A stretch of 64,000 bases of DNA from Scyliorhinus canicula (taxonomy: Eukaryota): positions 167,070,410 to 167,134,409 of the forward strand of contig NC_052147.1 in the NCBI RefSeq assembly GCF_902713615.1, read 5' to 3'. The notes beneath the pieces were generated by a model. It had not been told where the DNA came from and ran no database searches. It worked only from the letters and a program-made list of their open reading frames with translations. The translations under genes and the position numbers were made by a program. Numbering within the stretch: position 1 is the first letter of the stretch; the number at the start of each line of letters is the position of its first letter. Below are positions 1 to 64,000 of the stretch, one piece after another.

Positions 1-220
1 ATCGACTCTGCACCGGCCCTTGGAAAGAGCACCCCACCCAAGCCCACACCTCCACCCTATCCCCGTAACCTAGTAACATCACCCACCCTTTTGGACACTA
101 AGGGAAATTTAGCATGGCCAATCCAGCTAACCTGCACATCTGTTAGGTGGATTGGCCATGATAAATTGCCCTTAGTGTCCAAAATTGCCCTTAGTGTTGG
201 GTGGGGTTACTGGGTTATGG
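1..220. mobile_element. Two oppositely oriented HE1/V-SINE fragments fused head-to-head
   Basis: 1-141 is the minus-strand SINE body and 142-220 is the same region on the plus strand. Confidence 0.75.
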
Positions 221-678
221 CAGAGGAGGGGGTCACTTCCGCCTCCACCATGGTGAAGACCATGGCGAAAATGAAAGAAAAAGAGTGCCCCCACAGCACA
301 GGCCGGCCCACCGATCGGTGGGCCCCGATTGCGGGCCAGGCCATCGCGGGGGCACCCCCCGGGGTCAGATTGCCCCGCGCCCCCCCCCCCCACCAGGACC
401 CGGAGCCCGCCCGCGCCGCCAATCCCTCCGGTCAGGTAGGTGGTTTAATCCACGCCGGCGGGAGAGGCCTGTCAGTGGCGGGACTTCGGCCCATCGCAGG
501 CCGGAGATTCGCCGCGGGGGGCCCGCCGACCGACGCGGCGTGATTCCACCCCCTGCCGAATCTCGGGGGGGGGGGGCGGAAAATTCGGGACACAGCAGGG
601 GCAGGATTGACGCCGGCCGGCGGGCCCCCCACGGCGATTCTCCGGCTCACAATGGGCCGAAGTCGGAGAATCCCGCCT
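221..678 (-). mobile_element. GC-rich Harbinger-type MITE, truncated
   Basis: Reverse-complement homologue of about 18759-19200; ends in the TIR GGAGAATCCCGCC. Confidence 0.75.
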
Positions 679-1050
679 ATCGTCTCTATTGTTGTTAGCA
701 CTATACTCCATATTCTTCACCCGATGTCTGTGTCTATATATTTACATTGTATATGTTATAATCCCCTTGGGAGTCAAGGACTGTGCTCCATTCGAATTCC
801 CGCTGACAAAGATGAGTATGTGCACCCTCACTAACAAGGGAAAACCACATAGTATAAAAAATCTGTCAGGAGGGTGACTCTTTGGGTGGAGGAGTTATGT
901 CTTTTGTAGTTTGGGGTACACCGAAGTAAATCTGTTATTCATTTCTACCCTACTGTGTGTTCCTGCCGTCTCTCCTGTTCGGGTCCTAAAGTGTATTTAT
1001 TGTGTACCCTCATGCATGGAACTACCTGCCTGGATTGTATGCAGAACAAT

Positions 1051-1942
1051 GGCCGGGATCATCCGAGTTCACGCCGGGTCGGAGAATCGGCGGTGATGTG
1101 GGAAATTCCGGCCATGCCGCAGCGACGCCGAGTTGCGATTTTCTGGTGACCGGAAGATCGGCGCCAGTCGCGCGCGTGCGGTCGACGGCCAAATTCCCGC
1201 CGAGTACCATCCGGCGGGAGCTCGGATCCAGGGCCATGGTGGCCATCCTGGTGGGGGGCGGTGGAGATCTGCCTCTGGGGGCAGCCTGCATGGCATCCAG
1301 GCTCGCGATCGGGGGCTACAGATCAGCGGGCGCCCGCGACCTGGAGGGGGCCTACCGCCTTCCACACGGGTCCGCTGTAGGTCTCCGCCGTGTTGCTTGG
1401 TGCTGGAGCGGAGACGGCCACCACGTGCATGCACCAGCATGGAGACGGCCATCACGCGTATGCGTAGACCGCACCGGCTGTGCAGGGCCGCCTTTTGGCG
1501 CCGGAGCAGCGCGCAGCACTCCACAGCCCACTTCCTGGCCACACCCCGCTACTCCACCCAGCCCTGGCAGAAGCCCCCTAGCCAGCGGCACAACTGTCAC
1601 TACATTATGACGATGGTGGACACTTCCCTCTCTCTCCCCCTCAGCAGCCATGAAGCCTATTTCTCGATTTTTATAAGCACACGTGAACAACACCATCAAG
1701 AATTCTCCAAGTGGAGGCGGAGAATCACGGAGGCCCCTGAGATTACTGGGTCAGGCCCGCTAATGATATGCAAATGGCATTTACTGTACGTGCAGAGTGG
1801 AATGCATTGATTCCGCTGTCGAGGTACCGGAGAATTGCGATTTGGCATGAACCTAGCGCCTGCCACAATTTCGGCATCACATCCAATTCTCCGCTCAAAC
1901 GCCTTTCCCGATTTTGGCGTCGGCCAATGGGGAATCCCGTCC
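1051..1942. mobile_element. GC-rich non-autonomous Harbinger-type element
   Basis: TIR-like ends (GGCCGGGATCATCC...GGGAATCCCGTCC). 1720-1870 is homologous to the subterminal region 48540-48700 of the Harbinger remnant. Confidence 0.65.
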
Positions 1943-1944
1943 TA

Positions 1945-3440
1945 TGTTCGCCCGACAGCGGAGAATTGCTACTGATTTACGTTTCCACCTAGGAGTTCAA
2001 ATTGGAAAGCAATTCCATATCCCTTGACATGAAAATTTATGCATGGCGAGGAATGCAAGGGATTTCTGTGGGAATCCAGCTATTGGGCCTACATTTCGGG
2101 CGGCCGACCACCACCCCGCTGCACCACAAAGCAGCCTCCTACCCCTGGATTGCTGGGTGCCCCCCTTCCCTCAAGTATGAAGGTGACATGACCCTCCCCC
2201 CAGGCAACCCTCTGAACAGGGAGACCCCCCCACCCCAGGGACCCCCCTTAAAATGGAGACACCCCCAGGGGATCCCCTTAATAGGGAACCCTCTCGGGAT
2301 CCATTAACAAAGAAACCCCCCACAGAAACCATCTAACTAGAGGGACCCTACAGAGACCCGCTAACTAAAGGGAGCCCCCTCACAGGGACCCCCTGACTAA
2401 AGGAACACAGACCCTCCAACCCCAATATAGGCCACTCTCATCCCCCGGAAAAGAGACCCCTGTCTAGATGCTAGAAAGCAGTCCATCCAGGGGCAATAAC
2501 AAAAATTTTAGCTGTAACACTTACCTGGAAGCTCCACTTGTCCATTCCTTGTAGGGGAAGAGCTATGGCCTGTGTTTCAACCCCTCATATCCATCAGCTG
2601 CGAGCCAGTCATTCATTTCTAGTAATGGGCTGCGATTGACAGCTTCCAGAAAACATCTGCAGCCTTGATGCATTTATCTCCCTTCATGGATGCATAACTC
2701 TAAGTGGTGAAACCCCAATGCGTACAAACATCATAGAAAGGTAAGTGCATTCCAATCACATGCTTAGGGGAAGATTCTGTGGAGGGGTCCCTGTGTGCCG
2801 TCCCTTTAATTAACCGGTATCTGTGGGGGCCTCTCTAGTTAGAGGGTCTTGCTTAGCCTCCCTCTATTTAGAGGATCTCTGGAGGTGGTTCTTTTAGTTA
2901 AGGGTTATCTGTGGGTGGTTCCTTCAGTTAGGGAGTCCCTGTTGGGCCATGTGGGTTAGTGAGTCACTGTGGGGGGTACCTTCAATTAGGAGGTCCCGGG
3001 AGAGATCTCCCTATTGCGGGTGTCCCTGAAGGGGATCTCTGCATTCAGGGGATTTCTTGGGGGGGTTTCTCCCATTTTGGGTGTCTCTGGGGGGGACGTG
3101 GTGGGGTCTGGTACAGGAGGAGGTAGTGCATTGTTGGAAACAAGGGTGGCCTTCGGATTGATTTTGGGGGCAATTCTGTAAAGGAGTTACCCCTTTGGCT
3201 ACTGCGAGGGCCCACCATGTCAGGTTCATGTTTGGTGAGACCTGTAGTAATTCCCGCCGGTATGATTCCCAGCGTAGGCGACTGGAAAATCAAGGAGGGG
3301 CAGAGATTAGGCTGCTGGGCCCGCTAAATTGATGCAAATGTGTTATTAAGAGCCCTTTGTATTCATTCACATCCTCCCACTGACTGCGGGCGCCGGAGCT
3401 GATCCTGATTTAGAGCTCCCAAATCTGGGAGCCCGCTACC
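1945..3440. mobile_element. Unclassified GC-rich element with mirror-image degenerate ~28-bp repeat arrays, probably Harbinger-related
   Basis: C-rich array at about 2150-2460, G-rich complementary array at about 2780-3100; shares the GGCCCGCTAA..ATGCAAAT motif. Confidence 0.45.
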
Positions 3441-5550
3441 AGCTCTCCCTCCAGAGACCTATGTACTTTTATATTTGTGGCTATCTTTCTCTAGTACTCT
3501 AGTTTTGTCCCACCTTATTCCTCTTTTAGTCCTCTTTTGATGTTTGTTATCTTCAGACCAATCTTCTGACCTCCCACCTGTCCTTGCACCATTATATGTT
3601 TTATTTTTCAGTCTGATATTATCTTTCATCTTTCTAGTTAAACACAAATAGATGGTCCATTCCTTGAACGTTTCCTTACACGTTAGAATGTATCTATTCT
3701 GTATGTTCTGAAATATTCCCTTAAACGTTTGCTACTGCATCCCTTTTGATCTATCCCTTCATCTCATTTGCCGATTCATTTTAACCAGCTCAGCTTTCAT
3801 ACCCTATGTGTTTAATTTTGAATGTATAGTCGCAGACCCCCTCCTCTCTTCCTCAAATTCTGTGAGCTAGCCTCTGATTTTAGTTTCTCTGCTGTTTGGC
3901 CTTTCACACCTTTTATTCTCTCTGGGGACTGCCATTAGCACTCTTCTCCCTCGGTTTCTGTGACTATGACTCATATTTAATTCCTGCACCCTACAGTATA
4001 AATATCTCCCACTTTCGTTGCCTTTTAGCGTTGACAAAAGATCATCTGGACTCAAAACATTAGTTCTTTTCTCTCGTTACAGATGCTGACAGACCTCCTG
4101 ACATTTTCTAGTACTTTCTCTTTTAGTTTCAGATTCCAGCATCCGCAGTAATTTTCTTTTATTTATTATTTCTCATCTCTGTACAGATCATTCCTACATC
4201 CAGGCTTCCTGAGCTTGGGTCATCCCTTTCTAATGTGTGAGCACCGTCATGAATTAGCACAGCCATCCCTCCACCATTTTCTTGTTTCCTGTCCTTCCTA
4301 AACTCACCAGGGTCAACAAGGTGAGAGTCTTGACAGTGGGGGTCATTGGTGAATGATTCAAAAAGGCTGGAAAGCTTATAAACAATTAATCTGCATAGCT
4401 GCTGCCATATCAATGGGTGTATGATAAGGTGAGGTGTCAGTGCTAATACAGGAGTGGGCCCTTTGCTTCATTTATCAACATTATCTGAACATTTGTAGGT
4501 TGAGTATGGCACAGGCTAGATACAGAATGAAGCTCCTTCTTCTGACATATTTCTGGCCTTTGTTTTCCTATAAACTTTTATTTGGCCACTCAGGTGGTGG
4601 TGTGGTGGGAATGTTGCTTGAGTAATCCAGAGGCCCAAGCAAATTCAAATCTCACTGCAACTGCTAGTTTATTAATTAATAAATCTGGATTTTGAAAAAT
4701 GATTGGCTTTTCGGCAAAAATAAATCTGGTTCACTAATGTTCTTCAGGGAAGGAAATCTCTTGTCCTTAATCAGTCCGGCTTCAATGCGCGTGCTGTCCC
4801 ACACAAATATGATTGATTCTTAAACTTCCTCTGAAATGGCCGAACAAGCCATTCAGATGCACCAAGCTGCTGCAGAAAGTCAAAGATGGAATAAACCCGG
4901 ACAGACCACTGGCATTGACCTAGGTGCCCAGTTAAACATGCAAAGTCTTCCTTACTAATACGTGGGGTCTTATGCCAAAATTCAGAGAGCTGTACCAAAG
5001 TCGGGTCAAACCTGACATCGTCGTACTGAATCACATTTGACAGTCGATGATTCAGACACCTCCATCGCCATCCCTGAGAGTTGGAAAGGGGTTGCCCTGG
5101 GAGTCCTCAGCATTTCCTCTTAACACAATGATATTGCATGGTACCAAGCCAAAGATGGGAAAGGAAACCTCTTGTTGATCATCACCTAGCACCCTCCCTC
5201 AGTTGATGAATCAATACTTCTCCATGTTGAACACTACTTTGAAGAAGGTTAATAAGAGCACAGAATATACTCAGGCTGAGAGGCAATATATTATGGCTGG
5301 CTTGGTAGCAACACGACTGACCAAACTGGTCAAGTCCTGAAGGACATACCTTCCAGACTACACCATGGGAGGTGGTGAGGCAACACTTAAAAGAAAAATA
5401 AACGATTTGAACTGGCCCTTACCAATCCACCTGTTACAGATGCACCCCTCCATGACAGTATTGGTAAGGGTGACTACCACACAGTCCTTGTGGTGGAATA
5501 CAGATTCACACTGCCTGAAACAAATAAATGCAAGCAGTTCTCCAGAGTAG

Positions 5551-5905
5551 ATCATAGAATTTACAGTGTAGAAGGAGGCCATTCGGCCCATCGAGTCTGC
5601 ACCGGCTCTTGGAAAGAGCACCCTACCCAAGGTCAACACCTCCCCCTATCCCAATAACCCAGTAACCCAACCCAACACTAAGGGCAATTTTGGACACTAA
5701 GGGCAATTTATCATGGCCAATCCACCAACCTGCATATCTTTGGACTGTGGGAGGAAACCGGAGCACCCGGAGGAAACCCACGCACACACGGGGAGGATGT
5801 GCAGACTCCGCACAGACAGTGACCCAAGCCGGAATCGAACCTGGGGCTCTGGAGCTGTGAAGCCGTTGTGCTATCCACAATGCTACAATGCTACTATGCT
5901 GCCCA
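5551..5905 (-). mobile_element. HE1/V-SINE-like tRNA-derived SINE, full length, CR1-type tail
   Basis: tRNA-like head with A/B boxes, V-domain TGCACATCTTTGGACTGTGGGAGGAAACCGGAG, (TTCTATG)-type tail; nearly identical to 56656-57010. Confidence 0.85.
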
Positions 5906-7448
5906 GTAGGTAGAAGAAAAAATGTGAACATTAGAATGAAGTATGCGCAAGAGGCCAATATTAGATAAGAACAAGATCTTCGGTAATTGTTAGGTTTTAG
6001 GAGATTACAGAGATATAAGGTAATAGCATATTATTTAGGTGCTTAAGTGTATTCAGGTAGTGGGCAATAACTGGCAAATGATCTACTTTCACATTTATTA
6101 GGAGAATTTGAAACTTAGTTGGTGCGCAGGTGCACGGTATGTAATGTAACAACACAAGAATATAAGAAATATTAGCAGGAGTCGGCCACACAGTCCCTCG
6201 TGTCTGCTACAGCATTTAATCAGATTTGATTATGGCCTTAACTCCACTTTCCTGCTTCCACACCTATAATCCCCTTGTCGATCAAAGGACTATGTTTCAT
6301 CAAATAAAAGCTGAGAAATGTATGAATATCGGTCTCCAGTTCAATCCTTCACTGCCTGGCTACCTGAGTTGTGACATATGAACATATGAACATAGGAATT
6401 AGGAGCAGGAGTAGGCAACTCGGCCCCTCGAGCCTGTTCCACCATTCAATAAGATCATGTCTGATCTGATTGTAACCTCAACCCTCATTCCCACCAAACG
6501 CTATTAATCTTTCTCCCTCTTGTTTATCAAAAATCTATCGACAGATGCGTTAAAAACTATTAATGGAGTCTTCTTCTGGTGCCTCTGGAACAAGAGAGCT
6601 CCAAATAGGATTCACGACCCTCTGAGAGAAAATAAATTCTTCTCATCCTAATTTAAAAGGGTGACATCTAACATCGGGGAAAAGATATGGAGGAATATAA
6701 AAACAGAGAGGAGAATTTTGAAATGGAGCTGTTGCTAAGAAAAGAAGCCAATGCAGGAATTGGTTATAAGGCTATAAAATTTAGGAGCAGAAACAGGCCA
6801 TTCAGCCCATCGAATCTGCTCTTACATTCACTGAGATCATGACTGATCTGACATGATAATTTTCAACTCCACTTTCCTGCCTTAACCCCATAACCCTTTG
6901 ATTCCCTTGCTGATTATAAACCATAAGATGGAGGAGCAGAAGTAGGCCATTTAACCCATTGATGGGTGAACAGAACTTGCTGTGAGTTAGGAATTTAGAA
7001 GAGTTGAAGTTTCCGACTGGAACCTGGGTGGCCACGCTTGAGTGCATTGGAACAGTTAAACAGCATTAACAAACAGAGCAAGTAGAGAGTTTGAAAGAGG
7101 TGGTGATCAGTACCAATGTAATAATCTGCTGATTATGCAGCCCCAAAACATCAAAGTATTTGTATAGATGTAAAGCTTTGCCAAAGTGACAAGCATTCAC
7201 CTATTTTATACCTGTAAGCAGAATAAATAATAAACAAATAACGATGTCCAGTTTATAACAACACTGCAGAGTTCACAGTTGAAAGTCTTTGTCTGTTCCA
7301 CTTTGAGAATAGCTCTAGTCTCATTCTTTGTTTTCCTTTTTAACTACAGGACAATCAAAATGACATGAAAGCAAAACAAGAAGAACCAATCACAATCTAC
7401 TGCTCTGAATAATGGTGTATTCTGTGACACATTTCAATTCTTGGTCTG

Positions 7449-7520
7449 TTTTTGATGATGTGCGCTTGAGATTGTTTGAAATAACAAAGGTCTCTCACAA
7501 TGGCCTCTCAAACATATAAA
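7449..7520 (+). promoter_or_regulatory. Gene 1 core promoter: TATAAA (7515-7520), Sox-like AACAAAG (7483-7489), degenerate Maf half-site (TTTTTGATGA)
   Basis: Same motif order and spacing as in the gene 2 and gene 3 promoters. Sox and Maf control of gamma-crystallin promoters is established in other vertebrates. Confidence 0.65.
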
Positions 7521-7579
7521 TACTGAACACCCAGAGCAATAATGTGTCAGTCTCTTGCTTTTCCAACAGTGAGCTCAAA

Positions 7580-10500
7580 ATGGGAAAGGTAAGGTTAACT
7601 GTCATATTTTCACCTTATCAATAATTGGTTGGAAAATACAAATATTTCATTTCATCTTCTTTCCTCACAGGTCACCTTTTACGAGGACAGGAACTTCCAG
7701 GGTCGGCACTATGAGTGCAGCAGTGACTGTGCTGACCTGTCCCCTTACTTCAGCCGCTGTAACTCCATCCGTGTTGAGAGTGACTGGTGGGTGATGTATG
7801 AGAAACCCAATTACATGGGATACCAGTATGTTCTGAGCAGGGGAGAATATCCTGACTACCAGCGCTGGATGGGATTCAATGACAATATCAGGTCATGTCG
7901 CTCCTACCCACACGTGAGTAATACAATCTTGATAGGCATCAATGAACTCGTCAACTGATTTATATTGTAATCCTCTGTTTATCGATTTCTTTAATAAATT
8001 AAAAAATCCGACGGTTTCCTATTACCACTTTCCTTTAATGTATTTCCTTCATGATTAATACTAATATTAATCTGAAGTCTAAATTGTAAACTGCAATTGG
8101 TTGGCCTACGCTGTAACATTCAGGATTTTCCTCAGCTCTGATTGACCCCTAACAAAAATCCTGAATGTTACAGCATAGGTCAACGATTGCAGTTTACAAT
8201 TTAGATTTCAGATTAAAATTTGAAAATTCCGGAAGTGCTGAATACACCACTGGCTTTGAAGGTTGAATTTCCATTAATCTACCACAGAAGTTACACTGAT
8301 AAATCTGTTCAACCGCTGAATAAATTCCCAGTGTTTGGAAAGGAAAGAATGTTAATAAAGAAAGTGCTCAAGAGTTGGGAGAATTATAGTTTGAATTAGT
8401 GCAGCGACAAACATATTTATAGATATGGCCAACGCCACTTGATGAATAACTCCATCAGGAAGCAGAGCACAGTAAAAGTCCCCAGACCTTTTTCCATTCC
8501 TTTCCAATTGATGTACCCAAGAGTAATCAAAGTGATTTCTTAGGAAAATATTGACAGAAATAACAGATGAAAATGCATAGTTGATTAATAATTGAGAGTT
8601 GGGTTTCAAAGTTGGTACCCCTCACAAGGGTCATGAGGTATCACTCATTGATCACACTGTGGGCCTGTTGAGTACGAGGCGCAAACTCGTCCAACTGGGA
8701 CTCATTATTGAAGGTTTTAAATGCTGTTCAACACCCTGACTAGGAGTTCCTGTTACTCCCAGGCTGGGACACTGGTGTTTTATGCCACGGGTGCAGCTTT
8801 ACTTGTGAGTTGAAATAAATTTGATTTAACCTTTATCTTCGTGCCTCCTGGATTACCACATTAAGTAATAGCTTTATTGTCCATTAGTACATGACATAAC
8901 CCTACCTTCCACTGCATCACCAGGAGACACTTTGGATTGCTTTTGTAATGAACACATCTTTTACGTAACTGTATCATCACCCTGACTATGGCTGGGAGAC
9001 TGTCGAGGAGGAATTGGCATACCATGCTTGAGGAACAGATACAATAAGTACAGAATATCTATTTATGGTGGGTAGGAATGTTTAGATGACATTGTGCGAA
9101 GAAGAGCTGAACATTTTGGGAGTAAAATTAAGAAGCACTTCCCCATGCAGAGAGTGGTAGAAGTTTGGAACTCTCTCTGCAGAAGGCAATGAATGCTGGC
9201 TAGATCGTGAATTTTGTTGACCAAAGTTATTAAAGGATATCTAGTAAAGGAATGTATATGTCGTTAGGTCAGAGATCAGCATATTGAATTGTGAAACAGG
9301 ATTGTTATGACTCTCATGAGATCTATGGGGATGACCCGAGTGATCTGCCTATGGGTCTCATGGGAATGGAAGCCCTCCCACTGATGGGCAGAGGCCTAGC
9401 AGCTGAAGGTCATGGAATCGACCCTTAAAAGCCGTCCCAGATTGGGACCAGCATAATCGGTAGCCATGGTTGGGACCTACGTGCTGTACGCTTCATTGTG
9501 GCCTTTTCCTTTGATTGGAAATAACCCTCCATTTTGAATCACCTTCTCTGGTCTCCTGAGCTTTTATGTTTTTTATTTATTTATTTACTTATTTTTTAAA
9601 ATTTAGAGTACCCAATTAATGTTTTCCAATTATGGGGCACTTTAGTGTGGCCAATCCACCTAGCCTGCACATCTTTGGGTTGTGAGGCGAAACCCACGCA
9701 AACACGGGGAGAATGTGCAAACTCCACATGGACAGCGGCCCAGAGCTGGGATCGAACCTGGGACCTCGGCGCCGTGAGGCAGCAGGGCTAACACACTGTG
9801 CTACCTTGCTGCCCTCCTGAGCTTTTATAAGGCTCAAGGGGTTAAAGGGCCCATTCATGTTCCCATGTTCCCAGCAAATGTATGTACCCCACTGAATGCC
9901 AAATCAGTATTCAAAGATTGAATTCTCATTTCCATTCAACCAGGGAAGCCTAGAGTGCGACTTCAATCGAAAACCATCAGTTCATAACGTTTAGCAGGAA
10001 TAGTTTTTATTGAATATTTGGTGATAGATTGCTGGATATCTGATAGCCAAACAAAAACATGTTGGAAATACACATTCATTCTGTCAACATCCATTAACAG
10101 AAAAGGTTGACTCATGTTTTGATGGAGAATTTTCACCAAAGCTGCTGTGGGTTACCTGATAACAAAATCAACCCCTTTGCAATAATCTTTTGAGTGTTGA
10201 ATAGATATATTTATACTTGTCTGTCAAATGTTTGATTTTTTCTATGAAGAATATAGGAAATAAGAGCAGGAGTAGGCTATTCGGCCCCTCAAGCCTGCTC
10301 CACCATTCAGTTAAATCATTGCTGATGTACCTCAAAGCCAGTTTCCTGCACTATCCCTGTATCTCATTATATATTTAAATGTATCAATCTCAGTAATGAA
10401 CATACTCTGACTCTGCCTCTACAGCCCTCTAGGGTAGAAAATTCTAACGATTCATCACCCTCAGACTGAAGAAATTCCTCCTTGCCTCAGAGCTAAATTA

Positions 10501-11916
10501 CCTTCTCTTATTTTGAGACTGTGTCCCCTGGTTCTAAACTCTTCCCCAACCCCCCACCGGCCGCCATCATGCCAGCTACCACCCCTCCAGCCAGGAGAAA
10601 CAGTTTCTCTCTCCTGCTAGTCTCTTGATTCACTGGCATTTTTGGAAGGACTGTTGTATCTACTCTAGTGATGGGTAAACAAATATTTGTTTACGTTTCT
10701 TTGCCATTTGTGTACTTGCCAGTACAAATTCACCATTCTCTGCCGATAGTGAGCCTATATTTACCTTTGCTAATCTTTTCCTAGTTACATACTTAAAGAA
10801 GGTTTAGCAGGTCATTTTTATGTATCTCGCTTGTATACTCTCATTGTATTTTTATTTTGCTTGGTACTCCTCTATTGAATTCTAAAAAACTCCCAATCCT
10901 CAGGCTTACTACTATTTTGAGGGCAATTTTATAAAACTCTTCCTTTGATCTAATAACATCTTTAACTTCTCTGATTAGTCACAGTTGGCTCACTTTAACT
11001 GTTGGGTTTTGTGCTTCAAAGTGGTGTAAATTTGTTGTCAAACATGGATTAATTAATTAAATGGCATCCATTGCATGACTACCATGCAATTAAATACAGT
11101 TTCCTGATGTACCATAAGCAACTTGCCCCTTGTACTTTAGCAGTTTTCTTTGTTTACATTTAAGACATTAGTTTCAGATTGAACTACATCGCTTTCAAAC
11201 TTCCTGTAAAATTCCCTCATGTAAAATTCTTCCTTAAAGAATCCTTTGCAACAAGATTATTAATTAACCCTTTCTCGTTGCACAAAACTAGATCTATAAT
11301 AGCCCATCCCTAGGTTGTTCCTCAACAGACTGTTCTGGAAAACCACCTTGCATACATTCCAGTAATTCATCCTCCACAGCATTTTTGCTAATTAGATTAA
11401 CTCACTCTACATGTAAATTGAAATACCCCATGATTACTGTATTACCCCTGTTACATGGAACTCTAATTTCCTGATTTATACTGTGCCCTACATTACCACT
11501 ATTGTTTGGTGGCCAATAGATAACTCCCACCAATGTTTGCTGCCGCTTGCTGTTTCTTAGTTTCACCCTAACGTATTCTACATCTACATCTTCCGATTTA
11601 AGATCCTCTCCTACTAATCTACTGATCTATCTGATTACAGTACCAAGGTGGAAACTACAGAATGAGGATTTACGAGAGGCCTGACTTTGGAGGACAGATG
11701 ATGGAATTCATGGATGACTGTCCATCTGTCCAGGATCGTTTCCGTTACCGTGACATCCACTCTTGCCATGTGATGGATGGTTACTGGACCTTCTATGAAC
11801 ATCCCAACTACAGAGGCCGACAGTACTTCATGAGACCCGGTGAATACAAGAGATACAGTGACTGGGGCGGTTACAACTCAACTATCGGATCTTTCAGACG
11901 CATGAGGGATTTCTAA
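7580..11916 (+). CDS. cryg: Gamma-crystallin gene 1 (shark gamma-crystallin S-1/gammaM-like), join(7580..7588,7671..7913,11641..11916), 175 aa
   Basis: ATGGGAAAG|GT exon 1; ...cctcacag|[16 protein letters not shown]...YPH|GT exon 2; ...gattacag|[18 protein letters not shown]...RRMRDF* exon 3. Four Greek-key motifs, canonical GT-AG phase-0 introns, gamma-crystallin exon sizes. Symbol is family-level only. Confidence 0.95.
8067..8216. repeat. Near-perfect inverted repeat (63/62-bp arms, 25-nt loop) in gene 1 intron 2
   Basis: 8067-8129 is the reverse complement of 8155-8216, with three substitutions and one small internal mismatch/bulge. Confidence 0.9.
9303..9830 (+). mobile_element. Probable solo LTR in gene 1 intron 2, interrupted by a SINE
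   Basis: Starts TGTTATGA and interrupts a CR1 3' end (GAAACAGG..CTCAAGGGG). Confidence 0.45.
9568..9814 (-). mobile_element. V-SINE with A-rich tail and 15-bp TSD
   Basis: CTCCTGAGCTTTTAT at 9553-9567 and 9814-9828. Confidence 0.85.
10250..11630 (-). mobile_element. Degraded CR1 LINE fragments (3' end and endonuclease region) in gene 1 intron 2
   Basis: Minus strand reads like the CR1 ORF2 endonuclease ([32 protein letters not shown]); same family as 61200-61580. Confidence 0.75.
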
Positions 11917-11964
11917 TTGCTTGTTGAAACCTGGATTTTGTCATGCTGAAATATTCTGAAACAT

Positions 11965-11970
11965 AATAAA
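11965..11970 (+). terminator. Polyadenylation signal, gene 1
   Basis: AATAAA about 50 nt after the stop, in a 3'UTR block conserved in all three genes. Confidence 0.8.
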
Positions 11971-13209
11971 TGTTCTATCAGCATAGCTGATTTGATTATG
12001 ATTCTGATATTTTTTGATCTTGAGATGATAATTATGGAGGAATAAATTCTGATCATAATAAAAAAGAAGAAAATACATGAGAACAGATGTTAATTTTCAT
12101 TATTTTGATTATTCACTCAGACATCTATTCAGAAGGATGAGCGCTAACAATTTCATGCAAGGTGCTGTGACGTATCATGAAAGCAAATAGTAAAGAAATT
12201 ATGAGGCCTAATTTTTAAAAGATATCATTCAAATACATTCCATTCCTTTCCGTACAGCTTTAATTCTGATTTTTAACTAATACCACTTGCGGATTCCTGA
12301 AGAACATATCTTTCAGGTTGGGCCTTGACACCTGGTAAATGAACCAAATATTAGGGCAAACCTGCCTATTATGTGATTGATAGATTGTCATCCATCAATC
12401 ATAGATGCATGTGCCCATGTTAGTGTTGATAGGAACGACAACTCCAATGCACAGTCTTTGTGGACATGATGTCCTGTCCTGTACCCTCCATCACTTGTGC
12501 TGCACTACCTCCATGTGAATGTGATAGACTCAGTAAAGATCCCGCAACTCAAACTGGGCACCCATGAGGCACTGTTGGTCATCAGCACCTGCAGAATTAT
12601 AGTCAACCACAATATATGCTGCAAATCCCTCACCCTACCATTACCTTCAAGACCAGAGATGAATCCTCGTTCAGTTAAGTGTGAAGGCGGGCATGCCAGG
12701 AGCAGGACCAGGCATGCCTAAAAATATGAGGTGTCAACCTGGTGAAGGTCCAATGCAGGACTACTTGGCATTCAAAAGAGCCGATGCAGCCATGTGATAG
12801 ACAGAACTAAGTGATCCAAGAACCAATGGATCAAAGCTCTGCAGTCCTGCCATATTCATTTTTGGATGGCGGTGGACAATTAAACAACAAAATGGAGGAG
12901 AATACTCTGCAGATATCCCATTCTCAATGCTGGTGGAGTCCAGTACATCAGTGCAGAAGACGAGGCTCAATTTACAGCCAGAATTGAATTGCAGATTGAA
13001 TCATCCATCTGCTTCTCCTGAGGATCCGAGCATCAAAGATGCCAGTCTTCAGCTTATACAATTCACACAATGTGGTATCCAGGAATGGCTGAAGGAACTG
13101 GATGGGCAAAGGTTATGGGCCTTAATAATATGCCAGCAATAGTATGAAGACTTGTGCTCCAGGACTCGTGTTCCTCAACCAAGCCATCCCAGTAGAGCTA
13201 TAACACTGG

Positions 13210-14475
13210 TACAAAAGCAGAAAATACTGGACAATCACAGCAGGTTTGACGGTATCTGTAGATCAAGAAGGGGGTGATTGTTTTGAGTCTGGATGACTCT
13301 GCCAAAGCTAGAGAGTGCTGGAAATAGGGTAAGATTTATACTGTTGTGGGGAAGAGGTGGTGGAGCAATGGGGCTGGATAGAGGGTGAGCGATAAATTGA
13401 GATTAACAAAGATGTTGTGGACAGAAAGACAAAGGAAATGTAAATGGTGTGATCAAGGTTAAGAAGTGTGCTGATAGTGGCACATTATGAGATCAGAATA
13501 TGTCAATGGCAGAACAAAGGTAAGCAATGTGTCAAAGGGCAACTAGGAACAGGGAACAGATGACCCAAAATGGGGTGGGTTGTGGGGAGAGGGCACAATG
13601 GTGAGGGAAGAATAGATAGATAGAATTGATAGAAATTAAAATGGGGTGAAGGTGGAAGAGAGAGTTCACAGTCTGAAGTTGTTGAACTCAATGTTAAGTC
13701 TGGAAGGCTGGAACGTTCCTAACCGGATGATGAGGTGCTGTTCCTCCAGTTTACGCTGGGCTTCACTGCAACATTGCAGCAGGCCAAGGATGGACATGTG
13801 AACATGAGAGAGGATGGTTGAGTTGAAATGGAAAGCGACAGGACGGTCTGGGTCCTGCTTGAGGACAGACCAAAGGTGTTCTGAAAAGCAATTACCGAGT
13901 CTGTGTTTAGCCTCTCCTAGAATAGACTGCATTGGGTGCAGTGAATGCAATAGACCAGATTGAAGGAAGTGCATGTGAAGTGCTGCTTCATCTGAAGAGT
14001 GTTTAGGCCCTTGGATGATCAGTAGGAAAGAGGTAAAGGGGCAGGTGTTACACCTTCTGCGATTGAATGGGAAGGTGCCATGGGAAGAGAGTGAGGTGTT
14101 GGGGGTGATAAAGGAGTGGACCACACTATCCCAGAGGGAACGGTCCCTTTGGAATGCTGTCAAAGGGAATGAGGGGAAGATGTGTTTGGTGGTGGCATCA
14201 TATTGGTATGGCAGAGCTGGTGGAGGATGATTCTTTGAATGCAGAGGTTGGTGGGGTGAAAAGTGAGAACATGGGGGCTATCACCTTGTTCTGGAGGGTG
14301 GGGAAGGGGTCAGAGCAGAGGTGCAGGAGATGGATTGGACACAGTTGAGAGCCCTGTCGACCACAGTGGGTGGTAAACCTCGATTAAGGAAGAAGGAAGT
14401 CAAGTCATAAGCACTGTTTTGGAAAGTAGCATCACCGGAACAGATGCAACGGAGGCAAAGGAAACAGGAGAATGG
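13210..14475 (-). mobile_element. Penelope-like element (GIY-YIG endonuclease region and terminal repeat), degraded
   Basis: ORF 13666-14163 contains CNTCPF, EHLWSV..PVAFHFNS..EQHLIIRLGTFQPSRLNIEF. Confidence 0.8.
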
Positions 14476-14879
14476 TGTGGTATTATCATACATGAATGCA
14501 ATTCAAGGGTTAATGAAATGTATACAGACAGCCACTAGAGGGAGCTAGTCCTATATGTATATAAGGAATGATGCTCAGCCTGGTGCCAGATGATAGAGAA
14601 GGTGGCAGCAGAAGGAGTGAGGATTTAGCTAGAGACAGACTGGGAGAGGATGGTGAGGTATGAGAGAGAGCAGTTGTGTATTTGAGAGTTCTACAGTTAG
14701 AGATGGCATAGTTTAATATAGAAACCTTCTACTTTAGGAATGTGAATCTTAGTTAGTAGTGTAAAACTTAGCTAGTAGTGTAATTAAATTTATAGTTTTG
14801 TTCGCTAACAAAGCTTGTGTTCTTTATTCAACACTACACATCCAAGCCATCCAGGTAAAGCAAAATAGAGAACACAGCA
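14476..14879 (+). mobile_element. Solo LTR
   Basis: TG...CA ends, 5-bp TSD AATGG (14471-14475 and 14880-14884), internal TATA. Confidence 0.75.
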
Positions 14880-15409
14880 AATGGGATGCAGTAAGTCTTT
14901 GCTTAAAATGGTGGTTCGCAGCCTGCTTTCTTCACAGTATGCCTGTGGTTGAAGTCTCTAGATTGGATTACAGGCTGCAATGATCTTCCTTGCAGGTTAG
15001 CAATATTACTCACAGATGCCGTGAGGCCCAATGGCTATTTTGCCAATCACCTTAAATTGTTGACGTCTGAATTTTCAACCAATCAGAACAGTTTCTCCAT
15101 ATCTACTCTCAAAGTATAGCTACACCAGCTTCCCAATCTAGCCCTGAAATTAAAGTTCCTCATCCCTCGAGCAATTCTCATAAAACGTTTCTGCATTCTC
15201 TCATCTTTGCTAAGGTGCAGTGCTCAGAGCTGGGCAGAATTCGCCAGTGACAGTTCAACCAGTGTTCTTTCAACATTCCTCATAACTTGTTTATTTTTAT
15301 ACTCTATGCCTCTATGTATAAAGCCCAGGATCTATTAGGCTTTATTAACCACAATCTCAACCTGCCCAGCCACCTTCAACTATTCGTGAACATATAATCA
15401 TGGAATAGA

Positions 15410-15582
15410 TGGGGCTGGTTTAGCACAGTGGGGTAAACAGCTGGCTTATAATAAAGTACAATGCCAGCAGTGTGGGTACAATTCCAGTAACATCCTCCCC
15501 GAACAGGCGCCGGAATGTAGTGACTCGGGGCTTTTCACAGTAACTTCATTGAAGCCTACTTGTGACAATAAGCAATTATTAT
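15410..15582 (+). mobile_element. Short tRNA-derived SINE with (TTA)n tail
   Basis: GGGGCTGGTTTAGCACAG head and CTACTTGTGACAATAAG..TTATTA tail; another copy at 41478-41652 (-). Confidence 0.7.
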
Positions 15583-15841
15583 TAGATTACCTACAGTGCA
15601 GAATGAGGCCATTCAGCCCATCAAGTCTGCAGCGACCCTCTGAAAGAGCCTCCTATCTAGGCCACTGTCTTCCCTTTGCTCAACCTTTGACCTACAGCTC
15701 AAAAGTTAAAATATTATTTTTGGGAACAGACATATTCGCTTAAAAAATAAACTTAAAACTTTGTGATCATCTGAAGGGGTTGAATAGATGGCAGCCAGTC
15801 TTCTCAAGTGTCAATGCCACCGGTTTTACATGGACATTGTG

Positions 15842-16553
15842 CTTCAAATTCCTAGAGGTGCACATCACCAACAATCTGTCTTTGTCCACCCACGTCGACA
15901 ACACGACCAAGAAAGCATAACAGCGCCTATACTTCCTCAGGAAACTAAGGGAGTTTGGCATGCCCACATTGACTCTTACCAACTTTTACAGATGCACCAT
16001 TGAAAGCATCCTATCTGACTGCATCACAGCCTAGTATAGCAACTGCTCAGCCCAATACCTTAAGAAACTACAGAGAGTTGTGAACGCAACCCAGTCCATC
16101 ATGCAAACCTGCCTCCCATCCATTTACTCTGTCTACACCCCACGCTGCCTTGGGAAAGCGGGCAGCATAATCAAAGACCCCTCCCAGCTTGGTTATTCAC
16201 TCTTCCATCTTCTTCCATCGGGCAGGAAACACAAAAGTATGAGAACAGTCATTAACAGGTTCAAAAACAGCTTCTTCTCCGCTGTTAGCAAACTCCTGAA
16301 TGACTCTCTTATGGACTGATCTGATCTCTTCATACATCTTCTCTACTTAGTACCAGATTCTATATGCTTCACCCGATGCCTGTGTGTATGTATTTATATT
16401 GTGTATTTACACATGCCCTATGTTTTTTCTATGTATTTATGTATGCCCTCTGTTTTTTTCATGTATGGAATGATCTGTCTGGACCGTACACATAACAATA
16501 CTTTTCACTGTACCTCAGTCCACGTGACAACAAAACCAAACAAATCTAAATCT
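15842..16553 (+). mobile_element. Rex1/Babar-clade LINE 3' fragment
   Basis: LRKLREFG..NFYRCTIESIL..IIKDPS..RFKNSFF motifs and short-repeat tail; homologous to 20885-21882. Confidence 0.8.
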
Positions 16554-17747
16554 ATCTCTTTCCTTCTCACCGCTCACAGGTTCTGTGCACCTGCAAACTT
16601 TGAACTTGCTCTTTGTACATCCAAATCTACTTCACTAATATAAAATCAAGCAAAGCAGTAGCCCTTTTTCGTTGTATATTAATAGTGTTTAATTATCAGC
16701 AAGTGGTGGGCATTAACTGGTGATTCACTTGCATTCACAGACTGAAACTATAGTTGTTCGGTTAGGAGATGTGTGCTTGTCATTTGCAACACTGTAAGTA
16801 CGTTCTTATCAAAATGTGCAAAGATTGGATCCAGTCCTATCATTCTCCAACATACAATGTTGCAAAGATTGGTGGTAAGCTAGAGGATTGGGAAAGTTTT
16901 AAAATCCAAGAAAAGGTGGCCAAAAAATAATAAAGAGGAAGAGAATAAACAGTGAAGGTAAACTAGCAAGTATTATCAAAACAGATAGTAAGAGCTTCTT
17001 TAAATACATAAAAAGGAAGAGAGTAGTCAAAGTGAAAGAGAATGAGACTGGGGAAATAAGAATGGGGAACCAGGAAATGGTAAAGGAGTTAAATAAATAC
17101 TTGAGGGTTAGTCTTCATGGTAGAAGACCATTAATATTTTTAAAAGTACTAAATAACCAAGAGGCAAATGGGGGGAGGAAATAAATACAATAACAATCAC
17201 TGGAGAAAAGGTATTAGGGAAGCTAACGTTGCCAAAGGTCGCTAAGCTGTCTAGACCTGATGGGTTACATCTGAGGATATTAAAAGAAGTAGATAGTCAG
17301 ATAGTGGAGGCACTGGTAGTAACCTTACAATCTTCCATGAATTATTAAATTTTGGAAACGTCACAGAGGATTGGAAAACTGCATATATAACACCCTTATT
17401 CACAAAGGGACAAAACATAGGTAATTATAGGCCAGTACGCTCAAAATCTGTCATTGGGAAAATATTGGAGGCAATTATCTCCAAATTTGGAGATGTCACA
17501 AAGCTGGGTGGGAAGATGAGCTGTGAGGAGGATGCAGAGATGCTTCAGTATGATTTGGGAAAAGTTAGTGAGTGGGAAAATGTATAGCAGATGTGAATAA
17601 ATGCAAGGTTATCCATTTTGGGAGTAAAGACAGGAAGGCAGACTATGATCTGAATGGCGAAAGGTTGAGAATAGGGAATGTGCAATGAGACCTGGATGTC
17701 CTCGTATTCCAGTCATTGAAGATAATCAAGCAGGTGCAGCAGGCGGT

Positions 17748-18653
17748 AAACAACAAAGAACAAAGAGCTATAGCACAGGAACAGGCCCTTCAGTCCTCCA
17801 AGCCTGTACCGATCACGTCTCCGATCTAGAACTACCTACCGCCTGTATCCTTCTATACCCCATCTGTTCATGTGCCTATCTAGATAAGTCTTAAAGGTCG
17901 CTAACGTATCTGCCTCAACCACCTCACATAGCAGTGCATTCCAGGCTACCACCACCTCTGTGTAAAAAACTTCCCTCGCACACCTCCACTGAACCAAACA
18001 CCTCTCACCTTGAACTTGTGCCCCTTGTAATATTCAATTCCTCCCTGGGAAAAGCCTCCAACTGTTCACCCTATCTATACCGCTAATAATTTTATAAACT
18101 TCTACCAGGTCGCCCCTCAACCTCCGTATTTCTAGGGAGAACTATCCCAGTTTATTCAATCTCTACTCATAGCTAATACCCTCCATAGCATGCAACATCC
18201 TGGTAACCTTTTCTGTACTCTCTCCAAAACCTCCATGTCCTTCTGGCAGTGCAATGACCAGAATTGGATACAGTATTCCAAAGGTGGCCTAACCAATGTT
18301 CTATGTAACTGTAACATAATTTTCGAGCTTTTATACTCTAGACTCCATCCTATGAAGGTAAGCATGCCAAATGCTTTCTTTATCACTATTTCCACCTGTG
18401 CTGCCACTTTTAAGGATCTGTGGACCTGCATACCCAGATCTCTCTGTGTCGCTAGGCTCCTGATTGTTCTGCCATTTATTTTATAACTCCCACCTGAATT
18501 GAATGTACCAAAATGCATCACCTCGCATTTGTCTGGGTTAAATTCCATCTGCCAATTCTCCGCCCAATTTTGCAGCCTTTCTATATTCTGTTGTATTCTC
18601 TGACAATCTTCATCACTATCTGCAACTCCTGCAATCTTAGTATCATCTGCAAA
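17748..18653 (-). mobile_element. CR1 LINE 3' fragment
   Basis: ORF 18156-18548: EFNPDKCEVMHFG..LVRPPLEYCIQFWS..LERVQKR. Confidence 0.85.
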
Positions 18654-18758
18654 CTATCCGTAAAGAAAGCAAATGGTGTGTTGGCCTTCATAGTCTTCAT
18701 GGCCTTCATTTTCATTTTCATAGTGAGAGGATTTGAGTATAGAAACAGGAACATCTTG

Positions 18759-19485
18759 GGCGGGATTCTCCGACCCCCCGCCGGGTCGGAGAATCGCCCG
18801 GGGCCGGCGTCAATCCCGCCCTCGCCGTGTCCCGAATTCTCCGCCACCCGAGATTCGGCGGGGGCGGGAGTTGCGCCACGCCGGTCAGCGGGCCCCCCAT
18901 GGCGATTCTCCGGCCTGCGATGGCCCGAAGTCCCAATGCTGACAAGCCTCTCCCGCTGGCGTGGATTGAACCACCTACCTTACCGGCGGGATTGGCAACT
19001 CGGGCGGGCGCCGGGGTCCTTTGGGGGGGGGGGGGGGGCGCGGGGCGATCTGACCCCGGGGGGTGCCCCCACAGTGGCCTGGCCCGCGATCGGCGGCCAT
19101 CGATCAGCAGGCGGTCCTGTGTCGGGGGGGCACTCTTTTTCTTCCGCCTTCGCCATGGTCTTCACCATGGCGGAGGCGGAAGAGACCCCCTCCCCTGCTT
19201 ATGCGCCGGTATGACGTCAGCAGTTGCTGGCGCTCCGGCGCATGCGCGGAATTACGCCGGTCGGCGAAGTCCTTTCGGCCCCGGCTGGCATGGCGCCAAA
19301 GGCTGTTCACGCCAGCCGGCAAAGCGGGAATCACTCCGGAGTGGGCCTAGTCCCTCAGTGTGAGGGCTTGGCCCCTAAAGGTGCGGAGACCTCCGCACCT
19401 TTGGGGGCGGCCCGACGCCGGAGTGGTTCACACCACTCCAACACGCCAGGACCCCTGCCCTGCCGGGTAGGGGAGAATCCCAGCC
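18759..19485 (+). mobile_element. GC-rich Harbinger-type MITE, complete
   Basis: TIRs GGCGGGATTCTCC...GGAGAATCCCAGCCC, about 3-bp TTG duplication; interrupts the CR1. Confidence 0.8.
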
Positions 19486-19865
19486 CTTGTTTTCAGTATA
19501 CAGGGCCTTGGTGAACCACAGCTGGAACATTGTGTGCAGTTTTGGTCTCATTATCTGAGGAAGGATATTCTTGTGATGGAGGGCATGCAATGAAGATTTA
19601 CCAGACTGATTCCTAGGTGGCGGGACTTACGTATAAAGAGTGATTGAGTCTGTTAGGATGAAATTTGCTAGAATTTAGGTGAATGAAAGGGGATTTCAGA
19701 GAAACCTATAAAATTCTAACAGGACTAGACAGAGTAAATGCAGGAAGGATGTTCCCAATGGTGGACAATCCAGAACCAAGTGTCACATACTACGGATCCT
19801 GCTTAGGAGATGCATTATCGAGAGTGCGATACAAAGTATTAGTAGTAAAATTGCTGCAGATGTAG

Positions 19866-20178
19866 ACAATAATAATAATAATCTTTATTATTGTCAGAAG
19901 TAGGCTTATATTGATACTGCAATGATGTTACCATGAAAAGGCCCGAGTGACCACATTCCAGCACCTGTTCTGATACACAGAAAGAAAATTGAGAATGTCC
20001 AATTCACCTAACAAGCACGTCTTTCGGGATTTGTGGGAGGAAACAGTAGCACCCGGAGGAAACCCAAGCAGACATGGGGAGAACGTGCAGACTCCGCACA
20101 GACAGTCACCCAAGCCGGGAATCAAACCTGGGACCCTGGCGCTGTGAAGCAACAGTGCTAACCACTGAGCTACCGTGT
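19866..20178 (-). mobile_element. V-SINE head with (TTA)n-type tail
   Basis: Same head as the other SINEs; tail shared with the 15410 family. Confidence 0.75.
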
Positions 20179-20179
20179 T

Positions 20180-22935
20180 GCTTTTTTGCATGTCAATCCT
20201 ATTTCCAAACTACTACCATTATCAGATACAAAGCTATGTGAGATCCAAGAAGAGACCAGAGAGGATCAAACTCTTCAATAGGTGATGAGAAACATCAACT
20301 CACACTGACCCAGAGGTCAATGTATGGAGTTCTGCAATATAAGATCTGAACTTAGTATCATTAATGAGGTGGTACTTCATTTGAACCAACTCGAGTCATA
20401 CTTAATCTCTTTGTAAGGATGCACTAATCGGGATACACGAAGGACACCTAGGGAATGAAAAATGTAACTGGAAAGCTCATGACTGTTTACTGGACAGGTG
20501 TAAACCAGGATATTGACAAGATGGTCAGTTGTTGTTACAGATGCCAGACACATCGTTGCAAGCAAACAAGAGAACATTCGTAAATATCTTATTTACCTAC
20601 GGCACCATGGCAGAAAGTAGCTGTTGATCTATTTCACCTATGAGAGAAAGATTATTTAATTATCGTAGATGTTTTTTTCAAACTATCCCAAAATGACTCG
20701 ACTGTCAACCATAACGGCAAACAGTGTAATACTGCACGGCAAGTTAATTTTTGCTAGACACGGAATTCCGCAAGTTGTCGTGACTGACAACGGTCCTTGT
20801 TTTAGCTGTAAAGAGTGGCAACACTTCGCAGTCACGTATGATTTCAATCACATCACATCGAGTCCATTGTACCCTCAAACAACACCTTCTCCACGATAGT
20901 CCTCAATACTGGGGACCTGCAAGGCTGCGTACTTAGCCCCCTATACTCCCTGGACATGACTGCGTGGCAAAATTTGGTTCCAAGATCATCTGCAGGTTTG
21001 CTGACAACACAATCATAGTGGGTCATATCTCAAATAACTATGAGTCAGAATACAGGAGGGAGATAGAGAACCTAGTTGAGTGGTGCAACAACAACAATCT
21101 ATCCCTCAATGCCAGCAAAACTAAAGAGCTGATCATTGACTTTAGGGAGCACACCTCAGTCTGTATCAATGGGGCCAAGGTGGAGATGGTTAACACCTTC
21201 AAATTCCTAGGGGTGCACGTCAACAAAAATCTGTCCTGGTCCACCCACGTCGATGCTACCAGGAAAAAAGCACAACAGCGCCTCTACCTTCTCAGGAAAT
21301 TAAGGATATTTGGCATGTCCACACTGTCTCTTACCAACTTTTACAGATGCACCATAGAAAGCATCCTGTCTGGCTGCATCACAGCCTGGTACGGCAACTG
21401 CTCGGCCCAAGACCACAAGAAACTTCAGAGAGTCTTGAACACAGTCCAGCCCATCACACAAACCTGCTCCCCATCCATTGACTCTATTTACATATCCTGT
21501 TGCCTTGGGAAAGCCGGCAGCATAATCAAAGACCCCTCCCACCCGGCTTACTCACTCTTCCAACTTCTTCCATTGGGCAGGAGATACAGAAGTCTGAGAA
21601 CACGCATGAACAGATTCAAAAATAGCTTCTTCCCCACTGTTACCAGATGCTTAAATGACCCCCTTATGGACTGACTTAATTAATACTACACTCCTGTATG
21701 CTTCACCCGATGCCTGTGTCTATGTATTTACATTGTGTATATTGTGTTGCCCTATTATGTATTTTCTTTTTCTTTTCTTTTATTTTCATGTATGGAATGA
21801 TCTGTTTGAGCTGCTCGCAGAAAAATACTTTTCACTGTATCTTGGTACATGTGAAAATAAACAAATTCAATCCAATCCAAACCAATGAAAAAGCTGATTG
21901 TTGAAGAAAGCAATGGACAGCCAATCTGATCCATATCTCGCACTATTGAGTTACAGAGCGTCACCATTGTCACATGGCAGATCGCCAGCAGAGTTACTCA
22001 TGAATAGCAGGTTGTGTACCACACTTCTATACTTGGCAAACAAGGAGGAGAATGTAGTAGTACTGAAGGAAATGCAAAACATTAAAGCGAAACAAAAGCA
22101 GTTGTATGATAGAGTGTCTAGAACTTTACCACCTCTGAGTTGTGATGACATTGTGAGAATAGAAGATTCAGACAATTGGACAAGAAAAGCCATTGTACTT
22201 GAAGAAGTAGCACCTCATTCCCACAATGTACACAAAGAGGATGGATTGGTTTGAAGAATAAATCATTGCACATTCTTGAAAAACAGAGAGGACTTTCACA
22301 ACAAAGTGATGGATGTCGAATCTACGTCAGAGTCAACGTCAGCTGCAGTGTCAGATAGTTCAGCAGTTCCTGAGCATGATAATGCCATGGAGAACATTGA
22401 ATCTACAAGTTCTGAGCAGCAAGGTCAAACTTGGAGAAGATCAACCAGAGACAGAAGAAAACCTGATCGACTCAATTTGTAGATTTGGACTATTTGTACA
22501 TACTATGCTTGCTGTTCCTATATATATATATAATATATATTTGTTAAACCAGTTTTTAAAATTAAAACAAAATACTGTTAGACTCATTCGTTCATGATAT
22601 CACATGTAAATATATTTATGATAATATATTAATTTATTACTTCATATAAAAGGGGTATAACGATATCATGGTTGTGTTGCAATCCACCCACTGACCACTA
22701 GGAGTCTTTTTTTGACCACTAGGAGTCTCACTAGTATATAAGTGAATGTTAGAGTCAGGTGATCCCTCAGAGTGGCTGGAGGAAGCTGGAGAGAGATTGC
22801 TTGTGCATGATCTGACTGTTACTCATCTGTTCTTTTGTATATAGTTTACTCACAGTTAATGTTACTAAATTGTTTATAATATTAGCTACAAGTGTTCTTG
22901 TAATATAAATCAGGCCATCCGGCAAGAACATTACA
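20180..22935 (+). mobile_element. Gypsy-type LTR retrotransposon 3' part (integrase, PPT, 3' LTR at 22656-22935)
   Basis: IFARHGIPQVVVTDNGPCF..HITSSPLYPQ and LALLSYRASPL..SPAELLM; PPT AAAAGGGG then an LTR ending CATTACA. Confidence 0.8.
20885..21882 (+). mobile_element. Rex1/Babar-clade LINE 3' part inserted in the Gypsy integrase
   Basis: 236-aa ORF with FADNT (RT motif) ...FKFLGV...TNFYRCTIESILSGCITAWYGNC; (AATCC)n tail. Confidence 0.85.
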
Positions 22936-23757
22936 CTCTCCTTGTTTAACATGTGTCTTTCCGAATTACCTTCTCTACTCATGATCTGCGACTGTTGATT
23001 GTGTTCTACTGTCTCAGATGTCTCCTGCGGTAAGAATAGATCAAATTTAGTTCTCAGTTTCCGCTTCATTAGTAATAAAGCTGGGGAACTCTGTGTCCTT
23101 GCATATGTGGTGTTGCGGAATGTTGCTAAGAAACAGTTTAAACAGCGATGTAATGAACTTTGACCTTGGAGGCTTCCAGTGCATGCTTCAAAGACTGGAA
23201 AAGCCTTTTGATTAAACCATTCATGGATGGGTGGCAAGCTGCTGATTTGATATGTTGAATTCCACTCATCTTTTAGGAGTGGAACTGCCGAGCCATAAGC
23301 TGTGGACCACAGTGATCAGGATTTGTTCTGGTTTCCCAAAACTGGTGAAAAACTCCATCATGTTTTCAATTGTTCATTCTGTGATTGTTGATTTCATCAG
23401 GACCAACTCAGGCCACTTGGAGTATGTGTCCACGACAACCATGAACATCTGCCCCTCGTAAAGACAATGTGTAGACATTGCCAAGGCATTTTAGTTCAAT
23501 CCCATGGCTGCAATGGGGACAGCAGCGGTACATTCTTTACCCATGCACATGACCAGCGCAATGAAGTTTTTTCCTCTATCGGTGCATCAATTCCTAGCCA
23601 CCAAAGTAGCTCCATGCAAGTTCCTTCATCCAATCTATACCTGGGTGTCCTTCATGTGATTGTTCCAATACGCATTATCACAAATTTGGAGGAATTATTA
23701 CTCTCATCCCCCACAACAGGCCTTGCACTGTCAACTTGAGTTATCTAAAAATATATG

Positions 23758-24330
23758 GGGCTGAATTCTCCGATTCTGGGGTTATGGCCCTACACTGGCG
23801 TGGGAACGGTGACGTTTTACGCCATTAAAACTGGTGCAAAATGGCCACAGGTTCCCTGCTTTGCTGGGGGCTAGCAGGACAGCAGTGTAGAGCACCCAGC
23901 TCTAGCTGCCGATACACACTGGAGAATTGCCGGGTCCGCAAAATAGTCCCCCCCTTCGGCCGGCTCGCGCGCCCCGGACACCCCCCACAGTGCCCCCAAC
24001 CCCGAGTAAGGCCCCTCCCTGCCACGGATCAGCCCACCCCGACTGTGGCAGTGCTGGACTGAGTCCGCAGCCGCCACGCCGAGTTCCTGACGGTTGAGAC
24101 CACACGTGTCCCATACAATCGGGAACTCGGCTGGTTAGGGGCGGAGCATCGGGGTTGGGCCTCAGACAATGTCCTGAGGCCGTCGATAAGTGGCGTATGC
24201 CTAGAATATCCCGCTTTGGAGGGTGCGAAGCATCGCAAAAGCAGTGACACCCCCAATTTGGTTGGAAACTTGGATTCTCCGGCCAGTCGCCGAACACAAT
24301 TTTGGCGTCGGCAACCGAAGAATCCAGCCC
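23758..24330. mobile_element. GC-rich Harbinger-type MITE with 3-bp TSD ATG
   Basis: atg|GGGCTGAATTCTCC...GAATCCAGCCC|atg. Confidence 0.8.
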
Positions 24331-25489
24331 ATGTTTCTCATTCAGGATGAGTCGCTACTCTCCTCCCCTTTAACACCATTTCTAGTATCTTACCCATCGT
24401 AGGATTATTTCTGAATTGTTTTTAAACTTGAGCTGCAGTCACTGGAACATGTTCTATTTGTATACAACAGAAGATATTTTATGACTGGGTGGTGTCTGAC
24501 CAGCAGGAAAATGCAAACATGACAATGCATCAGCACGGGCATGGCTCTTTGACTGCTAGTATTTATCTCGTAGGATGTGCAGATAATATTAATAACCATC
24601 GTGGTGTCTACTTGCTGCCAATTAAGGAATACCTGTATGTGGCCCAGAATTAGTGGTTCAGGGCCTGTGGTCTGTCAACAACATGAAGTCATGACCATAT
24701 AGGTATTGATGAAATTTTCTAACACCAAAGATAATACTCAGTGACTCCTTCTCCAACTGAGTGTAGTTTGATTCAGCACTTGTTAAGGTGACGGAAAACC
24801 TATTGGTTTTTCTTGCCCTGAAGGTAGCTTGTGTGACACCATTGCTCCAACACTGTAAGTCGGAACATCACAAGCAAGTTGTAACGGTAACTTCGGATTA
24901 AAATGACCATCACTTCTGACTTCTTCAGTCCGTGTTTAGCTGACTGATTTGCTTTTTTACATTCTGGTGTCCATTGCCAATCATGTTTCATGTACAGTAA
25001 GGTTTCTAACAGTTTGAGTAGCGTTGCTGGATTCAGGACAAATTTACCATAGTAGTTAATTAACCTCAGGAATGATCTTAACTGTGTTATATTCGTTGCT
25101 CATGGAACCTCCATTGTAGTCTCCATCTTCTTCGGTGCCTTGTGGAAGTGCTTGTTATTGATTACATGGCCAAAATGTTGGACTGATATTTGAAGGAAAT
25201 CACAGATACTTTCAAGACTATGCGTCTGAAGGTTTTTCAATGTGGCTCCTAAGTTATGTAAGTATTCATGTTCATTGATACCTGTAATTAGTATATCATC
25301 AAGGTAACACTGTATCCTCTGTAAGCCACTAATAACATTCATTTGCTTGTAAGCCTGTGATCGAACGATCTTTTGTCCCCCTGTTAGACCGGCAAACAAA
25401 TCCTCGATCAATTGTAGTGGGTATTGATTCATGCAAAGGACCAGATTGATGATTGTTTTTAAAGAGTGTGATCTAACTAAAAGAAAATA

Positions 25490-25935
25490 GTAAGAAGTCT
25501 TACAACACCAGGTTAAAGTCCAACAGGTCTGTTTCAAACATGAGCTTTCGGAGCACTGCTCCTTCCTCAGGTGAATGAAGAGGTATGTTCCAGAAACATA
25601 TATATAGACAAAGTCAAAGATGCCAGACAAACCATTGTTTGCAGCAAACTACCCAGCCTTCAGAACAGCGACCGCGACATCACATGACCCTGCCATGGCA
25701 ATCTCTGCAAGACGTGCCAGATCATCGACATGGATACCACCATTATACGTGAGAACACCATCCACCAGGTATGCGGTACATACTCATGCAACTCGGCCAA
25801 CGTTGTCTACCTCATACGCTGCACGAAAGGGTGTCCCGAAGCGTGGTACATTGGCGAAACCATGCAAACGCTACAACAGCGAATGAACGGTCATCGCGCA
25901 ACAATCATCAGACAGGAATGTTCCCTTCCAGTCTC
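25490..25935 (+). mobile_element. Penelope-like fragment (GIY-YIG) with inverted terminal repeat
   Basis: CKTCQI..YSCNSANVVYLIRC..WYIGETMQTLQQRMNGHR. Confidence 0.8.
25539..25573 (-). ncRNA. Minimal type I hammerhead ribozyme-like motif in the Penelope terminal repeat
   Basis: Minus strand: cac-CTGAGGA-A-GGAGC-AGT-GCTCC-GAAA-GC-TC-atg. Penelope-like elements are known to carry such motifs. Confidence 0.55.
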
Positions 25936-26239
25936 TTCAGCGAGGCTGGTAGATGCCGGGTGGCCGTTAGAGATGCCACGAGCAGGACTACATGGATTAG
26001 GTCTTGCAACGCCTTACTCCCATTGGGAATCCCAGGAAGGTCTCTCCCAGGATTGACCGGTTGCATTGCGCATCACTTCCAGCGGGACACTGTCAGTAGA
26101 TGCACCCAAAATCTTCACAAATGTGAATTGTTCCATTTTGTTTAATTGCAGGCACAATAGGGGTTGCCCAGTCACTGCTAATGATGGACTCTAAGGCTCA
26201 TGTATTCACAAGTCTCATTAGTTCACAAAACCATTGAAC

Positions 26240-26560
26240 CACAGATCCCTACAGTGCTGAAGGAGGCCATTCAGCCCATCAAGTTTGCACTGACCTTCTG
26301 AAAGAACACCATACATAGAACCATATGCCTGCCCTATCTGCATAACCCCATATAACCTGCACATCCCTGGAGATTAAGGGGCAATTTTAGCATGGGCAAT
26401 CTGCTAACCTGCGCATCTTTGGACTGTGAAGGAAACTGAAGAACCTGGAGGAATAGTACACAAACACGGGGAGAACATGCAAACTTCACACAGATAGTCA
26501 CCCAAGACTGGAATTGAACCTGCTCCCTGGTGGCTGTGAAGCAGCAGTGCTAACTCGGTG
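26240..26560 (-). mobile_element. Older V-SINE copy
   Basis: Diverged head, V-domain and CR1-type tail. Confidence 0.75.
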
Positions 26561-26800
26561 GCAAAGCTTCCACCTTTGGAGGTGCAGCGTAGGGTACTGT
26601 TTTGTAAACCTGTCTTTGAATTAATTAGTTTTCCCACTTTACACTTCTTTAACTATGATGCATTCTCTTAGAGGGACTATTTCCTCAGTGTCAGTCTTCA
26701 GGATGTGCAAGTTAGGTGGTTTGGTATGTTAAATTTCCCCTTACTGTTCAAAGATGTGCCGTTAAGATGGATTGACCATGACCAATGTGTGGGGTTAAAG

Positions 26801-28262
26801 TGTGATTGAAAATATGGAAAGATGTGTCATTTGAAACATGGAAGTCTGGCAATATATGATCTGAGAAACATGAGAGAAGGTGGGGGAAAATCCCACAAAG
26901 GGTTAACAGCACCTGCCAGGAGAGGATTGCAAAATGCAGATAGCCTTGGTCAAGCAGGCTTAGCAAACAAAACAAAACAGGATTTTAGTACACAGCTAAA
27001 AGTAATATTTCACACCTTAATTGAAGTTAATTATTTTTAAGCAGCTGGAAAAGAATGGATAAAGTTTTCAGTTGAATTAGGTGACAAATGTGTAAAACAG
27101 GCAGGTCTTTCAAATCATAACCAAGTGGATTTTAGCATACTGCTAAACGAAATGTTTCACACCTTCATTGAAATGAACTATCTTAGTAAGGAGATGGGAA
27201 AGAATGGATGAGGTTTTCAGTTGAATTAGGTGACAATTCTAGGTGTGAAATTTTGCTGACATCAGGTAAATTAAAGAAAACTGGAGACAACCTGTGTACA
27301 AGAACACAAATTATACCCAAATCAAAGTCAAAATTATGAGCTGGGGACACAATTTGATAATAATAAAACTATAGAAATGACAGGAATCAAAAGTAACACC
27401 CCTTTGAAATCAAAGCATTTTTGAAAATCACAAAGGATACAATATAATCAGAGCTCTATGAGATGAGGTCATGCTCAAAATGAATACTTTGAGTTGGAAA
27501 AATTTAGATTAAATTAGATTACAATCCAAGTGAAATAAAAGTTACTTTACAATAAAGTCATAAAATGGTAATAACTGTTAGAAAAATATATAAACCCTGA
27601 GAAAGGGGCAGAGAAGCAGAGAAGGAACAAGAGAAGCAAGCAGAGTCAGCTTACAGTCAGCTCGCAGAGCAACACAGCCAAGCTAAAACAGCTAATACAT
27701 CTAAGGAAGACCAGAATTTAAAGAGGAGGTAGAGTTGGCTCAGAGTCAGCTCAGAGACAGCCAGCAGAGCCAGTTCTCATAGCTCGGTACATGGTATCGA
27801 CAAGACACAGCAGCTGAGCAGAACAGCGAATACATCTAAAGAAGACCAGATTTTAAAAAGAAGATAGTCAAGTTGGGCCTGAAGGTGCCTTCAACCAACC
27901 AGAAGGATCCAGAAGCACGATCTTCTGTAAAGACAGTTATTGCATCTTTTAAAAGAAAGAAATATAATAATAAAATAACTTAAAAGTTTTAACCTGAAAC
28001 AGTGGTTATTCCTAAGCCTACTTTACTTACTTCGCAATGCAGGACCCAGGACATTGATGCTACTAAGTGGTAAGTAGGTAAAATTATTCTATTAAGATAT
28101 GGGTTATACCAGGAGATAACTTGAAAATATAGTTTGACCTGAATAGGACCCATCTAAGTCTGCATAGGAGTCAGGGAGTGAGAATCCATGTTCACCATTT
28201 AGAATGTTGGCCCTTTTTGGTATAGGGGGACTTCTAAGAATAGTGGTAAGTTTTCAACAACC
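26801..28262 (+). mobile_element. Long solo-LTR-like insertion inside a SINE, with internal direct repeats
   Basis: TGTGATTGAAAA...TTTTCAACA ends, TATATAAA near 27587, AATAAA near 27968; the SINE resumes after it. Confidence 0.5.
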
Positions 28263-28449
28263 ACAGGGATAGGGTGGGGAATGAACCTAGGCAAAGTGCT
28301 CTTTTGGAGTGTTGGTGCAGACATGATGGGCCTCCTTCTGCACTATAGAGATTCTATGAATTCTATTGATGACATATACTGGTTTCAATGCTAGGTGATA
28401 CAATTTCTGTTCATAGATGGTTTCAGGAATCAAGAAGATGGCAGACCTT

Positions 28450-28619
28450 GGGCTGGATTCTCCGCCGGCGGGATACTCCATTTTGCTGGCAGCCGAGGGT
28501 TTCCTGACGGCGTGGGGCTGCCCCACAATGGGAAACCCCATTGACCAGCCGGCATAACAGAGCATCCCGCCGGTGGGGTGGAACAGAAATGTGGCATGGT
28601 AAGGTGGAGAATCCAGCCC
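28450..28619. mobile_element. Short Harbinger-type MITE with 3-bp TSD CTT
   Basis: ctt|GGGCTGGATTCTCC...GGAGAATCCAGCCC|ctt; related copies at about 39292-39479 and 39855-39965. Confidence 0.8.
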
Positions 28620-29314
28620 CTTGTTTTTACAGGTTGTCCATTTAATCTTGGAACGATCCAGGAATGATCTGATTCACCTTATACAAGTAGTACATTCAAC
28701 GTTAGTTCCTCATTAGAACCATGTGCTGTACTTACATTGTTGTTATTTGTATTTTCTTCTGCATGGTGAACTTGCTTCGTTGAATTTGTTTTATTTCTTC
28801 TTTTAGAAGTGTTCTGTCTTTATTCTTGAATGGTCCATTCTGGAGAGATTCTTTTGCCCCAGCAAGCTCTTTCTGAATGGCCAGTTCTGCCACAATTTCT
28901 GCATTGGCTATCCTTGCTCCAATCAGCCTGTGAATCCTTTATTTTTGCACAGCGATGACACGCTTGTTACTGGGTAGACTTTTTCTGGGCAACAACCAGT
29001 TAATGGATAGTCGTACCTGCTCTTTAGAAGCCACTTTAGTATCAAGTTCCATTGAAATGGCAATACCTAATACTGTTTTCAACTTTAGATTTTGTTCTCT
29101 TAATGATATTCTCTGATTTGCCTTATTTCTCAACCCACACACCAAACTATCTCAAATGGTATCATCAAGCAAGTAACCAAATTCGCAAAACTCTGTGAGG
29201 TGCAGAGGTCGCAATGAACTGAGCGATGCTTTCCCCTTCTAGCAGATTCCTTCGGTGAAATTGAAACGTCTCCATGATAGTTAATGGATTTGATGCATAA
29301 TGGTCTTTTAATAT

Positions 29315-30724
29315 CTTTTTTTTTAAAATAATTTTTATTGAAATTTTTACAAAATATTAACATCACAACAATATTAACAAAACAACCGCGGTAACAACCC
29401 AAGAACAACACCCACCCAGCTTCAAAAGCAACTACAAACAAAAGAAAAAACAAAAGAACACCCAAACAACAAAAGGGAAAGAGATAACACCCGCCACATC
29501 CCACAAACCCATGTACACAGTTCTCCCTCCCACCGAACCAACCCCCCCCCTCCCCCCCCCCCCCCCCCCCCCCGCCCGGTTGCTGCTGCTGCCAGCTTAT
29601 TTCCCTACCGTTCCGCCAGGAAGTCCAGGAAACGCTGCCACCGCCTAAAGAACCCATGTACTGATCCCCTCAGGGCACATTTCACCTTCTCCAATTTAAT
29701 GAACCCCACCATATCATTGATCCAGGCCTCCACGCTTGGGGGCCTCACATCCTTCCATTGGAGAAAGATCCTCCACCGGGCTACTAGGGACGCAAATGCC
29801 AGAACTCCGGCCTCTTTCGCCTCCTGCACTCCCGGCTCCACTGCAACCCCAAACATTGTGAGTCCCCAGCCTGGCTTGACCCTGGATCCCACCACCCTCG
29901 ACACCGTCCTTGCTACCCCCTTCCAAAACTCTCCCAGCGCTGGGCACGCCCAAAACATATGGGCATGGTACGCTGGGCCCCCTGAGCACCTAGCACACCT
30001 GTCCTCGCCCCCGAAAAACCTACTCATCTTCGTCCCAGTCATGTGGGCCCTATGCAGCACCTTGAACTGTATGAGGCTAAGCCTCGCACAGGAAGAAGAG
30101 GAATTCACTCTCTCCAGGGCATCCACCCACGTCCCCTCCTCAATCTCCTCACCCAGCTCCTCTTCCCATTTACCCTTCAGTTCCTCCATCGAGGCCTCGT
30201 CTACTTCCTGCATCACCCGGTATATGTCCGAAATCTTCCCTCCTCCGACCCACACCCCCGAGAGCACCCTGTCCTGCACCCCATGTGGGGGCAGCAAGGG
30301 AAACCCCTCCACCTGCCGCCTGGCAAACGCCCTCACCTGCATGTACCTAAACATGTTCCCCGGGGGAGCCCAAACTTCCCCTCTAACTCCCCCAAGCTCG
30401 CGAACCTCCCCTCCACAAACAGGTCCCTCAACCTCCTAACCCCTACCCTGTGCCAGCCCAGAAATCCGCCATCAATACTCCCTGGGACAAACCGATGGTT
30501 CCCCCGTATCGGGGCCTCCATCGAGCCCCCCACTTCTCCCCTATGCCATCTCCATTGCCCCCAAATTTTGAGGGTAGCCGCCACCACCGGGCTCGTGGTA
30601 TACCTCATTGAAGGGAGCAGCAACGGCGCCGTTACCAGCGCCTCCAGGCTCGTGCCCACACATGACGCCACCTCCATCCTCTTCCATGCTGCCCCTTCCT
30701 CGTCCACTACCCACTTACGCACCA
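29315..30724 (-). mobile_element. L1-clade LINE, 5'-truncated (ORF2 C-terminus, 3'UTR, poly-A)
   Basis: KWEEELG..IQFKVLHRAH..CARCSGG..HMFWACP zinc knuckle; AATAAA followed by an A tract. Confidence 0.85.
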
Positions 30725-31934
30725 TTTAACCAATTCTTGATAAGTTTTGTCACCAGTCAGTCAGGTAGGACCAAACCTCTGGGCAAACATCTGCTTCCAA
30801 TTGCACGAAGAAAAGCAGGGAGCTGAATATCTTCTCAAACGTCATTGGCCAGGACATAAAAGTGGAATCTCTCTGCATAGGATTTCCAGTTTTCTGAAAC
30901 TACCTCAAATGGCTCTCTTGCAACATCCTTTATATCAATGTTCTGTTGTAAATACAGTGAATAAGCCAATTGTATCAGCTAGTGATACCCAAATTTATTT
31001 CTCCTTTTTGCTCCTTCTACCTCAGTGTCTACTCTACTGCACATGATGAGCGTTGCAGCCTGAACTTCTTGTGTTGCTGGATTAACATTAAGATCTGGAT
31101 GCTTCTCTTTCTTTATTTGCCCATTAACCTGACTTGTCCAATGCCAGTTCTGGGGAGCGATGTGTGAAGTGCACAACTCTGATGATTGTTGCGCGATGCC
31201 CGTTGATCTGCCTTAAGGTTGACCGTCAACAGTTTTGATTTTCTTTCACTTCGAATCCATTCATTGCTGTCAAGTTTTCTTTTTATCCTCCTGCGTATTG
31301 TATTTGCTGGATGAAAAGACTGCCAATACTGAGGCACGTGTGTTGAATACAATAATCAACAGAGGTTTTTTAGATGGTTGTGAACTGCTCAAAGGCTTAG
31401 TCTCGATTGACTCTAAGCCCACGAAGTAGCTGATGATGTCATCGACTATCACGTGACTCAACTCTTAAAGGGACCATGCAATACACAACAATATCAACCA
31501 ACATGTATAAGATATGGCTCCTGGCAATTGTAGCCACTGTGCCTAAGCAGGGAAGGGTTCAGATGAGGAGTGCCGGGGGGTTGGTTTGAGAGCATACTAG
31601 TGTGAGGTCCTGTGAGGTGGCAGTGTGTGAGATTATGGTGACATTCCAAGAGTGACAAAAGGGTGGAGCGCATATAAGGAACAGGGAGCACTTACCTAGG
31701 CTGATCGGAGTAGGTCATTTATCTATTTTTTGCACTCTACACCCATTCTCTTAGTCAAACTGCTGCCGCTGACCATTGCTGCCATTGTCTCCCAAGCAGG
31801 ATTCATCACCTTGCTGGAGGGCCTCCTGCCATCTCAAGGGTATATGATAACCTGCTTCACCTCCACGACATCCCAGCAAATGGCTGAGGGCCCCTTCCGT
31901 GAATTGAGGTTTTCTCACTGCCATCCTCCTGGCA

Positions 31935-32190
31935 GACTCAAAAATAGCTTCTTCCCCGCTGTTATTAGACTCCTAAACGACCCTCTAATGGACTGACCTG
32001 ATTAACACTACACCCCTGTATGCTTCACCCGATGCCAGTGTTATGTAGTTACATTGTGTACCTTGTGTTGCCGTATTATGCATTTTATTTTATTTTCCCT
32101 TCTTTTCATGTACTTCATGATCTGTTGAGCTGCTCGCAGGAAAATACTTTTCACTGTACCTCAGTACACGTGACAATAAACAAAATCCAA
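31935..32190 (+). mobile_element. Rex/Babar LINE 3' end
   Basis: KNSFFPAVIRLLNDPLMD* and 3'UTR homologous to 21610-21880. Confidence 0.75.
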
Positions 32191-32435
32191 AGTGCTTTGG
32201 AGCCATTTAAATGTTCATTGAAATGCTCAGATGATCTATTGGATGGGTGAAAGAGATGCTTCATGCCTCAGGCATGGGGTTTTTCACGTGGGGGGGAAAT
32301 TGTTTTTTTCAAAGAGCCTTAAATTTGCGGTCAGGGTTGTGCCATCGGGGCCGACGAGAACCCCGCCAATTTCCAGGCCAAAAATGGAACTTTAACATTT
32401 TTTGGAAAATTTTGCCCCATAACGTTACTGGTCTA

Positions 32436-32920
32436 AAAAACAAAGAACAGTACAACACAGAAACAGGCCCTTCAAAGCTGCACTGATCATGATGCCTGTC
32501 TAAACTAAAGCCTTCTGCATTTCTGGGGACCATATTGCTCAATTCCCATTCTATTCATGTATTCGTCAAGATGCCTCTTAAACGCTGCTTTTGCATCTGC
32601 TTTTGCACCCTGGAAGTTCCTGTCCTCGTAAAAGATAATCTGTGGGGAAAGGAAAGATACAATTAAATCAATAATTTCCTAAATTTGATGTATTGTATAC
32701 AATATATTAGTAATGATGAAAAATATGACAGATAACCTTACCTTGTCCATATTGAGAATCACAGTCAGTTAGATAACTAACTGGACATCGCACACACCCT
32801 GCAGTGTGTTCGAAGCACTCACCACCCTCTGTGTAAAAAACTTGCCTCACACTTCTGCTCTAATCTTACCACCTTGCACTTTAAACATTTGTATCCTAGT
32901 AATTGACTTTTCCACTGCGT
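32436..32920 (-). mobile_element. CR1 3'-end fragment split by the inverted crystallin piece
   Basis: Both halves align with the CR1 end at 59845-60180. Confidence 0.7.
32607..32796 (-). pseudogene. Inverted gamma-crystallin gene fragment (5'UTR, exon 1 ATGGACAAG, intact intron 1, first 33 nt of exon 2)
   Basis: Reverse complement aligns with 33188-33366. It sits inside a CR1 3'-end fragment. Confidence 0.9.
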
Positions 32921-32954
32921 TAAAAAGCGTAAAAGACAATTAAAACAAAACATA

Positions 32955-33186
32955 AAAGAACTTTGGATTTTTGCCATTTGAATTTTTCTACAAACAATTA
33001 AAACATCATTAAAGCAGAATGAAAAGAATCAGTGTCCTATCTAGAAACCTGAACAAGGGGATTGTGTCTGCAATGACTGGAGTTTTTTTTTCTAATTTGA
33101 TTTTTGCTGATATACTCTGTTGAAACTATTAGAATAACAAAAGTATTCCCTACAGTGGCGTTTCAGTCCAGTGTATAAATATTGAG
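32955..33186 (+). promoter_or_regulatory. Gene 2 promoter: TTTTTGCTGA Maf half-site (33101-33110), AACAAAAG Sox-like site (33136-33143), TATAAAT (33174-33180)
   Basis: About 230 bp of non-TE sequence strongly conserved with 55075-55305; TATA lies about 55-60 bp upstream of the ATG. Confidence 0.75.
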
Positions 33187-33233
33187 CTGTGTGCGATGTC
33201 CAGTTAGTTGTCTAACTGACTGTGATGCTCAAC

Positions 33234-35866
33234 ATGGGCAAGGTAAGGTCATATTTTTCATCATTGCTAATATATTGTATCGAATACATCAAATTTAGGA
33301 AATTATCGATTTAATTGTATCTTTTCCTTTCAGGTTATCTTTTACGAGGACAGGAACTTCCAGGGTCGGCACTATGAGTGCAGCAGTGACTGTGCTGACC
33401 TGTCCCCTTACTTCAGCCGCTGTAACTCTATCCGTGTTGAGAGTGACTGGTGGGTGATGTATGAGAAACCCAATTACATGGGATACCAGTATGTTCTGAG
33501 CAGGGGAGAATATCCTGACTACCAGCGCTGGATGGGATTCAATGACTGTGTCAAGTCATGTCGTACTTTTCCTCACGTATGTTCTTACTACCTATCAGTT
33601 ATTAGTTTCCAATTATTTTCTGATGTGACATATATTATAACTGATCAGTAATTTTGTGCTATTCTAAGCAATTTATTCCCAGCCCCTTCATCAATTTTGT
33701 TATAATCCTTTATATTAATTGAATGGTCATTATTCTCATTCCCTTTTCCTGTCATTAGCAACAAACCCATAATTTAGTTATGTGTTTTGTGTTGCTGCAA
33801 ATGTTGGAAAACACTGAAATACAAGAAAGAGCCAGGATTGGAAATATAGAGTTTAAAAAAGACACGTCAGTATTGTCCTGACATTTTTCCAATTATTTGC
33901 AAATGTGCATTCAATACACAGAAAAAGTAAGGTGCAAATGCTGCAGAATCATTCTTTGTACCCATGTGTACTTCTCTGCCTTGTGGTGGATTTGACCTGG
34001 ACTCTATGTAATTAATATGATAGCACTGGCAGAGACAGTACTGTGGTAAAGCCTTAGCACCAACAGAAAGGACAATAACTGAAATGGTGGCACAGTATGT
34101 GTGTGTTGAACCATAGAACCCTACAGTGCAGAAGGAAGCTATTTGGTGCATCGAGGCTGCACCAACCCTCTGATAGAGCACCCTACCCTGCCCTACCCCA
34201 ATAACCCCACCTAAGCAGCACATCTTTTGACACAAAGAGGCATATTTTTTTAGCATGGCCAATCCACATAACTTGCACATCTTTGTATTGTGAGAGGAAA
34301 TCGGAGCACCTGGAAGAAACCCACACAGATGGGAAAGTGCAAACTCCATACAGACCCAAGGCCAGAATAAGCCTAGCTGTCGGGCGCTGTAAAGCTGCAG
34401 TGCTAACCACCGTGCTGCCCCTAAAAAAGCTGTTCATTGTTGGTGACTCAGGTCAGGTCCTCACCTGACAGATTTAGCCTTTATCTTGTTGGGAACTTGA
34501 TTATAATCAATTAATCTCCAAATCTGATCTCTGATCTCCAAGATAGTCTAATGAAGATAGTCAAGTCTTAAAGGAAATACCTAGCTGCCTGTTAAAACCT
34601 TATCTCATAACATAGAACATAGAACAGTACAGCACAGAACAGGCCCTTCGGCCCTCAATGTTGTACCGAGCAATGATCACCCTACTCAAACCCACGTATC
34701 CACCCTATACCCGTAACCCAACAACCCCCCGCCTTAACCTTACTTTTTTTTAGGACACTACGGGCAATTTAGCATGGCCAATCCACCTAACCCGCACATC
34801 TTTGGACTGTGGGAGGAAACCGGAGCACCCGAAGGAAACCCACGCACACACGGGGAGGACGTGCAGACTCCACACAGACAGTGACCCAGCCGGGAATCGA
34901 ACCTGGGACCCTGGAGCTGTGAAGCATTTATGCTAACCACCATGCTACTGTGCTGCCTACATCAAGAATAACTATTCTTGATGTTCAGTTTTGCATGTCT
35001 TTCTTCATAGGTGAAAAACCTTAGTTCCAAGATGAAATTTGTCATTTTTGTCCGGGACAAAGAAGTACCAGTAGCAATGCCAATGCAATTTCATTAATTT
35101 ATTGTACACAGATAGGACGGCACGGTGGTGCAGTGGTTAGCATTGCTGCCTCACAGCGCCAAGGACCCGGGTTTGATCCTAGCCCCAGGTCACTGTCCAG
35201 GTAGAGTTGAACATTCTCCCCGTGTCTGCGTGGGTCTCACCCCCACAGCCCAAATATTTGTATGGTAGATGGATTGGCCACACTAAATTGTCCCTTAATT
35301 GGAAAATATATATATTGGGAACTTTAAAAAGAATTTTAATTGTACACAGATGAAATAACACATTATCCACATTACACTCAAATATCTTGTGCTTCCGTTT
35401 TATACGTTTTCAGCATTGTTTCTAATGGATTCATTGCAATTGGATGCATTTAGTGAATGGTCAGTAATCGATTCCTGAGTCGCTTATAACTTTTACCTTT
35501 GGTAATACATTTCATCTTACTTGTTCTAAAGAACTCTACCACAAACATACATGTTGCTGCTTCATGAATGTTATATGTTATTTAATACAGTACCGAGGTG
35601 GAAACTACAGAATGAAGATTTATGAGAGGCCTGACTTTGGAGGACAGATGATGGAATTCATGGAGGACTGTCCATCTGTCTACGATCGTTTCCGTTACCG
35701 TGACATCCACTCTTCCCATGTGATGGATGGTTATTGGATCTTCTATGAACATCCCAACTACAGAGGCCGACAGTACTTCTTGAAACCTGGTGAATACAGG
35801 AGATACAGTGACTGGGGCGGCTACAACTCAACTATCGGATCTTTCAGGCGAATGAGAGATTTCTAA
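33234..35866 (+). CDS. cryg: Gamma-crystallin gene 2, join(33234..33242,33334..33576,35591..35866), 175 aa
   Basis: ATGGGCAAG|GT; cag|[16 protein letters not shown]...TFPH|GT; atacag|[18 protein letters not shown]...RRMRDF*. Open frame, canonical splice sites. Confidence 0.95.
34610..34957 (-). mobile_element. Young full-length V-SINE in gene 2 intron 2 (an older copy lies at about 34110-34420)
   Basis: Near-identical to 60398-60747; (CATAGAA)n tail. Confidence 0.85.
35115..35338 (+). mobile_element. V-SINE with A-rich tail and 13-bp TSD
   Basis: ATTGTACACAGAT at 35101-35113 and 35339-35351. Confidence 0.8.
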
Positions 35867-35914
35867 TTCCTTGTTGAAAACTAAATTTTATCATGCTGAA
35901 ATATTCTGAATCAT

Positions 35915-35920
35915 AATAAA
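35915..35920 (+). terminator. Polyadenylation signal, gene 2
   Basis: AATAAA at the equivalent position. Confidence 0.8.
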
Positions 35921-36238
35921 ATCATTATCAACAGTGCTGATTTATTTATTTGGATTGTGCTTTTGTGCCTCTGCGCAACAGACATTTTCTGATCGGGATT
36001 AATGTTAGGTTCTGCAATGGAAACATTATTTAACACGGTAAGTATTCATTCAGGCAGCTGGTTCCCCCACCATGTTTTATGCAAATTACTATAGGCTTGT
36101 CATGAAAGCAACACATAAAGCTATTTTAAGATAATTTATGAAGAAAATATCAAGTTAATAGAGCTCCTTCCTTTCCATCGGCTTTTAAATTCCGTTGGAA
36201 TGCAACCTATTCATTCCATATAAGAAATAATTAACAGT

Positions 36239-38732
36239 TGTCACAACACACTGGGCTACTGTGCAGTCAATTCCAGTCCCATTTGACCCAGAGTCATTAC
36301 ACAAGTGAATTAATCAACAATTCTTTGAAAAATACCCAGTCTTTTTCCCTTGGCTGCCCAATAATTATAGTCACCAGGTTTATGCAAACACAATTCCTTG
36401 TTATAAATAACAAGAACTGTAATGAAATATGCAGCAAACCCTTTTCAAAATCCTCCTTATGAACGCTCACAAATCCCATGGGCTTTCCTTGCAACTTCCA
36501 ACATGCTGAACGAACGTGTCCCACCTTATTACAACGGTTACACCGAGTCTCATCACCACCCTCAGTACCTTACTTCCTGGTCTGAGGAGGAGATCTAGAA
36601 ACACACCCAGCCATCCAATCTTTACCTTGGCTACCTGCCTTCCTTTCACTCTCACACTTCCTATCCTTTTCAAAATTATGGAGCAAATGTTTGAGTTTAT
36701 GGATTAGCTCATAATTGTCAGCCGTAATTGCTGCTTATCATTCTCTGCCCTCTGGTCTCCAACAAGTTAGGGAATTCTTAAATTCCTCTAAGTGAATGAC
36801 ATCTCTCAGAGTCTCATAGGTAGTTGCAATTCCCAATGCTCATACCCAACTATCAAAATTGTTCTGCTTAACCCTTTCAAATTCAGTTCACCTCTGTTCC
36901 GGCTGTCTCTTTAAATTCCAAAACTTTTGCTTCTATTCTTCGTGAACCAATTCATATACACCCAGAAAAGTCTTTTTACTCTGGATGGGTAATGCCCACT
37001 TTTCTCTTGGCAGATCCATTTGGGTTGCTATATTCTCAAAAGCCCGAAAAAAGTTTCTACCTCCTTTTCTTCAAATTTTTGAATTTTGTATACATACCGC
37101 CACTGGGTTCCATTTTAAGATTAAGCTCCTCTCTAATTTCTGGCAGCTCCCCTCTAATTCCCAGTTCCTTAATCTGTAACTTTCTCTCTCCTTTGCTTTC
37201 ACCCCTCTATCTAATTCAAACCTCCTCGTTTCTATCCCATTTCATTTCCTTTTTGCTGCATCTCCATTTCTTTTCTATTCTTTTTAAATTCCCTTTCATG
37301 CTTTAACTGCAACCAAATTCTCTCTGGCTCAATTTCCCCACCAGTAAATGTGTGTTGCTGCACTACTTTGTGCACCCTCCTGTATTTATAGCATCTCTTT
37401 CAAATTTAAATGTTGAGCAATCTTGTCAGTTATCTTCCCCTTCCTAACTCTAGCTGATTCCTGTATGTTTAATTTCAATGCCAATTCGACTAGCTTGTGT
37501 TTTTGAAGCTCTTTTAAATAAACCAGAGATAAGTTTTCCACCTGAAGCAAACCCTTAGCAACTTCCAGAGACATCCTGTTTATCACTACAAACTTGGACC
37601 AGGATTCTCCAATAATGGGGCTATGTCTCCAAGAACGGCAGAAAATGGGCGCGAATCACTCTTTTCCAAATTCTCCATTTTAAGAGGGCTAGAATGGCCC
37701 CTGAGAACTCCATGCAGCTCCTGCTGCCGATATGGGGCCCTGTACTTCTGGCCGCGGGTCCGCGCATGCACGCGGCGGCCCGGCGCGACATGGCGGACCC
37801 AAATAGCGGGCCGGCGCGGAAGAAGGTCCCCCACAGATCGCGTGCGCCCACCGATTGGTGGCTCCCGATTACGGGCCTGACCACTGTGGAGGCCCGAGGC
37901 CCCCCACACCCCCCCCCCCCCCCCCACCCCCAGAAACTGATCCCCCGCCCTCCAACAGGATGGCCACTGCAGCCGTGACGCCAAGCTTCTGCCGGGTGGA
38001 ACCATACAAGAAACACGGCGGCGAGAACTCGGCCGGTTGACCACGGACAATTGCCGCGAGGCCTCTTTCAACGGCCCCCGACTGGTGCCGCATTGACCCC
38101 GCACGCGCAGCTGACAACGATTTTCAGGTCACCGGAGAATAGCACAAAGGCATCGCGGATCCGACGCCCCATTCTCTGCCCCCGCGCCGGGCGCGATTGC
38201 GGCGTGTGAGCTCAGAGAATCCCAGCCCTGCTGTCTCTGTTTAATTTATACTGCAACCCAAACTTCTCTGTTTACTAGTCCAAATATTCCGGACTCGGGC
38301 CCCACATTTGAGGTTTTTATTGTAGTTACATTTAGGTCTCTGTGGTTTCAGAAATACATCCCTCACAGCCTTTCTGGCCTTTGCCTCCAGCCTGCAGTGG
38401 TTTTCCTGTGGATTCATTCATTCAGGTTCACTGTAGCTTCATGAATGCAGCACTCACAGCCTTTCTGGAGACAGAGAGAGAAGGTCCTTGCCTTTGTGTA
38501 TCTTGTTCTGAGGTCCCATTCCATCTTTCTGTCTGGTACTGACAGGTCTGAGGTTTCCTGTTCAAACTAGCAGAGACTAGCAGAGTGTTCTCACCTGTAA
38601 CTTCTGAATTAGTCATTCCCTCTGCTGCTTGACTTAAAGATACATGTCCATTAATCATCCATGGACCGAAAATGATAACTACAAAATAAAAGAAAGGGGA
38701 AATAAGGGAAAAAACAGGAAGGACCCTTACAC
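36239..38732 (-). mobile_element. Degraded LTR element (Gypsy/Gmr1-like gag region with LTR remnants), with a MITE inserted at about 37596-38228
   Basis: gag-like LKELQKHKLVELALKLNI..ITDKIAQHLNL; degenerate tRNA-Pro-like PBS near 38285-38305; similar LTR-like text at both ends. Confidence 0.5.
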
Positions 38733-38939
38733 AGTAAAAGAAAATGCTGATTTCTGAACCAATTATATGAAAATACAGACACCTTTCCTTGGACTAATTT
38801 GGGACTTGAGGTGATAATTGAATATTAACCGTGTCTAGTTATGCCTTATGCCCCAATGCCACATATTTAGAAAAAGTATTGGCAACTCAGGAATGAACAT
38901 ATTCAACAAAGCATTCCACAGTCTGGATCTGTATCTGAC

Positions 38940-39200
38940 CCAGAAATCTAAGAGGACTGGAAGAGCAATAGTGAAAGGAGATTCAATAGTTAGCGGAACA
39001 AGCAGGCCTTTCTGCAGCCACAGATATGAATTCAGGATGGTATGCTGTTTTTCTGGTGCTCGGGTCAAGGATGTCACAAAATGGCCGTAGAGCATCCTTA
39101 GAGGGAGTAGACGAACAGCCAATGATTGTGGTCGACGCCAGTACCAACAACATTGGTAGAAAGAGGGATGTGCTCTTATTTTCAGAATTTAGGGAGCAAC
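38940..39200 (+). mobile_element. CR1 ORF1 esterase (SGNH) fragment
   Basis: AIVKGDSIV...MVCCFSGARVKDV...VVDASTNNIG. Confidence 0.7.
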
Positions 39201-40130
39201 TGTCAGAGAAATTCCAAAACTCAGTTGTGAAAAAGACATTGAGACTAGGATGCTTTGGTAGAGATTGTTTATTGCAGAGTTCAGAGTTCAGCAGCTGAAT
39301 TCTCCATCGGCGAGATCCTCCAGTCCGCCGCCAGAGCACCTACACCCGCGGGCTTGCCAACGGCGTGTGGTGGCCACAATGGGAAACCCCAGTGGCCAGC
39401 TGTGGGAACGGAGAGTCCTGCTGCCAGTGGGGGCGTGCCACACCGGAAAACATGGCTGGTGGACCAGAGAATCCCGCCTCATGTCTCCCCTCTAAACGAT
39501 CCCCCACTGCTAACTGACTCTTCTTTATATACATATCTGAGCATGACTAACTAATAACTACCCAACAACTGTTAACCTTATTATCTTAAAGTACTAGCTA
39601 TTTAAAATCCATTTATATACGAACAGATTTCCCAATTTTCTTTAAATTAATTTGATATGCAAATCAGATCTATTCATAAGGAAAGATAGAAAATGATATT
39701 GTTATCTTAATATATAATCAATATTTAAGACACTCAATATGCCCACCCTCCACCGTCATGAAAACAAAAATAAAATTGGTAAAGTTACAACATGAAAATT
39801 TCTGTGTTCTGACAATTCTTCGATGATATCCAACAATTGTGTTGGATAAGCAATGGGCGGGATTCTCTATTGGCGGGATTCTCCGTTTTGCCGACACCTG
39901 GGGCTTTCCCGACGGCATGGGGCTGCCCCAAAATGGGCCAAATTAACCGGCCGGCGTAACGGAGAACAGTTAGTGTCTGAGCCAACACTAAAAATGATTT
40001 ATTTCATCTCTTATGGATCACCGAGGTCTGGAAATCAGACCCACATTCTTCTGAACTTAATTTCGTCAATGTCTTATTTACTTTTAACACTTCCTCAACG
40101 GTAACATATTTCAGCACAGTGCTCAATTCT

Positions 40131-40371
40131 TTCTTTTTAAATTTTTTTTTAAAATTTAGAGTACCCAATTCATATTTTTTCCAATTAAGGGGCAATTTAG
40201 CATGGCCAATCCACCTAACCTGCACATCTTTTTGGGTTGTGGGGGCGAAACCCACGCAAACACGGGGAGAATGTGCAAACTCCACATGGATAGTGACCCA
40301 GAGCCGGGATCGAACCTGGAACCTCGGTGCTGTGAGGCAGCAGCACTAACCACTGTGCCACCGTGCTGCCC
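40131..40371 (-). mobile_element. V-SINE with A-rich tail and 13-bp TSD
   Basis: AGTGCTCAATTCT at 40118-40130 and 40374-40386. Confidence 0.85.
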
Positions 40372-40487
40372 TTAGTGCTCAATTCTAATATATCTCAGTG
40401 TGCATCTGGTCTCGTTTGTGTTGCATAACCAGTTTAATAGCTCCATTAAACTTCTTAATTGATCCGAGGGCGTAGAGTCTTCCTGTT

Positions 40488-40812
40488 AGAACATAGAACA
40501 TACAGTGCAGAAGTAGGCCATTCGGCCCATCGAGTCTGCACCGACCCACTTAAGCCCTCACTTCCACCCTACCCCCATAACCCAATAACCCCTGCTAACC
40601 TTTTTGGTCACTAAGGGCAATTTATCATGGCCAATCCACCTAACCCGCACATCTTTGGACTGTGGGAGAAACCGGGGCACCCGGAGGAAATCCACGCAGG
40701 CGAGGGGAGAGCATACAGACTCTGCACAGACAGTGACCCAGCGAGGAATCTAACCTGGGACCCTGGTGCTGTGAAGCCACAGTGCTATCCACTTGTGCTA
40801 CCGTGCTGCCCA
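40488..40812 (-). mobile_element. V-SINE, CR1-type tail
   Basis: Full head and tail; a similar copy is at 48812-49103. Confidence 0.8.
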
Positions 40813-42979
40813 ATGAGGATTTGTGAGGATTTGGCCCGATTTATCCCATGAACATTCTCAGGCAAGACTGCTGAGTCAAGGTTATTCCCAATTTAGTTTG
40901 CCCAATGTCCAACTCTATACACCTAAAAGCTCTAGAAGCCCGACTTCCAATTTGGACTTCCATTGTAACCTTATCTATCATAAATTTCTCAAGTGCCTCT
41001 CAGGTGCACTCACCACCCCTTCACCACATGAAATCATCTATATGCATTAAGAAAATGCCTGCTAGTGTCCCTTCATCATAACATTAATCTTTTAATTGCA
41101 GACAACCAATTTTTAAAAGCATGGTCCTAACTAAAATATACCATACCGGGAATGCATAAGGCCTCACTTCCACCCTATCCCCATAACCAAATATTTAGCC
41201 TGTATATTTATTCAGCCTTCATAATTTCCCCTTGATACCTCCAGCTTCTTTTGGAGGTTTTAAAAATTCTTCTGTTTGAAATCACTGCCCTTGCAAAAAT
41301 GCTGCTATGACGTCAATAGATTTCCATTCCCATGGGTATATCACTAAAATTTCCCTCAACCTTACTTTTCCTGCTATTCGGGAGTCAACTCTTAACTACC
41401 TGCGTGCCCAGTTGTTCTTCAAATCCCTAAGTCTGGCCTTGGCTTCACACGTACGATTGGGGAGTAATTTCTCCAAATAATAATAATTACTTATTGTCAC
41501 AAGTAGGCTTCAATGAAGTTACTGTGAAAAGTCGCTAGTCGCCACATTCCAGAGCCTGTTCAGGGAGACCGGAACAGGAATTGAACCCGCGCTGCTGGCC
41601 TTGTTCTGCATTACAAGCCAGCTGTGTAGCCCACTGTGTTAAACCAGCCCCTATATACCCATCAATGGGACACCGATTGCTGTCCTATATCTGGCACCTC
41701 TGTGTAAACACCAAATTGTCTCCAACTCTCAAATCATTTTTGTTTTGCCACCTTCATCGGTTTACCATCTAACTTATTAGTAGTTACTAGAGCTTCTCTG
41801 TTGCTGGGCCTCCAACCTCCTGTCGCTCCTCCGCTGTACTTTGGTACTTGCTCTTGTTAAACTTCTCGACCTCCTGTCCCTGGCTGGATTACTGCTCAAC
41901 TTGTCCCTCCTGTGACTAGACTTCCTTTCACAACTTTTGATCTTTTCCTTGGGCTGTAATCACCATGAGCCCATTGTCTGAACTTACATTGTGTTTCCTG
42001 GCTTTCCACATTTTTACTTACTTCTGTCAATCTATAGCTCTGATATTCTACTTCTTGTCTTGCACATTCAGAGTTCAGTATTTCCTGGTGGCCTTTTCTC
42101 CCCTTCCTACAATAGTGGATTCCCTCCATTCATCAGCCCTTTCTAACATAACTCCAACTTTTGGTAGTTGTTCTTTCTGATAAGTGTCACTATAACTTGG
42201 TCTGCTGTCAGCCTATTATCTGCCACAATCTGTTGTTCGTAAAGGTCCGGCATACCTGTGTGTGATGTGCATGGTACATCTTTAGTTTCCATCATCCGTT
42301 CTGGTTCCGGCAATGTGCATTCTGGGCCAGTAAGCCACGTGGAATGTACTCAAACAGTTTTGTCACCACGTTGAAAGATTATCATTTCACCATCAGTGTT
42401 GATAACTTTTCCTGTGCTTTTCCATTCTTTCTGCCTTTTCCTTTAATGTAATGCATGTTGCCAGCTTAAAACTCATTGATGGGGGCAAAAGACCCCCAAC
42501 TATCTGGGCTGGAATTTTCAAAAATCAAAAATGGCAAAATGTCAGTTTTTGACTGAAAAAGTGTGTTTGTCTCCAGAAACACAGCCACGGTTTCTGACCA
42601 GGCCTTCTGACACTGTCACAAAATAAAATCACTGTCACTCAGATGGGACAGGGCCGACTAGAGCTGGCAAGGCCAGCTTCATAGTGATCGGGACACTATT
42701 TTGTAAAAAATATCCCATCCAGGATATTCCGTTACGAGTCTGCCCAGCTACCGCTGCCAGTAAGGACGGAGAATTTGGCACTCAGCCAAATCTTCCATTC
42801 ACTGCAGCAAGACCGGAGAATCCCCCTGGCGTGAACGGGCGAAGAATATTGCCTCACATCTTACACTGATATAGACAAGTCTAGTGTGTTCCTCATCCAG
42901 TACCCCTGCATTCGTTAACAGGGAGCATGATTCAGCGGCCTCACCGTGCCTGACTTGGCCATTTAATCTCACAAGAGAC

Positions 42980-43435
42980 ACTGGATTCTCCATTTGGGAG
43001 ACTAAGGGCTGAATTCTCCATTCCCTGATGTCGAAATTGCATTCAACAACAGGGCGGAGAATCCTCAATGATGCCAAAATCGGAGGTGGTGCCTTTTACG
43101 TGATGCTTCGCCCCTGAAAAGTGGGGTACCCTAGGAGTACGCCACACGCTGTATCCATGGCCTCAAGCCATTGCCTGAATCCCACCCCACATTGCTCCAT
43201 CCCCGATTGGCCGAGTTACCGACGGCTTGGGACATGTGTGGTCTCAACCGTCATGAACTCAGTGTGATGGATGGGGACTCAGTCTGACACTGCCATCGTC
43301 GGGGGAGGGCCGATACACGGGCTGGGGCTGGGGGCACTGTGGCGGGGGTCGGGGTGCGGTCTGGGGCACGCAAGCGGCCGAAAGGGGGTACTATTTTTGC
43401 GGTCTGGATCCGTGGGCTGAACCCGCATAAAACAC
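42980..43435. mobile_element. Harbinger-type MITE starting inside another MITE end
   Basis: CTGGATTCTCCATTTGGGAGAC-TAA-GGGCTGAATTCTCC. Confidence 0.6.
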
Positions 43436-43841
43436 TCATTCTGCCTCAGTTGGCATATTGTGCCCACTACTGTGCCCACGATTCGCAGACCTCAGAGATT
43501 GTGCAGAAAAGATCCACGAGATTGGTTCGAGGGATGATGAACTTCTGTTCCAAAGATAGATTGTAGAAGCTGGGATAAAAACAGAAAATGTTGCAAAAAC
43601 TCAGCAGGTCTGGCAGTATCTGTGAAGAGAGAAAATAGAGTTCCAAGTTCTCCTTTGGAGCAAAAGAGAGGGAATGTGATGGATGGGATAGACATGAATT
43701 AAGGGAACCTTTGTGGTGCAATGGACAGAGCCTCTGCCTCTGAGCCAGAAGCTCTGGGTTTGAGACCCACCCCAGGACTTGATGGCCAAGGAAGATGTGT
43801 TCATAACATAAGGCCAACAGAATGGGAATTGGTGGGCAGTA

Positions 43842-44635
43842 AGAACATAGAACATAGAACATAGAACATTACAGCGCAGTACAGGCCCTTCGGCCCACGA
43901 TGTTGCACCATCCTGTGAAACCCTTCTAAAGTCCCTCTACACTATTCCCTTATCGTCCATATGCCTATCCAATGACCATTTGAATGCGTTTAGTGTTGGC
44001 GAGTCCACTACTGTTGCAGGCAGGGCATTCCACGCCCTTACTACTCTCTGAGTAAAGAACCTACCTCTGACATCTGTCCTATATCTATCTCCCCTCAATT
44101 TAAAGCTATGTCCCCTCGTGCTGGACATCACCGTCCGAGGAAAAAGGCTCTCGATGTCCACCCTATCTAATCCTCTGATCATCTTGTATGCCTCAATTAA
44201 GTCCCCTCTTAGCCTTCTTCTCTCTAACGAAAACAGCCTCAAGTCCTTCAGCCTTTCCTCATATGATCTTCCCTCCATACCAGACAACATTCTTGTAAAT
44301 CTCCTCTGTACCCTTTCCAATGCTTCCACATCCTTCCTATAATGTGGCGACCAGAACTGCACACAATATTCCAAATGCGGCCGCACCAGAGTTTTGTACA
44401 ACTGCAACATGACCTCATGGCTCCGAAACTCAATTCCTCTACCAATAAAAGCTAACACACCGTACGCCTTCTTAACAACCCTCTCAACCTGGGTGGCAAC
44501 TTTCAAGGATCTATAGACATGGACACCGAGATCTCTCTGCTCATCCACACTACCAAGAATCTTACCATTAGCCCAGTACTCTGCCTTCCTGTTATTCCTT
44601 CCAAAATTAATCACCTCACACTTTTCTGCATTAAA
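43842..44635 (-). mobile_element. Young CR1 LINE 3' fragment with an open RT C-terminal frame
   Basis: 237-aa ORF (FNAEKCEVINFG..LVRPHLEYCVQFWSPHY..FFTQRVVRAWNALP); (CATAGAA)n tail. Confidence 0.9.
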
Positions 44636-45104
44636 GAGTGGGGGAGACAATGTCAGCCATGCTTGGTGTGGAGTGGAGACCCTGAAGCTATAAGCCTCTG
44701 GTGACAGGCCAATGACCTGCTTTGGAAAACATCGCTATGGGAACAGATGAACGTCAGTCTGCCAAGTGAAGCACTAGATGCAGGAAGAAAAGCAACAACA
44801 TCACATGAATCAACAAACTGTCAAAAAACACCCCCACAGTGTAGAACAAATGACAGATCCCATGGATTTCTCAGCATCCCTTCCAGACACCAGTGATGCT
44901 GAGTCACCAAATCTCAATTAAATTCCGTCACAAGGGATTCCAATTCTGCACATTCGAAGATCTAGCCTCGGAAGTGACATTCTCTCAGCTCCAATCTTGC
45001 TCAGCTGCCCCGAGTAAATCCTGGCTGTGGACTTCCATGACCTCACTCTCAACTGGAAGGTAAGGTAAAGTTGCCATACTCCCAGGTGACCATAGATGAT
45101 CACC

Positions 45105-48100
45105 TCGCCACCACCGCCACCCCACCACCCCACCTCCCAACATCACCCTGCCATCACCACACCACTCCAACCCCAGCACCCCAGAATCTCTTCACCACTC
45201 TACCATCCCTCTACCACCCCAACCAACAATTCAACCATGCGTCATGTCTTGTATCTTGCAGTATCACCTGGCGAAGAGGCAGACCCTTCTGTTCCCCATT
45301 CACGATCACAATCCCAGGACCCGTCAAGCGACGAAGTGGCACCGGACAGCAATACAACCCCCTCAAATGTCAGCCCGCGAACGCCGAAGCACCAGTCCAT
45401 GGTCAACACCAACTTTCTATTCCAGCTGTCTCCAACGCAGTCCACCATCCCAGAGACACTGACCTCGGTTGGGCATGTTAAAGAAGAGGCTCCTGAGGTA
45501 CTATTTGATGCACACCACACATGTGCATTTTGTGACGACAGAACCCCACCAAGGGGGAAGATGGTCAGAGGGCGGTCCAACCCCAGGGATTAGCTGCTGT
45601 CCAGACGAGTCTCTGGCTTCTGGAAAGGGCGGTCCCATCGATGCTGGAGATGCAGACACAGAGCCAGGGAATACATGAGGGGCTGTCAGCAACCATCCAG
45701 TGCCTGCAGGTGCAGTTGAAGGAGTCCTAATGCCTACAGGGCAGGAAGCCATGCCGAACATACATGCCACCCAGGCCAACCTGCACGGGTGGTGTCCGCG
45801 GTGGAGGCCTTGGGGGCAAAGTTATCGGCCATTAGTCAGGAGGTCTGGGGCACTCTGCAGGTGATGGCTGAGGAGCATGACAGGACGCCATGTCACAGGC
45901 AGCTATGTACCAGAGCCACCTGGTCATTGCGGCGGCATCCTCGAGCTTAGCCCAGTCACAACGGGTCATGGCATTGAGCGTCGACGGCATTACTCAGGTT
46001 CTGGCTGACCTGAGCCAGTCACAGAGGGATGTGGCACATTCCCAGAGGAAGGTGATTGAGTCCCTGTGCTCCATGGCTGCGAGCATTAAGACCCTGGTTG
46101 GGACGGGAGTGGGTCTTCAGTACTGGCAGCAGGGGAGGACTGGAGTTAGGGAGCTCTGGTTGCACCACTATCCAGAGCATCCCAGGGGCCATTGGGCTCT
46201 GTGAGGTAGGAGGAGATGATGGGGCATGTGCTGGTGACCCTGCAGGGTAGCTCCTGGAACACCACAGCGCCTCATACATCCCCTTCTATCCCTCGTGCAT
46301 TTGGGAACACGGTGGCACCATGCCCCCGGGACACTAGAGAGACTGCCAGATCCATCCAGGCCCGGTCGCTCCAGAAGACGATTGTCAAAGGACACCAAGG
46401 TCACAGGGCGGAATGTGCAGCAAGCCGCCTCGAGCCCTGATGTATCACCTAGGATCCCCCTTGATGGAACATTAGGGCCTGCAAGCTAGACACATGTTAA
46501 GTTGGCACAGGTGCATCATCCGGGGCTAGGCCACAAACCTAGAGCAACATGTTCATCTGTTCACAATAAACACTTGTTCACAAATGTTCCAATCTTCCTC
46601 GGTGCTCTGTCAAAATGATGTGAGGGATGGGCTGAGCTGGGGTGGGCTGGGATGGGAGCAGAAGGGACGCCTAGGGGTGGTGGGGGAGATGGGGCGGCTA
46701 TTGGAGGTGGGCACAGGTCAGGGCCTACAGGTCAACCACTTCTAACCATGGTGCCTGGCCCCACCCCATCCATCTTTGTGCGATCATCGTCCAGTCTCCC
46801 TAGTCGGCGAACCAGGAGGCGATTAGAAAATCTTGTGCATGGTGGCCCAGGAGCACACATTGGGCAGCCTTCCATGCCTGCCCGGGCTCCATGTCCGGCC
46901 CATCCTTGACCTCCTCTGCACCCTCCTTGTCGGACAAGGCCTGGGATACATCCCCTCCTCCAGCAAATCGTCCCTCTGTTGCACGGTGTTGTTGAGGATG
47001 CAGCTAGCTACCATGATGTTGGAGACTCTCCTAGCACTATACTGGAGGGCCCTCCAGAACGGTCCACGCTCCTCAATTCATCTTCAGGATGCTGATGTAC
47101 CATTCAATTACGGCCCTGTTTGTGCATGGGCATCGTTATAGCGGGTCTCCACGCTGGTCTGTGGCCTCTGGATAGGCACATCAGCCATGACCACAGCGGA
47201 TAACCCCTGTCGTCCAAGAGCAAACCCTTCATCTGGGGGTGTGCCTAGAATTGCCAGGAACTGTCGAGTGTACCAGAATGAATGCGTTGTGCACACTACC
47301 TTGATATCAGACATCCCATGGTCACACACCAGCTGCACGTTCATCGAGCAGAACTCATTTCAATTTGTGAAGGTCACCCCTCATGCGTCAATGCTCGTAG
47401 AGGGACATGCATCCCGTCGATCTCCCCTGAACCTGGGGCATCCCAGCGATGGCCCAGCTGAGCAGACATCCTGGAAGGGTCTGTCCACATTGAAGCTACT
47501 ACATTGTGCAGACAGGGCAGATAGTGCTTTCTTTATAGTCCTGTGCACTGAGGTCTGTGAGATCCCAGACAGCTCCCTACTCGGCAGCTGGAAGGACCAC
47601 GTGGCAAAAATGTTCAGGGCAACCATCACCTTGATGGCCACTGGCGGCTGGTGAGTGGTGATATGCCTGTGCACAGTTTTGTAGATGTTAGTGAGGCAAC
47701 CTCCAACCAACTGGTAGTGCCAGGCAAGCTCCCCATGCCTTGAGATACCTGCTGGTTGGTAGAAGGACATACGAGAGGATAGTCAGCCTTGGCATAGTTC
47801 CAGGAGAATTTACTGAATTCATTGAGTAGCCATTGTCTGTATAGTAATCTGTTAATTGTCCTTCCATTTGTGTGTTAATCAATCATCTTTGTGGTCAAAC
47901 AACTGGGTGTTCTGTGTACCTCAATACAATGGCCATATCACAGAACACAACAGTGTCGTCCCCATTCCCCACAGTTACAGATGTGCCGTGATCCAGCAGC
48001 TATGCCGTACGGTCTCCCTGCTCAACCGGAGTCTTCAACGACATGCCCTGTCTGGCAGGTCCTCGAATGTCAGGCACTGCAGGTAGACATGAGGCCAAAT

Positions 48101-48700
48101 GCTTCCCACCTCCTCTTAGGCCTGTTGGGCAGCCGGCTCTCCATCCTCTCCATCCTCTCCTGTTCCTATGGACCAAGCTCCACTTGTCACGGCAAAGGAG
48201 ATGGCAATCATTGGTGGCTGGACACCAAAATCCATTGTCTGCAGGGGTGAAAGGCATACATGTTAGGACGATGCGTACCCCCAAACCAAACCAGGTCCAA
48301 CGGGCTACACTGTAGCCCAAGCCTGCACTGCAGCCCCTGCCCTCGCATGTCCCTCTCCAGCCCTCTCTCCTCCCCATCCCCACGCCCACCCCTGGCCGTT
48401 CCTCCCCTCGCAGTCTGCCCTCCGCACCACAGAGGGACAGGACTGGCCTATCCCTTTTCTCTCCCTCAGAAGCCATTGCCTGTTTCCCGATCTTTAAAAC
48501 CACAAGTGAGCCTCGCTGTCGGTAATGTCTCCTAGCAGAGGCGGAGCATCGCAGGAGTGCCAGAAAATACCGGGACGGGCCCGCTAATGGTATGCCAAAG
48601 CCGTTTACTGTACGTGCAGCATAGAATGCATTCACACCACTGTTGTGGCACTGGAACATGGCATTCCGTTGGACACCTAACTCTGGCCTCAATTTGCGCA
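45105..48700. mobile_element. PIF/Harbinger transposon remnant (C-terminal Myb-partner exons on +, DDE nuclease on -)
   Basis: Convergent two-gene layout; 45420-45470 is homologous to 51251-51307. Confidence 0.75.
46800..48245 (-). pseudogene. Harbinger (HARBI1-like) DDE transposase pseudogene
   Basis: RLRLSRETVRH; PVAIKVMVALNIFATWSFQ..SGISQTSVHRTIK; MNVQLVCDH; ETRYNDAHAQT; VASCILNN. Frameshifted. Confidence 0.8.
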
Positions 48701-49342
48701 AAAGTGAAGGGAAATCAACTTTTTAAAATTGGCTTTGCTCCAATTTAGAAATTTTACTCTTGTTCTTTCTTTGACCTTTTCCGTGATTGCTTTAAACCAA
48801 ACTAAATTATAGACATAGAACATAGAGTGCAGAAGGACGCCATTCGGCCCATCGAGTCTGCACCAACCCACATTAAGCCCTCACTTCCACCTTATTCCCA
48901 TAACCCAGTAACCCCTCCTAACCATTTTAGACACTAAGGGCAATTTAGCATGGCCAATCCACTAACCTGCACGTCTTTGGACTGTGGGAGGAAACCGGAG
49001 CACCAGGAGGAATCCCACACAGACACGGGGAGGATGTGCAGACTCTGCACAGACAGTGACCCAGTGGGGAATCGAACCTAGGACCCTGGCACTGTGAAGC
49101 CACAAAATGCTCTCACACTGTCATTCCTTCCACCTGCTCAGCTTCATTTCCTAAAACTATGTCTAGAGCCATACCATCTCGTGTTCGACTACTACATATT
49201 GGCCAAAAACGTTCTCTAAATGCACCTCAAGAATTCTGCTCTCTCCATTCCTTTCACACTAAAACTCTCACAAATAATATGGGGGTTGTTAAAATCCCCT
49301 ACTCTTACTGCCCCACTGTTTTTGCACTTCTCAAAGATATTT

Positions 49343-51308
49343 GGCAGGACTTTCCATTTCTGAGACCTGGGGTGGGATTCTCCGTTGCCCGACATCAAAA
49401 TCATAATCACCGATCAGGCGGAGAATCAATTCTGATACCGGAATCAGGGCAGGTTTGATGGCAGTTTGCGCTTATCCGCCTCCTCCAAAGCGGCGTCATC
49501 ATGAGGCGCACCTCACGCAGTAGTAATGCCGTTGGCGCCTCAGTGGCCGGCCCACCCTCGATGCTCCGCTCTCGTTGGGTTGAGTTCCTGATGGCACGGG
49601 ACACATGTGGTCTGAGCTGCTATACTCAGTCTGGATCCGTGCCGCTGGCTGGGGGGTCAAGGGGTAGGCTGTGGGGTCACGGACGGCGGGTTAGATTATG
49701 CACACGGCTGCCACCATGTTGTATGGCGCGACTGGTGCAAGGTCATCAACAGTGCGCATCCACTGGCATTTCATGTGGCGCCGCTGCTAACCCATCACCA
49801 GTATCGGAATCACACCGATATTTTTGACGCAAACCTTCCCTCGGATTCTCCGTTCGATCCGGCACTTAGCCGCAGTCATGGAGAATTCCGCCCCAAGTGT
49901 TGATGCCAACGCAGAATTTGTGGACTTTCACAACAGCAAAACCTGCACCACACCTGGACCGATTTTGCTACTGTTGAGGGGCTAGCACCGGCAACACATG
50001 GGACGCAATAGATTCTACTGAGAAATGGTGCTGGATTCGCCGGGTTCGTGATTGATACTCAAGAGGCTGACAAAGCTGCAGCCGCATATACACACAGCTC
50101 TACCCCCCCACACAACACCCAATCAATAAGATGGCAGCAAGGAGAGTGGCATCCTGTTTCACCAATGCTGAGCTGGAGACCCTCCTGGACGCCATGGAGG
50201 AGAGGAGGATGACCCTGTAGGTTGGCTCAGGAAGAAGGCTGTCAGCTGCCACCATTCTTCATGCAAGGGCGCAGTTGGCAGAGGCAGTAAGCGCCACCGG
50301 CAACTCCGTCTGGACCAGACAGTGATGCCGGAAGAAACTCCATAACCTCCTCAGGGCGGCCAGGGTGAGTAGGCAGCACTGTGCTCCTAGCACTATGCAG
50401 TGTCCCACACACAATCGCGACCGGACCTACCCCAACCCGGAGGGTGGCCGAACACACACCCTGCTGCACATGCCGGCACCCATACCACCCGCCATGGCTG
50501 AGTGCCTTGGCACTGAGGTCAACAGTTGCCCATCCCCTGGGCTGCATGAGTGGGAATGTCTAACACCATAATCACCTGTTTCTGCCCCACCCTTCCTGCA
50601 TCCCCCCCAAGAAAAGGCTGTGAACAACCGCCAGGAGTGGGAGAAGACAGGGGGGGGGGGGGGACCGCCAGACCAGTGGCCCCTCACAACGGCCAAGCAA
50701 AGGGCCCTGAATATGGTTGGTGGCCCGGAAGAAAGGGAGGTCGCCGAGGTGGCGCTCCGCTGCTGGGGAGGAAGTGAGACTCTGCTTAGTTGCCATGACA
50801 CGTGTGTCAACCCCACCCACCCCCAACCTTCCCATCACCCTCACCCCCAAACTACCCTCACTCTACACCACCCACACGCCGCGCTCACCTCCCGCACCAA
50901 CCTCATCCCAACACCAACCTCACCCCACATCACCCTCACCCTACACCACCCACCCCGTCATCCTGAACCCCCCGACCCCCACACCACCCCCAGACCACCA
51001 CCATCCCACACCCACCCACAAGCCCACCCCACCTCACCTCGGCCCGCATTCTAATCATGAGTCTCATCTTGTGTCTTGCAAAACCTGCTGGAGATGGGGG
51101 CAGGTCCACCTGGTGTTCCCCGCCCCCAGCCAGTGCCACAGCCAGAGCCCCCCTGTGAGCGGGGCACTAACGCCAAAAGCAGCTCGGATACCGGCCCTCC
51201 ACTGAGACTCAGGACAGCCCAGAGCTCGGGTCGGAGGGATGACAGTGATTTTCAGTCACAGCTGTCTCCAACACCCTCCACCATCCCAGAGACACTCACC
51301 TCAGTTGG
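49343..51308 (+). mobile_element. Left half of a second Harbinger element, with a nested MITE at 49370-49893
   Basis: TIR-like start followed by a spliced Myb/SANT-like ORF. Confidence 0.7.
50131..51308 (+). pseudogene. Harbinger Myb/SANT-like (NAIF1-like) DNA-binding protein pseudogene with introns
   Basis: MAARRVASCFTNAELETLLDAMEERR..LAEAVSA..CRKKLHNL (in-frame stops at 50218 and 50323), GT donor at 50365, then EKTGGG..PP..LTTAKQRAL. Confidence 0.75.
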
Positions 51309-52095
51309 AGTATCATTATCACCATTCTAAATGATACAGTAAGTTGCTGCTATTCAGTTTTGTTCATCAGAGCATTTCATTCCAGTGACCTCAGGGTCAA
51401 TGGAAAAATCCCATTTATATACACCAGAATGCCAGTGGAATATATCTGACTAAAATCTGAGAATCTTGGGACATGGCCAAAAAAGCTGCACACGTCTTCC
51501 ATCATGAGCTTTGCAGTATCGTGTTCCTTGGTAAAGGCAGCTGCAAAGTGTTTATTTAATACCTCAGTCATGCCCCCTGTCTACATGCATAAATACCCTT
51601 TTGTGTCCATATTTGGTCCCACTCTTCTCTTGTTACCATTCTTTTACTTTTCTTTGCCTGTAAAAACTTTATTTGGTTGCCAGCCTCTTCTTATGCACTC
51701 TCTTAGCTTCTACTTTCTGTATCCCACCTGGTACTTGTTTGTATTATCCATCTGATATCTGTGGTAAATACTCTGTATCTTAGTTGCTATCTCTTTTGCC
51801 ATCCTGGGAGCTCCGCATTTGTTTGGCTTATTTTTCTGTCAGAATATATCTTGAATCTGCTGAACTCAGTCTTCTTTAAAGGTAGGTCAATGTTCCGTAC
51901 AGTTTTGCCGGCCAAATTTTGATTCCATTATTACCCCATTGAAGTTGGTTTTCCCGCAATTAATTATTCTTACTCTGGATTGTTCCTTGCCCTTTGCCAC
52001 AGCAAACCTAAATTTTATGATAAAATGATCAATGTCCCCTCAGTATTTCCTTATTCATATTTAAACAACTTGGCCCAGCTCATTCTTAAGAACCA

Positions 52096-52980
52096 ATGGT
52101 TAACAGTGAAGAAGAGGATGGTAGGTTACAGGAAGATATAGGCGGGTTGGTCAGATGGACAGAGCATTGGCAAATGGAATTAAACCCTGATAAGTGTGAG
52201 GTGATGCACTTTGGAAGAAGATACAGCACAAGGGAGTATGTAATGAATGGCAAGGCATTAGGCAGCTCAGAGGAAAAGATGGATCTCGGGCTACTTGTTC
52301 ACAGATCCCTGAAGGTTGAAGATCAGTGAATAGGGTGGTTAAGAAGGCATATAAGGTACTTGCCTTTATCAGTCGTGGCAGAGAATATAAGAGCAAGGAG
52401 GTTATGATGCAGCTGTACAGAACATTGATTAGGCCTCAGCTGGAGTACTGTGTGCAGTTCTGGCCTCTTCATTTTAGGGGGGAGGTGATTGCACTGGAGG
52501 GGTTACAGAGGAGATTCGCCAGGAGGTTGCTGGAATGGAGCAACTGAATTATCAGGAGAGACTGGAGAGACTTGGAATTTTTTCTTCAGAGCAAAGAAGG
52601 CTGGGGGGATATGATTGAGGTGTATAAGATTATGAGGGGTTTGGACAGGGTAAACAGGAAGCAGCTGTTCCCCTTGCTGAGGGGTCAATCACAAGGGAGC
52701 ACAGTTTTAGGATGGGGGCAGGAGATTCTGAGGGGATTTGAGGAAACAAATGTTCACCCAGAGGGTGGTGAGAATCTGGAATGCACTGCCTGGAGAGGTA
52801 GTGGAGGTTGGAAAGCTCACATCCTTTAAAAAGCATTTGCACGAGCACTTGAAATGCCATCACATTCAAGGATATGGGACAAGTGCTGCTAAATGGGATT
52901 AACACAAGATTTGGGGTAGTTGTTGTTGGTGCAGATTCGATAGGCCGAAGGGCCTTTTCTGCACTGTACAACTCTGACTA
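52096..52980 (+). mobile_element. CR1 LINE 3' fragment
   Basis: WQMELNPDKCEVMHFG; LIRPQLEYCVQFW. Confidence 0.85.
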
Positions 52981-55074
52981 TGACTACGTGTCCAGCAGTG
53001 CCTCATTTCTCAGTATAAAATAATTTTTTTTTCTTGTGTTACCTTTGGTACTTTAGTCATTCCATTTAAAATTTGTGTCCTCTGGTTCACAACCCTTCTG
53101 CCAATGAGAAAAGTTTCTCTCTATCTGCTCTGTCCAGTCCCCTTGTAGTTTTGACCACCTTAATCAAACCTCTCAATCTTATCTTCTCTACGGAGTACAG
53201 ACCCAACTTCACCGAATCTGTACTGAAATTCCTATCCCTAGAACTATTCGTGTCAATGTTTCCAAGTGCTTTCACATCCTAACTAAAATGTCATGCCCAG
53301 AATTGGTTATTATGGAGGCAGTGGGCCTACCCAATGGCTGCAAAATCACAGGCGAGCATACCTCTGCCAGCCTAGAAGCCATGATGCTATTTTGTGTGGC
53401 TCAGGTAATTATTTGCAAAGGTAATCCTTCTGCCCCACTGTGGCAAGATGTTCCATCTTTAATCAGTGTTGTCAGCTCTTCAGTCACACCACTGGGAGCA
53501 GTGGCCACTGCTGGAACTGCAAATGTCCCAGGACTGATGACCCTGCAGCAAGCAAGGATGTGGGGATGGTCAGAATCTAGGGCATTGGGGAATCTTCCCA
53601 CAGGGGTAACTGTGGGTGTTATGGATGTCTGGTCAGCTCTCAACTATGGCTAAGAAACTGGACCGGATGCCACAACTGTTTTAAGTTTTTACATGGTGCG
53701 GAAATATTGATTTGTTCCAGGAGTGATAATATAAGAAATAGGGCTTGGCTATTTTATAAACAAACTTTATTAAAACAAAGCAAAAGAAAAAAACACTTAA
53801 ACTTTTACTTCAGCTCTAACAGTAACAGATTATATGTAGTTTCTTCACATTAACACATTAGTTCCCATTAAACATTGCTTTAAATAACCATGCCGCTCTC
53901 ATACCACTTATACAGACAGGCCAAGTCAATATATACATTTACAAAGCAATTTTTCTTCTGTTAGGGACATTTGTTCAGAACCCTTTCGCAAAGCCTACCT
54001 TGCTGACAACTTTCATAACCTCTCTGGTTGATTTCCACAGCCTTCTTCCAGCAACTGTTCAGAACAGTATTCTTTCTCACATTCTTCCTGAGCTCTACCC
54101 ACTCCTCAAATAAAGGTTTTCTGCAGAGGTGGCCAGACCTGAATCCATTATAGTTATCTTGGCTGTCTGATTTCCCACTTCCGTTTCCACAAAAGAACAG
54201 AGCAATGCCATTCATATGAAACTAACCTTCCATTGACAGATTAATAAGTCATCAGACTCTGTGATGGGCTGATGGCTAGTCAAACAAGGCTGTCACAAAT
54301 AACAATTGATCTTGAGTTGATCACGCTGGTTGAAGTGCGGCATCCTATATATTCTCACTAATGAGACTAAGTCTGAATGGGACAAGGTAACTCAGGCTGT
54401 GGGCATATCCCTCAGACTCTGCTGCTAGCAATCTTTTCCTTCAGTCTGTTTAACCCCTAAACTGCCTGCTATATCTTGGACCCCATTTCTGGACCCAAGT
54501 TCCTAATATTTCCCTCATGACAGGGGAAGGCCTCCTTGGGCTAGATCAAGGTGGTGCACACAGGCTTCAGTCTGGTAAAATGTCAGCGGTTGATGTAGGG
54601 GAGTTTAAGTGGCGAGTAATTGATCACATAAAGGCCTCAATTGGCCTACAGGAGGAGATTGCACACTAGCATTCTGGTATTGTACCTCTAGTGGGGAGGT
54701 GACAGAAAACACCTCCCCGCCTTCCAACAAATCTTTCAACCCTCACCTGCCAAGCTGCTCCAAGAGAGGAATGTGCAAATTCTGAGCATTACTACAGTTA
54801 AGGCTTGACCAACATTTTGAACAGCTTTATGAATTCTCCTTTAAACTTCTGTTTATAAAGCGCAGGGTCCATATTAACCACTATTTCAATCTGCCCTGAT
54901 AGCTTTAACAATTTGTAATGCATTTACACCCAGGTCTCTCTGTTCGTGCACCTCTTTTAAAACTGTTTATGTTTTATTTTAAATTACCAGAAAGGACAGA
55001 AAGATAACAAATCATTCTTGAAAACAATTGTAGTTTTTAAAAAGTGACAATACCTTTACTGGACTCAACATAAG

Positions 55075-55305
55075 TACATTTTGGATTCTTGCCATTTGAA
55101 TTTTTTGTACAAACAATTAAAACAGCATCAAAGCAGAATGGAGAGAATCAATGCTCTATCTAGAAACCTGAATAAGGGGATTTTATCTGCAATGACTATA
55201 GTTTTTTTCTAATTTGTTTTTTGCTGATATACGCTGCTGAAACTATTAGCATAACAAAAGTATTCTCAGCAGTGGCGTTTCAGTCCAGCGTATAAATATC
55301 GAGCT
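55075..55305 (+). promoter_or_regulatory. Gene 3 promoter: TTTTTGCTGA (55218-55227), a second TGCTGA, AACAAAAG (55253-55260), TCAGCA, TATAAAT (55291-55297)
   Basis: Conserved with the gene 2 promoter; motifs match Maf half-site and Sox consensus. Confidence 0.75.
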
Positions 55306-55354
55306 GCATGAAACAGTGCAATGTTCAGGTAGTTGTCTGACTGTGACACTCAAA

Positions 55355-57848
55355 ATGGGCAAGGTAAGGTCAACTCTCATATTTTTCCCATTTACTGATA
55401 ACCTTTCATGAAATATTTATGAAATCCTAGATTCAGTGAATGCCATTTTATTCCCCACAGATTATCTTTTACGAGGACAGGAACTTCCAGGGTCGGCACT
55501 ATGAGTGCAGCAGTGAGTGTGCTGACCTGTCCCCTTTCTTCAGCCGCTGTAACTCCATCCGCGTTGAGAGTGACTGGTGGGTGGTCTATGAGAAACCCAA
55601 TTACATGGGATACCAGTATGTTCTGACCAGGGGAGAATATCCTGACTACCAGCGCTGGATGGGATTCAATGACTGCATTAGGTCATGCCGCTCCTACCCA
55701 CACGTAAGTTCTGAATTCACATGAACTATCAGTTTACAATCATTTACCGATATTCTTTATATTTGTTGTAAACCATTTAAATATGGCGACAAGAACAACT
55801 CAAAGATTGTGAATTCTCCAGTGAGTAACTCACCTTCTGAATCCCAAAGCTTGTCCACCAAATTCAGAGATGCGATGGAATTCTCTCCACCAGACTGGAT
55901 GAGAGCTGCTCCAACCACACTCAAGAAGCTCAATATTTTAGTAAGGCATGGGAAGTCCACAGCGAGTTGTGGTAAAGAAATTTATTTTACCAACAATATT
56001 ATCTACACGAGGCCTGTTACACCTCACCGGGTCTTCTCTCCTTTCTGGCCAAACTTTTATACCAGTACTGATTAGCTAGCCCGCCCCAAGCAGGGGAGCT
56101 CGTACTCCCAATGAGCTGGATGAGCCCCATGCAGTGTCTACAAAAGGGCTGGCCTGCAATATTTTGCTTCAAACGGCTGTAGTTGAAAAGTTGACAGAGA
56201 ATGTGAGTGTTGTGAAGCTGTTCCATTGTTGCGAACATCATAATTAGGCCCAGAATGCTTCTAACACACAGTCACTTTAACCTTCTAGAAATTGACCCAA
56301 CCTGGTTACTCTTCAAGTGATAGGTTTAGATACTTTCCTAGATGCCCCAGATAATGAGATGAAGCTACAGAATATTGATTGCTACATTAGCCAACTTTGG
56401 TTACTTTTTGTGGCGTGATCGCGTATTTAGCTGCTTTAGCTTCAAATTTTGGCCATACTCACAGAGTTACATAACACATTTTCACATGAGTAAACTTGCA
56501 CCAAGTTAACTGCTTCATTTCACCGTCTTTGTGGCAAATTACTTATTTTTTGAGGGGGATTATTTCAGTACTGGGATAACTGAGAAAAATATGTTCCACA
56601 CTTAATTCTCTGTCGTTTTAGTCTACAAACTCTCCAGTCCATCTGTATCCTTTTCATAGATCATAGAATCATAGAATTTACAGTGCAGAAGGAGGCCATT
56701 TGGCCCATCGAGTCTGCACCGGCTCTTGGAAAGAGCACCCTACCCAAGGTCAACGACTCCACCCTATCCCCATAACCCAGTAACCCCACCCAACACTAAG
56801 GGCAATTTTGGACACTAAGGGGAATTTATCATGGCCAATCCACCTAACCTGCACATCTTTGGACTGTGGGAGGAAACCGGAGTACCCGGAGGAAACCCAC
56901 GCACACACGGGGAGTATGTGCAGACTCCGCACAGACAGTGACCCAAGCCGGATTCGAACCTGGGACCCTGGAGCTGTGAAGCGATTGTGCTATCCCCAAT
57001 GCTACCATGCCTTTTGGCAGAAGAGGGCCAAGAAATACCAGTAACGATTGAGATCTAATTTTACTAACGATCTGTTCATAGTTAGAATAGCATCGTGACT
57101 GACAAAATAGTATATTGAAATGTCCTCGTGTTTTGTTTGTGGAAGTGCAGCCTTGATGCCAATGACAGCCAGTAATTACATTTGATGAATGGTAAACTAG
57201 TCATTTCCAAAGTTATCAACAAATTACTGCGGATGCCGGAATCTGAAACAAAAACAGAAAATACTGGACAATCTTAGCAGGTCTGACAGCATCTGTGGAG
57301 AGAGAAGGGAGCTAACAAAGAGTTGGTCAGACTCGAAATGTTAGCTCCCTTCTCTCTCCACAGATGATGTCAGACCTGCTGAGATTGTCAGGCATTTTCT
57401 GTTTTTGATTCATTTCCAAATCCTTTTTAACTTTTATTTTCATGAGCACGTGTAAGCTCAAGTACTTCACGTTTCCTGTTCTAAAAGGCATTTGCATTTG
57501 GCATTCTCTGCAGTACCTATCAACCACACATCTACTTGATGCAACTTGAATGGTATATGCTCTTTATTACAGTACCGGGGAGGCACCTACAGAATGAGGA
57601 TTTATGAGAGGCCTGACTTTGGAGGACAGATGATGGAATTCATGGAAGACTGTCCATCTGTCTACGATCGTTTCCGTTACCGTGACATCCACTCCTGCCA
57701 AGTGATGGACGGTTATTGGATCTTCTATGAACATCCCAACTACAGAGGCCGACAGTACTTCATGAGACCCGGTGAATACAGGAGATACAGTGACTGGGGC
57801 GGCTACAACTCAACTATCGGATCTTTCAGACGAATGAGGGATTTCTAA
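55355..57848 (+). CDS. cryg: Gamma-crystallin gene 3, join(55355..55363,55461..55703,57573..57848), 175 aa
   Basis: ATGGGCAAG|GT; ccccacag|[16 protein letters not shown]...SYPH|GT; attacag|[18 protein letters not shown]...RRMRDF*. Open frame, canonical splice sites. Confidence 0.95.
56656..57010 (-). mobile_element. Young V-SINE in gene 3 intron 2
   Basis: Near-identical to 5551-5905. Confidence 0.85.
57212..57412. mobile_element. Penelope-derived terminal fragment forming a hairpin with 74-bp arms in gene 3 intron 2
   Basis: 57244-57317 is inverted at 57339-57412. Arms resemble the Penelope end near 13215. Flanked by TCATTTCCAAA (57201-57211 and 57410-57420). Confidence 0.8.
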
Positions 57849-57892
57849 TTCGTGAAAACTTGTTTTTCTCATGCTGAAATATTCTGAAACAT

Positions 57893-57898
57893 AATAAA
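57893..57898 (+). terminator. Polyadenylation signal, gene 3
   Basis: AATAAA at the equivalent position. Confidence 0.8.
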
Positions 57899-58110
57899 GG
57901 TGCAATCAGCAAAACAGATTTTTCTTTGTAGTGTGTTTTTGTGCCTCTGTCGCTCCAGACATTTTATGATCTTGAAACTATAATAAGTATTGGGAAATAT
58001 ATTTTGACCATGAAATTGAAAATGAGAAAATAGATAGCGACATAAGATTGTGCAATAAAGCCTTTATTTAAACCAGGGACTACTCGTTATGGCAGCTGTT
58101 TTTATAGACT

Positions 58111-58151
58111 CCCCCCCCCCCCCCCACCCCCCCCCCCCCCCCCCCCCCCCC
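58111..58151 (+). repeat. Poly-C tract
   Basis: About 40 C with one A interruption. Confidence 0.9.
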
Positions 58152-58911
58152 ACCATACTTTATGCATAGTACCATGGGTTTCATGGAATAAATAAATGAT
58201 ATATAAAGAAATATTTTAAGAAGTTATCATCCATCTGATAGAGCCCAGCCACCTGGCCCTTTCCTTTGGCCTTTACCTTACACTGTAATAGACAGGGATG
58301 ATGTTGAGCCTGCACTTGCTATCCACAGGTTCTGTAGCGTGGGCAGAAAATCAGTTTGAGAATTGAGCACAAGAATTGAGAAAACGCGATTTTCCTCTCC
58401 CCTCAAATTTTCCCCTCCCCTCACCGGTGATGTGACAGGGTTCACGGGCACAAAGGATGTGAATCTTATTTAAATAGATAACCATTTAAATATTATTGGC
58501 GGGGTGTCCACCGCATGATCCCCTCACTAAATATTCATACGTTGCCAAAGTGACATCATGTTGGCAAGGTTCACAACAGGTTTGGTCAGACATAACACAG
58601 TCAAGGGGATCCCCCAGGTGGCATGGAGGTACGTTTAAGCCCTCAGGGGGAGGGGGGTCATGCCTGAACAGTGCCCTGGACCTACCCCGGCAAAGGTTAG
58701 CATTGGTCGTTCCAACCTGTGCCGGGGGCATTGCCAGGGGTGGGCCCTAGTGGAAACCAATTGGGGGGTGCATTAATGTGTGGTTGGAGAGGGAGAGTGG
58801 ACAATGATGGAGGAGGTGGGGCCGGAGTGCCAGATATACATTTGTCTTGTTGGTGAATGGGGTGCAATGCCAGCGAGGAGCGGTGGGAGTTAGGGGGATG
58901 AGTATGCCTTC

Positions 58912-59750
58912 TGTCATGGGAATGTCCCTTTGAGAAATGCTTTTGTCTCATCACATGGCTTCAATGATGTCATTGTGTGAGTGGAGCTGGGCTGTGGCTC
59001 TGTGGGTTTTTACAATCGCTTTGAGTTTTGGACTGGTTTGAACTGCACAAGTTGAAAGAAGTGTCTCTACCTTCATTTTAAAAGCTGTTTCCAGACTGCT
59101 TGGAAACCTAAAAGAGATAATTGCTTTCTGGAAGGAATTCAAACTTGCTGTTTGAAAAGGGGAACAGAGTATCAATAACAGATGTGCAGGTTAGGTGGAT
59201 TGGCCATGATAAATTGCCCTTAGTGTCCAAAATTGCCCTTAGTGTTGGGTGGGGTTACTGGGTTATGGGGATAGGGTGAAGTTGTTGACCTTGGGTAGGG
59301 TGCTCTTTCCAAGAGCCAGTGCAGACTCGATGGGCTGAATGGCCTCCTTCTGCACTGTAAATTCTATGATCTATGAACAGGTCATAAACCAGTAAGAATG
59401 CTGTGTTGCTGGGCCACACCTTTGAAAAGAGGTTTCTGGTTTTACTTGGATTTTGTTGTCGAATTGGAACAGTTAACGAGGAATTTATTAAGGGTTATAC
59501 ATAGATTCTGTAGTTGTGTGGGATCTTTATGTTTGTAGTTGATAAAAATTCTGACTGTGTGTGTTTATACATACATTTACTAAATTTGTAGAATAAAGCT
59601 TTTTTAAAAATTAAAAGTGCCTAAGAACTCTGTTGAATAACACCTGAAGGGCAGGCTCTTCTGCTCTTCCTAGCCAAATTCAATAAACAGTTGAGGGTCA
59701 GGTGAACTCCATGACATACTTTGGAGTTTTCTAAACCCTGATCCATAACA
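58912..59750 (+). mobile_element. Solo LTR containing a truncated SINE (about 59180-59375, AACAG duplication)
   Basis: TGTCATGG...CCATAACA inverted ends, flanked by CTTC/TTTC. Confidence 0.7.
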
Positions 59751-59844
59751 TTTCAGTGAATGTTGGTGGGGGGCGTAGCCCCCAAAAGCTTTGTGATGGG
59801 GTCTGAGGGTCATTAGGCTGCAATCCCAAATGAGACATCCTTTA

Positions 59845-60797
59845 GAACAAAGAACAAAGAAAAGTGCAGCACCGAAACAGGCCCTTCAGCCCTCCAAGCC
59901 TATGCCGACCATGCTGCCTGTCTAAACTAAAATCTTCTACACTTCTGGGGTCCGTATCCCTCTATTCCCAACCTATTCATGTATTTGTCAAGATGCCCCT
60001 TAAATGTCACTATCGTCCCTACTTCCACCATCTCCTCCGGCAGCGAGTTCCAGGCATCCACTACCCTCTGTGTAAAAAAAACTTGCCTCAACAATCTCCT
60101 CTAAACCTTGCCCCTCGCACCTGAAACCTATGCCCCGTAGTAATTGACCCCTCTACCCTGGGAAAAAGCCTCTGACTATCCATTCTGTCTATGCCCCTCA
60201 TAATTTTGTAGACCTCTATCAGGTCGCCCCTCACCTCCGTCATTCCAGTGAGAACAGACCGAGTTTATTCAACCGCTCCTCACAGCTATACATTTGTCTT
60301 GTTGGTGAATGGGGTGCAATGCCAGCGAGGAGCGGTGGGAGTTAGGGGGATGAGTATGCCTTCTGTCATGGGAATGTCCCTTTGAGGAATGCATTTAGGG
60401 GCAGCACGGTAGCATAGTGGTTAGCATAAATGCTTCACAGCTCCAGGGTCCCAGGTTCGATTCCCGGCTGGGTCACTGTCTGTGCGGAGTCTGCACGTCC
60501 TCCCCGTGTGTGCGTGGGTTTCCTCCGGGTGCTCCGGTTTCCTCCCACAGTCCAAAGATGTGCGGGTTAGGTGGATTGGCCATGCTAAATTGCCCGTAGT
60601 GTCCTAAAAAGTAAGGTTAAGGGGGGGATTGTTGGGTTACGGGTATAGGGTGGATACGTGGGTTTGAGTAGGGTGATCATGGCTCGGCACAACATCGAGG
60701 GCCGAAGGGCCTGTTCTGTGCTGTACTGTTCTATGTTCTATGTTCTAATGTCCTCCATACCAGGCAACATCCTGGTAAATCTCTTCTGCACCCTCAT
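59845..60797 (-). mobile_element. CR1 3' fragment interrupted by a chimeric SINE insertion (60287-60747)
   Basis: The CR1 text ..CTCCTCACAGCTA resumes as ATGTCCTCCATACCAGGC after the insertion. Confidence 0.8.
60398..60747 (+). mobile_element. Young full-length V-SINE
   Basis: GGGGCAGCACGGTAGC head with A/B boxes; (TTCTATG)n tail. Confidence 0.9.
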
Positions 60798-61029
60798 TAA
60801 AGGATGGCATCCTGAGCACTTTGGAGCTACTTAATGGTTCTACGAGGCTCCTCCCCCCCCCCAGAGTGACGGTGTAAACCATGCTCACTAATTTTTTTCT
60901 TTTTAAGAGATTCAATATTTGGCGAGAATACTGGTTGTGCAACTGGGAATTATACTCCAGTTTTCGGTCTGAGTCTGACGCTTTGCCAAATTTTGGTAAG
61001 GTTGTGCTCATAGGATACCTATAGGAATT

Positions 61030-62870
61030 AAAAATTAAAAATGTCATGAACTTGAAAAATGCAGATCATTATGTATGATATGACAATCATTACAGATACT
61101 GCAGGATTACAAAAACTGAGACCTGAATATTCAAGGGTACATGATATTTAAAAGGACAGGAAGCTAGTTAAAGTTTGAGTATCTCGGTTAGTTACGGATG
61201 ACATTGTCACAATAGAGAAAGTTTACCTAAGTTCTGAAGATCAAGATGTAGAATCAGTTGGGTGAGGTGAGAAAACGTAAAGGTATGAAGTCACTTGTGG
61301 CAATGGTTTATTGCCCCCCAAACAGTAAGCACACTACAGGACAGAGTATACAGGGAAAAATAGTAGGGGTTTGTGAGACAGGTAAAGTGATAATTATGGG
61401 TGATTTAAATCTAGATATAGATTGGGCAAATCAAGTTGGCAAAAGTAGCCTGAACAAGGAGTTTATCAAGTGTTTTCAGGAGACTTTAGCACCAACCATA
61501 GAGCAGGCTATGCTATATCTGGCATTGTGCAATTTAATGGGATTAATTGATGACCTTATAACGAAGTCCCCTTGGTAACAGCAAACATAATATGATTGAA
61601 TTTCACATTCACTTTGAAGGCTCGAGGGGTGGATCTAAGACTAGCATTTTAAACTTAAATAAGATAAATTATGAAAGCGTTTAAAAAAAATAAATTTAGA
61701 GTATCCAATTCTTTACTTTTCCAATTAAGGGACAATTTAGCGTGACCAATCCATCTACCCTGCACATCTTTGAGTTGTGAGTGTGAGACCCATGCAGATG
61801 AAATGTGCTAACTCCCACAGACAGTGACCTGGGGCCAGGATCGAACCCAGGAACTCGGTGCGATGAAGTAATTATAAAAGCATGAAGACAGCTGATGAGT
61901 TGAATTGGGAAATTAAGTTAAGGGGTACATCAGGAGAGATGCAATGGACGACATTTCATGGAATTTACAGTGCAGATGGAGGCCATTCAGCCCATGGAGT
62001 CTGCACCAACACTTGGAAAGAGCACCCTACTTAACACCACATCTCCACCCTATCCCCGTAACCCAGTAACCCGACCTAACCTTTTGGGCATTAAGGGGCA
62101 ATTTATCATGGCTAATCCAGCTAACCTGCACATCTTTGGACTGTGGGAGGAAACCAGAGCACCCAGAGGAAACCCACGCAGATACAGGGAGAAAGTGGAA
62201 ACTCCACACGCACAGTCACCCGAGGCCGGAATTTAAACCCGGGTCCCTGGAGCTGCGAGGCTGCAGTGCTAACCACTGTGCCACTGTGCTGCCAGTGTTC
62301 TTTAAATAAATTTAGAGTATCCAATTATTGTTTTTCCCAATTAAGGGGCAATTTAGCATGGCCATTCCACCTACCGTGCACATCTTTGGTTTGTGGGGTG
62401 TGACCCATGCAAACACGGGGAAAATGTGGAAACTCCACGCGGACAGTGACCCAGGGCCGGGATAGAACCTGGAACCTCAGTGCCGTGAGGCAGAAATGCT
62501 AACCACTGCACCACGGTGCCACCCAAGGAGATATTTCAGAATATTCAGCAAACATAAATCCCTGTGAGAAAGAAAGACTCGAAGAGAAAGACGCACTATT
62601 TGTGGTAATTGAGGAACTTAAAGATAATAACAAATTGAAAGAATAAGTACATAATTCACAGAGATGAGTGGCAGGTCAGAAGATTCAGCAGGATATAAAG
62701 AACAGCAAAGAATGATTAAAACAATAATAAGGGTGGTTGTTTTGGACTGGCACAGACTCGATGAGGTGGAGGGCCTTTTCTGTGCTGTCCGACTCTATGA
62801 GGGAAAAATTAGCGTACCAGAAAAAGCTAACTGGAAATGTAAATATCGATAGTAAGAGTTTCCGCATATA
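61030..62870 (+). mobile_element. Old CR1 endonuclease region interrupted by three minus-strand SINEs (about 61682-61868, 61960-62292, 62300-62524)
   Basis: SLVAMVYCPPNS..VIIMGDLNLDIDW; SINE bodies recognisable. Confidence 0.75.
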
Positions 62871-64000
62871 CTGTTAAGAACAGTACTGATGTTAGATGCT
62901 AGGGTATCCCAAAACCCAGAAGGGTAACTTGGAACATCGGTATAATGTGAGAAAAGGTATAGAAACCAGTAAGGAAAAGTGCAGTCTTATTTTTGAATTC
63001 AAGTAAAATAATGTTTATAAACTTAAATGAAAGCACACAAAAAATACCCCAATACCAAACAAATACACTTCACTAAAATGATGGCTACAAACACAGTATC
63101 ACATTGAATTATACCCCGTTCTTTTGTACCTATGTTCCTAAACTCTGAGAAACGTTTCTTGTCCCAAATCAACCTCCCATATAATATAACTCTATGAGGT
63201 AAATCCAGTAAATAGTTACCAGTCATGAGTTATCCTCATTTAAGCAGCTTCTCATCAGTTCAGCATAGGATTCCAATGAGGGTTTCAAACAGCCTCTTGG
63301 AGCCTAGGATTTTGTGATTTGGGAGAATTCTGCTTCCCAGCTGGACGTGGCTATGGCCGTAACAGCTAACCAGCTGCTGCCTTCTCCTCCAGTACCAGGC
63401 TATCCCTGGTATTGATATACTGTTTTTCTCTTTCGATCTATCTGAAGAATTGCTTGGACCAGGCTTTTAGCAGATAAGTGTAAATTGTATTCTTATCTCT
63501 CTACTTTGAATTCACCTCTTCTACAGTTTTAACATCTAGAATTCGATATTCCATTCTACCCCGCAGTCATTTAAATAAACACAAGCTTCCTTCCTGCGAA
63601 GCAAATTCGCATGTCAAAAACCCCTTCAGGCACTGCTCTCTTATTATTTTCTCTTTCATCATTCAAACTTTATTTTATCTAAACTGAAAGTCAGAATGTT
63701 ACAGCACAGAAATATTCTCTTCAGTCCATCGTGTCTGTATCAGCTATCAAGCACCTATCTATATTAATCTCATTTGCCCGCTCATGGTCCAGTGTATCCC
63801 TTTCTTAAATATTGATTTTCCTTAAAGATCTTGACAGTATTTAAAGAGGAAAAGAGTAAATAAGTGAACTTTTTCCCTCCAGAGAGTAAGCCTGTGAAAT
63901 TGAGAATGGAAAGAAGGAAATTACAGAATCATAGGATTTACAGTGCTGAAAGAGGCCATTCGCCCCACCAAGTCTACACCAGCCTTGAAAAAGCACCCTA

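Follow-up and report, generated by a model that had tools for sequence, protein, structure and literature searches.

A 190-nt fragment upstream of a gamma-crystallin gene (gene 2) of the catshark Scyliorhinus canicula is the reverse complement of the 5′ end of that gene. It lies cleanly inserted within the remnant of a CR1-like LINE, is bordered by short microhomologies, differs in age from its host and carries an older state of the first intron of gene 2. It is probably, with a probability of about 0.7, the neutral relic of one copy-and-paste error at the DNA level, either a template switch or a templated repair patch. The window, meaning the whole stretch of DNA analysed, comprises 64,000 nt of contig NC_052147.1 and holds three gamma-crystallin paralogues, genes 1 to 3. 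In the catshark, 40 clustered gamma-crystallin genes have been described, and all copies except two are specific to the eye or embryonic eye (PMC11979771).

Gene 2 and its inverted copy

The gene and the copy of its 5′ end comprise the following features.
33234–35866, plus strand: coding region of gamma-crystallin gene 2 (exons 33234–33242, 33334–33576 and 35591–35866).
32949–33187, plus strand: gene 2 proximal promoter, 87% identical to a block of gene 3, located between the arms and uninterrupted by the insert.
33188–33366, plus strand: donor arm in gene 2, from the leader through exon 1 and intron 1 to base 33 of exon 2.
32607–32796, minus strand: inverted copy of the gene 2 5′ end, including leader and core-promoter tail, exon 1, intron 1 and the start of exon 2.
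32751–32796, minus strand: leader and core-promoter tail of the copy (46 nt).
32742–32750, minus strand: exon 1 coding part of the copy, ATG-GAC-AAG (9 nt).
32640–32741, minus strand: whole intron 1 of the copy (102 nt, against 91 nt in gene 2).
32607–32639, minus strand: exon 2 start of the copy (first 33 nt).

As read from the sequence, gene 2 has its ATG at 33234, exon 1 ends at 33242 and intron 1 (91 nt) extends from 33243 to 33333. The ORF of 175 amino acids is intact and displays 90–94% identity to shark proteins annotated as “gamma-crystallin S-1-like”. Genes were located for the closest of these proteins, from Scyliorhinus torazame and Cetorhinus, while exact-product look-ups with the junction-spanning ORF and the exon 3 ORF returned no record. 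The promoter block (239 nt) aligns with positions 55067–55304 of gene 3 and contains a Maf-half-site-like TGCTGA (33104–33109) and a Sox-like AACAAAG (33135–33141). The donor arm starts at 33188, which is 14 nt past the first T of the TATA box TATAAATA (33174–33181). The spacing between a TATA box and its start site follows an established rule, and an initiator-like CCAGTT motif (A at 33202) is located ~14 nt downstream of 33188; thus, the copy probably includes untranscribed DNA.

Alignment of 32796–32607 with 33188–33366 by blastn confirmed the inverted relationship proposed in a first-pass annotation of this DNA, with 88.5% identity over 191 columns (E 5.6e-67). A repeat search resolved the match into three gap-free inverted blocks, comprising 32648–32729/33248–33329 (82 nt, 93%), 32732–32796/33188–33252 (65 nt, 92%) and 32607–32653/33320–33366 (47 nt, 89%). 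The copy is 11 nt longer than the gene 2 arm (190 versus 179 nt) and the arms are separated by a 391-nt spacer that contains the TATA box and the 239-nt gene 3-like block, in agreement with the length difference and the promoter-bearing spacer of ~390 bp described in that annotation. On the minus strand the copy presents a splice donor between 32742 and 32741 and an acceptor between 32640 and 32639, precisely where a 32742 to 32639 splice had been predicted. Both splice sites and the ATG are intact, and the reading frame continues into the CR1 ORF2 tail up to a stop, a total of 47 codons. Retention of the intron, from which an mRNA retrocopy had been called unlikely, rules out a processed retrocopy. 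The entire insert (190/190 nt) is crystallin-derived, with no filler or foreign sequence, and inspection of sequence and alignment revealed neither poly(A) nor terminal inverted repeats at the insert; its ends read GAAGTTCC... and ...CATCGCACA, which do not form an inverted repeat. Two candidate origins were rejected on these grounds, namely a class 1 LINE-mediated insertion (no poly(A)) and a Pack-type transposon (ends not inverted repeats and all 190 nt alignable to gene 2).

The host repeat and the insertion junctions

The host element and its two junctions with the crystallin fragment are located as follows.
32797–32930, minus strand: upstream, 5′-truncated part of the host CR1-like remnant, recognised by tblastn with the ORF at 43937–44650 (minus strand).
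32795–32801, no strand assigned: right junction 7-mer CACCCTG, of which only CA is common to the crystallin end.
32606–32612, no strand assigned: left junction 7-mer CACCCTG, in which ACCCTG is the reverse complement of gene 2 CAGGGT (33361–33366).
32435–32606, minus strand: 3′ terminal part of the host CR1-like remnant, comprising the ORF2 end (..FKRHLDEYMNRMGIEQYGPQKCRRL, then stop) and the 3′ tail.

With the window as database, tblastn matched the C-terminal CR1 ORF 43937–44650 (minus strand) to 32930–32802, read in that direction (E 8e-7), and the nearest Atlas cluster of this ORF is “Reverse transcriptase family protein” (score 0.96). Two other copies of the repeat in the window, at 59849–60148 and 17755–18015, are continuous across the insertion point. 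On the minus strand, the repeat copy at 17.7–18.7k displays FADD ... LVRPPLEYC ... RRLRGDL, which places a reverse-transcriptase FADD box upstream of the ORF2 C-terminus. Because Pfam gave no match for 19 repeat ORFs, the LINE identity was taken from the motifs, tblastn and Atlas, while the clade, taken to be CR1, was assigned by resemblance to the C-terminal motifs of chicken CR1. The motifs, the tblastn match and the other copies together support the earlier placement of the fragment inside a CR1 end. The sense strand of CR1 is the minus strand and the crystallin fragment is co-oriented with it. An Rfam scan of 31000–34800 returned only a sub-threshold SNORD57 match (31038–31102; 22 bits, with a gathering threshold of 47; E 0.33), which was taken as chance.

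Both CACCCTG 7-mers reported at the junctions are present in the sequence, and the microhomology is partly common to crystallin, as had been noted: it extends over 5–7 nt at the left junction (ACCCTG/CAGGGT) and over 2–3 nt at the right junction (CA/TG). The 3′ end of the sense copy passes directly into CR1 GCAAAAGCAG..., which is alignable to other CR1 copies and presents no A-run and no TTTT/A target. Since the two CR1 halves are contiguous in the two other copies, the alignment leaves at most 0–6 nt of CR1 unaccounted for at the insertion, and the departure and return points, as judged from these copies, are adjacent and the insertion is clean. The CACCCTG flanking both sides would be long enough for a target-site duplication (at least 5 bp), but six of its bases are shared with crystallin and CR1 has an internal near-repeat at this point. 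In the pre-insertion CR1, whose sequence derives from two or three diverged copies only, CAGGGTG may have been present either once, resulting in an apparent 7-bp duplication, or twice as an internal near-repeat, with no duplication.

Older intron state and relative ages

A four-way alignment revealed that TTATCTG, located after GTAAGG, is present in the copy, gene 1 and gene 3 and absent in gene 2. Similarly, CCCA precedes the acceptor CAG in the copy and in gene 3 (CTCA in gene 1) and is absent in gene 2. The proposal that the copy preserves an older state holds on this alignment: it keeps the 7 nt and 4 nt that intron 1 of gene 2 has lost. Among the three paralogues in the window, gene 2 is by far the closest to the fragment (88.5% identity by blastn), followed by gene 3 (75%) and gene 1 (73%). 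Intron 1 is only 65–67% identical between paralogues; the copy therefore belongs to the gene 2 lineage and arose when the paralogues had long been separate, with gene 2 itself as the most probable donor.

Copy and gene 2 differ by 10–12 substitutions over 179 positions (5.6–6.7%; JC 0.07), or ~3% per lineage, and by three indels. In contrast, the CR1 flanks differ at 31/184 sites (16.8%; 15.3% without CpG) from the state common to the 59.8k and 17.7k copies, two copies only being used for the ancestral state in this dating. A CR1 lineage change of ~15–17% against ~3% for the insert indicates that the fragment entered a pre-existing CR1 remnant, and it looks several-fold younger than its host, whose flanks are approximately five times more diverged. 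This difference in age from the carrying LINE copy argues against a chimera made during retrotransposition. The longest exact run between the arms is 32 nt, and an exon 2 stretch of 30 nt is identical in four copies, comprising the fragment and genes 1 to 3. Arm divergence approximates the rate expected for unconstrained DNA, with no sign of constraint or homogenisation. With exact identity of at most 32 nt, a promoter flip-flop by recombination between the arms is very unlikely.

A DNA template switch as the probable origin

In the proposed sequence of events, the starting state would be an old, 5′-truncated CR1-like tail located ~250–750 bp upstream of gene 2. A growing plus-strand end, during replication or break repair, would leave CR1 at ...GCACCCTG and pair again, through 5–7 nt of microhomology, with the plus-strand CAGGGT in exon 2 of gene 2 (33361–33366). 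It would then copy ~180 nt backwards, passing from the beginning of exon 2 across intron 1 and exon 1 into the leader and stopping at 33188, just below the TATA box, before returning to CR1 beside the departure point through 2–3 nt of microhomology. Later, both copies would have drifted, accumulating the 10–12 substitutions, and intron 1 of gene 2 would have lost its 7 and 4 nt. The best reading of the event order is 1-4-3-2 in the four-point description, an unusually large case of the type that makes inverted repeats; this type accounts for 31% of high-confidence human–chimp template-switch events (PMC5453318). The ~180-nt tract and the jump of 390–760 bp exceed the tens of bases of catalogued events, which speaks against a short switch, although such a jump is still well within the span of one replication fork. 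Microhomology-mediated template switching, as put forward in the first-pass annotation, is thus also the best mechanism here, given the younger insert, the lack of poly(A) and terminal inverted repeats, and a start in probably untranscribed DNA. We infer the neutrality of the fragment and the enzymology, which could be either a fork switch or synthesis-dependent microhomology end joining. The CR1 co-orientation, the age gap, the absence of poly(A), terminal inverted repeats and foreign sequence, and the start upstream of the predicted start site are new here.

The same templated insertion could have used a gamma-crystallin paralogue located outside the window as donor, in which case the older-state features would be those of that paralogue. 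About 40 paralogues may exist beyond the window, considering the 40 clustered catshark genes (PMC11979771), and three indels separate the fragment from gene 2. These indels are, however, simple gene 2 deletions as polarised by genes 1 and 3, gene 2 is far the closest of the visible paralogues in spite of the fast divergence of intron 1, and a gene 2 donor is only 391 nt away; an outside donor is therefore considered unlikely. A different template, rather than a different donor, is invoked if nascent unspliced gene 2 pre-mRNA, from the cap to ~+180, was reverse-transcribed into a CR1 break, with a LINE reverse transcriptase or some other polymerase as the enzyme, or if the CR1 reverse transcriptase jumped to it during insertion. 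The fragment has the same sense as CR1 and, as a short nascent transcript would, starts near the predicted transcription start and stops soon after the intron; each of its junctions shows microhomology, a trait of class 2 templated sequence insertions (PMC5110952), and tethering of nascent RNA would account for the closeness of donor and target. An RNA template is also kept alive by the derived 8-nt gene 2 deletion at the boundary, because the ancestral start site was possibly only 3–9 nt from the copy end. However, ~14 nt upstream of the present initiator-like motif are included in the copy, neither poly(A) nor a TTTT/A target is present, and the five-fold more diverged CR1 flanks make co-insertion unlikely. 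Transcription in the germline or early embryo would also be needed, in contrast with the eye or embryonic-eye specificity of all but two catshark copies (PMC11979771), and local inverted switches of a DNA template are more common. Taken together, an RNA template is judged distinctly unlikely. In its cis form, a repair patch from the nascent transcript of gene 2 itself, running from the start to ~+180, would explain the start near the start site, the kept intron and the end just past the intron, and it appears improbable.

Further origins are more improbable still. The fragment might be what is left of a larger, head-to-head inverted duplication of gene 2, a piece carried by a gene-capturing DNA transposon, or an artefact of assembly, a group of readings that is highly improbable. 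A trimmed larger duplication is excluded by both flanks being contiguous halves of one CR1 remnant, while transposon cargo is opposed by the lack of terminal inverted repeats and of any non-crystallin cargo. An assembly artefact is very unlikely, since identity between the arms is 88%, not 100%, with 10–12 substitutions and three private indels, unlike a false fold-back join. Within the window, 228 of the 241 31-mers of 32570–32840 are unique, and about 4 of 22 sampled 31-mers of this interval are present in a DNA run (X1).

Evidence bearing on a regulatory function

The preferred reading, a relic of DNA copying, treats the fragment as neutral. A functional element would silence or buffer crystallin expression, either by a transcript that spans both arms and folds into ~180 bp of dsRNA or by a plus-strand transcript of the fragment, antisense to the first part of exon 2 in all paralogues; a third possibility is divergent transcription yielding a spliced mini-ORF. 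The predicted fold of a 796-nt RNA spanning both arms reaches -342 kcal/mol, compared with -167 ± 6.6 for shuffled sequences (z -26.7), but so strong a fold is a trivial consequence of any inverted repeat. The 30-nt exon 2 stretch identical in four copies, the intact ATG and splice sites with their 47-codon frame, and the demonstration by maize Mu killer that such hairpins can silence (PMC3440606) would all be compatible with function. In contrast, identity between the arms has fallen to 88%, no exact run exceeds 32 nt, there is no sign of constraint or homogenisation, and the conserved promoter block shared with gene 3 does not include the insert. In addition, no transcription unit reading through both arms was seen in the window sequence, where the nearest upstream plus-strand gene is gene 1, ~20 kb away, and antisense RNA arising upstream of the promoter would contain the copy in sense and would not be complementary to the mRNA. 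RNA runs contain 12–20% of the words of 32300–33700, approximately the gene 2 exon share, which is weak evidence against function; weak too is the finding, not drawn from an RNA search, that no RNA run is among those listed for the words of the fragment itself. A functional role thus appears very improbable; the fragment has the look of a common scar left by an error in DNA copying and now decaying, not of a regulatory device.

Comparison with known systems and significance

FoSTeS/MMBIR is usually invoked for events of kb to Mb, while polymerase theta inserts are usually shorter than 30 nt. The catshark fragment shares with FoSTeS/MMBIR and with polymerase theta-mediated MMEJ the 2–7 nt of microhomology, a nearby templated insert and the lack of transposon hallmarks, although its size lies between the two scales. 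That size is also close to one Okazaki fragment, a similarity noted as a thought only. Short-range template-switch mutations (Loytynoja & Goldman 2017, PMC5453318) display the same local reverse-complement copy with the donor kept and with adjacent departure and return points, and both generate a new inverted repeat able to fold as a hairpin. The catalogued events involve tens of bases copied from a few tens of bases away, whereas here ~180 nt came from 390–760 bp, and the single-step nature of the change was inferred from the other CR1 copies in the window. Class 2 templated sequence insertions, which are RNA-derived patches of double-strand breaks (PMC5110952), are similarly a few hundred bases long and show microhomology, possible intron sequence, and neither poly(A) nor a clear target-site duplication. 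Donors of that class usually lie far away and are confined to transcribed regions; the catshark donor, by contrast, is inverted and 391 nt away, and between the TATA box and the start site the copy appears to take in bases that are not transcribed. LINE retrocopies, class 1 TSIPs and LINE chimeras have in common with the fragment a position within a LINE tail and the LINE sense, but here poly(A) is lacking, the intron is retained, the insert has LINE sequence on either side and the LINE flanks are much older than the insert.

Hairpin-RNA loci arising from inverted partial gene duplications include the fly hpRNA and mouse oocyte endo-siRNA loci. Maize Mu killer (PMC3440606) is likewise an inverted partial copy of the 5′ part of a gene that yields dsRNA if read through. 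It forms, however, a ~4 kb hairpin from a flanking gene and produces siRNAs, whereas the catshark arms are 180 nt long and 88% identical, and no promoter for read-through was seen.

An RNA-template or hairpin reading, if true, would be more important, and the cis RNA patch would represent a natural vertebrate germline case of nascent RNA repairing DNA beside its own gene; present evidence points away from both the RNA template and the hairpin. Located outside the conserved promoter block, the insert has little import for lens biology. Its modest value is that, within a vertebrate gene cluster described as a hotspot of duplications, it offers a clean local case of an inverted templated insertion that is large (~180 nt) and can be dated, and that it is a “fossil” of gene 2 intron 1, retaining the 7 and 4 nt that the gene lost after copying.

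An inverted, intron-containing copy of a crystallin 5' end

The plus strand of the window carries three gamma-crystallin genes, each with an intact reading frame of 175 codons, whose products display 90-98% identity to shark proteins annotated 'gamma-crystallin S-1-like' (best matches in Scyliorhinus torazame, Mustelus asterias and Cetorhinus maximus).

Gamma-crystallin genes, plus strand
Gene 1: ATG 7580; exon 2 7671-7913; exon 3 11641-11916
Gene 2: ATG 33234; exon 2 33334-33576; exon 3 35591-35866
Gene 3: ATG 55355; exon 2 55461-55703; exon 3 57573-57848

Outside these genes, crystallin-like sequence occurs in the window solely at 32607-32796, the reverse complement of 33188-33366 at the 5' end of gene 2 (88.5% over 191 columns, E 5.6e-67, blastn), which a repeat search revealed as three gap-free inverted blocks. 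The copy comprises 46 nt 5' of the ATG, three exon 1 codons, the entire intron 1 and nucleotides 1-33 of exon 2, with ATG, intron donor and acceptor all intact. The inserted bases all align to gene 2, and no poly(A), terminal inverted repeat or filler sequence was identified at the insert. Re-reading of the sequence confirmed the coordinates proposed in the first-pass annotation, which was also correct that the copy is 11 nt longer than the gene 2 arm and that CACCCTG heptamers occupy 32606-32612 and 32795-32801.

Among the three paralogues, identity is 92-95% in exons 2 and 3 and just 65-67% in intron 1, a pattern of exon-restricted conservation or homogenisation. A promoter block of 239 nt is conserved between genes 2 and 3, while the gene 1 promoter is only ~55% identical to theirs. 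Promoter alignment revealed proximal motifs common to all three genes, namely a T-rich stretch with TG(C/A)TGA, AACAAAG, CA(G/A)TGGC and TATAAATA; following names used for mammalian gamma-crystallin promoters, we take TG(C/A)TGA to be Maf-half-site-like and AACAAAG Sox-like.

Conserved proximal promoter motifs
33100-33181, gene 2
~55220-55299, gene 3
~7445-7530, gene 1

Around gene 3, two SINE-family copies form an inverted pair (56668-56858 / 59180-59370; 191 nt, 97% complementary) that flanks exon 3 on both sides, and intron 2 contains an inverted repeat (57244-57317 / 57339-57412; 74-nt arms, 92%, 21-nt loop) ~160 nt upstream of that exon.

Ancestral intron state and age of the copy

Four-way alignment of the copy with genes 1-3 revealed that the seven bases following the intron donor GTAAGG are present in the copy and in genes 1 and 3, and that the acceptor CAG is preceded by CCCA in the copy and gene 3 and by CTCA in gene 1. 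Only gene 2 lacks both, so that deletions of 7 nt and 4 nt occurred in it after copying, in agreement with one of two earlier proposals, that the copy records gene 2 before two deletions. Between TATA box and leader, gene 2 displays another derived deletion.

Derived deletions at the 5' end of gene 2, plus strand, relative to genes 1 and 3
33182-33199: 8 nt, TATA box to leader
33248: 7 nt, after the intron 1 donor
33329: 4 nt, polypyrimidine tract

At its right edge (33189/33190), the 8-nt deletion meets the copy end to within 2 nt, which may reflect chance or a shared lesion site.

Copy and gene 2 differ by 10-12 substitutions (5.6-6.7%, JC ~0.07), of which three or four fall to the copy and about two to gene 2 when polarised by outgroup, the others being ambiguous. 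As this compares with 65-67% intron 1 identity between paralogues, the copy derives from the gene 2 lineage, and a templated insertion with a different paralogue as donor is unlikely. Intron 1 of genes 2 and 3 presents a JC distance of ~0.45, which would place the copying about one-sixth of the way back to their split. A catshark-specific crystallin clade has been dated to <180 My (PMC11979771); if genes 1-3 belong to it, the age of the copy would not exceed the order of tens of millions of years.

The host CR1-like LINE and the junctions

The insert is flanked by the two halves (32435-32606 and 32797-32930) of a single repeat, other copies of which (59849-60148 and 17755-18015) are continuous across the insertion point. 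Minus-strand translation of the repeat copies yields a LINE ORF2 C terminus, including, at 17.7-18.7k, FADD ... LVRPPLEYC ... RRLRGDL, motifs that we take to be those of chicken CR1. A better-kept ORF, 43937-44650 (minus strand), matches 32930->32802 (tblastn, E 8e-7); its closest Atlas cluster is 'Reverse transcriptase family protein' (0.96) and its structural neighbours are endonuclease-RT proteins. A Pfam search of the repeat ORFs gave no match. The ORF2 motifs led us to accept the host as a CR1 end, as first described. CR1 reads in sense on the minus strand, as does the crystallin fragment, so the two are co-oriented. An abundant SINE-like family has its terminal 40-60 nt in common with the LINE tail, as is typical of SINE/LINE partnerships.

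SINE-like copies sharing the LINE tail
34598-34850
43851-43909
59846-59894
17752-17815

Of 184 sites at which the copies at 59.8k and 17.7k agree, 31 differ in the host CR1 (16.8%; 15.3% without CpG contexts). Change per lineage is ~3% for the insert versus 15.3-16.8% for the host, indicating that the CR1 remnant is several-fold older, subfamily differences allowed for. This age gap, together with frameshifts and stops in the CR1 part 32797-32930, argues that the fragment entered a resident remnant rather than being picked up during CR1 retrotransposition.

On the minus strand, the first joint passes from CR1 ...CTGCAGGGTG to crystallin TGTGCGATG..., and the second from crystallin ...CTTCCAGGGT to CR1 GCAAAAGCAG.... 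CAGGGT belongs to gene 2 itself (33361-33366), which gives one junction a microhomology of 5-7 nt; that of the other is 2-3 nt. In other CR1 copies, 17 nt separate CTGC from GCAGAT/GTAGGG, with a near-repeat (e.g. TGTG-AGGTGG), and the host minus the insert has 11 nt if CAGGGTG is counted once and exactly 17 nt if twice, so the apparent 7-bp duplication may not be a duplication.

Mechanism of copying and proposed function

With a nearby tract copied as its reverse complement, the donor kept, departure and return points adjacent and microhomology at both joints, the copy has the anatomy of a template-switch-and-return event, consistent with the microhomology-mediated template switching initially proposed. 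In the four-point model, the plus strand presents the switch points in the order 1 (32606-32612), 4 (adjacent), 3 (33188) and 2 (33366). This type, 1-4-3-2, gives rise to an inverted repeat and represents 31% of high-confidence human-chimp events (Loytynoja and Goldman, PMC5453318); the present copy is larger in scale than those four-point switches, ~180 nt from 390-760 bp away. Its joints resemble those of class 2 templated sequence insertions (PMC5110952), although the donor distance differs. A stalled fork or synthesis-dependent microhomology-mediated repair of a CR1 break would both be compatible with the sequence. We put the probability that the copy is a neutral relic of a DNA-level event at roughly 0.7.

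The copied tract starts at 33188, 14 nt past the first T of TATAAATA (33174-33181); an initiator-like CCAGTT follows ~14 nt downstream, its A (33202) being 28 nt from where the TATA box begins. The usual TATA-to-start spacing puts the first 14 nt of the tract outside the transcript, a prediction that favours a DNA template. At the ancestral spacing, before the 8-nt deletion, the predicted start would lie just 3-9 nt inside the copy, so start-site position alone is compatible with an RNA template. Such an origin is nevertheless quite improbable, given the age difference between CR1 and insert and the lack of poly(A), and would require germline expression of a family whose catshark copies are reported to be, all but two, eye-specific (PMC11979771).

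The first-pass annotation had also envisaged a silencing or decoy element, through RNA across both arms folding as dsRNA or through a transcribed copy. RNA spanning both arms would fold at -342 kcal/mol versus -167 +/- 6.6 for shuffles, but a strong fold is expected of any inverted repeat, the arms have diverged to 88% identity and share exact runs no longer than 32 nt, the closest upstream plus-strand gene ends ~20 kb away, and the promoter block that gene 2 shares with gene 3 lies downstream of the insert. Antisense transcription running upstream from the gene 2 promoter would yield RNA that carries the copy in sense and thus could not pair with gene 2 mRNA. RNA runs from this organism contain 12-20% of the words in 32300-33700, roughly the share of gene 2 exons, and none was listed with the fragment's own words, a weak negative, as the search was not aimed at RNA and contigs drop rare species. 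Nothing suggests RNA across both arms; a functional element is thus very improbable, and the likeness to Mu killer-type hairpin loci (PMC3440606) is one of geometry only. If transcribed and spliced, minus strand 32400-32750 would encode 47 codons, ATG-GAC-AAG and 11 crystallin codons followed by the CR1 ORF2 frame to the CR1 stop; the chance of an accidental in-frame join is one in three. All remaining explanations together carry hardly any weight. Local inverted templated insertion by template switching is a known kind of mutation, of which the copy is a new and rather large case.
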